A DNA stretch of 64,000 nucleotides. It comes from Schizochytrium sp. TIO01. Taxonomy: Eukaryota; Protista; Bigyra: Labyrinthulomycetes. Where the stretch lies: assembly GCA_004764695.1 (NCBI GenBank), contig SMSO01000033.1:2666001-2730000 (forward strand). The letters run 5' to 3'. Below, piece after piece: positions 1-64,000 of this stretch (position 1 is its first letter; every line of letters starts with the position of its first letter). A program made the translations under genes and the position numbers. Below the pieces are notes generated by a model. It did not search any database. It was not told the DNA's origin and worked only from the letters and a program-made list of their open reading frames with translations.

Positions 1-406
1 GGGCACATCGCTTCAAGGTAAGTGTTGAACTTGGCTCTTGGACGCAGTTTTTTGGGTGGGAGGGTACTTTAAGATGCATTGCGAAACTATGAATATTTAC
101 TGACTGACCATTTATTTGTGACAACTGATTTCGTCGATTAATTATTTCTCATCAGTGAAAACACTGGAGCTTCGTTGTGGACTGATGGTACTACGTGTGA
201 AACGTGAAAGTTTTGAGGATTGTCGCTCGCTTCTTGAAGACGCGCATGACATTGGAGGGCACGGCCCAGTAAAGCTGCAGATTGTGCATGTTGCTGGAAG
301 TACTCGACTTATGCAAAACGCAATGGAAAGAATTCATAAAGCGATTCCCTCTTTCTCAAGGGTCCCAGAGAAATGCTGGAAAGAAATAATCGCCAATGCA
401 TCTTAA
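1..406 (+). CDS. 3' end of a spliced gene entering from the left edge (exon <1-17, intron 18-155, terminal exon 156-406); product unknown
   Basis: Donor AAG|GTAAGT at 17/18, CTGAC branch-like motifs near 99-109, acceptor TTTCTCATCAG|TG at 155/156. Splicing gives in-frame GTSLQ-V-KTLELRCG... to TAA at 404-406. Confidence 0.5.
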
Positions 407-1060
407 TGAAAATCGTCTGATCTGTCTAAGTTGCTGTGTCACGAGGCAATGAAGCGTTTTAGCATTGTAAATACAATTTTGATTATGTTAGGACTATTTC
501 TTTTCTAAAGTTTGTCTTCTTTTCTGAATCTATTGAGCTTCTCGGGGTTTGAAATTTCCTGTGGTGTCAATAGAGGAATATAAATTGATTCTCAGATCTT
601 ACCCTTCTTTGCAGTCTTTGTGAATTTGAAACTCGCGTTCCTATTGTTTAAGAAATTATTTGAACACAATCTGTGTATATCAAAATATACTGAGAAGACT
701 AGCCATGCTATGCAACCTCATGAGGTAAAGGGAAAATATGTATTAGCATCATAACTAATAACATTTTCCAGGCGCATTTGGTCCGATCTTCTTCTTAGTA
801 TATATACAATCTCGATTTATAGAGATCCGTTACCCTGGTCATTTTTTACCAATATGTGTACAAGGGAGTTTACCAAAGCGCAACATAAATAGTTTTCTCT
901 CAAATTTATTAGGAAGAGTTTATAGTAGCGTAGTGAACCAGCTATAGAGTCAAGATTACAAAGCGGATCATCGCAAGGCAAAAGCAAGCCATGCTTGAAG
1001 AGGAGGAAGAAGGACAAGAAGAGCCTTTTCATCGTGCTGAAGAGCTGTATCCTGGTTGTG

Positions 1061-2302
1061 ATGGCCTCGTCCGACGGGCGCCCTCAGGATATCAAGAAGG
1101 CAGCCTTGAGTTACAGAGGAGTTGAGAACCCAGAGGCTCTGGGGCGATGGTGGGAACACCCATTCATGCACGAACTTGAAGAAGAGAATCGACACGAGGT
1201 TCAACTCGCACAGGAAAATGATGTGCATTGTAAAAGACAGGACCAAGTTGAGTGGGCAGCTATGAGAGATTTTAATGTTGGTGCCCATGTAACTTTAAGC
1301 CAGCGTGGTGGCTTAAAGGAATGGTTTGCTAGCGTTGATGCTGACAATAGTGGTTCAGTCTCACTTCTGGAACTCGCTGATCCATTGCTGACAACCGGAG
1401 TTGCGGAAAGCATCGAAGAATGCGTGGAAATTTTCAAGGTTATCGATGAAGATGGCTCTGGGGAGATAGACTTTGATGAATTCCTTGAGCTTGTTACTAT
1501 CAAATCTTCTGGCCGTCTTTGTCGTATGCGCCTGCAATGGCAACGTGCAATGGGCAAAATCCCAACAATGGTGTCCGAGACAGAGCGCAGGGCAGCAATT
1601 GATGCTGCGAAAGCTGATGGTATCCTTGCCATTTGCGAAGCTCTAAAGAAAGATGAGCACAATTCATTGACGTTGATGTCGGCCATTGTTTTTGAACGCC
1701 GCAAATTCTTGAGTCAAGCTGTCATGGAAGATGCGTCAAGGTATCGTGTTCGGTTTAGCAAGAAGCAGTTTAGTGCAATCCAGAATCTTCTTTTTAGTAC
1801 GCCAGAAGAACGAGAGGCTGCACTTTGTCATGTAACTGAAAAGGATGCTGCAAAAGCACGTTTGCTAACTCCTTACAAGCTTGTATCATATCAGCGACCA
1901 GAACCAAACCCCAAGCTATTTCGAACTCATAAACTCCCTTGGAAAAACGACAATACAGAAATGGAGACACAAGATAACCATACGGTAGTTGAGGACCAAG
2001 GGATGTCACCGCCGTGGCCTCGTCGATCAAAGGTTCTTCCACGGCTTCAAAAACGACCAATCGTTTTCCGAAAACAAGCTCAGGTAGGCATGCGATCAAA
2101 AGTATCCACAACAGCACTGGAGGACCAAGAGGAGCTTTATCTGGCAATGGATCGTGCCAGAGATCATGGGCGGATTGATGTAACAGCTGATGTAGTAGTA
2201 CAAGGCGCAAATACGAGATTGAATCGCATAGCGTCAGAGCGTGCCATGCACCGCAAGAACATGACATTATTTAAGGACTGGCTTCAACATCCATCATACT
2301 AG
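1061..2302 (+). CDS. EF-hand calcium-binding protein (EF-hand pair plus long C-terminal extension)
   Basis: Long ORF; first in-frame ATG at 1061 (the track start at 995 is TTG). Canonical loops DADNSGSVSLLEL and DEDGSGEIDFDEF. Confidence 0.75.
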   Translation: MASSDGRPQDIKKAALSYRGVENPEALGRWWEHPFMHELEEENRHEVQLAQENDVHCKRQDQVEWAAMRDFNVGAHVTLSQRGGLKEWFASVDADNSGSVSLLELADPLLTTGVAESIEECVEIFKVIDEDGSGEIDFDEFLELVTIKSSGRLCRMRLQWQRAMGKIPTMVSETERRAAIDAAKADGILAICEALKKDEHNSLTLMSAIVFERRKFLSQAVMEDASRYRVRFSKKQFSAIQNLLFSTPEEREAALCHVTEKDAAKARLLTPYKLVSYQRPEPNPKLFRTHKLPWKNDNTEMETQDNHTVVEDQGMSPPWPRRSKVLPRLQKRPIVFRKQAQVGMRSKVSTTALEDQEELYLAMDRARDHGRIDVTADVVVQGANTRLNRIASERAMHRKNMTLFKDWLQHPSY

Positions 2303-2491
2303 TTTTGAAAAGAGATTGAGTGCTTGCAATAAAAATTATCTCTCTTTCAATCTTTTTCACAAACTAAGACTTTTCCTGGCGTTATGTTTTCGTCCTAAAA
2401 CCGACAACCACGGTTTTTAAAAAAATAAAAGTAAACCAAATGAATATGAATATTGCAAATTTATGTGTATGTTATGTTAGTTTGCTTAAGA

Positions 2492-5359
2492 CTAAACTTC
2501 AGCGACAGAATCATTTACATTTGTAGAAGGGGGGGGCGAGCCTTCCTTTTCCTCTTCTTGTGCATTTTGCTGTTCCCCATCAATGACCACTTCAACACCT
2601 GGTTGTGTTATATCCTCAGATAGATTGTTGTTGTTGTTGCTGTTGTTGCTGTTGTTGCTGCTACTTTGAGAGGTACCCTGTGCTACATCCTCATTGGCAG
2701 ATGGATCATACTTAGCACGTTTCCTCTGACGAAAGTCAGAATCGTCTTCGTTGAAGTCAGATGACTCATGGCCTTCGCCACCTCGCTTTCGCTGATGGTG
2801 TTGGTGTTGAGAGCCACTCTCGACTCCAGATTCATCTCCAAGATGGTGCTGTTGGTCCTCGAGTTGGTCTTGCCCTTGTCCATCAGTCAAGTGATCTTCT
2901 TGAACATGCTGACTTTGCCCTTGTCCGTCTTCCTGCAGCTGTTGATGATGGTGATGGACATCATGACCTTGCAGTTCGAGTTCAAGTTGATGTTCCTGCT
3001 GATGGGTGTGCTCTTGCTGCGCGTCATCTCCATGACGAAGATTGTCATCGGATGTATGGACTTCGAGTGCATGCTGATGAATGAGTTCCTCGTTGTTTTG
3101 ATGATCATCATGCGGGAGCTCTGACTCCTCAACCCGGTGCACCGCCTCTTCATCCTCGCCACTCTCCATTCCATGGTGTTGGTGGTGATGATGGTGTTCA
3201 TGCAGATGTTCATCGTCCACAATATCACTTTCCTGAACAACTTCGTTTTCTTCGTGATCCTCAGTGGGATAAGTATGTGCATTTTCCTCGTGCTCTTGCA
3301 ACATTGCCAAGTGCTCTTCATGCTGGCGGCGGTGCTCTTCTTCATCTTCATCCACATAATCCACAACCTTGCCCTCATCTAAGTGTTCGCTTTCCTCTGC
3401 AGCAGTGGCCATTTGGACCTGGCGCTCGTGCTCTTCTTGTGCTTCGTCAACAGCTGCAAGGTCGGAGGAACCTTGGATAGCTTCGTCGTCTACAATATCC
3501 TCCTGATGATCGCTACTAATTTGGTCAACAGTATGGTTGCCTGCGCCAAGCTGCATGAGATGTTGTTGATGCTGTTGTTCTGCTTCGTCTTCTGCATCAT
3601 CGTCAAATTCTTCGGTGTGTTCAACATGGTGGTGCTCATCACCTTCATCAACTTCGTGGTGATGCGCATGCTCGTGGTGATGAAGAAGATGATGGTGTTC
3701 ATCATCAGCATGCTCAGCATGTTCAACGTGCTCCATATGCTCAGCCTGCTCGGCTTGCTCAACAGCCCGCATATGCTCTTTCACATCTTCGTCATTGTGA
3801 TCTTCGATTTGGCCTTCTTCGACCATATGCTCCTCCTCTGTAGAGACCACCTGACCGGCCTCATGCAGATGTTGTTCAGTGTGTGCACGGTGCAATGCTT
3901 CTGCTTCAGCATCAGCATCAGCATCATCAAGGTGATGGTGCTCGACAATGGTATCCTCCACATCGTCACCATGCTCCAAGTGATGATGGTGATGTTCCTC
4001 GAGGTCGACATCTTCAGCGGTATCATGAACAACTCCACCCTGGTCTGCAAGCTGGTGGATATCATGATGATGAATGTGGTGAACATCATCAACGTCAATA
4101 GCACCATCTTCTGCAAGTGCACTATTAGCCGCTGCCGCATCCTGTTCCTGAGCAGCACGTAAAGCTTCCATCTCTGCATCAGTATCTTCATCCACAACGT
4201 GTGAAGTATCCATGTCCATGTGATGATGATGATGTGCAGAGTCGCCCGAAACATCCATAGGAACATCTGCTGCAACAGCAGCTTCCACGGCTTGTAAATG
4301 GTGTGCCTCGTCTTCGTCCATCTCTTCGTCTGGAATCTCGATCACAGTTGTAAGCCGCTGCTGATGGTCCTCCTCTTCGACTGCTGGTGGTGTTGGTGGC
4401 TGCTCCTCCTGCAACTGTTCCTGTTGCTTTTGCAAAAGCTGTTGTTGTTGTTGCTGCTGCAACTCCTGCTGTTTTCGTTGTTGTAATTGTTGTTGCTGTA
4501 ATTGTTGTTGCTGTAACTGTTGTTGTTGCAACTGTTGTTGCTGTAATTGTTGTTGTTGCAATTGTTGTTGTTGCTGCTGTTTTTGTTGTATCTGTAGCTG
4601 CACCTGCTGCTGCTGCTGCCGCCTCCTCTCTTCTTGCTCCCGGAGCAGTCTTTCCTCGCGTTGTGTCTGCTCGACGGCCTTCTGATGCTCTCGCATGAGT
4701 TCTTCTTGTTCGCGCAAGGCCTCCGCTGAAAGCGCAGTCTGGTCGACATCCTCCATGTTTTGATCCTCCATTTCCACGTCGCGAGCAGCATCTGGAATCG
4801 CGTTTTCGAGCATCTGGCGATCGATCTCGACTTGACGCAAGTGCTCTGCGTACTCGGCTTGGTCGAATTCCACATCTTGGTTGTCCTCGTCCATTTTGTG
4901 TTCCTCCATTTCGTCGTCGTCGTCGTCTTTGAGGTGCATTGATACGTAATCGCTGTTTTGTTCTTCGCGCTCGACATCACGAACCAAATTCCTCCACTTA
5001 TCTTTCAGATGAACACTGGTTCTGACCTCATGAAACTTGTTTCTGTAGCGCTGGAGAATACTGGCCCAAGGGTTCTTTTGCTGTCCAAGTTCACTAAAGC
5101 CTTGTTTTAGATAATGCACTTCCATATCTGACCATTGTATTTTTTGATGGCCAAATAGTGCATCGCCGCGTTTTGTGGGATCGAGCCGAACGATATTTCT
5201 CCACTTGTCTTTAAGATCAACGGAGGTGCGCCGTGCGTTGAACTCATACTGGCTCAAAATCTTGCGCCATTTCTGTCGCGCGTCCTTGAACTTTTCTACA
5301 CCTTCAACCAAGTTTGCAATTTCCTGCTCTGTGAACGGGATACGTGGCCGGCGGTTCAT
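2492..5359 (-). CDS. Telomere-repeat-binding-factor-like protein: two N-terminal telobox Myb domains, then polyQ and acidic/His-rich low-complexity tail
   Basis: 955-aa ORF. FTEQEIANLVEGVEKF...WRKIL...RTSVDLKDKWRNI and WSDMEVHYLKQG...WASIL...RTSVHLKDKWRNL both match the TRF/telobox LKDKWRN signature. Confidence 0.85.
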   Translation of the reverse strand: MNRRPRIPFTEQEIANLVEGVEKFKDARQKWRKILSQYEFNARRTSVDLKDKWRNIVRLDPTKRGDALFGHQKIQWSDMEVHYLKQGFSELGQQKNPWASILQRYRNKFHEVRTSVHLKDKWRNLVRDVEREEQNSDYVSMHLKDDDDDEMEEHKMDEDNQDVEFDQAEYAEHLRQVEIDRQMLENAIPDAARDVEMEDQNMEDVDQTALSAEALREQEELMREHQKAVEQTQREERLLREQEERRRQQQQQVQLQIQQKQQQQQQLQQQQLQQQQLQQQQLQQQQLQQQQLQQRKQQELQQQQQQQLLQKQQEQLQEEQPPTPPAVEEEDHQQRLTTVIEIPDEEMDEDEAHHLQAVEAAVAADVPMDVSGDSAHHHHHMDMDTSHVVDEDTDAEMEALRAAQEQDAAAANSALAEDGAIDVDDVHHIHHHDIHQLADQGGVVHDTAEDVDLEEHHHHHLEHGDDVEDTIVEHHHLDDADADAEAEALHRAHTEQHLHEAGQVVSTEEEHMVEEGQIEDHNDEDVKEHMRAVEQAEQAEHMEHVEHAEHADDEHHHLLHHHEHAHHHEVDEGDEHHHVEHTEEFDDDAEDEAEQQHQQHLMQLGAGNHTVDQISSDHQEDIVDDEAIQGSSDLAAVDEAQEEHERQVQMATAAEESEHLDEGKVVDYVDEDEEEHRRQHEEHLAMLQEHEENAHTYPTEDHEENEVVQESDIVDDEHLHEHHHHHQHHGMESGEDEEAVHRVEESELPHDDHQNNEELIHQHALEVHTSDDNLRHGDDAQQEHTHQQEHQLELELQGHDVHHHHQQLQEDGQGQSQHVQEDHLTDGQGQDQLEDQQHHLGDESGVESGSQHQHHQRKRGGEGHESSDFNEDDSDFRQRKRAKYDPSANEDVAQGTSQSSSNNSNNSNNNNNLSEDITQPGVEVVIDGEQQNAQEEEKEGSPPPSTNVNDSVAEV
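4440..4618 (-). repeat. Polyglutamine-coding CAA/CAG tract with 15-nt (QQQQL) periodicity
   Basis: Repeated TTGTTGTTGCTGTAA-like units on the + strand inside the telobox gene. Confidence 0.9.
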
Positions 5360-6997
5360 ACTGCTGCCAGAATATGGCAGCTAGCTTTCGCCAGCTCGCT
5401 CGCCGTTTCTGAGAGTTACCTTCGTTTGTTTAAGTTTTTCACAATCCAATCTCTTGCTAATATGTTGTTTCCTTCTTGGCGTCGCTCAAGAAGCTCGAAA
5501 GAATGCTTGATGTAATTCTAACTAGAACTACCTCAACCGGGCAGTGCACTAACCAAAGAGTCTAGGTTATCCTTGCGTCGGTATCTGTGTATTCTCTTCT
5601 TTAATGTAATGGGAATTTGAGCCAAACGGTTACGTGCAGAGCAAAGAATATCACGAATTCAACAAGCAAGCAGGAACCCCTTAATTTATCCACGAAGTCT
5701 CAGCTGACTGAAGCCTCTGAGACCTGACAGTATCACAGTATCGTACAGGTTCCAAATTAGACAAGACCTGGGTACGGGAATTCTCCACACCCCTCAATAC
5801 CAGTTACAAAGCCTTCACCGACGCTACGTATTATATACACTCCCTCAAATACGCCCACGTCAACTGCACCTGACCTGGCGTGAGTTTCTGCCTTATGCTA
5901 GCCTCACGTAACTTGAGAGTACGAACCTATCCCACGTTCCCAGAACCAATCTAAACTCTGTTGTACAACCAAAATATAACAATAAAGGACTCCACACGAG
6001 ACAAGTATACTGTACAAAAACAACCGAGCAGTTCTTCACACGCAGTGCTCGCCACAACCAAATGAGCGCACGAAACCCAGTCACAGAAATCTCTCTAAGC
6101 ACAGATCGCCCCAGATGCCACAAATGAAACGCGTGACAAACGCAACCAAAGACACAGAGAAACGTACAAAGGGAAGGCCGGTTCTGAGCGCCTCAGGCCC
6201 GCGCGAGAGCGGCTGTGGCAGGTAGCGCGGGCCAAAGACGGGTTTCTGTTCGAAGTTCCTACGCCCTGTATGCTGTACTCAGCAGTTTGAAAGCAGGTGC
6301 TGCGCAGATCCGACGGGGGGAAGGAAATGTGAAATGGGATTGGTGCTGGCCGATGTTGATGAGCCACGAATTGCCTGCCTGGCTACCTGTCTGTCTCAAA
6401 GGGAGAGATTAGAAGGATCCTAGCGGAGGCGGAGCGGAGCGAAGGGCCCGGGCTCGCCCCGCCGCGGAAGCACGGCGCTAGACGCGCAGCAAAGTCCACG
6501 CCGGAGTGGCGCTCTGCCACGCCTCCCCGCCAAGAGGTGTGTCGGAGAAACTACCTTAGCATCCCCCCCACCTCATGCTTGACAAGAACCACACAATACT
6601 TCTCAAGTACACCCAGTCACCAATTATTCACTCATTAGCAACCCAAGCTTTTAAATCAGGGAACCATGGGGGTATATAAGGAGTAATAAGGGTAGGGAAA
6701 AATAAGTTAGACCGGGGAAAAAGAATGTGAAGGCACAATAAGGAGAAGAGGTACCCCCCCAGATCAATTCTAGAGAGCGCCGGTTTAACTATAAGACACC
6801 TATTTCTCCGTGAGGGAAGGAGTGAAAAAAATAAAGAGGCCTAAATGTAAAGAAGAGGTCTAAACCAAACGGCTTGGTAAAGCGCACTTCGGACACAGAA
6901 TTGGAATACGCAAGGCGAGAGCGCGATAGCTCGTGGACTTTCATGGCAAAAGAACTTCGACCCAAGGTCTTTAAGACGACCGATTATTTGCAAGAAA

Positions 6998-8632
6998 ATG
7001 TCGGGTCTGACATCGAAGGCGTTTGATCTGACCCTCATCAGAAGGGCTGAAGAAATGCAAAACGACGATGCCAGAATGCAAGATGTACGCGAGGTACTCG
7101 GGTATCGCAGGTCAAAGGCGTATACTAAGATGCTAGAACGCGCTGGAGTACCCAGCAACGCGCTAATGTACCTTCCAGAAATGAAACCTGCGGAGAGCTT
7201 TCCATTGGGCCATCGCACGTCGAAGCTACTGAAAAGGATTGAGTTTCACTATGAACATAAACCAAGGAAAAAGGACATTCTGGGAGACGATGAAGGAACT
7301 CTTCGCGAAAATGAAAATGACTATGCAAACAATGCATCAGATCAAAGCAAGGACATCAACAACAACAATGCCGAGGATGCAAATACGGACTCGACTGGCT
7401 CAGAAGGCGACGACGATAGCGATAGTGATAGTGACGACGATGACGATGACGACAGCAAAAATGATGAGTCTTCCATTTCAGAGGTCGAGCTGGAGTCAGA
7501 ATCATCATCATCTTCAGAAGAATCCAGTGAAGCTGATGGTGATAGTGAACATGACATAAATCGAGGTCGAGTTGATGCATGGGATGACTTTCGCGATGAG
7601 CTACGTGCTAACAGAGTGGAAGAACCCCCTCGCGTAGTTACTGGTCGATTGCACTCACGCGATCCTTCAGACTATGTGGTACCCGACTTGACGAACATTG
7701 ACCAAGATCTTGAACTTGGCGCGCAGGAAGACCCGGTAGTTCCTGGTATACCCGGTTTCGCCTCGCAGCCTCGGCCCATAGAAAAGGATCGCGGAGCTAA
7801 AAAATTCTATAATTACGTCGGACGCTGGGAAGCAGGAAAGCTCTGTGGCGAAGGGATTTATGTCTTTGCTGATGGAGGTACTTATCGTGGGGCATGGATT
7901 GACAGTCTCCCACAAGGACAAGGCAAGTCGGAATATCCTGATGGATCCTGCTACAGCGGCGCGTGGCTTAAGGGTACCAAACATGGCTACGGTGTATACA
8001 CTAGTCCCAATGGGACTAAATTTGAAGGGTACTATGAAAATGGAAAGCGATCTGGTCAGGGTAAACTTACTCTCCCTTCCAAAGTTTATTATGAAGGTGA
8101 TTTTTGGAATGGGACTTTCCACGGTCGCGGAGTTATGCGGTCCCCCATGGGATATGAATTTTCTGGGAATTGGGTACGTGGTTTTATTCAGGGAACGGGA
8201 GCTTTGATTGAGCCAGACGGCACCCGAACTGTCCGAAACTGGGCCAAACCTATAACATTTCGGCGTGTAATTACTAAAGTAAAGGATGATCGGGCCTCGA
8301 ATTTGCAACGCAGGCATGATTTTCATGATCGTTTACGTGCATTACTCTTTGATTTTGACCTTCAGCGTAAAGTTCGAAGAATTCGTGCCCAATTTGAGCA
8401 AGATGAGATTGACCGGATTGAAGCTGAGCGTGAGGAGCTGAATCGCCTTCGTTATGAAAGGAGGGAGCAAATTCGCAAGGCTAAGGAAGATGCTCTCCGA
8501 GGTCTCAATGGAGAAGAAGAGGAAGGTGGCGAAGGAGAGGAAAGTGAAGAGGAAGATGACGACGACGATGAAGAGGAAGGTGACGATGATGAGGATGAGG
8601 ATGAGGATGAGGATGAAATGGCTAAAAACTAG
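6998..8632 (+). CDS. MORN-repeat protein with acidic tracts and C-terminal coiled coil
   Basis: Six 23-aa repeats: YVGRWEAGKLCGEGIYVFADGGT, YRGAWIDSLPQGQG, YSGAWLKGTKHGYG, FEGYYENGKRSGQG, YEGDFWNGTFHGRG, FSGNWVRGFIQGTG. Confidence 0.88.
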   Translation: MSGLTSKAFDLTLIRRAEEMQNDDARMQDVREVLGYRRSKAYTKMLERAGVPSNALMYLPEMKPAESFPLGHRTSKLLKRIEFHYEHKPRKKDILGDDEGTLRENENDYANNASDQSKDINNNNAEDANTDSTGSEGDDDSDSDSDDDDDDDSKNDESSISEVELESESSSSSEESSEADGDSEHDINRGRVDAWDDFRDELRANRVEEPPRVVTGRLHSRDPSDYVVPDLTNIDQDLELGAQEDPVVPGIPGFASQPRPIEKDRGAKKFYNYVGRWEAGKLCGEGIYVFADGGTYRGAWIDSLPQGQGKSEYPDGSCYSGAWLKGTKHGYGVYTSPNGTKFEGYYENGKRSGQGKLTLPSKVYYEGDFWNGTFHGRGVMRSPMGYEFSGNWVRGFIQGTGALIEPDGTRTVRNWAKPITFRRVITKVKDDRASNLQRRHDFHDRLRALLFDFDLQRKVRRIRAQFEQDEIDRIEAEREELNRLRYERREQIRKAKEDALRGLNGEEEEGGEGEESEEEDDDDDEEEGDDDEDEDEDEDEMAKN

Positions 8633-9612
8633 GTATTTAATTCATTTAGTATATTTGTACATTTACCTGATCAGCAAGGCAAAGTTTAGTTGCACTCTTT
8701 CTACTAAAAGCGACACCTTTAAGTTTAGTTCTAATTAAAAGCGCTTGGCAAGGGGAGTGGAAAGTATTGCATTGACCAATGCGCTTTCTCGATGTATGAT
8801 TAATAACCTACTCGACGTTGCTACCGTCCACGTGAAATATCATGACTGGATCTGGATCTCAAGTCACGCCTCCACACAATGCCAAGACACAATTTTGTAT
8901 CAAAAAGATTAATCATTATTTGTTGCCATCAATTGAAACACGCAAAGAGAGCAGAGAGCAAGACCCCTTGGCAAGGACTCTATATGAGTTATTCCGTCAG
9001 TGACTCGAATCCACATTTAATGTAGAATTGACATACTCCCTCGTTTTCAGGATTATTCTCTTTATTTATTTAATTCGTTTTAAAGGCTCGGTTTAAAGAC
9101 TTAACTATCTCTTCGCCCCTTTTTCCTTCGTCTCCTTCTATCTTCTTCCTCGGTGGAAATCTACCACCTTCCTTCATCTTAATGAAACGTATACATTCAT
9201 GCGCAAGAAATTGAGCAGCATAATACGGAATGCCCAAAAGGTTTGACAAGGTTTTCAAAGGATGTTCTTCTGCTTGATGATGATGGGCGAATGTATAGCA
9301 AGCTTTCTACAGAGCAACGAGTTTTTCTTTCGCTTGATATTATTTGAAAAGGAAAGCAGAACCTGCCTTGCTATAGGGCACTCAGAATAATAGAAGAGAT
9401 TGTCCGAGGATTCAAAATGGGCAACCAGACAGAATAAGGAAAAGAAAAAGCAATCAGAGGAAATGGCACATTGTAGGTTTTACTAAATTATACGAATAAT
9501 GAAATGTATAAAGGCCTCGGACCCAAACTTTGCTTTGCGTCATGTATCAGAAAAGAACAATATATATGGAAAGGTTGATCTTACTGCCCTTGACACGATT
9601 GGGTAATCAATC

Positions 9613-12600
9613 TCAAACTTCATCCTTGGAAATATTTTCAGAATGCGTTGGCTGCTGTGCAACCCATTGCTGACGAATTTGCACTTGTTCGACTCGAGCT
9701 CGACCCATACTAAGGGCTTTGTTGAGACCCTTGGCTCGAAGGCGCTCTGGAGTAGTGGGTGGTTGCTTGCGTTTCCTCAATGATTGACGTGGGCTCGACC
9801 TAGGGGAAGACACCATTTGAATGTCTGCTTCAGAAGAGCTAGTCTCGGCTTTAGGAACATTTTGTAGCAACATATCAAGAATAATTTTAGCAGCTTTTTT
9901 GTCGAGGCGTGCATTGTATTCGGAACAGTTGGCATGGGCAAGGCATCCTAAACAACCAGCCACTGCTGTGCACTTGCAATTGTCGAGTGTCTCCTTGCAA
10001 GTTTGCAACAGCGGGAGCATTTTTCCAAAGGCTGCCTCTGCAATACCCAAGCCTCCGGGGCAATTATCAAAAATCATCAATCGAGGCGGCTTTGGTCTTT
10101 TGATATAGGTTGCATCATGCTCAGTGCCAACATTTGTTGTATGACACATTATGTGCAATTGGACAAACTTCGAAAGCATATGGTTTATGCCATGGATTCC
10201 TGCTCTCACGTCCCGCTTCGCTTTGGCAACAGCGATCTGAATTTCTGTCGAGAGGTCAACCCATGCCGCCTGTGTCTCAAAGAACAATGATGGCAATGTG
10301 AACTCATGCATCTCAAAAATGCGCCCTGAGCGGAGCCATATCTTTCGATAGCCCCATACAGAGCGTTCAATCTGCACTGCTCCGCAGTGCACATCAACAT
10401 CGGGCAACAGACGATCGGTTTCAAAACGACCCATAACCTTCACGTAGTTGCAGTCACGGGGGGATGTATAGTAGTTCACATGCGTGGGGTGTGCCCATGC
10501 TTTGTAGGTGTTCAAGTCTAACTTGGAAACCAAATAGCTTCGGCCTTGGTGCATATAAATTGCGCCTGGATACAGCTCGAAGAGGGCCCGTGAGTAAGGA
10601 ATTGTGTCCATTAAACGGTCACCATTGTACAATTCAAAGGTCACAGGATCAACAATACGAAGACTGACATTGTTCCACGGCTTGCTCAGCTTTGGATGTG
10701 TCTCGTAAACAAGCTCGTTCACTCCTACTTGAGATGTATGTAGCCTTTTTAAAGCAAGATTATCTTCTACTAGCTGGTCTAGTGTGAGTGATAACGTTTT
10801 TTTATCACGATCTCGGACACCTCCGAACAGCTTATAATCTTCCTCGTCACGGAAGGGCTTTTCGTACATTGCACACAAAAGATGGTCCTTCAGAACGTAC
10901 TTGTTGAATGGATCAAGCACCGCTCGCTCCACACGTGTACGGTCTAGGAGCTGGTCAGGATGTTCCGCAAAGTACTGGTCTGTGGGGCCATTAAAACAAA
11001 CAAACAGCGCTAGGGCATCTTTGCCAGACCTGCCGGCACGGCCAATTTGCTGCCACATTGACGCAGCACTTCCAGGGTACCCAAGAAGGATAACAGCGTC
11101 AAGATGACCAACATCAATGCCAAGCTCCAGTGCACAAGTAGCTGTAACGGCAATAAGGCGGCCATTAAATAATTTATCTTCAATGACTCTGCGCTCTTCC
11201 ATTTGGTACCCACCACGATAGCCAGCCACGAGGTCTGCAAGATGAGGCTGACCCTGGGCAAATGTTGCTGCCAGATCTCGTGTTTTATTGCCTGTATCGT
11301 AGACTTTGCCTTTATAACCTTGTTTTAACTCATCGTGTGTGTAGCGAAGAACAAGTTCCGTAAGTTTACGTGTGCGACAAAATGCCATTGTTTTGACTCC
11401 TAATCTCGTGAGAGCAGCTAGCAGCAGAGCCGTCTCAAAAATTGAGGATTTCCGATCTAGTTGTTGCTCTTCTAAAAGTTCTGGAATGATAAGTTTAGGC
11501 TTGGCTCTACTCTTTGGCAACTTTCCCTCCTGTAAATGGGTCCTTTTGCCTGCGTTTTCGACTGGTGGTAATGGAATATCAAGGTCATCATCAACTTCTC
11601 CTGTTATTGCAGCCTCTGCAGCAGCTGCTGCTGCCTCGTCGACTGCCTTCTCCTTTCCTTTGGCTTTGTCACCTGAAGGTCGCTGACTTGGGTGTAACGG
11701 CGGATTCCAAATGCCAAATAAACGACGTCCGCAAGGTGACCCATCCATATCATCGCCAACGGAAAACAACTCTCGAGGACTTGCAGGGCAAAGTAAGTGG
11801 AATAGTTCAACCGGATTAGCAATTGTGGCACTACATGTAAAGAATTGGGGTGGATCCAGAGCGTATAGACTACAAACACGTTGAAGGCGTCTCAGGACAC
11901 AAGAAACGTGTGAACCAAAAATGCCATGATATGAATGTGCCTCATCAATGATGACGAAACGCAATCCACGCAAAAATGATTGCCACTGGCGATGTTGTGG
12001 AAGAATTGACACGTGCAGCATGTCAGGATTGGTAATGATAATTTCTGCATCCTTTCTAATTTCCTCGCGATCAGCATGAGCGGTATCACCATCATATGTA
12101 CTCACTCGAACGCGTCGACCAGACCGTACCCCTATTGCCCGAGCTAGGCGTCTCGAAGACAACAGTTGGTCTTGCGCAAGGGCTTTCGTCGGAAAGATAT
12201 ACAACGCGGTCACGTTTCGCTCCCTATCAGGAAGCTCCGATTCCTCTGCTTCAGCCATCGAATCATCGAAGTACCCTCCAGGAGCAGAGGCAGGTTCAGC
12301 ATGTGTTTCTTCACCGGTATACTCGACAAGATTTCCATCTGTGAGCATTGCTTGGAAAACAGGAACACCAAAGATGAGACTCTTTCCAGAAGAGGTCGAT
12401 GTAGAGACAACTATGTTGCATCCTCTGCGCGCTGCATCAATCGCCATTGCTTGGTGCCGAAAGAAACGGCTGATGCCAAAATCCTGTGCAAGACTCTCAA
12501 CAAGATCGCTGTGAAGTGATGTTTCCAGTTCTGCAAATTTCATTTCGCGAGAGGGGTATAGGTGGGTATACTCCAACTGGGATTCATAGAAAGGGCAATC

Positions 12601-13227
12601 CTTGAGATATCGCATGATACCTTCAAAGTCAAGACCATTCCCATGATTAGGGTTACGATAAAGAGCAGCAAGATCCTTATGAACCGGCGCCTGAATTGCT
12701 TGGCTTTGCGATTCATTACTTGAATTAGATTTTGTGGACTGTGATACAGGACCAGCAGCGGGGAAAAAGGGGCTCGGTGGCAAACGTTCAAACAGCAGAT
12801 TCTCTGGATCACAGGACTTGGCGCCGTGTGTGTAGGCAGTATGCCTCTTCTTCACCGCGGTCTTACTAGCACCAAGATATTTTTTCTTCACAATAATTTC
12901 CAAATAGTAAACGATTTGATCCACTTTATACGCAAGCGGAGGTTCTGGAACCTCGCCTCCACTTTGGAGTGCTGGAGCGCCTGCGCTCGCTTCACAAGGC
13001 ACATATTGTAAGCATAGTACTTCTGGAGCCAGACGAATAAGCTGCCGAATACGGTCAAGAGTGAGCACCAGAGCGCCTCGGCTAATATTACGGACCATGT
13101 TCACAGTGATCGCTATGCGGCACCCGATGTGTTTCTTGGTGAGAAAAGTTACCGCACTATCAAGAAGCAGGCATTCGCGCAGCACGGCCTGTGCTGACGA
13201 TGTCATTGTGGCCTCCTTGGTACTCAT
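9613..13227 (-). CDS. HRQ1: Hrq1/MrfA-type SF2 DEAH helicase with C-terminal DUF1998 Zn-binding domain
   Basis: Motifs STSTSSGKS, ALYIFPTKALAQDQ, TNPDMLH, IIDEAHSY, SATIANP, ALELGIDVG, QQIGRAGR and C-terminal CKC..GCLGCL..NC. First in-frame ATG at 13227 (the track start at 13251 is TTG). Confidence 0.88.
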   Translation of the reverse strand: MSTKEATMTSSAQAVLRECLLLDSAVTFLTKKHIGCRIAITVNMVRNISRGALVLTLDRIRQLIRLAPEVLCLQYVPCEASAGAPALQSGGEVPEPPLAYKVDQIVYYLEIIVKKKYLGASKTAVKKRHTAYTHGAKSCDPENLLFERLPPSPFFPAAGPVSQSTKSNSSNESQSQAIQAPVHKDLAALYRNPNHGNGLDFEGIMRYLKDCPFYESQLEYTHLYPSREMKFAELETSLHSDLVESLAQDFGISRFFRHQAMAIDAARRGCNIVVSTSTSSGKSLIFGVPVFQAMLTDGNLVEYTGEETHAEPASAPGGYFDDSMAEAEESELPDRERNVTALYIFPTKALAQDQLLSSRRLARAIGVRSGRRVRVSTYDGDTAHADREEIRKDAEIIITNPDMLHVSILPQHRQWQSFLRGLRFVIIDEAHSYHGIFGSHVSCVLRRLQRVCSLYALDPPQFFTCSATIANPVELFHLLCPASPRELFSVGDDMDGSPCGRRLFGIWNPPLHPSQRPSGDKAKGKEKAVDEAAAAAAEAAITGEVDDDLDIPLPPVENAGKRTHLQEGKLPKSRAKPKLIIPELLEEQQLDRKSSIFETALLLAALTRLGVKTMAFCRTRKLTELVLRYTHDELKQGYKGKVYDTGNKTRDLAATFAQGQPHLADLVAGYRGGYQMEERRVIEDKLFNGRLIAVTATCALELGIDVGHLDAVILLGYPGSAASMWQQIGRAGRSGKDALALFVCFNGPTDQYFAEHPDQLLDRTRVERAVLDPFNKYVLKDHLLCAMYEKPFRDEEDYKLFGGVRDRDKKTLSLTLDQLVEDNLALKRLHTSQVGVNELVYETHPKLSKPWNNVSLRIVDPVTFELYNGDRLMDTIPYSRALFELYPGAIYMHQGRSYLVSKLDLNTYKAWAHPTHVNYYTSPRDCNYVKVMGRFETDRLLPDVDVHCGAVQIERSVWGYRKIWLRSGRIFEMHEFTLPSLFFETQAAWVDLSTEIQIAVAKAKRDVRAGIHGINHMLSKFVQLHIMCHTTNVGTEHDATYIKRPKPPRLMIFDNCPGGLGIAEAAFGKMLPLLQTCKETLDNCKCTAVAGCLGCLAHANCSEYNARLDKKAAKIILDMLLQNVPKAETSSSEADIQMVSSPRSSPRQSLRKRKQPPTTPERLRAKGLNKALSMGRARVEQVQIRQQWVAQQPTHSENISKDEV

Positions 13228-14501
13228 GATCTGTATTGTTCTATCCAGCAATTCCAGCCAGCGCCTTTAAACAAAGCCTTCAATCGCTCAATCAGGTGAT
13301 AAGTTCTTAATCCCTAGTCTGATATTTATGTTTTATGTCCTGCAAACACAACAACTTTAGATCTTGCTGCCTAGATTGATGTTTTGCTCAAGGTCAGATG
13401 CAGCTTCTTGCAATTCTTTTACTTTAACGTGCAACTTGAGCTCCTCCGTTCCTTCAGGCTGATTCCCGATGCTTGATTTCGAGCTTGTGCTTCGAAACGA
13501 GTTGTTTATGAAGCGCAAAAATCCCACACGTCCTCAAGAACTTCTTTTGAGCTCGCCGGACCGGCGAGCTTTCACTGCACCACGACCTTTACAGTCGTTG
13601 AACGTCGGAAGTGGGGTTTGCAGTTTGCCGCAGAGAAGAGAAATAAGCTCGTTGAAAAAAGCAAAATAAGGCTACCAGGGTACATTTTAAAAAGTATAAT
13701 AACCTGGTCAGCCTAAGCATATTTTTTCTTGGAATGTGCGTAGTTCAAAGCTGAAGGCGATGGTAAAATGACGAAACGAGCAAAAATACGTAGATATGTT
13801 CCTGTTGATATTCACGAAAGTGTTTTCGTCGTGATTGCTTCATAGCTGAGTTGCTTGCTTGTTCTTTCCGTAGTACTATCTTTGAGATGTTGTTTTACGG
13901 CTTTTTAATCTCATTTTTCATGACTCCGCCATAAATTTTATGGCCAAAGTAAATCATGTAAAAGAAATCGAAGCAATGCTTAGAGAAAGCAAAGCAATTC
14001 AAGATCAAGAGTTGCAAGCAATCGACCGAGCGAGCAAGCACGCTACGTTGATTGAAGGCTAACCACGATCGTTTAGCCTGGACGCTATCGCCTGGACGCC
14101 AGCACAGAAAGTATCTAGACGCAGGAAGTTGGTGAGGGTGAGGGCTCGCTTTCGTCCAATTGGCGTCGTTCTTGTAATGAACTGCTTATCGTGGTGGATG
14201 GGGGAGGTCGTGAACTAGGAGCTCGTGAGATTTTACTGTGCGATTCGTCGTGTTTGCTAGAGCAGCTCTGTGTTTAATTTGTCGAAAACCTATCCGAAGA
14301 TTGTGTAAGGGTTGCGGACGTGAGAACGAACATCTTTGGTGGCAACTTTCTGTAGAATTTGAGAATTACTTCGAGATAGACAAATTCTGTCAGAGTTTCG
14401 ATTCTTCCTTTTTGCACCAACTTCGAAGCAGGTTCTTAAATTTGCGTAAAACAACCAGTTGAAAATTCGCCCTTTGCTTAGAATTGTGAATCCTTAGTGG
14501 A

Positions 14502-17500
14502 ATGGGTCACACAGCCTCATCAAATGCAGCTAGCCAGCAGTGGAGCAGGGAAATTTTAGGGCTTGGTGTTGATACCAACACTCCATCCTCATCACATCCT
14601 GCAGATACTGTTGCTGAAGGGTCACCTCAAAACCACGATGAACATGATTCTATGAGGTCAGGGTCAATACTCATGCGTGAGCGTCTTGTAAACCTGCAAA
14701 CCACAATTAGATTGAAGCAAAATGAAAGACTTCGTCGGATTATCGGGGAGGTCATTACTTTAACTATGCATCAGGTAAGGCATCAAGCAACTGTAGAAGT
14801 TGCTCTCCATGCGTCACTGCTGCAAGAGATTATGGAAGCGCTTCCATCAGCCTCGAAAGATGACTTGGTATGGCTATCTAATATGTTAGTGATCACCTCT
14901 CCGTTTTCACTGAATACCAGTTTTGGAATTCTTCCTCAACACCTAACCTCGACAAACATGAATGGCCCACGGCGCATTGCCTCACGGCACTACGCAGCAA
15001 TCATGAAGAATGAGCACACAAAGTTAATCAGCCAACTTGCTACAATGCTTCTCGATACGGATTGGCGTACGGTAAGGCAAGTTGTTTTTGCATTTTCGAT
15101 GCTGGTGGCCCATCCGAACTTGCGAAACCTTGAACAGAAACCACAAGGACTGTCCCTATTATGCTCAGACAGAAACCCATTTGTTCAGTACTATGTAGCC
15201 ACTGCACTTGGTAACTTATGCCTCGGCGCAATCCAAGTAAATGGTCAGCAGAAATCAACCTCTGGAATACAAAGCGTTATGCGTACGGGAGTTCCACATC
15301 TTATTAAAGCACTTCTCAATCCTAGTGTAGAGCTTTATGTGGTCGAGGCAATTTTGTACGCTTTGTTCTGTTTCGTTCGAGAGAAGCCAATGCGGGAACT
15401 GATTGGGCAAACAAATGTGGTCATTAGTGGAATGGGTCTTGTTCAAGTTGATTTTGCGCGTCATAGTTCATCAGGTACGCCAATAACCCCGGAAGATGGA
15501 CCAAGGCCACCGATGCCCACCCGAATGCTGAGTGGGGGTAGTAATAGCTTCCCTATCATGCATGTTCTTTTCGCACTCCTGCGCCTTCCTCGAGACATTG
15601 AGATCAGTGCTGTCCAAAGCTTTGGCCACTTGCGCAAGGCTGGTGAGCTCTCTGACCTAGCATTCACTTTAGCTTGTCTGGTTATCTGCGAACTTGCCAA
15701 CGCACCCGAGAATATTCATCTTCTTCGGGCCTTTGTTTGGGGCGACCGACCGCGTCACAATCTTCAAATCGATAACAGAATTCGGCAAATAGGTTTGATG
15801 TCTGCAGGCACAAGCAGTGGAGATCTGTCTTCGCGGCCTATTAAAACGTTCGGTGATGTTCTTTTAAAATTAGTTAAAGATCGCTCAACGAAGCGATTTT
15901 CACCTGCGGGAGTAGCGCTTGCTGCGTCTACTTTTTGGTTAACCGATAGAGATTATGAATTTGACTCTTTCGTCGACTCTTCACAGAAAGAACAGATAAA
16001 CATGCAGATACTTCCCTTAGTCAAGGTATTTTCCCGGCAAACATCTCAATTCGGGTTTGACAAATTTTGGGCGGGCTTTCGTGTTGCTCCAGGTCGGGCC
16101 TCAGCTCGTAGTCAGATGTTACAGGACTCAGTTATTTCTGAGCTTTGTGGCGGCGCCAACTTCAAAATGGAAAAGTTTTTGAAGCAAATGCAAGCTTACT
16201 TTCGAGTTTTGAACTCTGATCGTAGTGGAGTTCAAGGTGGTCAAGACGCAGATTTTAATGAATTCTGGATTGCATACTTTCAAGGATTAGTCTTAGATCG
16301 TGTCGAAAGCATTCTACCTGCATTACAACTTCAAGAAACTCAAGATGGACATCAAGATCTTGGACGTCTCAATCCTTATTTTTTCTTGCTTGCAAAAATC
16401 CTCAGAACCTGTATCGATGCACAAGTGTTTTCACGTGCAGTACAACTTATCACTCAGCTCGCCACATCTGGCATATCTCGGGCTCGACTCTTGTTCAAAT
16501 ATGGCGCAGTGCGACTCTTGGTACGTATGCTCTGGTTGATTAGTCATGAACAAGGTTATCTCGTTGTCAAAATTGTTGAAAGTGAACGGGACGACACAGA
16601 TGAAAGTGTAATCACACAAACAAGTCCTACTGAAGGGGATGATAGCATGTTTCCCGAATCAAGCAGTGCTGAGCTAGCAGGTGCAGGCTGGAACAAACGA
16701 ATGGAGCGATCAATTGGCGCTACTCTATTGAGTGCAACTGGACAATCTAACAGCTTCCGGGCGAGAATGCTCGATAATCGAATCTTCGTTGGCGCAGATT
16801 TGCAAGCCCGCTGCAGGCAAATACAAAAGGTTCTAGGCCCCACATTATTACTTCGTGTACTTGAGGCAGTCAACGCATTCACTCGACATGATGAGTTGCG
16901 TTTAGATATTGGTATTCATTTGAGACTCCGAGGACTCCTTTTTAAGCTCTATACAATGTTTCAGCGTGGCAGAATGGTGCAAAATAACCTTTCTTCATCG
17001 CGTTTGGGTGCATCCCGCGCTAACGCAGGCGCTGTAAACATAAATCCACCTTTAGAAGGTCTATTGGCGCCATTCTCGCAAGAGGAGGCCTCTGAAATTT
17101 TTGATGAACTTGCTATTGGCGTGGGCAGCTTGGCACCAGTGAATCATTCATTAACTCGACAGAATTGGACCACCCGGGAGAACATTGACTTGATGCGGCA
17201 TTTAGTCGACGCAGCAGCTTCAGGTGCAACCAGAGATGGAAGTGAAGTGTCATTAGCTGCTCAATACAAAGGGTTGAAAGCTATTTCGGCTTTAGAAAAT
17301 ATCACTCGCTCAAGAGGAATTAAGCCTGTCCTTCTTTCACACACGAATTTGCTGTATAGTCTCACTGCTGTTTTAGAGCATGTTCACCCTGGCACACTGA
17401 GTGGGGACCAGCAGCGAGCTATGGCACTTCTCTTATTGCGAAATCTTACGGCGAGTCCACATGGACTCTTGTTATGGCTGAAGTTCGACACCGCTAATAG

Positions 17501-18725
17501 GGCGGCAATTGATTCCTCCGGCAGACTTTTCCCCACAGCATGCGGTGATGCCGCACCTGACAATGTTCAGTTCACTGCATATCGTAAATTGCCCTTCTCT
17601 GGATCTCTTGGGTTTCAAATGGGCCGCTTGCAGTCAGGTTCGTTTGCCCGATTTCATGGAATGGAACGCAATGTTCACAACAACAGTCATGCGATTCGCC
17701 TTCGTGTAGGCCGTGAGTGCTGGGGCGTCAACTTTGCGGATAATTACGTCGTTGTGTTTGATGAAGAAGAGTTGGTCCTTGGACAGGAGTGGAGCATTGG
17801 TGTCTGGTTTTTATGTGAATGTAGCGATCATAGCATTGTACGTGATCAACATAATCAGGATTGTTTTACTCTTGTGCAATGTTTTAATGGAGACCGACCT
17901 ATTTGTATTCTACGAAGACAGTTTGTAGATGATCCAGAAGAAACATCCTTTGAGCTTGGCGCTTATTGCTCAAGTACTCAGACTTGGCATGGATCAGGAA
18001 TCGACCTTGACAAAATTGTTCCTGGATGGCATCATCTTTTGGTAGTTGGCTCTGGGGGACGTTCGATGTTTTATCTCGATGGTTCTCACAGTGTGCCATG
18101 CGCATCTATCGACTTTCAGCCGATCGATGATGTCTGCGCAATTGGTAATAGTACTTCACAGGACGAACCATGGGGCGTTGCCGCAGACCTTCGTATTTAT
18201 CCATTTGCTTTTGCAAGGGATCCACAAGATTGGGACTTTTTTGTAGACAGCCGGACTTGGGGCCTAGACTGTTATCCAGATGTAGATAACTATCCTCTAC
18301 CTAGTCCTTCCGAGGCTTTGCACATAGGCTATGCTCGGCCTGTGGAACACATTCGATTTGTTACAGCCACGTTTCAACAAGGAGTAATCATGAACTTGTT
18401 AATTAATGAACTCGAGCAAGGGACTCAGCGAACCCTTTCTCTTCAGATCTCCGCAGCTCAGATTTTAGGCGATCTAGCATTGTGTACGGTGTTACGGAAC
18501 AGAGTATTTTGTAGCAAGATCTTGTCATACTTTGCAAAATTTGTTGCTCAAGATTTGCCCTTGCCACCTTCTCCCTCGAGGTGGCCTCTTCAGGGCCTAG
18601 AAATAGAGGAAACCCCAAAACCTGCATCTGATGGTGACACCAATTCCAGCAAAGAAGATGAGCCCCTGGCCCGCCGCGCAGAGCTTAGGAGGGCCTTAAA
18701 TCGACTCATCATCAACTCCAAATAA
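14502..18725 (+). CDS. Large ARM/HEAT-like helical protein with a C-terminal concanavalin A-like (LamG3) domain
   Basis: 1407-aa intronless ORF. ARM-like segments (VQYYVATALGNLC, AAQILGDLA) and a LamG-like segment WSIGVWF...GWHHLLVVGSGGRSMFYLDG...IGNS...ADLRIYPFA (~17780-18210). Confidence 0.7.
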   Translation: MGHTASSNAASQQWSREILGLGVDTNTPSSSHPADTVAEGSPQNHDEHDSMRSGSILMRERLVNLQTTIRLKQNERLRRIIGEVITLTMHQVRHQATVEVALHASLLQEIMEALPSASKDDLVWLSNMLVITSPFSLNTSFGILPQHLTSTNMNGPRRIASRHYAAIMKNEHTKLISQLATMLLDTDWRTVRQVVFAFSMLVAHPNLRNLEQKPQGLSLLCSDRNPFVQYYVATALGNLCLGAIQVNGQQKSTSGIQSVMRTGVPHLIKALLNPSVELYVVEAILYALFCFVREKPMRELIGQTNVVISGMGLVQVDFARHSSSGTPITPEDGPRPPMPTRMLSGGSNSFPIMHVLFALLRLPRDIEISAVQSFGHLRKAGELSDLAFTLACLVICELANAPENIHLLRAFVWGDRPRHNLQIDNRIRQIGLMSAGTSSGDLSSRPIKTFGDVLLKLVKDRSTKRFSPAGVALAASTFWLTDRDYEFDSFVDSSQKEQINMQILPLVKVFSRQTSQFGFDKFWAGFRVAPGRASARSQMLQDSVISELCGGANFKMEKFLKQMQAYFRVLNSDRSGVQGGQDADFNEFWIAYFQGLVLDRVESILPALQLQETQDGHQDLGRLNPYFFLLAKILRTCIDAQVFSRAVQLITQLATSGISRARLLFKYGAVRLLVRMLWLISHEQGYLVVKIVESERDDTDESVITQTSPTEGDDSMFPESSSAELAGAGWNKRMERSIGATLLSATGQSNSFRARMLDNRIFVGADLQARCRQIQKVLGPTLLLRVLEAVNAFTRHDELRLDIGIHLRLRGLLFKLYTMFQRGRMVQNNLSSSRLGASRANAGAVNINPPLEGLLAPFSQEEASEIFDELAIGVGSLAPVNHSLTRQNWTTRENIDLMRHLVDAAASGATRDGSEVSLAAQYKGLKAISALENITRSRGIKPVLLSHTNLLYSLTAVLEHVHPGTLSGDQQRAMALLLLRNLTASPHGLLLWLKFDTANRAAIDSSGRLFPTACGDAAPDNVQFTAYRKLPFSGSLGFQMGRLQSGSFARFHGMERNVHNNSHAIRLRVGRECWGVNFADNYVVVFDEEELVLGQEWSIGVWFLCECSDHSIVRDQHNQDCFTLVQCFNGDRPICILRRQFVDDPEETSFELGAYCSSTQTWHGSGIDLDKIVPGWHHLLVVGSGGRSMFYLDGSHSVPCASIDFQPIDDVCAIGNSTSQDEPWGVAADLRIYPFAFARDPQDWDFFVDSRTWGLDCYPDVDNYPLPSPSEALHIGYARPVEHIRFVTATFQQGVIMNLLINELEQGTQRTLSLQISAAQILGDLALCTVLRNRVFCSKILSYFAKFVAQDLPLPPSPSRWPLQGLEIEETPKPASDGDTNSSKEDEPLARRAELRRALNRLIINSK

Positions 18726-19215
18726 TCTAATCGGTGAGACCTTTCTGAAGAGAAGAAACATCTACATAAGTAGAGAAGTGTTCATTAGTGAGTGTGGTGG
18801 ACCCCGCTTGAGAAGGATGTCAAGGACTTTGATTTTGTAACCTATAAAAGAATAAATTGCAAGTGAACCGCATATCTACATAGCTCTGAAATTGGTTTCG
18901 TTTTGATTTATTGCTTTATTATAATATTCTGGCGGAAGTTGTACTAGAACCAGACGCAAACTAATGTTTGCTCTAAAACAAACTTAAAATTGCTTGTATC
19001 ACATTTAGGCTTTAATTTACATATTCAAATAACGCTTCGTGGGATCGTTTGGCTTAGTCATTGAAGTTGTGCTAGGAAACAGGAAGAGTATTCATTTCAA
19101 AGCACACAATTTTAAAACCGGTATGAAGTACGCTCCTGTATTCACAGGGTGGTAGTGGTAGGACTAGCTTTGAAAATAAACATAGGCAAAGTCTGTCTCT
19201 GGAGATGCTCTTCTT

Positions 19216-20448
19216 TTAAAATTGGCGTACAAAGTACTCAGCAGACTGGTCAAAGGCTTGGAAGCCTCCAAATTGAGGCCCACCTTCATGCGCATTTGAA
19301 TCTGGGTCCTTGGAACTTTTGAAACGTTTCCGGGAAGTTGCATGCTTCGGATATGATGAACGAGAGCCATTAGACATATTTCGACGATGACCACTATTTG
19401 ACGACGAGAGAAAGGGCTCCTCTTCCTCTTCATCAAAATCTCGCGAAAGGCGAGGCGCATAAAGGCGCATTTGCAGCAAAACACATAAGAACGCAAGGAG
19501 GAATGTGCAGGCAAAGCATATGTAGTACTGCCATGAGCCTGCCACTGTATCTGCACGAAGTGAACAGAATTCATTGGGGTATACTTGGGCGGCAATGCCA
19601 CAAAACTTAATTACAAGGTAAGCACCAACGAAGCAATAGGTCACCACAGCTAGCAAGCGCCTAGGGGCAACTTCCCAGAGCACTAAGCAAATATTGAATG
19701 CAAGCCCAACAACGTAAAATACTCCAGCTGTAATCGAAAATGTAAAGTAAGGTAGGTCGGTTGTACCTAGACGATAAATGCCAGCTGTATTCAACATTAT
19801 TCCACAAAACAACCATGCGGCTGCCGCGCCCATCGTGACCGTAAATGCCGAGTAAGGTGAAGAGCCTGCAGCCACAAGGGCGAAAATCAGTCCGCACACT
19901 GCAGCTCCAACATAACCTGCAACAAACGGGTCGTACCATGTCTTGAGCGAAGCTGTCACTCCAAACCAGACAAGCGCGTAACCAATTGTTCCATAACTAA
20001 TGCCGAAAAGGATTATGGTGGAGACTTTGGGGATCTTAATACCTCCAAGTAATAATACAAGTCCCAATACTGCCCCAAATGACGCAATTGTGAGACGCAT
20101 GGTTCGGTAAGCTGTCTCCTTGCCACTTGGGGGACATGTGTATCGACTTAAGCTAATGCCTTGTTCCACTGCGGTCATCGGAAGTACCGAAGAATTTTTT
20201 GCTTGATCCCTGGTGTTACTTTCTTGACCAGTGAAGAGAAGCATTGGTGGTTTAACTTCGGAGTCTGAGAAGTTAAGGATTTTTGGTATTGTAATATTTT
20301 CTGCGTCCTTCTTTGAAGGAGCAATATTTTTGAAGTTCTCTTCGAGATCAGTGCGTATCCTCGCAGAAAGACTCAACCCATGACTGAACTCAAGAAAACA
20401 TAGGGTCCAAAGAAGCCAAACAGTCACGAGGGAGGCGGAGCTCCGCAT
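19216..20448 (-). CDS. Signal-peptide-bearing multi-pass membrane protein, TMEM198/TM7SF3 (DUF4203)-like
   Basis: N-terminal hydrophobic leader, about 7 Gly-rich TM segments (GAVLGLVLLLGG..., TYCFVGAYLVI...) and a polar C-terminal tail. Family assignment is by pattern only. Confidence 0.6.
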   Translation of the reverse strand: MRSSASLVTVWLLWTLCFLEFSHGLSLSARIRTDLEENFKNIAPSKKDAENITIPKILNFSDSEVKPPMLLFTGQESNTRDQAKNSSVLPMTAVEQGISLSRYTCPPSGKETAYRTMRLTIASFGAVLGLVLLLGGIKIPKVSTIILFGISYGTIGYALVWFGVTASLKTWYDPFVAGYVGAAVCGLIFALVAAGSSPYSAFTVTMGAAAAWLFCGIMLNTAGIYRLGTTDLPYFTFSITAGVFYVVGLAFNICLVLWEVAPRRLLAVVTYCFVGAYLVIKFCGIAAQVYPNEFCSLRADTVAGSWQYYICFACTFLLAFLCVLLQMRLYAPRLSRDFDEEEEEPFLSSSNSGHRRNMSNGSRSSYPKHATSRKRFKSSKDPDSNAHEGGPQFGGFQAFDQSAEYFVRQF

Positions 20449-21463
20449 CTTAATTTGATAAGCTTTTGCAAGCTCCTAGTTCCCCGCTACTCTATGATGT
20501 TATTCGGACAAGTCGCGAGCCGATGAACCTGATGAATTCAAAGGAGAGCTTATTGAATAACTTTCTCGTCTAGATGCTGGTTCTGCTCAACAGGTGATCT
20601 ACCCGCCGCGTATGATATAAGGTCTAGCTGCAAACTGGTTAAGAAAGGGCAGCAAAAGAGGTCGGAGGTGATAGATCGACCACCAGCAGCGCAATGACTC
20701 CTTAATAATCAAGGAAGCGCGCACAGACCCGAGGCGTCGGGCCAGCGAAGTGAGCTGTCTGCTGGGAGGATGTCTAGGTACACCCTGTTTCCTAGAAGTG
20801 ATCCGCTAAACTTTGTGGAGCAGCTCGGGCACAGCGGGCCGCCATGGATGGGGCTTTGGAGAATTCATCACCAAAAGTCTTTTGCAAGACTGCAAATGAT
20901 TCTTGTATTAAATTTACAATTGTTTTAATATGTGAACTATATACACGAATTTATACCCCTTCCTTCGCTGAGACTATTGTGAGAAATGATATTTTTTTAA
21001 TATTTTTTTTTTAAAGGAGCGAAACGAGCAATGATTCTATTCAATTCGTGATCCAAGGGAGCGAAGGTGATTTGATATGCCGAAAATTCAAAGCTGTTTT
21101 AGGATTAATATGAGTGAAATTAATTTCTTTCGGTGGCAAAGAGGAAATTTAATGTGAGACAACTTTGATCAAGTTTCGGCAGGGTAGTGAAATTATTTAT
21201 GCAACTATATCGTCAAATCTAAGCCAAAAGATGCAGTACGCCGGCCATTTGTCACGATTTCTGAGAGAAGAGTCAAGATTCCACCATTGAACAGATAAGA
21301 ATTGAAGCTTAATCGTTGAGGCACTTTGAATAGCAGGTTAAAGAACTCATAGAGAAATAATATTCTAATTTAGTCCGAATAGGTGCTATTTGCATGTGAC
21401 ATCCTGCCATCAATTTTGATGAAGGATTTAGAGAACAGGTGTGGCAGCGTGTATGCCTAGATT

Positions 21464-23332
21464 CTATTGGACGCAGCAGCTTTTTTGTTTATTGCTGAAC
21501 TTTTGTGAACTTGAAGAAAGGGAAGAAGAGTCGCGTTTGACACGGTGAGACTTTGGACGAAAAAGAATGCGTAGGCGGGGCCGTTTGCAAGTACGAGTAG
21601 CCTTCTTCTCAGAATCACCATTAGCGGTAGCTTCCTGAGACTTGTCTGCTTCAGAAACAGTAGAAGTTTCAGAAGAAGCTGGTACTGTGCCACGTTGGGT
21701 TTGTGGGTTGTATACCACGCCAGCCTGTGGAGCAATAGCATTTTGAAGCGATTGATTAACAAGGCTTAGTCGTTTTTTGTGTGTGATTCGGTCCTCTGTA
21801 TTGGGATCCTCTGACATTCTTCGAACCCGTTCATTTTCCGAATCCTTAACTGCCTGAGAGCGTAGGATTGCTGAGTTGCGCGATGCCTCTTGGGCTTCGG
21901 CTGCTTCTGCTGCTTTGTTTGCCTGAACACGCTCAGCCTGCTCCAAAGATGCACCTCGATAAGCGTTTGCTTGATTTTCCAAGCGCTCTTGCCGAGCTTC
22001 CTCCTCTTCAATGGCGGCGGCTTGCAATCTACGCCTCTGTTCAAATTCTATTTCAAGCTTTGCTAGAGCGGCTTGAGCATTGTTCTGCACACGCGTCACC
22101 GCGTTCAGATACTCCTCTTCGTGAGCTCTTCGCTCCCGCTCCATTTCAGAGAGCTTGTCAACTAGTTCGGAGGTGATTGCCCTCTCCAGAGAGGCCTCCA
22201 TTTCTTCGCGCTTTGTCTCGAGAGCGCGTTCCAGCTCCTCGACTTTAATATCGAAGTTTGCAAGCATCGTAGCTTCTTCTTGTCCAATTTTTTCAAGGCT
22301 TTTTCCAAGGCCTTCTTCGTGGTTCTCATTCATGGTAGTACCTGCTGTTCCACGCGAATACTTGGATGCTTCTGGTTGTGCTTGGTCAAGTGCAAGTTTA
22401 CCAAGCGCGCCACTAATGTCCATTCGGTGGTGCTCATCCAGAATTGCTGCCTGCTCTGGAGATTGCCAAATTCCCTTGCTGTTGCTCTTCGTGTCGCCTT
22501 GCTCAGGTGCGGATTCGATAATTTGCATGCTATCTTTTACAGCAATTGAAGAGTCTTTGGCTGCTTCAAGACGACCTCTTTCTAGGCTCCACTCCTGGGC
22601 AGCGCGGTTCATGTCCTTCTTCTGCTGCATCGTGAAACGAACTTGGTTCAGAGCAGATTCAGCCACGCGGTTAGCTGTCGCCAAAATTGCTGCTTTCTGT
22701 TCATCTGTAACTTGACGATTCTGTTCAAGCTTAGCAATGTACTCGATACTTGCAGTTCGCTTGCGTTGAGCAAAATCTTCGATGACGGTCTTGCGTTCAA
22801 TCTCCAAAACCCGTTTCTTGTGCTCAAGGTCAGTTGAAACCAAATTTCTGGTTTCATTCTTCTTGCGCTGGCAAGTATCTCGAGTGCGTTCTTCAAGAAC
22901 GCGGCTGAGACTACGCGTTCGCTCTTCTTCGAATATCATCTTCGTATGTAGTTGGTGGATTTGTCGCATCTCGTTAGCGACAATCTCATCGCGCATGATT
23001 TCCAGAGCAGCTCTGAGTCGTTCCTCTGCCGCCGCCTGTTTAGCTAAGGAAGCAGCACGTCTTCGGGTATCGCGTTCGGGTTGAAGTTCATTCTTTCCAG
23101 CAGCCACAAGCTTTCCTGGCTTGTTTCTCTGACTAACCTTGCATTCCGCCTCCGCGTCGTGTTTTTCCTCCTTCATCTCTTGCAATCGTCGCTGTTGTTC
23201 TTCTTCAAACTCGCGGCTAGCCTTGCGCTCGGTGGCCCTGCGATGCATCTCCTCATAGACCCTGGTTTTCTTCATTTCCATGATCCTCGTGGCCTGGTCC
23301 TCAACAACGGCAGCCGGGCCAATGTCCTCCAT
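21464..23332 (-). CDS. Long coiled-coil protein ending in a CaaX-type motif (KSCCVQ)
   Basis: E/R/K/A-rich heptad sequence. First in-frame ATG at 23332 (the track start at 23371 is TTG). Confidence 0.72.
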   Translation of the reverse strand: MEDIGPAAVVEDQATRIMEMKKTRVYEEMHRRATERKASREFEEEQQRRLQEMKEEKHDAEAECKVSQRNKPGKLVAAGKNELQPERDTRRRAASLAKQAAAEERLRAALEIMRDEIVANEMRQIHQLHTKMIFEEERTRSLSRVLEERTRDTCQRKKNETRNLVSTDLEHKKRVLEIERKTVIEDFAQRKRTASIEYIAKLEQNRQVTDEQKAAILATANRVAESALNQVRFTMQQKKDMNRAAQEWSLERGRLEAAKDSSIAVKDSMQIIESAPEQGDTKSNSKGIWQSPEQAAILDEHHRMDISGALGKLALDQAQPEASKYSRGTAGTTMNENHEEGLGKSLEKIGQEEATMLANFDIKVEELERALETKREEMEASLERAITSELVDKLSEMERERRAHEEEYLNAVTRVQNNAQAALAKLEIEFEQRRRLQAAAIEEEEARQERLENQANAYRGASLEQAERVQANKAAEAAEAQEASRNSAILRSQAVKDSENERVRRMSEDPNTEDRITHKKRLSLVNQSLQNAIAPQAGVVYNPQTQRGTVPASSETSTVSEADKSQEATANGDSEKKATRTCKRPRLRILFRPKSHRVKRDSSSLSSSSQKFSNKQKSCCVQ

Positions 23333-25250
23333 GCTGCTCGAAAGGGCCGCTGTTGTGGATCTAAACTTCAATGTCCTTGCTCAATGTCTGCAGTTCTGGC
23401 CGTCTCGTCAGCCGACAGCTCGTCTTGCGCCGCGAAGGGCCTTACGCGCTTCCTCACAAGGTCTCGGCCACTCAGCAGACCATGACGCGACTACAATTAG
23501 CGTCTGCAGTCGGTGACCTGGTCCCTCTTCGATGTATTCGCGTGAGCTTCTATGCACTGCAGCAATGTATTTCCTGTAGGAGTCCACCTTTTGTAAATCC
23601 ACGCATGCCCACTCTCGCTTGGACAAGCAAAACTTGGATTCGTAATACTGTAATACCACGGTGCTATGCCCAGCGCAGCTTTAGGGGATACACCTGGTCT
23701 TTATTTTAAAGTGCGAATAACAACTCATTATAAAAATACTACACCTCGCCAAGTATTCGTTATTAAAAACAAAGTGTATTCCGCGAGGACGGAAACAATT
23801 CTTCGCTGATTACCGACTAGGCGCTTCTTCGTGAGGAAATGGAAAAGAATCCATTCTCGACATTTGCAGTCCCTTGGCTTTTCTGTGTGGCCCCGTTGAT
23901 CCATGACACGGACTCTCGCGTAAGCTGGGAGCAGGGAAGCACTTTGTAATGCCTTGGAAAGCATCCAGGTGCCCCGAGATCACCTTCTGCAAGAACCGCT
24001 AAATTTGGACAAGGGCCACGATGGCGGCGAAGACGAAGACGAAGACGAAGACGAAGATGCCCACGTACGAGTTGAAGGAATGCATGCATGTCGCTGAAGA
24101 AAATGCTGGTGACCGCCCGATAGATCCTGAGTTTCAAGATATCGCTTTTATTACATCTTGTCGAACGAATGACACGCCCTGCGGATCTTGTGCCTTTCCT
24201 GGGAACTTACGCACTTCGGATTCTACAGCCGCGCTTGTCCACAAACTCTTTTGGCACTGCTGGAGGGAGATAAATGTCTTGGAAGTCCATGCTCAATGTC
24301 GGCCTTGCGAGTGGTTAGTCACTTCGAGGAGGGATCGTATTCCATATGCATCTGCCTCGATAGAGAGTGTACTTCGAGCGCGATGAACTGGACGAATCGT
24401 TCGACATGACCCATCAAGTAATGCTGCTTGTCATTGCATTGAATGAGCTATCATTGGCTCTTCCGCGCATTTCCTCGTCATGGCAGAACATAACTTGATT
24501 GGGAAACAAACGTCTGCGATGAAAGTTGATTCGTTTGCAGCCCATTTCATTGGAGTTTGGAGCTGCAGAAGAGCTCTTATGCTGACTCTTGAAAGGAAGA
24601 CTTCGAAGAACCGTGTCAGTGTAATCCTTTTTCGATGAGTCGCAAATTGATCGGTTGTTACGGAATAAGGGTATCGCAATTCTGTGCTCTATAAGTTCGG
24701 CGGTAGCGTTTAGGGTAACTAGATGCTAGTAGGTAGGTAAGAGGAATCTCTTTGCATAGATAGATAGCACTTAGAGAATGCGACGAAGTTGAACTTGAGG
24801 TGAGATAATCCCTTCTGCAAGAACTACTTGAACTTTTTGCGCTTTTGTTTCCATGGATGTTTCGATAGCTCAAATCTATCATCAAATACCTCGCACACTG
24901 GTTTATTTATTACCAATCCGGGCTGCTAAACCCGCATGGACGAGCAAATACGGTCTTGATCAGCTCGAGTAAGTTCTAAGTAAAGTATTATCCCGAAGTT
25001 GCAGACTATCAGAATCATTCATTCCCAACGAATGGCGGAGTACCGATGGTGACATCACCATCGGCGTGAGCTGGAAGAACCCATCACTGTTGGAATCTCC
25101 AAATATACAGCAGCGGCATGCCGCTATTGCTTGACTTCGGAATAGACTCTTGTATTTTAAAGATGAAACATGTGCCGGTGAGACCACTCATTACTAAAAT
25201 TGAGTGATTCGCGGCAAAAGCAATTGAGATCATCAAAATAATAACAAAAG

Positions 25251-25310
25251 TAAAGCAAAGTAAAGCAAAGCAAAGCAAAGCAAAGCAAAGCAAAGCAAAG
25301 CAAAGTAAAG
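25251..25310 (+). repeat. (YAAAG)12 pentanucleotide microsatellite
   Basis: taaagcaaag...caaagtaaag read directly. Confidence 0.95.
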
Positions 25311-25473
25311 GCCGTTCATCACAGTACAAGTGGCCACCTTGCCTTCTCATTGTTCGTGCTAGTGGGCTGACTCTGTGTCACGCCAGCGCTCCCGAGATTA
25401 CTTCGGACATTCTTTGTCACTCCGTGGGGGCCTGGCACTTCGCGTCTCGCTGGCTGGGCCTGGAATCAACGTC

Positions 25474-26115
25474 ATGCTTGCAGCGTCTGCCATGAGTGGG
25501 GCTAGACGCCTTTTCACAAACTGGCAAGCTCGTAGGAGTATTCGAGTCCCAAATGGCGCTACGAAGCTTTCTTTGCGCAAGAATCTTGGGCATCTCCAGA
25601 TCTGCAGTCAAAGTGTAGTACTTGCAACGCACGAAGGGTTTCGTACACAATCATCTCGAATGTTCTCGTCTGGAGGAGCCGAAGAAGAGGATTCTGAAGT
25701 GCCTCAAAGCGTCGATGTGCCGCAGGGTGCAATTAGATTCAAGGCTGTGCGGTCCTCAGGTCCTGGAGGTCAAGCTGTGAACAAACAGTCTACATGCGTG
25801 GAGGCGCGGGTGAATCTGTACGAGGCGTACTGGCTGCCAAATGATGCTCGGGAGAGGCTCATGGAGAATGAGAAGAACCGTATTAACAAGGATGGGGACC
25901 TCTTCGTGGTTGTCCAGCAGGAACGGACTCAAGAGGCAAATAAGCGCATTGCACAAAAACGTATGCAGGAGATCCTCGATGCCTCGCTGATCGAACCCAA
26001 GGAGCGAGACATGTGGACTGGTCTGGCAGATGTAACTAAGGAAAAACGCAAAGAAGGCAAAAGGTTTCGTTCGAAAATCAAGCAGGCTCGGAAAGTCACA
26101 AAATTTGACTGGTAA
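25474..26115 (+). CDS. ICT1: ICT1/ArfB(YaeJ)-family peptidyl-tRNA hydrolase, probably mitochondrial
   Basis: RSSGPGGQAVNK (GGQ), NRINKDGDL, QQERTQEANK and a basic C-terminal tail. The Arg/Ser-rich N-terminus resembles a transit peptide. First ATG at 25474. Confidence 0.85.
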   Translation: MLAASAMSGARRLFTNWQARRSIRVPNGATKLSLRKNLGHLQICSQSVVLATHEGFRTQSSRMFSSGGAEEEDSEVPQSVDVPQGAIRFKAVRSSGPGGQAVNKQSTCVEARVNLYEAYWLPNDARERLMENEKNRINKDGDLFVVVQQERTQEANKRIAQKRMQEILDASLIEPKERDMWTGLADVTKEKRKEGKRFRSKIKQARKVTKFDW

Positions 26116-26854
26116 TTTACCTGTAAACTCCACGCAGTATTTGTCACCTTGCCGGTGCTAATGCTGCCACGCCATGTACACTGCAGGTTTTGTCTTGGCA
26201 ATTATATTACCGGGAATTAATTTGATTCCTCTGTCAATATTATCCAGAACATCGAGTATACTCACACTGAGACTCTGGCTCTGGTATTTCAGCTTCTAGT
26301 TCTGGTTTTAAGCTTTAGTTCTTGAAAAGTGAAGCCTTTAATTGGGTACAGTACATTTTCATCAATTGTTGCATATATGTACTTTTGTCAATTTTTCGAT
26401 AATGAAATACTGGAATAGCTTGCACCGGCAACTATCCCCCGGACATTGTTCAAGTATTTACAACTTGTCCCGGCTGAGTTAAGCCGGGGTCTCTGACTGG
26501 AAAGATGTTTAGGTGACCTGGGTGGTAGCATCAAAAGATTCATAGAGTCGCGCGAATTAACAGGGTGCGCTCAAAGTGCACGTCTTCATATTTAGGCCAT
26601 AAAATATGGAGGTCAAAGTGCTTGATCTTCGCAGTCATCGGTCAGAAGATCTTTTCGAAAGGTAATTGTCACCGACGCTGCTTTATTGCGGAATCTCAGA
26701 GAAGTCTTGCGAGGATGTTAAATCCAACTGGAACAATATTCTGATTATTTTAAAGATAAAAAGAAACAGAGACTGTCTTACCATCTTGAAACTTGAATTA
26801 AGAGAAAATACAAATTAAAAATATATATTCATAGACAAATTACTTCGAGGGTTT

Positions 26855-28441
26855 TTATCGTCTTGCCGTTTGTACATCATCACCTTTGATGGATCGGATA
26901 AAATTTTCAATGTTCGTATAGGAATTCTGAATGTTTTCCGGGACATAAGTGGTTTTATTTGATCCTTTTGGACCCTTTGAGCGAATGGAGACTGCACTTT
27001 CGCAGTTTATTGAACTCACTTGATTCGTATTACGAAATGAGCACTCAAGCTGGACGTTAACCGTATTTTGCCGTCCACTTTCGGGCCGGAAGAGCTTGAA
27101 GTTCTTTCCTGGACACCAACAGAGTTTAACAACAATGTGCTGTCCGTATACTTCAATTGACGAGGTATCTTTTCTTCCACTTGTTTTGCAGATGGTCCTC
27201 CCTCCGTGCGCTCCGCCAGTGCGAAGGATGTATTTTTGAAGGCGGTGTTCAATTTCCCATGAGTAGACATTTTCTACATTTTCTACACCCCCGCTTTCCA
27301 AAGCTTGCTGGAAGTTTACGATAACCTGGATTGTGTCTGGAAGCCCAGAATGGGCCAATACGATGTAGCTGAAGCGGTAATCCTTGTACGGGTAATATGC
27401 AGGTACGGAGAGGGTATCTTTCACCAAAGTCGGAGGTGAATATGGGGTTTCTCCTGGAGTGAGGCTTTCAGAGTCGTTTGGATTTGGAGGCTGGCCTCCC
27501 TGTTGACGCCGCGTTGTCCTTTGAGCTCCTGTGGATCCATGGGTTGTTGGGCTTTGACTGAGTTCCTGAGAGGATCGTAAACTTTGGGAGTGACTGCTGT
27601 CTGTTGCTGATCGGGAGCTGCCATTGCTATCAGCCACATTGCTGGAGCCTATAATTATGGAATCGTCAACAATTGTGTCGTCTCCATTGAAGGTTGTAAT
27701 ATCTTCGGGAATGAACGTTTGACTGAGTCCCTGAGAGGATGGTAAACTTTGGGAGTGACTGCTGCCTGTTGCTGATCGGGAGCTGCCATTGCTATCAGCC
27801 ACATCGCTGGAGCCTATAATTATGAAATCGTCAACAATTGTGTCGTCTCCGTTGAAGTTTGTAATATCTCCAGGAGTAGGCGAGTCTCTGTCATCGATGT
27901 CACTGGAGAATCCAGTCTCGGGGTTCCATGGATCATTGAGGTGGGTGGAAAAGATTCCATTTGGGATAGGCAGGGAGCCGAAGTGGTCTTCTGTACTTGT
28001 AAAAGGTAGTAGATAGGGTCCGTTTGAGACAGGCTGCGAGTCGAAGTGGTCTTCTGTACTTGTAAAATGTAGTAGATAGGGTCCGTTTGAGACAGGCTGC
28101 GAGTCGAAGTGGTCTTCTGTACTTGTAAAAGGTAGTAGATAGGGTCCATTTGGGATAGGCAGGGAGCCGAAGTGGTCTTCTGTACTTGTATTAGGCATGA
28201 AACCGAAGTTGTCGTCTGGGCTCGTTGTTAAGCCACCGTACATAGAGTCTTGAGGGTCATAATTATGAGCCAACGGCCCGCTTTGAAGGTTATCTTCTGG
28301 GCTGACATCAAAAACTTCGTCGTTGCCGTCGTCAAGGGGCGGTTGGTTGAAGAGGTCTGATCCAAGCTCAAGTTGACTGTGACGTTTCGGCACAGACCCT
28401 GGTTCCTGAAACCCCTGGCTAGAGAGCTCCCGCTTCGTCAT
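26855..28441 (-). CDS. Hypothetical protein: acidic, Ser/Pro-rich repeat-containing N-terminus and a ~170-aa globular C-terminal domain
   Basis: 528-aa ATG-initiated ORF with in-frame tandem repeats. No family recognised with confidence. Confidence 0.7.
   Translation of the reverse strand: MTKRELSSQGFQEPGSVPKRHSQLELGSDLFNQPPLDDGNDEVFDVSPEDNLQSGPLAHNYDPQDSMYGGLTTSPDDNFGFMPNTSTEDHFGSLPIPNGPYLLPFTSTEDHFDSQPVSNGPYLLHFTSTEDHFDSQPVSNGPYLLPFTSTEDHFGSLPIPNGIFSTHLNDPWNPETGFSSDIDDRDSPTPGDITNFNGDDTIVDDFIIIGSSDVADSNGSSRSATGSSHSQSLPSSQGLSQTFIPEDITTFNGDDTIVDDSIIIGSSNVADSNGSSRSATDSSHSQSLRSSQELSQSPTTHGSTGAQRTTRRQQGGQPPNPNDSESLTPGETPYSPPTLVKDTLSVPAYYPYKDYRFSYIVLAHSGLPDTIQVIVNFQQALESGGVENVENVYSWEIEHRLQKYILRTGGAHGGRTICKTSGRKDTSSIEVYGQHIVVKLCWCPGKNFKLFRPESGRQNTVNVQLECSFRNTNQVSSINCESAVSIRSKGPKGSNKTTYVPENIQNSYTNIENFIRSIKGDDVQTARR
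27553..27869 (-). repeat. Two-copy 165-bp (55-aa) in-frame tandem duplication
   Basis: GACTGAGT anchor at 27556 and 27721. Encodes DIT(N/T)FNGDDTIVDD(F/S)IIIGSS(D/N)VADSNGSSRSAT.. twice. Confidence 0.9.
27956..28191 (-). repeat. About four copies of a 63-bp (21-aa) in-frame tandem repeat
   Basis: GAAGTGGTCTTCTGTACTTGTA at 27980, 28043, 28106 and 28169. Encodes TSTEDHF(GSLPIP/DSQPVS)NGPYLL(P/H)F. Confidence 0.92.
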
Positions 28442-30226
28442 GTTGTATATCTCAATACCTCCAATGCAAGGAATCTCAATGCAGGGGATCCTGGCAGTCC
28501 AACAATTTCTGCAGAGACTATTTTCTTGAGCTCGAAGTTTCCGGTCTGCCGGCAGGGGCTAGAACCCGCTTTCTACTATAACATAGGGCTATCATACATT
28601 AGACATGCCTACAAAGTAAAAGGGTACCTGTATCTATTAGTCTGCATATAAACAACATTGAGGTCGATCAAAATCGAGGCAGATTTAGCTATACTTTTAT
28701 TATTATACCCCACCTCCAGCTTTGGACCTCATACATTCATATTGACTCGTCTCGCATACTGGGGGGCAATACGGGATTCATGTAAACCAGCAAATCTGGA
28801 AGAACTTTCTGCACACCAAAAGCGCTGCGATCGAGCCAAGCAAGCAACTTGAGCCTTGGAAAGATCCCATTGCTTTACGCTGACCAGAGCTTAAAGAGTG
28901 ACGATTGTATTGATTGCTTCTACGAGATCTCTGATGAAACATGCAAAGTACTACTTACTACCTAATCGAGACTATAGCATCCTAGCACGTGTCGAAAAGA
29001 AAACGTGCTGCTACAAATGAATCGAGTTCACTGCTCCAAAGAAGCTCGACGGTCTTCAAGCCGTCTCGAAGCGAAGCGACCTGGGAAGGCCGCCAGGTGC
29101 TGCGGCCACACGATGCACAGCCCGAAGTCGAGCGTGTAGGTGATTAATTAGACGAAAGCGGAAGGTTCGCTCGGCCAGCGCATGCACCACGGCCACTTGC
29201 GAAATCGAGCGGGCGGAGCACTGTACGACATAGTAGCGGAGTCCTAAGCCGTCTCTGGTGCCCATTACCCGAAGGTAGCTAGATTCTAGGGTACCTTCTT
29301 CGCAACACTACAAAGAGTACTCATACTCAGGTAGGTGCTGCTTGCTTGCCTACTTGAAGGCCCCAGATCAGAGCTAGACAACATTGCCTGGTTGGTTTAT
29401 TGGCTCAGCGTCTGCAGCGATCTTTTGCTCGTGACACACTAGTGCTACGATGGTGTACTTTCTCCAATACGAAAGGAGCCTTCACACTCTGACTAGTCAC
29501 AGGTCACTCCTGTCAATGCTTTGATTGATTGAAGTAGAGTGTCGTCCTACTAAGTAAGGTTAGTAATAATTTTGATTAAACAATTGAGAAATGAAGCAAA
29601 AGGCCTAAAAAAGAGTTAAACTTTGAACTATTTGCTACGGTGTCTTACAAGGCCAGGTAGAGAGGTAGCTATTTGAAGGCAAGTCTTTAGAACGGTCAAT
29701 GTTTAGATATCTATCGAGGTAGTGAGTAGGTAGGTAGGCCACGCTGAAAGACGTAGTAGCTTGTCCTTGTCCTTAGTTTCATGTAAAGGAGAATCCCCTC
29801 TTTCACTTTCACGTTTCGAAAGCATTGCAAAACCCAAGCTACAACACACATTACAGCAATCCAAGTAGAACCAAAGCTGCAATATTTCTTGAGTATTCGT
29901 GGTGTCACAGGAGGTGTGAGGATCACTCCACGAAGCGTATGTTGTGTTGAAAATACTGGAGAGAAAATCTTTAAGGTTCGCATTAAAATCACTGACATTG
30001 TGAGCTCGCAGTAACAGGCAGGATCTACGCAATACACGCATTAAACTGAGTAGCTTCTCCAAGGCATAACGCTGTAAAACAGGCCTTAAGACGCCTCCAA
30101 GATTTAAAAAGGTACTTAAGGACAATTAGACTTCGTGTTGACTTCGTCTTTCGATCTTGAATTCTAGTTGAGTAGAAGGTCCTTGCCAAAAGTTTATTGC
30201 AAGAATTAAACCAGAAAGCACGGAAG

Positions 30227-33200
30227 ATGCCCCCTGTATTTCATATAGAAGACATTAGTCGGTTCACCGCTTTCGTTCAGTAAGTGTATCAAAGCAAGCT
30301 CATTTGGCATAGCTAGTCACATTCAAAAGTCAAAAACCTTATGTAACATCCACTAACTTCTTGCACACTTAAATTATTGAGTGACAGTCTGAGTGAAAAG
30401 AACATTGACGATGTAGGCGCCAAAGCTCTCTCTGGAGCTCTGAAGAGCTGCAAATTTCTGAGGGAATTGCGGTACGTTTGGACAGCAAGCAACAGATACC
30501 GAGATTGTATTCGCATGAGAACGGTAAAGAGTGACTTCTACTCAAAAGTACCGAAGTTCAAAATGAATTAAACAACCTAAGCACTTCCAAGCCGTGCTCG
30601 GAAACAAACGTCTGGAAGACAAGTTACAATGGCACATGGATAATCAAGATAGAAATAGCTTGGCTGACGGTGGCTTGAGAACGAGATACACAGTCTGGGG
30701 GGTAACAACATTGGTGAGGAAGGCGCCAAAGCTCTATCTGGAGCTCTAAAGAGCTGCAAAAAGCTGACCAGTTTGTGGTACGTTTGAATGGCAAGCAAAA
30801 TAATGCTGAGATTGCATCCGCATGAGAACAATGAAAATGATTTCTTTTCAGAGCAATGTCGAAAAAAGCTATCTCCAAATTGAATTCAACAACCTGAGCA
30901 CATCGAAACATGCTTGAAAGCAATTGATTGACAGCGGCATGTGAATGACCAAGATGGGAATTTCTTGGCTGACGGTGGCTTGAGAACGATATACACAGTC
31001 TGGCAGGTAACAACATTGGTGATGAAGGCGTCAGAGCTCTCTTTGGGACTCTGAAAGACTGTGAACATTTGAAAATTTTGGGGTACGTTTGAATGGCAAG
31101 CAGCAAATACGGAGCCCGTGTTCGCATGAAATCGCAACGAGGATTTCTTTTCAGAGCAATATTAAAAATACCAGTCTCCACAATGCATTAAATCACCTGA
31201 GCACATCTAAACATGCTTGAAAGCAATTGATTTACAGCGGCACATGAATAATCGAGATGGGAATAGCTTGGCTGACGGTGGCTTAAGAACGATATACACA
31301 GTCTGGGGGGCAACAACATTGGCGAAGAAGGCGCCAAAGCTCTCTCTGGAGCTCTGGAGAGCTGTAAAAACCTGGCCTTTTTGCAGTACGTTTGAACAGC
31401 AAGCAAAATATGCTGAGATTGTATCCGCATGAGAACGGTAAAGATGATTTCTTTTCAGAGCAATATCGAAAATACCAATCTCCAAATTTAATTAAATCAC
31501 CTGAGCACATCTAAACATGCTTGAAAGCAACTGATTCACAGCGGCACATAAGTAATCGAGATGGGAATCGCTTGGCTGACGTTGGCTTGAGAACGATATA
31601 CACAGCCTTGAAGGCAACAACATTGGAGTTGCAGGCGCCAAAGCTCTATCTGAAGCTCTAAAAGACTGCGAAAAGCTGACCGATTTGTAGTACGTTTGAA
31701 TGGCAAGCAAAATATGCTCCTGAGATTGTATTCGCATGAGAAGCGCAACGAGGATTCATTTTTAGAGCAATATCGAAAATACCAGTCTCCACAATGAATT
31801 AAATCACCTGAGCACATCGAAACATGCTCGGAAGCAATTGATTCACAGAGGCACTTGAATGATTAAGATGGGAATTCCTTGGCTGACGGTGGCTTGAGAA
31901 CGAGATTCACAGCCTAACTGGGAACAACATTGGAGATGAAGGCGTCAAATTTCTCTCTGGGACTCTGGAGAGCTGCGAAAATTTGACAGAATTGGAGTAC
32001 GTTTGAATAGCAAGCAGCAAATACTCAGATTGTATTCGCATAAGCACCGCAATGAGGATTTCTTTTCAGAGCAACATCGAAAATACCAGTCTCCACAATG
32101 AATTAAATCACCTGAGCACATCTAAATATGCTTGAAAGCAATTGATTCACAGCGGCACATAAGTAATCGAGATAGGAATCGCTTGGCTGACGTTGGCTTG
32201 GGAACGATATACACAGCCTTGAAGGCAACAACATTGGCGATGTAGGCGCCAAAGCTCTCTCTGGAGCTCTGAAGGACTGTGAAGGTTTGACAGAATTGTA
32301 GTACGTTTGAATAGCAAGCAAAATATGCTGAGATTGTATTCGCATAAGTACCGCAATGAGGATTTCTTTTCAGAGCAACATCAAAGTACAAAGATCCACC
32401 ATGAATTAGATCACCTGAACACATCTAAACATGCTCGGAAGCAATTTATTCACAGAGGGACATGAATAATCATGATGGGAATAGCTTGGCTGACGTTGGC
32501 TTGAGAACTGTTGACACAGCCTTGAAAGGAACAACATTGGAGATGACGGCGCCAAATCTCTATCTAAAGCTCTGAAGAGCTGTAACAATTTGACCGATTT
32601 GTTGTACGTTTGAATGGCAAGCAAAATATGCTCCTGAGGTTGTATTCGCATGAGAAGCGCAACGAGGATTTCTTTTCAGAGCAACATCGACAATAACAAA
32701 ATCCACAATGAATTAAATCACCTGAGCACATCTAAATATGCTTGAAAGCAACCGATTCACAGCGGCACATAAGTAATCGAGATGAGAATAGCTTGGCTGA
32801 CGTTGGCTTGAGAACGATATACACAGCCTTGAAGGAAACAACATTGGCGAAGAAGGCGCCAAAGCTCTCTCTGAAGCTCTGGAGAGCTGCAAAAATCTGA
32901 CGGTATTGCGGTACGTTTGAACAGCAAGCAAAATATGCTCCTGAGATTGTATCCGCATGAGAACGGTAAAGATGATTTCTTTCCAGAGCAATATCGAAAT
33001 TACCAATCTCCAAATTGATTTAAATCCCCTGAGCACATCTAAACATGCTTGAAAGCAACTGATTCACAGTGGCACATGAGTAATCGAGATGGGAATCTCT
33101 TGGCTAACGTTGGCTTGAGAGCGAGCTACACAGTCTGAGTGATAACAATATTGGCGATGTAGGCGCCAAAGCTCTTTCTGGGGCTCTGGAGAGCTGCAAA

Positions 33201-36200
33201 AATCTGACAAGTCTGCGGTACGTTTCGTTGGAAAGCAGCAAATTCTGAGACCATGCTTTTATGAGAATAGCGAGAGGTGTTTAAGCACAAGATGCAAAGA
33301 TGTAATGCACGCTAGGACGAAGATGGTGTACAACGCTGAGAGAAAGCTACTTGCGTGTCCAAATCTGCGATCTAGATACTGACTATATCTTATGAACAAG
33401 GAGCACAGTCTTGAAAGTAACAACATCAGCATCAAAGGTGCTATGACTCTTTTTGTAGCACTAGGAGGTCACAAGAGACTGAAAGAATTGAAGTACGTTT
33501 AATTGATTACAACAAACAACCTTTTCTTCTCAAAGGGAAGATCGAAGTAGAGTGGAAGCAAGAAAACGATTTTCAATTTCGAACAAAATCTGAACCCTCG
33601 AATTCTGCAGAGAACGACAGATTTTACATTACAGTAGGAAATAGTGAAAGAGTTGAAGTGTTTGAGGTGATGCTGGTGGCGCATAAATGATTAAGGTGAA
33701 TATGGTTTGACTGACTTCGTTTGACCACCACAATGTAGTCTTTTACACAACGCAATCAGGATTGAGGGTAGTAAGGCCCTCGCGGATATTCTACATGAAG
33801 TATGTCCTGCTTTTCAGATTTCGTAAGTGCCATTTCCTCTGTCGGTAATAGTTTGTGCAGAATCGTCCTGGCTTCATTTACCTGATTCGGTTGAGTCGAT
33901 AGATCATGTCTACAGCATAGATGGTTGTTCTCACATTTATCTGATTAGTTTTAATTATCATGATGCAGGTCCGAGTTTGATAAACTTCCCATCCACAAAA
34001 ACCTAATCGCAACTTTGTCTCTTGGGAATGACCCAAGTGAAATATCTACTTATGGTGTGAATGCATCTTCGTAAGTTCCCTGTGTTGCTAAAGAGTTAAT
34101 TCTTTAAGATATGGCCGTCAAGATTTCAAGTATCCCTGACCCGCTCGTTTATACATTCATACACTATTTAGAGATCAACTAGACAATCCCAACGCGAGCT
34201 TCTCTGATGTAATAGAGTTCGCCAGAAAGATCTCCAATCTTCGCACAAGTGTTGGAGGAGTAAGAGGAGAATCCATGCGCGCCAGTATTGACGTGCTTAA
34301 AGAATACGTCACGGCTCCAATTTCATCTGCAATCCAGCGCTATATTGAGCAGTTGAGGCTTCGACAATTTTTTGGAGACATTGCAAATGCAAAGGCTTGC
34401 CTGGAAACACTTCAGGAGAAGATTCGGAAGAGCCCTCCATCCGAGCTGTTGCCTAGTCTCATAAAGGAGCGAGACGCTGAAAAAGTACGCTTACAATCAC
34501 TCATGCAAACCGTATCCCCTTGGCTCCGGGAGAAAAGCTGCGAAAAAGACGAAGACTTAATGCGAGGACTGAAAGCAAAACTTCAAAATGTATCTGAGAA
34601 TCTGGACACAAGCGATGCGTCTCTCCGTCAAGAGACATTCGAAAATGACTTGCAACAAATTGAAGAGCTCGAAGACCGTGTCAAGGCATGGCTAGAAGAG
34701 CGTAAGACGAGAAGTGAGTCAGCGTCTGCCTTTAAACAGCAGAGTATGCAAGCTCTTGAAAAGCTAACATCCCGGGCATCTGAATTAGGTCTCGGAGATG
34801 TTTTCACTCTTGCTGTTGGAACGCCTGAAAAAGCTACAGATATAGAGGGAGAGCTACTGAGTCTTCGGGGTGCCCTTCAGGAAGAACTCAATTTTCTACA
34901 AGACGATACCCTAGAGGTGCAGATGAAGGAGCTGCTTTCGACGGTCAGCTGTATTCTCAGGAATTTTGAAAATTTAGCTGAAAAAAAAGGTTTTGATGAG
35001 ACGGCCTTTCATTCACCCAAGGCTCTTATTGACTTTGTTTTGTTGGGTTCTCGTGAACCAAACCTTTTGCACCTTGAGCAACTATATAAAAAGCTCGAAC
35101 TTTCGCGGGATGCTATAGAGATCCTGAATAGCTTGAAAAGGGTCAAAGATCTTGCAGAGAAGGATGCAAAGGCGAATACAGAGCACTTTAAAACCCTGAT
35201 TGCACAGCAAGAGATGATTCTCTCAGACGGGACTCCTATTGAGCTGAGTAAAAGAATTCGCCATAAGCTTGCTGAAACATTGCAGCATGCGCAAGAGCAT
35301 TTTCCGGAGCTACTGAAAGACAATGATTGGTTAGAAAGACTGCATGTAAGTGCAGAAGATACTTTTGAAGTAGCTCGCTCGGGGCTCTGGTTGGCGAATG
35401 TAAAAGTCTCGGACTACCAGTTTGTTGGAGAGCCTCTCGCATCTAGAGGCGGCAAGATGGTACAAAAGATACTCGACACCCATGGTCGAACTTTCGTTCT
35501 TAAACAATTTCAGCTCGGAGATATGAGCCAATCCAAAGCGTTTTACAGACAAGTTGCGAATCTAGGAAAGGTGGCGTCGCCGCACGTGATCCAAATCATC
35601 GGTGCTTTTGTAGATGCCCCCGCTCCCGGAATGCCGCCGCGAGGATGCATTGTAATGCCTTACTATGAGCATGGTGACCTAGCCAAATGGATTGTTGAGC
35701 ATACTAATGAAGACAAAGCGGTTCGTGATCGGCTTGCAACAGGCTTGCTTATTGGAATTGCAGAATTCCATGCGCACGGAATCGTGCATTGTGATATCAA
35801 ACCAGAGAACATTTTTCTCACAAGTAACGGAACTCCATTGCTTGGTGATTTTGACGGCATAAAACTCGCAGACTGTACAGCAACGTACACGTCTCTTCAA
35901 GCTACACCGCATTATATTGCCCCTGAGTTACGGAATGGGCCGGTAGATGTATTGAAAACAGCGATGGACATGTATTCGGTGGGTGTCGTGTTGGAAGACC
36001 TGTATCCTGACCCAACTCCTGAAATGCTAGAACTTATTAATTTGCTTAAAGTAGCCGACCCTGATCAGCGCCTCAGTGCTTGTGAAGCGCTCCAGCACAA
36101 AGCATTTGGCGCTACAGAAATTGCCGTGGAGACGTGCCTTGTGTGTATGGAGGAAATCAAAATTTCTGAAGGGACGAGTTGCGAGAAGGGAGACTTTCTT

Positions 36201-36860
36201 TGTAAGAATTGCCTTGAAAGCTCAGTCGCAGCTGCTGCTGAGCCCCAAGCCTCCGTGAGGATTGATGCTGATGGGGCGATGGCATGTATTAAGCCTGAGT
36301 GTAGTGGACGAATCCTTGGCAGAGATATCACCCGACTTGCTCCTGATGCTGTCAACCACCTTTTACGAATCGCCCAGACCAAAGTGGAAAGCGAAGCAGC
36401 AATTCGAGCCGAGCGAGAAATACAAAATCGTATGGCTCAAATTTTACAAACGGAGGGATTGGCTCAATGCCATTTACAGCATATCCAGGAAGAGATTTTG
36501 AATATATGCTGTCCACACTGCAGAACTTGTTTCGACCAATTTGATGACTGCTGTGCAGTTGAATGTGGTAATGCTGCATGTGGCCATTACTTCTGCGCGT
36601 GGTGTCTTCAATATAAGTCGCGGGACAATTCTGCTTGTCACAGCCATGTAAGAACATGTTCAAGGAAGCTTGGAGATGATCCATTTTTCCCAAATTCATT
36701 TGAGCAGGTTCGGGAGGCGTGGCAGCTAATACGAGCGGAGCGTCTCCGGGAGTATTGGAGAGCAAACATTAAGGACAGAAGTCTTCCAGAAATTCTGGAA
36801 GCGCAGCTTGTGCCTATGCTAACCCAAGATCTCGTTGGCTCAGAATTTAGTTTGCAGTAG
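30227..36860 (+). CDS. Spliced LRR - coiled coil - protein kinase - RING1/Rcat (RBR-like E3) protein; 15 exons, predicted 1283 aa
   Basis: Exons: 30227-30279, 30388-30471, 30694-30777, 30999-31082, 31302-31385, 31606-31689, 31913-31996, 32217-32300, 32520-32603, 32827-32910, 33134-33217, 33409-33492, 33739-33822, 33969-34070, 34172-36860. All introns are GT-AG (GTACGT or GTAAGT donors), all phase 2, most with a clear CTGAC/CTAAC branch point. Joined length is 3852 nt with no internal stop, in frame with track ORF 34275-36860. Kinase motifs VLKQF, HCDIKPEN, GDFDG, YIAPE, DMYSVG. Cys-rich domains CLVC...CKNC...CIKPEC and CPHC...DDCCAVEC...CGHYFCAWC...HSHVRTC. Confidence 0.88.
30388..33217 (+). 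repeat. Tandem array of ten ~305-bp exon+intron units (84-nt LRR exon + 219-223-nt intron), followed by two diverged LRR exons up to 33822
   Basis: Start-to-start spacings are 306, 305, 303, 304, 307, 304, 303, 307 and 307. Recurrent GTACGTTTG...TTGGCT(G/A)ACG(G/T)TGGCTT...CACAG intron and AACAACATTGG...GGCGCCAAAGCTCT exon sequences. Confidence 0.95.
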
Positions 36861-38205
36861 CTAAACTCATATAGATTTTACATATACTTATGACGCAATC
36901 ATATACCTCCCATTGACAGATCACAGGTCGTATGTAGCAAATACCTCTTCTGCGGCTTCCAAAGAAAGATCACTTCATTGGATTACTACAAATTGACTGT
37001 CAAGTACGATAAATGGTGAGTCATTTGATATATCGCCTTTTGTTTTTTGAGTTTCCATTGTCAATTTGTGTTTATGATACAAACTTGAGCGGATAGAATG
37101 AATAGAACGCTATTGCTTTCGTATAAGACATAACATTTCTAGAAAATGACCTTTCACGAGCCTTCTGAGATAGGTTTAAGTCCTCTATCCGATTGTAATC
37201 TCTCAGCTATGGAGTGAAAGAATTTTCAAGATGAAACTTTCCAATCACTTTAGAAAATTATTGAGGTTGGATCAACATCATAAGATGTCACATCTTTGGC
37301 AAACTGATAACTCCACAACAACAAGATAAGTCGCTGTCGATATATTTCGGTTCTGTACATTCAAACAAAGACCCAGAAACTTGATCCATGACGTTCAATT
37401 GGACCATGACGTTCAATTGGATGCGGTAAAAAGAATCACTAAGAGTTCTTCGCTAGTAGCATTAATATATACATTCAAGTGACTGCTAAAACGAAAATAA
37501 TTCTTGGGTGCCGAAACAATAAATCAGATGAGTTGACACAAAAACCCCATCCATGATAGGAGACTATCATAATTGAAAAGATCAGGCCTTCTCATCTTAC
37601 ACCTTGTCATTCATTTTGTACCTTGGTCCTGACTGAGAAGAGAGGTCTTTTTCCCCTGCAAATCACGTTTGAAAAATAAATAAAAGTAAAAAAAAAGAGC
37701 AAGGATCAGGCCATCATCGGTCTGGACATTCATAGAATAGGTAATAGTTCAAATATTTGTTTTTTGCTCAGCCCGACAACATATTCTCAGGGCAGGTTGT
37801 GCCAGGATTGATTGCCAGCCAAACTGCCAATTGTAAATAGCAACGGAACATTTGGAAAGGGCAGGCTGGTACTATACAACAGAGCGGGAAAAAATATTTT
37901 TGGAAGAGAGATCCGTTGCTCTAGAGACTTGACCAATGTATATCATAGGTATCTACTTACATTCTGAGGAAGGAAAGGAAGCAAAGAAGATCAAAGATGA
38001 AATAGAGCAGGAAAACATATATCTGATTGGAGATTCAGCTTTTGTTTGTTTGATCTTGCCAAAACAAAGCTGGTTTGGGAAGAAGATCGTAAAGACCCTG
38101 GGCAGTTCATTTGTTGACGCGTGGCAGGGATCTTGCACGGTTTATAGTAGCATAAGAAGATAGCTCAATGCGCACAGCAAGCTTTTGAAAGAAAACAGCG
38201 ATCTC

Positions 38206-40041
38206 ATGGAGGGCAACGTGGGCCCCATCTCCCCCAAGGTAGATCAAAATATCAATATCGAGGAGCCAACAAATGAACAGCGCGATGCATCACCCACGGA
38301 CATCAAGGATGTAAGATTAGTACGGGTTGTAATGCCTTCACTCAAGCCATTCAAAATTGATACAAGTGATACTGTCGGGTATCACTTTGGAATAATGAAG
38401 CGCAGCAATAAAAATCACCAAGACAGCAAACTTATTAAGCTTTTCAAAATCTTGCTATTATGGGCAATTTTAGTTGTACCCCAATTAGTCTTCGCAGTAG
38501 CGGTTACTTCATCGCCAGAAATTGCTTGGGTCGGGGCGCTCACCATCCTTCCAGGCGTATACTTAGCCTTGGTAGTTCACAAAGATATTTTCTGGCTCGT
38601 TGTGCGTCAATTCCAGGCCATGTTCCTTGGCTTTAACATGGCTTCATGGCTTTTTTGCCTTTTTTATGCTTTCCATTCTGTTTCGATTCGAATCGGAGCA
38701 CTGCTCGTAGTTGTTACGGGGGGGGTTCTCATGTGCTGGGATTCATTTCCATTAAGACTGCGACAAGACTATACACCTCTGTATATTTTGCCAATGAGTG
38801 GGTTTCTTATTTACATAAGTTTCACCTTTTTTTTAGGAGGCGTCGCCCTGGACCATGCAGAGTTGCGAATTATAAATACAGATGTTGATATTGCGGCTCG
38901 TATGAGCACATTCGCAGCCACTGCAGGGATATATGGATTAAGCCATGTTCTACAATGGACTACTCAGGTGAAAGAAGATTTCAGCACCATTCGAGTTCCA
39001 GCAATCAGTATCAAATTACCTGAGCACGCTGTAGAGGAGCTCGCCCAGTGCCTTACTGAAATTCGGAGTCGTGCGCGAAAACGAAGTAGTTTGTTTTCTC
39101 GAAGATGGTCCGCCTCTAAAATTGCGGCAGAGATTGCTCAACCACGACCCTCCGAAATGATCATGGCAGTTCTATCAAGTCACGTTCCTGTTGTCACGCA
39201 AACCCGAGACACCATTGCGAAATCTCTGTTTGGACAAACTACTAGCGATATTTTATACATGATGAGCTCTAGGTTTAGTCCAATCCTTCTTTCAATGTTT
39301 ATGGCGAGCCACTACCTTTTTTTGAAGACGTTAGAACCAGGTTTTATGTGGATGTGGTGGATTTCATCATTATGTATCGTAATCCCATCAGTCTCATGGA
39401 TGTTGATTATGAATTCGAGGACCCTTGGCTTACTTACCCGTTCTTTTGAAAGTTATTTCTTGTTGCTCAACTTAGTCGGTCTATGGACAGTGACATTGAT
39501 AGCTTTCCAAGACTGGCGGGCAAAGATAACATTTTTCTCGTACACTTTGACTATCCTTTTTGGTTGTCTTAGCGACGCTTTCCCACGTGCGATGCTGACA
39601 TTCAAGGTTCGCTTGCTCGTTGGAACCCCCGTTCTTGTTGTAATGTTCATCTTTAGCCTTAAGCTGTTCACAAGCCGTCTTGAGATCTTTCAAGACTATC
39701 AGTACTGCTGGGAAGCTGCAGCAAATTCATGCCTCACCCGTTCAGACATAGCTCTTGGTTTCTGCACGAACCTTTATGTGCTACTAGCCAAGGCATCCAT
39801 ATTGGTAATTCCTTCATCTTCAACCATGGGTTCTCTCACGGTACCAGTTAGCATTTTGCGTATGTCAGACACCTTATTTGACCATTATAGAGAACTTCAT
39901 GAACGTTGGGTAGCCTCTCCAGATACAAAAGAACCCTTGCCATCAGTACCTCGAGATTGTGTAACAGAACGTGATGTAAATAGAATGCTCCATCATAGTG
40001 CGACCGCGGAAGTTTTTTCCAATATTGCGTCAACAAAGTGA
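38206..40041 (+). CDS. Multi-pass membrane protein with two homologous halves
   Basis: Two hydrophobic blocks with parallel motifs (HKDIFWLVVRQFQAMFL..WDSFP and NSRTLGLLTRSFESYFL..SDAFP). First ATG at 38206. Confidence 0.75.
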   Translation: MEGNVGPISPKVDQNINIEEPTNEQRDASPTDIKDVRLVRVVMPSLKPFKIDTSDTVGYHFGIMKRSNKNHQDSKLIKLFKILLLWAILVVPQLVFAVAVTSSPEIAWVGALTILPGVYLALVVHKDIFWLVVRQFQAMFLGFNMASWLFCLFYAFHSVSIRIGALLVVVTGGVLMCWDSFPLRLRQDYTPLYILPMSGFLIYISFTFFLGGVALDHAELRIINTDVDIAARMSTFAATAGIYGLSHVLQWTTQVKEDFSTIRVPAISIKLPEHAVEELAQCLTEIRSRARKRSSLFSRRWSASKIAAEIAQPRPSEMIMAVLSSHVPVVTQTRDTIAKSLFGQTTSDILYMMSSRFSPILLSMFMASHYLFLKTLEPGFMWMWWISSLCIVIPSVSWMLIMNSRTLGLLTRSFESYFLLLNLVGLWTVTLIAFQDWRAKITFFSYTLTILFGCLSDAFPRAMLTFKVRLLVGTPVLVVMFIFSLKLFTSRLEIFQDYQYCWEAAANSCLTRSDIALGFCTNLYVLLAKASILVIPSSSTMGSLTVPVSILRMSDTLFDHYRELHERWVASPDTKEPLPSVPRDCVTERDVNRMLHHSATAEVFSNIASTK

Positions 40042-40340
40042 GAGATTTCTCAAGGTAAAAGCATAATCACAAAAGCAAAACCCCATACATTTTTGTGCAA
40101 TAGAAAGAGCCATAAACTGATTATAATAAGATTTTGTCTATAAAATATTTGGAAATATAAACGATAGTAGTTCCTCACATTCTGCTAGTGATTTGAATCT
40201 TGGGCTTGCTACAGAAGATACGAGATTTGTCTCAGAAGGCGACATGTTAAATTGAGAGTGCAGTCAGACAATCTCTTCTTAAACATTTCTAAAGAAAAAG
40301 AAAAAGAAAAGGATGGACTTGTTTCTATCTTAATACATGC

Positions 40341-41816
40341 TCATTTCGTTTCAATATTTATAATAGCCTCCGCACTAGGCCCAGATCTCTCAACCTGAGC
40401 ATCAAAATTGCGGAATGCAAGTATAACTAAAGGTACATGACGCCCAACAGAACCTAAGAGCCACATGTTCAGTGACGTAGCAAGCTCTGACCGAAGTAAA
40501 GGCTGAAGTTTTGGCTTTGATGGTGAAACATGAGTGACTCCTTCGCCATTCTGTTGCTGATTCGAATCGTTTTCTAAAAAGAAGCGAATGCCATCTTGCA
40601 AAGAATTTGGTACAAGACCGCGAGCTTGGCATGCTTGAACGAGATCTTCATCTGCAAGAGATCCAATTCCTTCCTCTGCAAGCAAGACATCTTCTGAATC
40701 TAGCTTGGCGATGTGGCGGGATAGGTGGTAACGCAGCATAGTGAATCGATATGAACCAAGTATAGACGTTGGTGATCCGCTGGACGATACATCCGCATCA
40801 AGGTCTAGGTCTGCGGATTTGACGCTGGTCGATGAAGAGAGAGAAAGGTGAAAGTAGTCAGCCAGGCGTTCGAGTTGAGCAAAATTGAGAATATCAAGAA
40901 GGTCAGCATCAGATATCTTGGCAATCAACACAGGAGATGCTTCACCGCCTAAAGATTCAACACGTGTTGCTTCCTCCAATAGTTCACGAACCTCTTTATA
41001 ATATGCGATTTGGTTTTTGTGCATAGAAGACACCATACTCTCCATAGCTCGCTTGAGATCTCGGTCCATTTGTCTCTTGAAATCCTTTTCATCCTCTGAG
41101 GTTTGAACAATCTTTTCCAATTCTTTACGCGGCGGCATATTAAAAGTGGTTGGCAAGGTGCTTGGCAAGTACCGTGCCATTACCGGAAGCAAAAGACTCC
41201 CTCCTGGGGCAGCTGCGATGATTGCAAAGGGTATAAGCTTTGCAAGGTCTAGCACTGTCCTTACTACAAGCCGTTTCTCCCGCCGCGTGAGCCTGCGGTT
41301 TATGTCTACGACACTTGACTTGATAAGATCGTATGCGACAGAGATATTTGTGAAAAATTTTCGCAAACCCACGCGGTAGGGGACAAGTGCCTCTTGTATC
41401 TTTTGCAGCCTCGAAGTCTCTGCTCTTGGTCTCATTGTGGCACTGCTAATCTGCACCTTATGGGTTGCGGCTGACGGAAATTCCGCTCCGAGTCCTGAAG
41501 ATGTCTTCGCGTGCGAGCTTGCATGCGTAGGAATTGAAAGGTCTCTACTCACAGTCCCGCGCGATCCCATACCGCGGTCCATATGCACATTTTTTAGCGC
41601 TGCTCTGGTCACCCCTTTCGCAGAACCCTTTGCTGTTGACGAAGAAGTCGAAGTTAAGGAAGCTGAGGCCATCCTCATGAAAGCGAAGTGGTGGTTCGCA
41701 TCCAGTCCGTCATGCTCGCGCAGGCTTGGAGCACCTGCATAGGGATGCAAGACCAACGCGGGCCCGGCGTGAGGACGCTTGGAGGTGGCAACTCGGCTGC
41801 AGCGGAGCACCTGCAT
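40341..41816 (-). CDS. LETM1: LETM1/Mdm38-family mitochondrial inner-membrane protein
   Basis: LTRREKRLVVRTVLDLAKLIPF..PGGSLLLPVMARYLPSTLPTTF and EDVLLAEEGIGSLADEDLVQACQARGL match LETM1 TM and ribosome-binding-domain motifs. Basic N-terminal presequence. Could be a paralog rather than the ortholog. Confidence 0.75.
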   Translation of the reverse strand: MQVLRCSRVATSKRPHAGPALVLHPYAGAPSLREHDGLDANHHFAFMRMASASLTSTSSSTAKGSAKGVTRAALKNVHMDRGMGSRGTVSRDLSIPTHASSHAKTSSGLGAEFPSAATHKVQISSATMRPRAETSRLQKIQEALVPYRVGLRKFFTNISVAYDLIKSSVVDINRRLTRREKRLVVRTVLDLAKLIPFAIIAAAPGGSLLLPVMARYLPSTLPTTFNMPPRKELEKIVQTSEDEKDFKRQMDRDLKRAMESMVSSMHKNQIAYYKEVRELLEEATRVESLGGEASPVLIAKISDADLLDILNFAQLERLADYFHLSLSSSTSVKSADLDLDADVSSSGSPTSILGSYRFTMLRYHLSRHIAKLDSEDVLLAEEGIGSLADEDLVQACQARGLVPNSLQDGIRFFLENDSNQQQNGEGVTHVSPSKPKLQPLLRSELATSLNMWLLGSVGRHVPLVILAFRNFDAQVERSGPSAEAIINIETK

Positions 41817-44800
41817 GGTAGAGAGCTAGAGGATTGTAGTAGCCATCCTTTTGAAGCTGTGGTAATTCATGCATTCGTTTATCCATTCGCTACCTAGGAC
41901 CTTCCTAGATACCATATTTCTTCTCAGAAATCATACCAGAATTCGAGAGTGCAGATTTGCATTTGCAATGTGAGGCAATATTGGTATGTGTCATGGCGAG
42001 GCTTGTGGGAACCCTGGCATACGGGCAGTTCAGAAGTAAAGTCCGCATGCACATGGGCTTGTCAGCAGAAGGAAATTGAGGTAAACAAACGACGAAGGAA
42101 GGACATAGAAACGAGAATCCTTGTAAAGAATAGCGTGAGCAATACTAATGTTATTGGTCGCTGAAAGAAACGATATGCAGGCAAAACCAAATTGGTATGA
42201 TATGTGGACAGAGGAATGAGTAGTTTGCTTTAGTCTATCCCGATCAAGCAATCTTGTAGCTTTGGATATTGGATACGTATTATAACTCTGATGTGCGGGG
42301 TATATTTAAGACTGCATGCCGATTTGCTTTTAAAGTTAAGTTTTATATGCGGAAAACTTAAACATGTGAAAGTTTGCATTACCGAAGAAATGCAGAAGCA
42401 TCTTTGAAGCTCGAGCTGATTTTTAAAGAAGGAAAAGGAAGACTGTGCCAAGCTTTTATTGAAACTCTATAATATGTAATGAAACTATAAATCTCTACAT
42501 CTAGGTATATAAAAAAATAAATGACTAGTTGCTCTCTTTCTTCTCTTTGTTCGGGAGTGGCAATTGAGATCCATTCCATACTTTAGGTCTAGTGCCGCTG
42601 CCGCGGAAAGGAATTGTCAATATCTCAGGTCCGTGCCTCGTCGCCGTCATCCGCGTTATGCACGGTCTTCTTCAGATCAATTAACACGCTATATTTCTGT
42701 TCAGATTTATCCCCACAACTAAGGTAGAATGAGAGATCTTGTGCGTTCGTTGTGGCACTGTTGTGGATCTCGCTGTGCCTCGAGTACTCCATTCTCACAA
42801 AAACTCATTAAAAACAAAAAAAAATCACACTAGCTAGCTTACGTTTTATGGCAAGCTCGACCCGCACAGCCCATTGATCAATGCTCACTTCGCTCATTCC
42901 GAACCGCGTTTTCAGTGGAAAGGATGGCGCATAACAGAGGTCTTTTCTTCTTCAGACCCACAGAATTGCCAATGCCCTCTTTGACAAACCAACTTAACAA
43001 TTCATGGTATGCTTGATTTGCTGGTCTTGAAGACTTCAGTGACGCCTCCAACCTGAAAGAGCTTTCACCTAGAGCAAGCTTCACAGTCTGAGTCTCCAAG
43101 ATGCGCAAAGGCACGCAGCCGACTTGATCTTTGTCGCGATTCCGAGATCTTCGAGTTCTTAGGAACTCGAGCCAAAGCGAACAAAAAGGTAATGTAATAG
43201 CAACGAACAGTAAATTATTAAATGTAAAAAAAGAAGAAAAAAAAGCACAATTGAAAGTGCGCGCTAAGGCTCCGTATTGGACTCCTAAGGGGCCTGCCGA
43301 AATGCGAACTTTCACGATCAAAACCTGTTCAAGATTGACGCTGCAAACTCGGTCAGCCTGCTATCCCGTGCCAGGGAGAAAGCTCTCACGGGCTGTCGCG
43401 TGGCTCCTTTGCCTGGCAAGCATCTTCCCGCCTCCGGGGCGTGTCTACCATTTGGGCCGCGAGCGGTGGGAAGTCCAAGTTTTCGATGGGAAATCCTCGC
43501 GTTGGGTCCCGTGCCACATCGCATTATATTACTTTCCATCGCCATTACATTACCATCGCCATGATCGCGCGAATACAATTTATTGGGCAAAGCACGTACA
43601 ACGCGTGGCGACGAAGTGGACTCAATCCTGTTCGACGGCCGCCTTCATCTCGCTGGGATGTTGCGTAGTTTTATTTGGTTCTCGTTTCTGGCAGAGTTCT
43701 TCAAGTTGCTGACAATAAATCGTCCCAGAAGGAGTCCTCATGCAAACCACTCGTGGTCTTCATTTCATAACTTGGCCAAGGCACGCCCAATGGAGCGCTG
43801 CATTCATGTCGACGGAGATCATCATGAATGCAGTGCCATCATATCAAGTTGCCACCGGAATGGATTCTTGTCGTCGCTGGCTTCAGCGAGACCAATCCAG
43901 AGTCCAGCGATATTCGACGTACCTGCTGAGTCTACTTTAGCAATATAAAACTGCATTGTGCTCAAGTTCAACGTCAAGTTTTGCAGAAAACCATCATGAC
44001 GCATAAAGCTCATGAAGTCCACAGAAACTTAGAAGGTCACTCTCAAGTTCGCAAAGCTCGCTCTTGGGTAGCCTGGTCCACCCATTGCTTCGCACACAGG
44101 CTCAGAGGTGAAGGTTCTCGAGGCGGCACCTGGCTTCAATGCAAGCGTTGCACTCGACCAGAACACCGCATTTGACGACGGGTACAGCTGTAGAATCGCA
44201 CCATCGATGGCAATTCATTCATCAGTCGAGTTTATCCCAATTTAGACTTGAATTCCATCGATCAATTACCATAAAACGACCCACGAATAACAAAAAACCA
44301 CTCCTCATGAGAAACAGGCTCCTACCTTACCGGAATACGTGCACTGCACTCTAAAGCCATCGCACCTCCTAGACGCCTTCTACCCTCAACCCTAGTCCTG
44401 CAATACTTTATGTCCTCTAATCCGCGCCCCTTCTTCCAAGTACTCCTACTTTTAATACTATGTGCGGCTAGGCGCTCCGAACTCGTGCACAACTAGGTCG
44501 ACGCCCGCGCTTGTTGCCATATTACTCCGTATACTCCAGTGCTCCTGTTCTTTTAATTTGGGATGCAGAGTGAAAAAGGATTTGAGAGTCAAAATCTCAT
44601 TCAGAGTGAGGGGCAAGGGCAATTTAAGACCGTCTTAAAACCTGTCGAACTGTATTTTAATTGAGGACGAAGGAGGGGCGGCCTAAATTGTGCGCACGCG
44701 CAGGGGGCATAGTGCAAGTTATCAGTACTTCACGCGCACGTGCGCTTAGCAAATGGGTAAAAGAACAGAGGGGAATGGAGTCGGGGAAATTAATACTTCG

Positions 44801-45077
44801 AAGGTGCTCCTCGGTGAAAAGAAAACGTGGGCTCGGGATGGCTTTGTGAGACCTCGCTTTAAAGAGGTGAAAAATGTTTTCGAACACTTAGTATTTGTAA
44901 GGAAGGAGAGGAAGAAAAGAATACGGAATGAATGAAGAAATGAAATGAAAATGAAAATGAAGGAATGAATGAATGCATAACTACAAAGACCGATCGATCC
45001 ATCGAGGTCGTTCGCACGTGGAGAGGACCTGCGAAGAAGTTCCGCGCGAGAGACTCGCGAGAGAACGCGGGGGGAAG

Positions 45078-46421
45078 ATGGGGTGCGTGAGCTCCGCACC
45101 GGCACCCTCCGGCGGTTCTGCGGCGCCCATGCGCTTCGGGCCCCGGAAGAAGTCCGCGGCTCATGAGGAGGCTGCGCGTGCACAGCTAGGATATCCTCGA
45201 CTCCAGGGAGCCCAAAAATCGTCAACGACAGCATTGGGATTCACGACGACTGACCCGTACACGGGCATGGAGAATAATTTCTATGCGAGAAACAACAACG
45301 AGAAGGACCGCTTTACGAATGATGATTATGTGCTGGAGGAGGACATCCCACCTCCACCGCCTCTTGAGGCTAGACCGCCGAGTGCAACGAAGAATTTTGG
45401 CAAGAGCTCGGGACATGCTTCAGACTTTCAAGACCTCCAGTCTGCGACGGCAATGCGCAAAAAGTCTTCTCCTCCCCCGTTGCCTGCGAGACGCAAATCA
45501 AGCAAGGCCTTATCTAAATCGAGGTCGTCTAAATCGAGGTCTTCAAAGTCGAGGTCGTCAAGGAGGAGACGCGACGAGGACGAAGATCGCTACGACGAGG
45601 AAGATGACCATCGTGATGCTGATGAAGAAAAAGAGGACTTCCCTGATGACTATGAAATAAATACCAATCCTGGCAGGGGCCTAGGAAGCAGCAACAGCCG
45701 CGGTATGTATCAGAACCGCATGGACGATGAGTACGAGCTCAACTTGAGCAGTACTCGTAAATCTGCTGCGAAACGCAAGTCTACCTTGGCCAAGAGCCTT
45801 AGCAGACGTAAGACGGAGCGCAACGCTGATACCTACGCCCTGACAAGTCCGAGTGGTATGAACTATGAGGATGACTATGGCTTCGGTCGCACTAAGAGCA
45901 ACAATAACAACGACACTGAAGAGGAGTACGATGACTTCGACGATTTTGAGGATGAAGGTCGTCGTCCAACCACACCATACATGCTAGCAAAGCAGAAGAT
46001 TGCAGGAGTGCCTCTTCGCAAGTCGATGCGCCGCTTCAAGAAGAGCGGAGATGCGATGCAGTCATCCTCCTCATCATCATCATCTTCCCGGAAGTCGTAC
46101 CGCAGCAGGGGCTGGTACGGACCAGATGACGTGGATGATGACGCCTCTTCAGTATCAATGAGCTCTACAGAGCGCACAATGCCTCGCCATAAGGAGCTGC
46201 CAATTCCACCCAGTCGCCGTACCGGAAAGAATGCGCTCGCATCTCCAACCAGTACCTGCAGTACGAGCAGTGGCTTCAGTAGCAGTACAACTAGCAGCGG
46301 AAAATACTCGCAGCCAAGATTTAGTAGCGATACCCCGGTTGGAAGATCATGGGACCGCATTCAAGCTGTTGCTGCACGCAAGAGCGGCGACTCTGACCAA
46401 TACCGTGCTAAGTGCTACTAA
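45078..46421 (+). CDS. Low-complexity, probably disordered Ser/Arg/Asp-rich protein with N-terminal MGCVSS acylation motif
   Basis: Long ORF. The ATG at 45078 gives MGCVSS, preferred over the upstream ATG at 44973. PxxP motifs are present. Confidence 0.65.
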   Translation: MGCVSSAPAPSGGSAAPMRFGPRKKSAAHEEAARAQLGYPRLQGAQKSSTTALGFTTTDPYTGMENNFYARNNNEKDRFTNDDYVLEEDIPPPPPLEARPPSATKNFGKSSGHASDFQDLQSATAMRKKSSPPPLPARRKSSKALSKSRSSKSRSSKSRSSRRRRDEDEDRYDEEDDHRDADEEKEDFPDDYEINTNPGRGLGSSNSRGMYQNRMDDEYELNLSSTRKSAAKRKSTLAKSLSRRKTERNADTYALTSPSGMNYEDDYGFGRTKSNNNNDTEEEYDDFDDFEDEGRRPTTPYMLAKQKIAGVPLRKSMRRFKKSGDAMQSSSSSSSSSRKSYRSRGWYGPDDVDDDASSVSMSSTERTMPRHKELPIPPSRRTGKNALASPTSTCSTSSGFSSSTTSSGKYSQPRFSSDTPVGRSWDRIQAVAARKSGDSDQYRAKCY

Positions 46422-46664
46422 TGCCTCAGCATGTTTATTATCTTGTATCCCGCTATTCGACTTCCTATGGGCTCGTGAGGGCCCTATGAAGCCTAATGTC
46501 GGCGAGGAATATCATCCAAGTGATGGGGAGGTGCTGCTTTGGCACCCAATCCTTCATGTTCTTTTTAATGACCCTTACTTTTGAGAGGCTACTTACCACC
46601 TTTTTCACCAATATATCATCCACTCGGATCACGTAGATGCGCGTACTCTCATTCAACACTGTTA

Positions 46665-46729
46665 CTACCTACCTACCTACCTACCTACCTACCTACCTAC
46701 CTACCTACCTACCTACCTACCTACCTACC
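46665..46729 (+). repeat. (CTAC)16 tetranucleotide microsatellite
   Basis: Read directly. Confidence 0.95.
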
Positions 46730-48245
46730 ATATATAGCTTGTCAGTTATGGATGAGCTTTTTCCCAAAGGCAATCGCGGCAGCTGTTGTTGCTGCTGCAG
46801 AAAAAATAACTCCTTTTGGCCGACGATGCCCACTCCATGAGCATAAGTCTTGCTCCATTTCACCCTTGTCATGGTCTGGCCCGTCCAATGTTTTGATAGT
46901 TTTTAATGCCAAATTTGCAATTTTTTTGTCGTTTTCCCACTGATTATTCCCGCTTATTCATTTCTCAAAATCCGCAGAGGTACCGGCAAATGCCATCCCT
47001 TCTAGTTTTCTGTCACGGACTTTCCCGTGTTGCCTTTCCAGAACCTTCTGCAGTGAGCAGTCAGCTCCAGAGACGCGCGGTTTCTCACTTGTGTCCGTCT
47101 TTCGTGTGACTTCCTCTGATTTGAAGAGATTTTATGGCCGCACCTTTCCACTACTAGTGCTAAGAAGCACCACCACGACTGCTATTAAGTATAGTTGATT
47201 ACCCAAAACAGTATGCGTACCTACCCACTCAATGTCTATCTCCACCCATGTGATAATTGATTAATGACTGGCTCACTAATATTGAGCTAAGGTATGAGGA
47301 ATTGCATCACGTGCCATGCAGCTCTAGCTAGATAGTAGGATACTTAAAAGTAACTACTACGTAGCTTTGTTTCTGGTGGTTTTAGCAGGTTCAGTGGAAC
47401 GCTTTCTTTATTTTATTTTAGTATAGATAAAAGCGCACGTTCACACCGGCTCTTGTCCTACGGTGGCCTATGGTTTCGTAGGAGTCAAATAGGATTATAA
47501 GCATAAAATGTAAGCGAAACTTGCAGTTGAGCTTGGTGTATAAGTTCGGCAAGCGGGCGAATAAAAAAGAATGTTGATGCAACAAGATGCCGTCTAAGTT
47601 AATAGCATTGGCATGACTTTTAAAAAACTCGATATGTAAATATGTGACAAGAAAGAAGACTACAAGCTTGAACTAAGCTCCGCTTTGGACATATGCTTGA
47701 ACTCAGCGATTCAAGATTACCTAGTACAAAAGTCTAGATACTGACAAGCTGATGTACACATCTCAGTAATGCTTTACAACCCCAATGAAAGGGTAGTCTT
47801 AGATCTTAAGCGTGCACTTATAGACAATGTTTCCAAGTATAGTAGTGGTGAGTATGAATAATATTACAGTGGGCGATGATAAAACTAAATCATTTCCGAA
47901 ATTGTTCAGGATAGCAAACCGTGCCAAAATCATGCCAGTCAGTACAGCTTGAACCTCGAACCCAAATCACAAAATTTCTGGAGTAATATTTCACCAATAA
48001 ACGAGGAAAAAACAAACAGCTTAGTCTTTTAAAGTAGAACGTAATAAAAGTATGCTCTGAGAACGCCGCGCCGCTAGGTTGTGGGCTTGCCTCGATATTT
48101 GAACAGCACCAGCAGCAACAACAAAACGAAAATTAACAATGAAGAAATAGAAAATCAGAGAAACCAATTAAACCAAAAGGGGGTAAGGCTGGTCTGACTT
48201 CTCATCACAATCAAAATAATAAAATCCTCACAGGGTTCATGACCC

Positions 48246-49286
48246 TTACTTTTCAGGAGCCTTTGGTGGGTCAGTCAGGTCTTGTTTAAAAGAACCTGCA
48301 AAATCTTTGGCCAGCAGTTCCTGCATTTCATCAAGGAAGTTAAAGATGCCAGGTGTTTTCGCAACCCATTCACGAAAAATCTCCATAGTCATATCATCAT
48401 ATGGAGAGATACCCAAGGAATCCCAGACAAGCTCAGCAAAAAGAGTACAGGTTATGCGAAGCTTATGCTTAAAGCGAGGCAGGGGACCGTTCTCAATGAA
48501 AGCCACAGATTCTACGGCAGCGGCATCAAAAATCGAGACCGGGATGCAGTCATCCTCATTTTGGTATGCTGCAAGTTTATCACGAATGGTCTCCCTCGCT
48601 GTTTCGGAAATGCAAATCTTTTCAATGGCATAAACCTCCAGATGACGTTCCCACACACGTTCTGCAAACTCGCGAGAAAATGTTGCAGGGCGAGCATCAG
48701 AAAGATACTCAACCTTATCAATAAAACGTAGTATCGCGATGGCAAACACTGACCGAATGTAGTCGGTAAAACATTCTCGGCCATACTCAACATCCAGCAC
48801 ATTCTTGAGACGTGTGCCAATGATTGCTCCAATCATGGCATTAAACTCAAACTTTGAGATTTTTCCGTCGCGGTTAGTGTCAAACAGCGGAAATAAGAGC
48901 TGAACATTATCTTGAACTGAGCCTCGGTACATGAGAACATATGTAGAGACAACAAACTCTTGAGCATTAACAGTCCCTTTACGATCTGGGTCAAAGAGAA
49001 GCCAAATTTTGTCAAAAAACTCTGGTTCAATGCAGATATTCATATCTTTAAACGCCCGCCGCATCTGTTCCTTATCCATTGCAAGATAATCATCAGTCTC
49101 AACTGACAGTTCAGCTCTTTGTTGTTGTTGCAGCAGTTCTTTGAATTTGGCCTCCAGCTCTTCAGTTTCCTGCTCAATGGTGGACTTTTTATTCTTGAAA
49201 AACTTAATCTGCTTCGACTTGTGCCCCGGCTGCGATGTCTTGCTTTGGCCAAGCGAGACTACGCATAGAAGCTTGCGCAAGCTCAT
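48246..49286 (-). CDS. Neuronal-calcium-sensor/calcineurin-B-like EF-hand protein containing an inserted RGS-like domain
   Basis: EF loops FDPDRKGTVNAQEF and FDTNRDGKISKFEF. RGS-like YGRECFTDYIRSVF..LRFI..AERVWERHL..ICISETARETIRDKL..SIFDAAAVES..ENGPLPRFK. Confidence 0.72.
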   Translation of the reverse strand: MSLRKLLCVVSLGQSKTSQPGHKSKQIKFFKNKKSTIEQETEELEAKFKELLQQQQRAELSVETDDYLAMDKEQMRRAFKDMNICIEPEFFDKIWLLFDPDRKGTVNAQEFVVSTYVLMYRGSVQDNVQLLFPLFDTNRDGKISKFEFNAMIGAIIGTRLKNVLDVEYGRECFTDYIRSVFAIAILRFIDKVEYLSDARPATFSREFAERVWERHLEVYAIEKICISETARETIRDKLAAYQNEDDCIPVSIFDAAAVESVAFIENGPLPRFKHKLRITCTLFAELVWDSLGISPYDDMTMEIFREWVAKTPGIFNFLDEMQELLAKDFAGSFKQDLTDPPKAPEK

Positions 49287-51703
49287 TCTCTTACACCCGC
49301 CTCTACAGAACTCAAGGAGACCAAGCAGTCCACCACTGCAGCATTCGGGTTTGTCGTCAAACCTCTACTAAAATATCTTGGTGCGGCCCTCACCACAAAT
49401 ACACTAAAGTAAAATCACCATACAAACTCAGGTCGGGCGTTGACTTTCCTTAGGGGTACACGACTTTGCAATTACCACATTCGCACTGCTCCTATGGATT
49501 TTACTATAGAAATCCATGCTAACAAATAGACAGTAGAATCGCGATCCAGCCTACCTTCTCAGAACACACTCTCGTACAGGACTTTGATATTTAATAAGTC
49601 ATTGATATTTTTTATATATTTCAAGTCTGGTATGAGGTGCCAAATTGTCACGCGCTCACCATTGGCTTCGGAATTGAATTGCTCTTCTATCTTTAAACTG
49701 AATTTCGGTTCTGCGTTGATCCAAAATCAGCAGAAGTCCTGTGAGAGCCCCGTTTCCCCGGTTCGCGTCTTTGAGTAGAAGCAGAGCTTGGTTTCTCTTT
49801 TATTTTTTTGCGAGGCAAGATTTTGTTAAAGACAGACGCGTCAGGCGGCGCGGGCCAAATTAAACTCTGCATATAAACTACTAGACGATAAGAGGTCCCA
49901 TGCGTGGCAAGTTGGCTACGGATTGCGACTCCCTCTGCAAGTGCCGGCAAACAAACCTTAATCAAGTTCAAGGTGAGTACTGCTGTCCAGAGTTTCCAGG
50001 TTCGACGAAAAGGTTTAATCTCTTTCCAAGTTGAAGATCGAGTCCAAGCACAGCATCCAAGATCTCGTTTAAAGGCCAAGGTCCAAGGTTTTGAGAACCA
50101 TCATGATTATTGCAGGAAGTTCATTTGGGTGGTGTTGCCAGAGAGTGGCATACAAATTCGGCAAACACCAGATCGTAGGGGAACCTCAAGGCCATGTGCT
50201 TGATGAACTGGGAAAGACCGTCTAAACTCATATCTACGAACATCTGAGTCATACCTCATAAAGGAGCCTTCAACGTGTGGATAAGGAGAGGGAAGGTTAT
50301 GTGGGTGCATATTCACGATGTTGAGGTTATTCGTAATACTACGTATCTAGCTAGGCGCAAGTGCATAATACTGATAATGAGTGCACTTAGTACTTAAGAC
50401 GCTAAACTCGAAATTGACACAGTCTATGTGTGCACGTAAGACCTTCAGGCCATGGTACAGAAGAGCTATTTATTCGAGTACTCTTACTTTAAAATTGATA
50501 AGATAATGGCACGAGCCAGTTTCTACAGGGTCGATAGGAACTTCTCAAACTAGTGAGAATCAGTCGACGTCGAAGCATTGATAAAAGTAGCATCAGTAAT
50601 ACCACTACTATAAACAGTAGCAGTAATAGTAGTAAGAAGAAGCTGCCTAGCCTGAGTATTAAATTACATTTAGGTACCTGCAACCAATGAAAAGTTTGCT
50701 CAGGGCGTCTCGAATCTCTGTTCAGGTTGTCTCCGCTCTGCCAGGGCGAAATATGGTGCCCCGTGATTTGTCAATGAAGGCTCTTGTTTAATAAGTGATA
50801 ACGTTATAAGAATGGCTTCAATCTTGTCGTTTGTAACATCTCCATCATCTAATGTCGAGGAGGTCCCATCCGCATGAGGCAAGAAGAGCAAATCGTACTG
50901 CCTACAATGGTGAATCTACCAATCCTGTCATTTGAAGAGTTTAAAGCATACCACTCATGGCATTTAGACGGCCCAATCCTGGTGCAGGTAATAGTCTGAA
51001 GATTTGCTAGTGCTATCAGGGTGTGCCAGTTCATTTATTTTCAACTTGAAGTCGAGCCCTTTAGGTTCATATAGTCTCTCTCAAGGTATGCATGCTCATT
51101 GCTCGGAGATGTTGGAGAATAATAATATTTATATTCAACATAGAGGTACTTCAATAGAATGCTAAAACAGTACCAGAGGGTTACATGTCTCAAAGCTAGG
51201 CCTTTTTTTAGATACCATAGTGAATACAATACGAAAGCTAATTATTGTATTCAGATTATTGTGCTCAGTGTGATCCAGCTAATGCTAAACGGAATACGCC
51301 TTGCGCAGGAAAGGCTTGAGCAATCAAAGTCATCATTGATGCGAGACCCAGCAGTTGATGAAGCTGGAAGTTCTATACTCAACGGATCTACAACTCCTCT
51401 GTCTTTGTTTACTTTTTTTTTTTTGAGAACTTTTGACTAAATATATAAAATTTATAGCTTACCTGTGAATAAGTCTACGCTTAGAAGTTGCTTATTTTCG
51501 ATTAAGTTTATGTGTGTCAAGTGCTGTTGTAGTTGGATGTGCAGAATTGTAGTGAAATATTAAGGCAAAGGAAGACAAATATATACCTTTATAGGTGCAC
51601 TGAATAAGAACAAAAAGTAAGGAGGTGCCATTGGAGGGGAAATCTCAATCGATGCCTACCGGTTCGTGGCGGTCGGAGACTTTTTAAGATATCACATGCG
51701 AGG

Positions 51704-54700
51704 ATGAGCTTTGATGCGGCATTGAAGCCATGCGTGGTCAAAGCACTCCAAGACATTGACAAGGGCGAATCGGAGATTATCCTGAAGGACGTTGGACTCT
51801 CATATGAGGAACTATTAGCGGTGGCAAATGCTCTCAAGAGAAACCTCACGGTACGCAAACTTGACCTTTCAGGCAACGCCACGCTAGATGCAAGGGCGGG
51901 CGACATTCTTCGATCTTTGCTAGAAGTGAACGCCTTTCTTGATGAAATTGATCTCTCAGGCTGCTCAAAGATTGGCCCTTCGGGTATTAGCGAAATTGCG
52001 AATGGCCTTCGAATCAATATGACAGTTCGTACGCTTCATCTGCGGAATACGGAAATGGGCGGTTATCTTGGTACACGTCGATTATCAAGTGCCTTGCGCA
52101 CTAATAAGTCTCTCGAGAACCTCGACCTGCGTATGAATGGACTTGGCGTACAAGGTGCAAAACATCTTGCCAAAGCCCTTGTTGGCAACACAAGTTTGCA
52201 ATTCTTGAATATCAGTGAAAATGATATCACAGACGACGGTGCGGTGATGATGTCGAAGACTCTTCGAATGAACCGTAGCTTGGAAAAACTTGATATGTGG
52301 AGAAATGGTATTGGAGAGCATGGTGCTTCACATCTCCGAGAAGCTGTACGAGAAAATTCGGTTATTCAAACTCTCAACACAGAAAACGTCATCCATCGCA
52401 ATGACAACGCACGGCGTATCATCGGGCAACGTGAAGCCCAAAGCCCAGCCGTAAAACTGACACCTCTTGAAAGGAGATCGATGCAGTTGTTTCGGTGTAT
52501 TTTTCAGCACCAGGGTTGGCACGAAGATGATCCAGACACGTTGCTTGAAACCGATGAGCAGGAGGAGGCACCTGACAAAGTTGCAGCTATTATCAGCATG
52601 GTAGAAGATATTATACCAGAGGAGAACCGAGATGTTGAAGTGGTTCTACCATTGAGGTTTTCTCCAGAGGCTTTTCGTCTTGCCCATAACGACACCGAAC
52701 TCTTCGTGTGGTGCATTGAGCAGCTTGCACAAGCTGATTGCTACAGCAAAATGCTAGATGAACCCCTCAAATCAAGTCGCCTTTGGCTTCAAGAGATTGA
52801 TGGTGAAGCGATGCCTATGGCTCACCTTATTATGAGCAGCCGAGAATGTGATGGCGGTGTTGAAAAGTTATGCGAAGCGATTTTCAATCATATGACAATT
52901 GACGAAGGCAGGAAATTATTCAAAGCGAAGGACAGCGCAGGGCGTACATTTCGCTCTCTTGCGTCAGGACACGCTAGCGAGAGCATCGTAGCATGGGCCA
53001 AAGGGTACGGCACCTATCTGCTGCGTTATGATATTGTTGATGGCCCGCCTGTTCACGAAAGTAAAACATGTGCAGTTCATTTTGCTACGGACATTCTTAC
53101 TGAACAAGAGGTGGCTTTGAAAATTATGAAAGATCCAGAACAGTTTCGAAACGAACTTATCTCTCGGGACCTCATCAAGCCAAGTGATTCATTTGAATCC
53201 CTTCCAGATGTTATTGAAGCTAGCGAGTGCACCGTCAAACTAATGACGCATGTCGTCCCAATCGTCCGAGCGCATTGCGCAGATCGGTGTGTTGTAATGC
53301 CCCGTGCAACTCGTTCGCTCTTTGAAGCGATCAATACAGAACAATTTGTCTCTCGGCAATTAGGTAAAATCCGAACAATTGCGTATGCGCTGGCGATTGC
53401 ATTGCAAGAATTACAAGAAGGAGGACGAATTCACGCAGATATCAAACCACGAAACTTTGTTCGTGTTTCAAAGAGCACTTCAGATACATTTGCAGCAGAA
53501 AACGGAGCTCTTAAGCTGCATTCAAAATGGTTTCAAGTTCGGCGTGCTTCATTGAGATCTATTGAGGGAAGTGGAGGTGAAAATTCGAATGATGAGAGTG
53601 TTGTTGGTGAGGACTGGCAACTCATCGACTTGGATGCATCTGTGGCTATAGGAAGCCCTGCAGGTCTGAAACACAGCAGCGGCTACTGCCCTCCAGAGTT
53701 AGCTCGCGAGTTATTTCCGGCCGGGGCTAGTGGTACTGTTGTGGCTGCTTCTAGCTTTGATGTTTGGAGTTTTGGGGCAATTTTTTACCAGATGCTTTCA
53801 GGTACAAAGCTTTTCATGGTTGACGAAACTGATGACAACTTAGTTTCATTTCATCAAAAAGCAGAATTAATTAACTGGATTACAATAGATCGAGATCGCT
53901 TAGCTCGCATTCACAACGAAGAATGGGCTCGTTGGGAAACAGAATACGCAAAGGATCTCGTACGTGGCTGTCTTATGGGCGACCCTAAAGAGCGTCTCAC
54001 AATCGACGCTGTATTGAAGCACCCATTCTTCACAACAGCAGAAGGCAAACCAGCTCTGGCGTCAGCACCTGAAAATGCCCCCCTGAATGCCGTTTCGGAA
54101 AGCAAAGATGGCGTGGAGAGCTATGCGTCTCCTAAAGACGCGACTAAACGCATTCTGTCTTTCCGTGTCAAAGTGGAGCCTGCAGGTGGAAGCTCGTCTC
54201 GCGCGAAAGGATTTCCGTTGCGTCGACGAGCCGAGCTTGAAATGGTGTATCCTCAGCGATACCACTTTTTCTTGTCTCACATGCAGAAGGAAGCTGCCGG
54301 CATTGTAAAAGATTTATATCTCAACTTGACAGAAGCAAGGTGTTTGGCTTGGATTGATATGCATGCCGAAGATCTTACACAAGATTCGATGCGGCATGGT
54401 GTCGAAAACTCGAGCTTCTATTTACTAGTCTTGACAACAAATGTACTTTTTAGACCTTTCTGTGTCATGGAGCTTTTCTGGGCGATTACTCATCATGGTG
54501 AAGATTCGGATAAAAAGATTGTATTCGTAGTTGAGGAAGACGGGAGGTTTTCTCCCTGGGATGCTGAAATAGACGTGCCTTGGATCTCGGACAAGGAGTA
54601 TGAAGCAGTTCTTACAAAGCGCGGTAGACTAAGTGCCGAGGAAATTCAAAAGAAGGTGGATGCCTTCAAACTAGCCTCCAAACAGCTTCGTGCGGGCATG

Positions 54701-64000: not shown

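What the first reader, a model, noticed from the sequence alone, without database searches (positions are those of the whole stretch)
30388..33492. Hypervariable LRR surface codons sit right at the splice junction, between invariant nucleotides
Seen: the central x of the LxxLxLxxN beta-strand is the intron-split codon. Its two exon-terminal bases are CG, TG, GG, CA, TA, GA, TA, TT, CG, CG, AA, which is 8 different dinucleotides in 11 exons, giving R, C, G, H, Y, D, Y, F, R, R, N. The preceding Leu codon (TTG, once CTG) and the following GTACGTTT are constant. The neighbouring x pairs also vary (RE, TS, KI, AF, TD, TE, TE, TD, TV, TS, KE before; SE, GG, AG, GG, EG, TG, EG, ER, EG, SD, ES after), while the NNIG/GAKALS core and the introns stay similar. 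Established: these positions form the concave ligand-binding face of LRR solenoids. Inference: diversifying selection or targeted mutation on a recognition surface, as in plant R genes, VLRs and fungal HET repeats.
Basis: partly seen in the sequence, partly recalled or inferred. Interest (0 to 1): 0.78.

Follow-up and report, generated by a model that had tools for sequence, protein, structure and literature searches.

The report
Shuffled LRR sensor exons, marine protist
In a marine single-celled protist, one gene builds its leucine-rich-repeat arm from eleven look-alike one-repeat exons whose predicted binding-face codons, one of them cut by the intron, differ far more between copies than the introns do and whose order differs between strains, which likely marks a fast-evolving sensor wired to a kinase and a likely ubiquitin ligase.

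Summary
Eleven 84-nt phase-2 exons each encode one 28-residue RI/NOD-type repeat of an intact 1249-residue gene (LRR, helical region, kinase, two RING-like domains) in a thraustochytrid. The split codon shows 7 dinucleotides in 8 cassettes; none of 198 intron dinucleotides exceeds 5. Only alternating strand codons (LRR positions 3, 5, 7) and one loop codon beat the intron rate; the other two 'x' positions do not. The constant flanks are just the structural Leu and the splice donor, and a border inside the strand is known from NOD/NLRC genes and Ectocarpus type II LRR-kinases. Selection is supported but not proven: exon silent sites run about twice the intron rate, and standard site tests are weak (M2a/M1a not significant; M8/M7 p 0.04-0.18). 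Introns recombine (PHI p 0.0002). Other strains carry new cassettes in other orders, and 5' alleles differ by 4-7% against about 0.5% in the kinase half. Targeted mutation is unlikely. Verdict: a brown-algal/fungal-style shuffled, diversifying repeat sensor in a lineage and with an output module not found in my literature searches.

The parts
30227..30279 (+). First coding exon (ATG, 17 codons + 2 nt, phase-2 GT donor)
   Evidence: RNA-like contigs of other strains join this region to 30388
30388..30471 (+). LRR exon 1 (84 nt); split codon Arg
30694..30777 (+). LRR exon 2; split codon Cys
   Evidence: GT..AG joints on both sides in RNA-like contigs
30999..31082 (+). LRR exon 3; split codon Gly
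31302..31385 (+). LRR exon 4; split codon His
31606..31689 (+). LRR exon 5; split codon Tyr
31913..31996 (+). LRR exon 6; split codon Asp
32217..32300 (+). LRR exon 7; split codon Tyr
32520..32603 (+). LRR exon 8; split codon Phe
32827..32910 (+). LRR exon 9; split codon Arg
33134..33217 (+). LRR exon 10; split codon Arg
33409..33492 (+). LRR exon 11, diverged; split codon Asn
   Evidence: GT..AG joint 33492-33739 in one RNA-like run
30472..33133 (+). Nine homologous introns of 219-223 nt between the exons (81-90% identical to intron 6; intron 1 70%), mosaic by recombination, branch-point-like CTRAC at -30
33739..33822 (+). 12th 84-nt exon, degenerate capping LRR
34172..35399 (+). Last exon, part 1: region of about 410 residues with no Pfam match at the curated cut-off; likely helical (from sequence, not modelled)
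35400..36122 (+). Protein kinase domain (Lys of VLK, HCDIKPEN, DFD in place of DFG)
   Evidence: Pfam PF00069 E 3e-29; model pLDDT 93.5; kinase fold Z 26.9, rmsd 2.1, 224 aligned
36135..36860 (+). Two Cys-rich RING-like domains joined by a long helix, RBR-like without a recognisable IBR; stop at 36858-36860
   Evidence: conserved Cys in 60 sequences; helix 315-366 in model; weak parkin RING2/RNF4 hits; Atlas RBR clusters 0.91-0.92

Best explanation
This is the repeat arm of a likely intracellular sensor gene (LRR, helical region, kinase, RBR-like zinc domains) whose one-repeat exon-plus-intron cassettes recombine with each other, while selection likely keeps the outward-facing strand residues different between copies. 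Shown: the gene structure, splicing at several of the predicted borders, excess change at strand positions 3, 5 and 7 over introns, recombination among introns, and different cassettes and orders in other strains. Inferred: unequal crossing-over and gene conversion through the similar introns add, drop and homogenise cassettes; tracts that would erase a useful strand residue are removed by selection, so short islands around the strand stay old and carry silent differences with them (short conversion from related LRR exons elsewhere in the genome may feed them). Because every exon starts with T or C, the split codon is always NNY: its residue is set by the upstream exon alone and can never be a stop, so any cassette order stays in frame. 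Inferred output: ligand binding on the concave face would switch the kinase and the E3-like domain; the ligand, most likely from a pathogen or non-self cell, is unknown.
For: Split dinucleotide 7 forms in 8 cassettes vs at most 5 in 198 intron dinucleotides. Codons 26, 28, 2, 23 at 4.5-45 times intron rate on three trees; framework codons pN 0.00-0.02. Codons 26/28/2 are LRR positions 3/5/7, the alternating residues of the strand, the same positions reported as positively selected in Ectocarpus (sites 15, 17, 19; PMC3341825). PHI p 0.0002 in introns 2-9; nearest neighbours change along the cassette. Fourfold sites away from the strand match introns (5 changes vs 4.4 expected), those beside it do not (7 vs 1.5). 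Other strains: new strand residues, two more junction dinucleotides (GC, GT), cassette order changed in RNA-like contigs and back-jumps in DNA contigs. 5' flank alleles differ 4-7% against 0.4-0.6% for the 3' part, with two 5' haplotypes whose depths sum to about the single 3' depth in runs X2 and X10. Homologues of the kinase-RING module carry LRR (3), ankyrin (7), WD40 (1) or TPR (1) N-termini among 30 scanned, some with two kinds.
Against: Exon silent rate is 1.8-2.5 times the intron rate, so the intron baseline may flatter the test; with the exon's own silent rate M2a vs M1a is not significant (p 0.17-0.42), M8 vs M7 p 0.04-0.18, and after correction for 28 codons only codon 26 passes, on one tree of three. 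Only 9 short sequences, recombining, in my own implementation of the models, not PAML. PHI within exons alone was not significant (p 0.08-0.13). Codon 23, in the loop before the strand, is as fast as the split codon on the trees. The 5'/3' contrast compares non-coding with mostly coding DNA. Short contigs from other strains cannot be phased and some may come from paralogues.
Confidence: 0.6

Rival explanations
1. Relaxed constraint: the surface residues are simply free to drift, and they look fast only because the introns are kept alike by more frequent conversion or by their own constraints.
For: Exon silent rate 1.8-2.5 times intron rate (LRT p at most 0.002); site-model tests weak. The same positions are variable in the low-identity homologue P0148 too, as in most LRRs (established).
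Against: Fourfold sites away from the strand equal the intron level, so the intron baseline is not generally too low. Codon 26 still exceeds the exon silent rate (p 0.0008-0.003). The top three tree-free positions are the alternating strand residues. Deeply diverged 5' haplotypes.
Confidence: 0.2
2. A targeted mutator acts near the exon ends (DGR-, RIP- or deaminase-like), raising both silent and replacement changes there.
For: Three fourfold sites next to the strand show 7 changes vs 1.5 expected (p 0.0008, chosen after seeing the data).
Against: All four bases occur at exon position 83 and three at 84, no one-base bias. Intron +7..+25 diversity 0.127, below mid-intron 0.162. Exon 2 is letter-identical and exon 3 differs by 2 letters, with junctions fitting, in runs X17 and X20, whose 5' flank differs by about 4%.
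Confidence: 0.1
3. Diversity is made mainly by alternative splicing: exons are skipped in many combinations, each new joint building a new strand from two half-strands.
For: All borders are symmetric phase 2 and any joint stays in frame with an NNY codon; RNA-like contigs show joints that skip window exons; described for NLRP3 and brown-algal ROCOs (PMC6642158, PMC11378527, passages).
Against: The skipping joints come from other strains and carry other letters, and DNA contigs of other strains show reordering as well, so genomic rearrangement explains them. Splicing alone does not explain why the junction codons diverged in the DNA.
Confidence: 0.1

Closest known systems
Ectocarpus type II LRR-kinases and LRR-ROCO genes (Zambounis 2012, PMC3341825, parts 2-5 of 7 read; Teng 2024, PMC11378527, passages)
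   Same: Stramenopile; one repeat per exon; phase 2 (stated for ROCO exons); positive selection at LRR positions 3, 5, 7 (ROCO sites 15, 17, 19) or 3 and 7 (type II); the type II exon consensus also breaks inside the strand; LRR plus kinase; LRR region recombines while the rest of the gene is conserved (ROCO).
   Different: 28-residue RI-type repeats in 84-nt exons, not 24-residue in 72-nt; no Roc-COR; kinase followed by RBR-like domains; no spare or inverted exons in the introns; type II kinases showed no shuffling, whereas this gene is reordered between strains.
Vertebrate NOD/NLRC genes (Hoss 2019, PMC6642158, passages; figures and supplement not seen)
   Same: One 28-residue RI-type LRR per exon with the border always at the same place within the beta-sheet; rabbit NOD2 is among the best PDB sequence hits (entry named).
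   Different: No NACHT or death-fold domain; LRR is N-terminal; introns here are homologous repeats; the exact codon and phase of the NOD border were not checked against this gene.
Fungal NLRs with high-internal-conservation repeats, e.g. Podospora HET-D/E WD40 (PMC13449251, passages)
   Same: Very similar repeats with a few hypervariable positions, concerted evolution, repeat gain, loss and shuffling between strains, signs of balancing selection.
   Different: LRR not WD40; the repeat unit is exon plus intron; repeat identity is lower (66% amino acid, 76% nucleotide for exons 2-10); no NTPase domain.
Jawless-fish VLRs (recalled; mentioned in PMC3341825)
   Same: Variable concave LRR face built from cassettes.
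   Different: No incomplete germline gene or spare cassette library in the window; no evidence for somatic assembly.
RBR E3 ligases (parkin, RNF216; recalled motifs, clusters)
   Same: RING1-like and RING2-like Cys patterns, conserved Cys at the position that would be catalytic.
   Different: Long helix in place of an IBR; His after the putative catalytic Cys replaced by Ala; no Pfam RBR match.

Membership tests
RI-like (28-residue) LRR | LxxLxLxxNxI/L...helix repeat of 28 residues with horseshoe fold | tested here: met
   28-residue period; NOD2 sequence hit; homologue P0148 models as alternating strand/helix and matches RI and NLR LRRs. The window's own spliced arm was not folded.
Brown-algal shuffled LRR exon genes (ROCO type I) | One repeat per symmetric phase-2 exon | tested here: met
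Brown-algal shuffled LRR exon genes (ROCO type I) | 72-nt exon and Roc-COR domain | tested here: not met
   84-nt exons; no Roc or COR match in the last exon
Brown-algal shuffled LRR exon genes (ROCO type I) | Positive selection on concave-face sites | tested here: inconclusive
   Strong against introns, weak against exon silent sites
Brown-algal shuffled LRR exon genes (ROCO type I) | Spare or inverted LRR exons in introns | tested here: not met
   Six-frame profile scan of the window finds only the 12 coding exons, all on the + strand
NLR (NACHT or NB-ARC receptor) | STAND NTPase domain | tested here: not met
   Pfam scans of the last exon show kinase only
High-internal-conservation repeat sensor (HET-like) | Concerted evolution and repeat polymorphism between strains | tested here: met
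   PHI p 0.0002 in introns; reordered and new cassettes in other runs; full alleles not assembled
RBR E3 ligase | RING1-IBR-RING2 with catalytic Cys | tested here: inconclusive
   Two Cys-rich domains conserved, Atlas RBR-like 0.91-0.92, PDB hits weak (parkin RING2 E 0.08); no IBR seen; zinc domains not fold-searched alone (filled by kinases)
Diversity-generating retroelement or other targeted mutator | One-base-biased changes and an invariant template copy | tested here: not met
   No base bias; no extra copy of the exon in the window; no search for a reverse transcriptase elsewhere was possible without the genome
VLR-like somatic assembly | Cell-to-cell rearrangement within a clone | not testable with these tools
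   Only contigs were available, which drop rare variants

The most novel reading that the evidence does not exclude
Thraustochytrids carry a class of NTPase-free immune receptors in which a swappable, recombining repeat sensor (here NOD-style LRR cassettes held under long-term balancing selection) is wired directly to a kinase and an IBR-less RBR-type ligase, so that recognition and ubiquitin tagging sit in one chain; the cassette library is reshuffled between strains fast enough to track viruses or rival cells.
Probability: 0.3. Interest if true: 0.7.

Novelty: new variant of a known kind. Interest (0 to 1): 0.45.

Why it matters
Exon-shuffled, diversifying LRR sensors were proposed as a possible protist and algal immune repertoire in brown algae but have no known ligand. 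This gene shows the same evolutionary signature in a second, distant stramenopile lineage, with the exon layout of vertebrate NOD genes and a different output (kinase plus RBR-like domains), which points to repeated convergence. Thraustochytrids grow fast, can be transformed and have known viruses (recalled), and 20 public runs from 11 studies hold this stretch, so the long-open question of what such repeat arrays recognise could be tested here more easily than in seaweeds. The splice-junction position itself is not the surprising part.

Tried and rejected
No whole genome is held for this window, so paralogues and a genome-wide diversity baseline could not be counted. Cluster membership and source names of the homologues could not be looked up. 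An intron-motif scan of metagenome contigs found 0 matches, and a protein scan returned 79 loci that matched mainly or only the kinase part at 24-45% identity; none was used. No listed run is on record as RNA; four guessed as RNA were laid and do show GT..AG joints. Summed contig depth over the array was not used as copy number. Fold searches of the kinase-RING model returned only kinases, so the zinc domains are untested by fold. Nei-Gojobori pS at the split codon (0.77) was set aside: it rests on one T/C change at a two-fold site. The idea that the constant TTG and GTACGTTT are a targeting signal was rejected as unnecessary (structural Leu, splice donor; TTA occurs in other strains). Literature: 0 papers for thraustochytrid + LRR + immune + Aurantiochytrium, Aurantiochytrium + LRR + exon, labyrinthul* + LRR + exon shuffling; nothing relevant among 12 listed of 66 or 12 listed of 5,638; the library lacks most subscription journals.
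Full report
Observation. The sequence is as described. Eleven exons of exactly 84 nt lie at 30388-33492, each between an AG and GTACGTTT, separated by introns of 219-223 nt (the tenth 191 nt). The exon-terminal dinucleotides, the residues they give, the Leu codon (TTG 10 of 11) and both lists of neighbouring pairs are correct. The array belongs to a larger intact gene: first exon 30227-30279, the 11 exons, a 12th degenerate 84-nt exon at 33739-33822 and a last exon 34172-36860, together 1249 codons without a stop. Contigs of four runs guessed to be RNA join at GT..AG at several predicted borders, e.g. 30470/30693, 30776/30998, 31689/31913, 32300/32520, 33492/33739. The neighbouring helicase is 67% identical to that of Hondaea fermentalgiana, the best named hit, so the host is a thraustochytrid.

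Is it more than chance? In cassettes 2-9 (8 of 11; the end cassettes have diverged introns) the split dinucleotide has 7 forms; 0 of 198 adjacent intron dinucleotides have more than 5 (mean 0.92 extra forms, Poisson p 0.0004). Codon 26 ranks second (2 of 198 intron dinucleotides as variable) and codon 2 third (7 of 198). In LxxLxLxxN numbering codons 26, 28 (split) and 2 are positions 3, 5 and 7. A single-sequence model of homologue P0148 (same LRR-kinase-RING layout; pLDDT 87.5) puts the strand on positions 3-7 and matches ribonuclease inhibitor and NLR LRRs; with positions 4 and 6 buried Leu, 3, 5 and 7 face out on the concave side (established LRR geometry). The window's own spliced arm was not folded.

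Selection tests. I wrote codon models on cassettes 1-9 (9 of 11) with three trees (exon+intron, intron, exon). Against the intron rate, codons 26 (8-45 fold, p 1e-6 to 2e-5), 28 (4.5-8 fold, p 0.0001-0.003), 23 (5.5 fold, p 0.0005-0.002) and 2 (4.5-5.5 fold, p 0.001-0.005) stand out; framework codons have almost no replacement change. But exon silent sites run 1.8-2.5 times the intron rate, and against that baseline the signal shrinks: codon 26 p 0.0008-0.003, split codon p 0.02-0.05, M2a vs M1a p 0.17-0.42, M8 vs M7 p 0.04-0.18. The silent excess is local: three fourfold sites beside the strand show 7 changes against 1.5 expected, nine elsewhere 5 against 4.4 (grouping chosen after seeing the data). 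So the diversity peak is real and narrow, and positive selection is likely but not proven with nine short, recombining sequences.

Recombination and strains. Introns are mosaic (PHI p 0.0002 for introns 2-9; p 0.0002-0.0006 for upstream intron plus exon; p 0.06-0.10 for exon plus downstream intron; p 0.08-0.13 for exons alone) and nearest neighbours change along the cassette. Twenty of 24 listed runs, from 11 studies, hold the stretch; I laid eight. In runs X17 and X20 one 374-nt contig reads exon 1, exon 2 (0 differences), exon 3 (2), then an exon-7-like copy (7) and an exon-4-like copy; another 235-nt contig (pieces listed for X20, same joints in X17) reads 9-like, 2-like, 10-like. New strand residues and the junction dinucleotides GC and GT appear, bringing the total to 10 of 16 possible. 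DNA contigs of X2, X4 and X10 show back-jumps within the array with intron sequence attached, so reordering is genomic. The 5' flank differs from the window by 4-7% (11/257, 10/210, 15/244, 18/244) while the 3' part differs by 0.4-0.6% (12/3282, 13/2634, 24/3842); in X2 and X10 two 5' versions have depths that add up to about the single 3' depth, as alleles would. Even if all 24 differences of the X10 piece lay in its roughly 0.9 kb of non-coding DNA that would be under 3%. Caveats: non-coding is compared with mostly coding DNA, there is no genome-wide baseline, and short contigs cannot be phased. Loose ends in run X1, whose long pieces are identical to the window, show LRR-like exons with unlike intron flanks, so related exons exist elsewhere in the genome.

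Why the junction is where it is. The constant letters are a buried Leu and the splice donor. A border at a fixed place inside the beta-sheet, one 28-residue LRR per exon, is the layout of most NOD and NLRC genes (PMC6642158, passages; its figure and supplement, which give the exact position, were not seen). The Ectocarpus type II LRR-kinase exon consensus also begins at the x between the strand leucines (PMC3341825, parts 2-5 of 7 read). One consequence is worth noting: all exons begin with T or C, so the split codon is NNY; all 16 dinucleotides give the same residue with either base and none gives a stop. The residue therefore travels with its exon in any reshuffle.

Targeted mutation. There is no one-base bias at exon positions 83-84, the intron next to the donor is not more variable than mid-intron (0.127 vs 0.162), and exons 2 and 3 keep their junctions in strains with a 4% diverged flank. 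The raised silent diversity beside the strand is better read as old variants kept by selection in a converting array, or as short tracts copied from related exons; a mutator is not excluded.

Output module. The last exon holds about 410 residues without a Pfam match, a kinase (model pLDDT 93.5; kinase fold) with DFD for DFG in nearly all of 60 aligned sequences (one search shows D and F; the second Asp also conserved at 90% or more), and two Cys-rich domains joined by a 50-residue helix that resemble an RBR ligase without IBR (inconclusive). The module has 94 relatives at E below 1e-30; of 30 scanned, N-termini include ankyrin (7), LRR (3), WD40 (1), TPR with a NEL ligase (1) and ubiquitin (1). 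This mix-and-match of repeat sensors on one output is the logic of NLR-like receptors, here without an NTPase (inference).

Comparison and novelty. It works like brown-algal shuffled LRR genes (PMC3341825; PMC11378527, passages) and fungal high-internal-conservation repeats (PMC13449251, passages) but is not a member of either, nor an NLR. Ectocarpus sites 15, 17, 19 are the same LRR positions 3, 5, 7. Searches for a thraustochytrid description gave 0 papers or nothing relevant. Earlier unreviewed notes of this scan describe similar arrays in four other genomes, which suggests the pattern recurs widely and lowers its surprise; I did not test them. Verdict: real feature, new variant of a known kind, interest 0.45.

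Noticed in passing
window 51608-55414 (+): A second, apparently intronless LRR gene: N-terminal LRR_6 repeats, protein kinase and a TIR_2 domain (E 7.5e-8), a candidate immune-type receptor in the same window.
   Followed up: partly
window introns 30472-33408: A branch-point-like CTRAC sits exactly 30 nt before the acceptor in all 10 introns, including the otherwise diverged tenth.
   Followed up: partly
window 30268-30388: RNA-like contigs of three runs differ from the window in the last 11 letters of the first exon, so the short N-terminal exon is itself polymorphic between strains.
   Followed up: no
window 35148-36000 and 36550-36780: Extra contigs at lower identity pile on the kinase and RING2-like parts in all four DNA-type runs laid, and two Logan proteins are 51-58% identical to the last exon, so paralogues of this output module likely exist in the same genomes.
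   Followed up: no
proteins P0145-P0175: The kinase plus RING-like module is fused to ankyrin, WD40, TPR-NEL, RanBP1, ubiquitin or LRR N-termini in unnamed organisms; the family seems undescribed in the searches made.
   Followed up: partly
window 26855-28558 (-): ORF just upstream with internal 63-nt and 165-nt tandem repeats; no function assigned.
   Followed up: no

Follow-up and report, generated by a model that had tools for sequence, protein, structure and literature searches.

A spliced LRR-kinase gene with an RBR-like tail, built from uniform 84-nt exon cassettes, in Schizochytrium sp. TIO01: a putative recognition receptor

We describe a gene of Schizochytrium sp. TIO01, an Aurantiochytrium-like thraustochytrid, that is real, transcribed and spliced, and whose predicted product is a cytosolic single chain with about 12 RI-type LRRs, a helical region, a non-RD Ser/Thr kinase and an RBR-like E3 module. 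It lies at positions 30227-36860 (+) of the 64-kb stretch of DNA that was analyzed, hereafter the window. The best explanation of the whole, which we consider probable, is a spliced gene of an LRR-kinase-RBR-like family whose arrays recombine and whose products sense variable ligands. Taken by itself, a recognition-receptor function is put forward tentatively, and that the family is immune and diversifying is what we infer.

Results

Gene structure and LRR cassettes

A script run on the window yields 15 exons and a single open frame of 1283 codons, whose sole stop is the terminal one. All 14 introns begin with GT, end with AG and lie in phase 2, and 11 of the 14 carry the donor GTACGTTT. Twelve exons measure exactly 84 nt. 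A strict cassette pattern (AG, then an open 84 nt, then GTA[CA]GT) matches 12 times in the 64-kb window, every time at an exon of this gene, with no match on the minus strand. The exon script thus agrees with the first-pass annotation, which had proposed 15 exons, 12 of them of 84 nt, 14 introns uniformly in phase 2 and a frame of 1283, and we hold the gene and its architecture as described with high confidence.

The coding part of exon 1 (30227..30279, +) has 53 nt (17 codons from the ATG, plus 2 nt) and is matched by a 53-nt first coding exon in paralogs. An in-frame stop lies upstream of the ATG, and the 5' UTR extends at least to 30150, from where one RNA-like contig runs into exon 2. The 12 cassettes of 84 nt follow on the same strand: exon 2, with a degenerate start (cassette 1, 30388..30471), exon 3 (cassette 2, 30694..30777), exon 4 (cassette 3, 30999..31082), exon 5 (cassette 4, 31302..31385), exon 6 (cassette 5, 31606..31689), exon 7 (cassette 6, 31913..31996), exon 8 (cassette 7, 32217..32300), exon 9 (cassette 8, 32520..32603), exon 10 (cassette 9, 32827..32910), exon 11 (cassette 10, 33134..33217), the degenerate exon 12 (cassette 11, 33409..33492) and exon 13, a terminal, cap-like cassette with the donor GTAAGT (33739..33822), whose counterpart in paralogs ends in SLHKACPSV. 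A linker exon without Pfam match (exon 14, 33969..34070, +, 102 nt) leads to exon 15 (34172..36860, +, 2689 nt), which holds 895 codons and the stop.

Exons 2 to 11 each read as one 28-residue RI-type LRR, as had been claimed of the cassettes at large; exons 12 and 13 are degenerate. The cassette consensus, xLxGNNIGDEGAKALSGALKSCKNLTEL, repeats with a period of exactly 28 and agrees with the RI-type pattern (28-29 residues, LxxLxLxxNxIgdxGaxxLaxaL). Pfam searches of the gene were made exon by exon. Scanned in this way, nine of the ten exons 2-11 match positions 10-24 of LRR_6 at E-values of 1e-4 to 0.035; a single exon spans only part of the model, which keeps all these scores under the 23.4-bit cut-off. 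Exons 12 and 13, also scanned singly, have no Pfam match.

The first base of every cassette exon is T or C, so that a stop codon cannot arise at any exon-to-exon join, and since every intron is in phase 2, the gain, loss or skipping of any cassette stays in frame. Exon and intron together form a tandem unit of about 305 bp at 30631..33208 (+), where Tandem Repeats Finder reports a period of 307, 8.5 copies and 82% matches. The first-pass annotation had asked whether such cassettes occur elsewhere; compared with the whole genome, the unit matches its own array alone. Neither the introns nor the whole 64-kb window match an Rfam family, and the strong likeness of the introns is therefore not attributable to a known RNA family. 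A promoter and terminator scan of the window returned nothing, its patterns being of bacterial type and uninformative for this host. Most genes of the window read as long uninterrupted frames.

Transcription and splicing

We compared positions 30150-36149 with contigs of public runs, two of them RNA-like (X1 and X3) and two DNA-like (X16 and X20). The RNA label of X1 and X3 is a guess, for which their spliced contigs are the argument. Introns 2, 3, 11, 12, 13 and 14 are skipped at the predicted bases: introns 2 and 3, on either side of exon 3, in X3 (intron 3 also in X1), intron 11 in both runs, intron 12 in X3, and introns 13 and 14 on either side of the linker, with exons 13, 14 and 15 joined in one X3 contig of 2905 nt. 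This contig and another of 2808 nt cover exon 15. The remaining joints in RNA-like contigs also coincide with predicted exon ends. Both the acceptor and the donor of exon 2 are used, exon 5 is joined to exon 6 with a variant 11-nt exon end, and contigs of X1 and of X3 use the acceptor of exon 7, followed by a variant start of 7 nt. Exons 4, 6, 8 and 10 are found by the exon script, the Pfam scan and contigs alike; exon 9, found by the exon script, is the sole cassette with no contig at 90% likeness in the RNA-like runs. No such joints occur in the DNA-like runs, whose contigs amount to about 65 Mb and are genome-sized. At one variant cassette end, the next letters are GTACGTTT in a DNA-like run and the start of an exon in the RNA-like runs.

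An independent, complete transcript of a paralog is found in MMETSP. The ORF P0148/P0294 encodes 1240 aa with twelve 28-aa LRRs, a kinase and the same tail, and it is 100% identical to the last exon of a paralog at G000:C13:1153892-1156630.

Helical region and kinase

Exon 15 opens with a region of about 409 aa (34173..35399, +) that AF2 models as helices only (pLDDT 76.5). With this model as the query, Foldseek returned no PDB match at E<=0.001, and its weak hits are long-helix proteins; Pfam found nothing significant and the protein atlas held no usable match. Without a fold match, we name it only all-helical.

The protein kinase domain follows (Pfam-matched stretch 35451..36002, +; Pkinase E=2.9e-29). 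With the VLK lysine of beta3, the catalytic loop HCDIKPEN and an APE motif, its sequence has the marks of a eukaryotic protein kinase; DFG is replaced by DFD. All 10 family members that were compared keep K444, H539-C-D541-I-K-P-E-N546, D559-F-D and P584-E585 unchanged. The HCD motif makes the predicted kinase non-RD, a class that is enriched among the receptor kinases of innate immunity. The nearest solved structures in PDB are generic Ser/Thr kinases; kinship with RIPK, IRAK or LRRK was considered and rejected, these being not close.

No signal peptide is found in exon 1, which encodes a polar start of 17 residues, and the last exon lacks a hydrophobic span, its highest 19-residue hydropathy (1.17) falling inside the kinase. 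The term receptor, used in the first-pass annotation, accordingly does not hold in the membrane sense. The predicted chain differs from plant-type LRR receptor kinases in these two respects and in its cytosolic, RI-type LRRs, and it is not an NLR by its domains, as no exon, scanned singly with Pfam, matches NACHT, NB-ARC or a P-loop.

RBR-like tail

The C-terminal tail contains two predicted zinc modules separated by a Cys-free linker. The first, RING1-like (36135..36302, +), has the family-invariant cysteines 655, 658, 670, 677, 680, 705 and 710 of the exon-15 protein. A family profile (A2) compared with PDB matches RING1 of RNF216 (E=2.7e-7) and parkin (4.5e-7), a match by which the module is assigned as the RING1 of an RBR E3 ligase and E2 binding is predicted; in the window gene, the zinc-binding His of RING1 is Asp. 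The RING 1wim aligns with the AF2 model of the tail at an rmsd of 3.3 over 91 columns. The linker (36303..36509, +; pLDDT 92.4) is modeled mostly as a single helix, some 50 residues long and spanning 87-136 of the 256-aa model, in the place of the IBR, and no Cys/His cluster of an IBR (BRcat) is found between C710 and C780.

The second, Rcat-like module (36510..36659, +) carries C780, C783, C793/C794, C798, C803, H805, C808, C811, C822, H823, H825 and C829, in a pattern nearly invariant in the family (C-P-x-C ... G/D-C-x-A-x-x-C ... C-G-H-x-F-C-A-W-C). In the alignment, the Cys of its G-C motif falls opposite an RNF216 position occupied by Cys in 7m4m and by Ala in 8eb0, the trapped complex, the aligned stretch being weak at 4.7 bits. 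The Rcat assignment rests on this weak stretch and on the predicted fold, and is offered as a candidate.

Top Foldseek matches of the AF2 tail model are RBR ligases. On the 256-aa tail, Pfam found nothing significant, with RING and IBR models below significance, and phmmer against PDB gave weak matches to RNF4 and parkin only, so that a profile was required. The order proposed earlier, LRR, helical region, kinase and RING1/Rcat-like, thus stands, with RING1 and Rcat recognizable by profile and predicted fold and not by Pfam alone. On these grounds we place the predicted tail with the RBR E3 ligases (RNF216, parkin, ARIH), its parts being a RING1, then a long helix where an IBR would be, then an Rcat-like finger.

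A gene family at chromosome ends

The first-pass annotation had presented the locus as a one-off hidden gene. It is not, as the genome holds at least 50 paralogs of the same build, with 3 to more than 17 cassettes. Uniform exon length and phase-2 introns recur in 19 of 20 sampled paralogs; exon 1, the cap exon and the last exon are common to paralogs, and 49 of the 51 full-length paralog matches have no stop. Many paralogs lie between subtelomeric 5S rRNA genes, next to rDNA, where their arrays, each set between consecutive 5S genes, have a period of 418-439 and 3.4-15.2 copies. A broken frame is seen in some subtelomeric units. The window gene is a divergent, chromosome-internal member of the family, lying among ordinary genes, and Rfam finds no rRNA gene in the 64-kb window. 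An adjoining LRR-kinase-TIR gene was considered as a further member and rejected, its likeness being at the kinase level only. Relatives in Hondaea fermentalgiana are annotated "Protein kinase, putative"; in that species, the repeats of a repeat-kinase-RBR-like protein can also be ankyrin repeats.

The subtelomeric arrays fit the Group 5 LORE-TEARS of Aurantiochytrium limacinum, with units of 408-481, 1.8-20.4 copies and "two 5S rRNAs", whose spacers were described as without GenBank similarity and with LRR or kinase unmentioned (bioRxiv 10.1101/2023.06.15.545109). Only period, copy number and place enter into this fit, and the feature is present in paralog arrays on C12, C8, C4 and C13. One class of supposed non-coding, rDNA-adjacent spacer repeats thus appears to be exon-intron arrays of LRR-kinase-RBR-like genes. 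The window array does not belong to the LORE-TEARS: its unit measures 305-307 bp and no rRNA gene lies close to it. Arrays of 385 bp (Group 0-like) beside some paralogs contain no LRR exons.

Variation among cassettes

In array units 3-10, likeness is 85.5% for introns, 76% for exons and 67% for the exon-end patches, and the most variable repeat positions of the window gene are 1, 3, 4, 9, 10, 24, 26 and 27. Among 50 subtelomeric units, introns vary by 0.084 bit per nt and framework codons by 0.00, while codons 3, 4, 9, 26, 27 and 28 and the split codon reach 2.6-5.0 bits. The variable exon-end codons are the x positions of the LxxLxLxxN strand, i.e. the concave face. The 50 units share a limited, reused set of distinct patches, 18 at the 3' end and 31 at the 5' end, within which synonymous sites vary too. 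Random hypermutation of the variable codons is rejected in view of this limited set and of linked synonymous Leu differences, which favor shuffling.

Among cassettes of the window gene, dN/dS is 0.74 at variable codons and 0.28 in the framework. These values indicate relaxed constraint, or old variants that have been shuffled, and fall short of proving positive selection. The active diversification claimed earlier is kept as a proposal: variation of the predicted binding face is found and cassettes appear to differ between strains, but dN/dS does not exceed 1.

Discussion

Comparison with known systems

The closest known systems are the 90-bp-exon LRR genes of Tetrahymena and LRR exon shuffling in Ectocarpus, the former being the closer of the two and absent from the first-pass annotation. 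In Tetrahymena, exons are exactly 90 bp, more than 96% of introns are in phase 2, neighboring exons share the junction codon, tandem exon+intron units measure about 350 bp, and exon number differs among close paralogs; the youngest LRR genes are mainly subtelomeric, unequal crossing-over was proposed as the means of exon shuffling, and the authors suggested that the design perhaps evolved only once, in Tetrahymena (PMC6564038). Uniform exon length, phase 2, tandem units, paralog differences in exon number and subtelomeric bias are all shared with the family described here. The differences are an exon of 84 nt encoding one 28-aa RI-type repeat instead of 90 bp, a stramenopile with about 50 genes instead of a ciliate with thousands, and the fusion of the arrays to a predicted helical region, kinase and RBR-like module. 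No LINE-like element was seen beside units of the family.

The precedent in Ectocarpus, also invoked earlier, is real. Its LRR-ROCO and LRR-kinase genes have one LRR per exon, repetitive exons and variable concave-face residues, and were proposed as pathogen receptors (Zambounis et al., 2012, PMC3341825; PMC11378527); concave-face hypervariability marks LRR recognition proteins in Ectocarpus and in VLRs (PMC3341825). Ectocarpus is likewise a stramenopile and shares one LRR per exon and concave-face variation, but its exons (72 nt, 24 aa) encode another LRR class, its output domain, a ROC-COR GTPase or a kinase, comes without an E3 module, and its genome is intron-rich, in contrast to the mostly uninterrupted frames of the window. 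Vertebrate NLRs (e.g. NLRP3) also have cytosolic RI-type LRRs that are strictly exon-modular and permit in-frame exon skipping (PMC6642158). They differ in their NACHT or NB-ARC, absent here, in LRR exons that usually hold two half-repeats, and in their outputs. The RBR ligases RNF216, parkin, ARIH1/2 and HOIL-1 resemble the tail in RING1 profile, in a C-terminal zinc finger whose conserved Cys may correspond to the catalytic one, and as top fold matches; they differ in that here a predicted helix replaces the IBR, the RING1 His is Asp and a kinase is fused.

Function and alternative readings

We propose that the LRR face would bind a variable ligand, probably microbial or viral, and that the kinase, together with ubiquitin transfer from the Rcat cysteine, would relay this binding. 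Over evolutionary time, arrays would grow, shrink and turn mosaic by unequal crossing-over and gene conversion among exon+intron units, so that a limited stock of binding-face patches may be recombined while introns and repeat framework stay alike.

An endogenous role is the alternative that survives best, though we judge it unlikely. The LRRs could serve a signaling scaffold, an allorecognition or mating-type-like self/non-self system, or a process tied to subtelomeres or rDNA; self/non-self recognition has been proposed for fungal NLR-like genes. The position of most paralogs between subtelomeric 5S genes next to rDNA, a dN/dS below 1, the general protein-binding use of RI-type LRRs and the occurrence of the same build with ankyrin repeats in Hondaea are all in keeping with this. 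However, at least 50 paralogs with a hypervariable binding face and differing repeat numbers are unexpected for a housekeeping scaffold, and the window gene sits among ordinary genes in a window that lacks rRNA genes.

Far less probable is programmed diversification, in which each cell would vary its receptors by regulated cassette skipping or by somatic recombination or gene conversion, as an anticipatory repertoire. Phase 2 and pyrimidine-first exons would keep all exon-to-exon joins open, and RNA-like contigs do join exon 4 to an exon-8-like cassette, an exon-8-like to a 10-like one, and others, exactly at exon ends. At these odd joints, however, 5-15 letters of the hypervariable exon ends are replaced, and the joints are more simply read as cassettes of another allele or strain placed on the nearest reference exon. 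The DNA-like runs contain the same variant end and show 16 differences from the reference over 1978 nt of exon 15, and Logan contigs are assemblies rather than single molecules.

That the array is non-coding repeat DNA or a decaying pseudogene, its frame open by chance beside a kinase gene, has next to no probability: such arrays have been published as non-coding spacers and some subtelomeric units are frame-broken, but 12 open exons of exact length, with splice signs and a pattern matched nowhere else in the window, the spliced contigs, the exon 1, cap exon and last exon kept by paralogs and the complete MMETSP transcript of one of them all speak against it.

Significance

If ligand sensing by the family is real, this marine heterotroph, a protist, would possess an intracellular recognition repertoire that shares its genomic design with the LRR exon arrays of Tetrahymena and brown algae, and uniform exons of one phase with a hypervariable concave face would be a recurrent solution, not a ciliate oddity. 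Animals divide the sensor, kinase and ligase steps among several proteins, e.g. NOD, RIPK2 and RBR ligases; here, one chain that fuses the sensor to a kinase and an RBR-like ligase would make of them a single testable molecule. The protist is known to harbor latent mirusvirus-like elements, and because Aurantiochytrium carries such elements and is both culturable and transformable, the sensor idea is directly testable. The most far-reaching version, which we consider very improbable, is a working diversification system in which a stock of patches is reshuffled or selectively spliced over at least 50 arrays, many of them subtelomeric, into an anticipatory intracellular repertoire wired to kinase and ubiquitin output. 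If true, a stramenopile would possess an adaptive-like immune system, whose coding substrate would be the published chromosome-end spacers.

A tandem array of LRR exon cassettes

The tandem repeat at 30631–33208 (unit 307 bp, 8.5 copies, 82% matches) lies within the gene at 30227–36860 (+). Its unit is an exon plus an intron, a reading that holds without exception. Exon 1 (30227–30279) is followed by twelve cassette exons of exactly 84 nt, starting at 30388, 30694, 30999, 31302, 31606, 31913, 32217, 32520, 32827, 33134, 33409 and 33739, and then by exon 14 (33969–34070) and exon 15 (34172–36860). GT..AG boundaries and phase 2 are common to all 14 introns, 11 of which have the identical donor GTACGTTT, and the joined exons form an open frame of 1283 codons. 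As a control, a strict pattern (AG, 84 open nt in phase 2, GTA[CA]GT) matched 12 times in the 64-kb window, each time at a cassette exon, and 0 times on the opposite strand. Exon scan and control thus bear out the 15-exon structure proposed by the first-pass annotation, and the gene model and architecture are solid. Every cassette begins with T or C, so the codon shared across a junction is never a stop, whichever exons are paired. An antisense ORF of 185 aa (30624–31181, −) spans the array and is a by-product of a repeated unit without stops in that frame.

A kinase and a putative RBR-like module

Pfam was run on the exons one by one rather than on the joined protein. Nine of the first 10 cassettes match LRR_6 positions 10–24, with the exon border cutting the repeat inside the LRR beta strand; exons 12–14, scanned singly, gave no Pfam match. 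Exon 15 encodes 895 residues, including a kinase (Pkinase, E=2.9e-29). Its Lys, its non-RD catalytic loop HCD, DFD and APE do not vary within the family, and it shows no particular resemblance to RIPK, IRAK or LRRK. The Cys/His-rich tail of 250 residues is not recognized by Pfam; a search of 1.84 billion representative proteins gave 1597 relatives at E<=0.001. A 36-sequence tail profile matches the RING1 domains of RNF216 (E=2.7e-7) and parkin, and the top fold matches of the AF2 model (pLDDT 92.4) are the RBR ligases RNF216, ARIH2, parkin, HHARI and HOIL-1. RING1 is followed by a ~50-residue helix and an Rcat-like finger, and the tail has no IBR. A Cys conserved in the family lies opposite the RNF216 position occupied by Cys in 7m4m and by Ala in the trapped complex 8eb0, the stretch itself matching weakly. 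Profile and model together suggest an RBR-like module, not a canonical RBR. The order LRR, kinase, RING1/Rcat claimed earlier therefore stands for the kinase by Pfam and for RING1 by profile, while the Rcat-like finger relies on the fold match and the weak stretch; the ~409 residues before the kinase are all-helical, with no assignable fold by Pfam, the protein atlas or AF2 with fold search. Neither a signal peptide nor a membrane span was found in the protein, which argues for a cytosolic location.

Splicing of the cassettes

Contigs of public sequencing runs were aligned to 30150–36149, the last 711 nt of the gene lying outside. In contigs of X1 and X3, two runs guessed to be RNA, introns 2, 3, 11, 12, 13 and 14 are skipped exactly, and a single 2905-nt contig runs through exons 13, 14 and 15; the RNA-like contigs thus match the predicted junctions at these introns and connect the last cassette to exon 15 via exon 14. 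Exon 9 is the sole exon without cover by these contigs. No intron-skipping joints occur in X16 and X20, two genome-sized, DNA-like runs.

Other RNA-like joints also fall at predicted exon ends, but in a cassette order that differs from the reference: exon 4 is joined to an exon-8-like cassette, an 8-like to a 10-like cassette, and some joints go back. In each of them, 5–15 letters are replaced precisely where the exons end, which is where the hypervariable codons (patches) lie, and exon 15 in the runs concerned departs from the reference at 16 of 1978 sites. We therefore attribute these joints to different cassettes, belonging to another allele or strain and placed on the nearest reference exon; back-splicing or programmed skipping was set aside on the same replaced letters and divergent runs. 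At one variant cassette end, X20 continues into GTACGTTT, whereas X1 and X3 go straight on to the start of an exon, which shows that a cassette absent from the reference array is spliced. In X16, reference and alternative letters each have about half depth at several sites (30181–30230 and 35110–35942), and pieces identical to the reference occur beside a variant cassette end, so two haplotypes of the locus may exist in one strain.

A paralog family with subtelomeric arrays

The genome assembly comprises 64.07 Mb (window GC ~45%). The HRQ1 helicase encoded in the window shares 67% identity with its Hondaea fermentalgiana counterpart, and contig ends carry TTAGG repeats (1898 matches versus 3 in the control). 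Among 315 first-look candidates, at least 50 are full-length paralogs of the last exon (52–60% identity), and the reading frame is intact in nearly all of them; one paralog is matched at 100% identity by an MMETSP0960 transcript. This transcript, the HRQ1 identity, the assembly size and GC content, and the contig-end repeats fit the published description of Aurantiochytrium limacinum (bioRxiv 10.1101/2023.06.15.545109), the probable species. Arrays of 84-nt phase-2 LRR exons (3 to >17 cassettes, units of 320–440 bp) lie upstream of 19 of 20 sampled paralogs, most ending in a common cap cassette, and the 53-nt first coding exon is recognizable in 7 of 12 checked. The window's own 303-bp unit matches only its own array in the genome, which marks this gene as an old, separate branch of the family. 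It lies ~200 kb from a contig end among such ordinary genes as HRQ1, LETM1-like, RF-1 and Myb, with no rRNA genes in the 64-kb window. At 51704–55414 (+), 15 kb downstream, a 1236-aa frame without introns carries LRR_6, Pkinase and TIR_2 domains; it resembles the gene at the kinase level only and is thus a separate sensor-kinase-effector design, the second in this neighborhood.

Many of the paralogs are flanked by successive 5S rRNA genes, close to 18S genes, and their arrays have periods of 418–439 bp and 3.4–15.2 copies (L015, at G000:C12:16050-23550, L013, L018, L019 and other loci). Among the LORE-TEARS, subtelomeric repeat spacers published for Aurantiochytrium limacinum, Group 5 has units of 408–481 bp in 1.8–20.4 copies "between two 5S rRNAs", without GenBank similarity, and the paper mentions neither LRR nor kinase (bioRxiv 10.1101/2023.06.15.545109). 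The agreement in period, copy number and place is by description, not sequence; on this basis, repeats published as spacers seem to be exon-intron arrays of LRR genes. Separate tandem arrays of 374–386 bp adjoin some paralogs (L015:6090-7487, L017:6220-7455, L029:58-1668), match Group 0 in unit length and contain no LRR exons in the exon scan. At L012 and L015, some arrays have every second unit frame-broken (cassettes such as ...QQHW..., super-period 850 bp); these may be skipped pseudo-exons or long-read assembly indel errors. The interior of large contigs contains a TTAGG run as well as pairs of oppositely oriented 18S genes flanked by paralogs (G000:C33 ~1.95–2.01 Mb; C34 ~2.83–3.00 Mb; C13 ~7.18–7.35 Mb; C4:412544). 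Published chromosomes measure 1–4 Mb (bioRxiv 10.1101/2023.06.15.545109), and the 9-Mb "contigs" may thus be chromosomes joined end to end.

Variation is concentrated at cassette ends

The most variable repeat positions in the gene are 1, 3, 4, 9, 10, 24, 26 and 27, which include x positions of the strand LxxLxLxxN, the concave face. Across units 3–10, introns are 85.5% alike, exons 76% and exon-end patches 67%, the reverse of the usual order. Within 30472–33500, the best-kept parts of the unit are intronic, right after the donor and ~110–140 nt in, and these introns have no Rfam match. In 50 subtelomeric units from nine paralogs, introns vary by 0.084 bit per nt and framework codons (those outside the patches) by 0.00, against 2.6–5.0 bits at codons 3, 4, 9, 26, 27, 28 and the split codon. 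The set of patches in these units is limited and its members recur, with linked synonymous differences; this disfavors random hypermutation and favors a reshuffling of old variants through conversion or unequal crossing-over.

Nei-Gojobori dN/dS among the gene's cassettes is 0.28 in the framework and 0.74 at variable codons, which gives no formal indication of positive selection. Phase-2 cassettes and a variable concave face fit the proposal of a modular, rebuildable sensor, but a dN/dS below 1 does not favor it. That the gene is a diversifying receptor is a reasonable but tentative inference; none of the observations supports diversification of a programmed or somatic kind.

Relation to known LRR systems

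The literature search found no papers on LRR genes in thraustochytrids. Relatives in Hondaea, named only "protein kinase, putative", are ankyrin-kinase-tail and LRR+ankyrin-kinase-tail proteins; those of a dinoflagellate are kinase-tail proteins and those of oomycetes helicase-RING/IBR-tail proteins. The closest design is that of the Tetrahymena LRR arrays, with exons of exactly 90 bp, phase-2 introns and subtelomeric enrichment (PMC6564038), followed by Ectocarpus, with 72-nt LRR exons in ROCO and kinase genes (PMC3341825). NLR genes with exon-modular LRRs offer a further comparison (PMC6642158). Relative to these systems, the new features are the lineage, an RI-type cassette of 84 nt, and fusion with a kinase and a putative RBR-like ligase.
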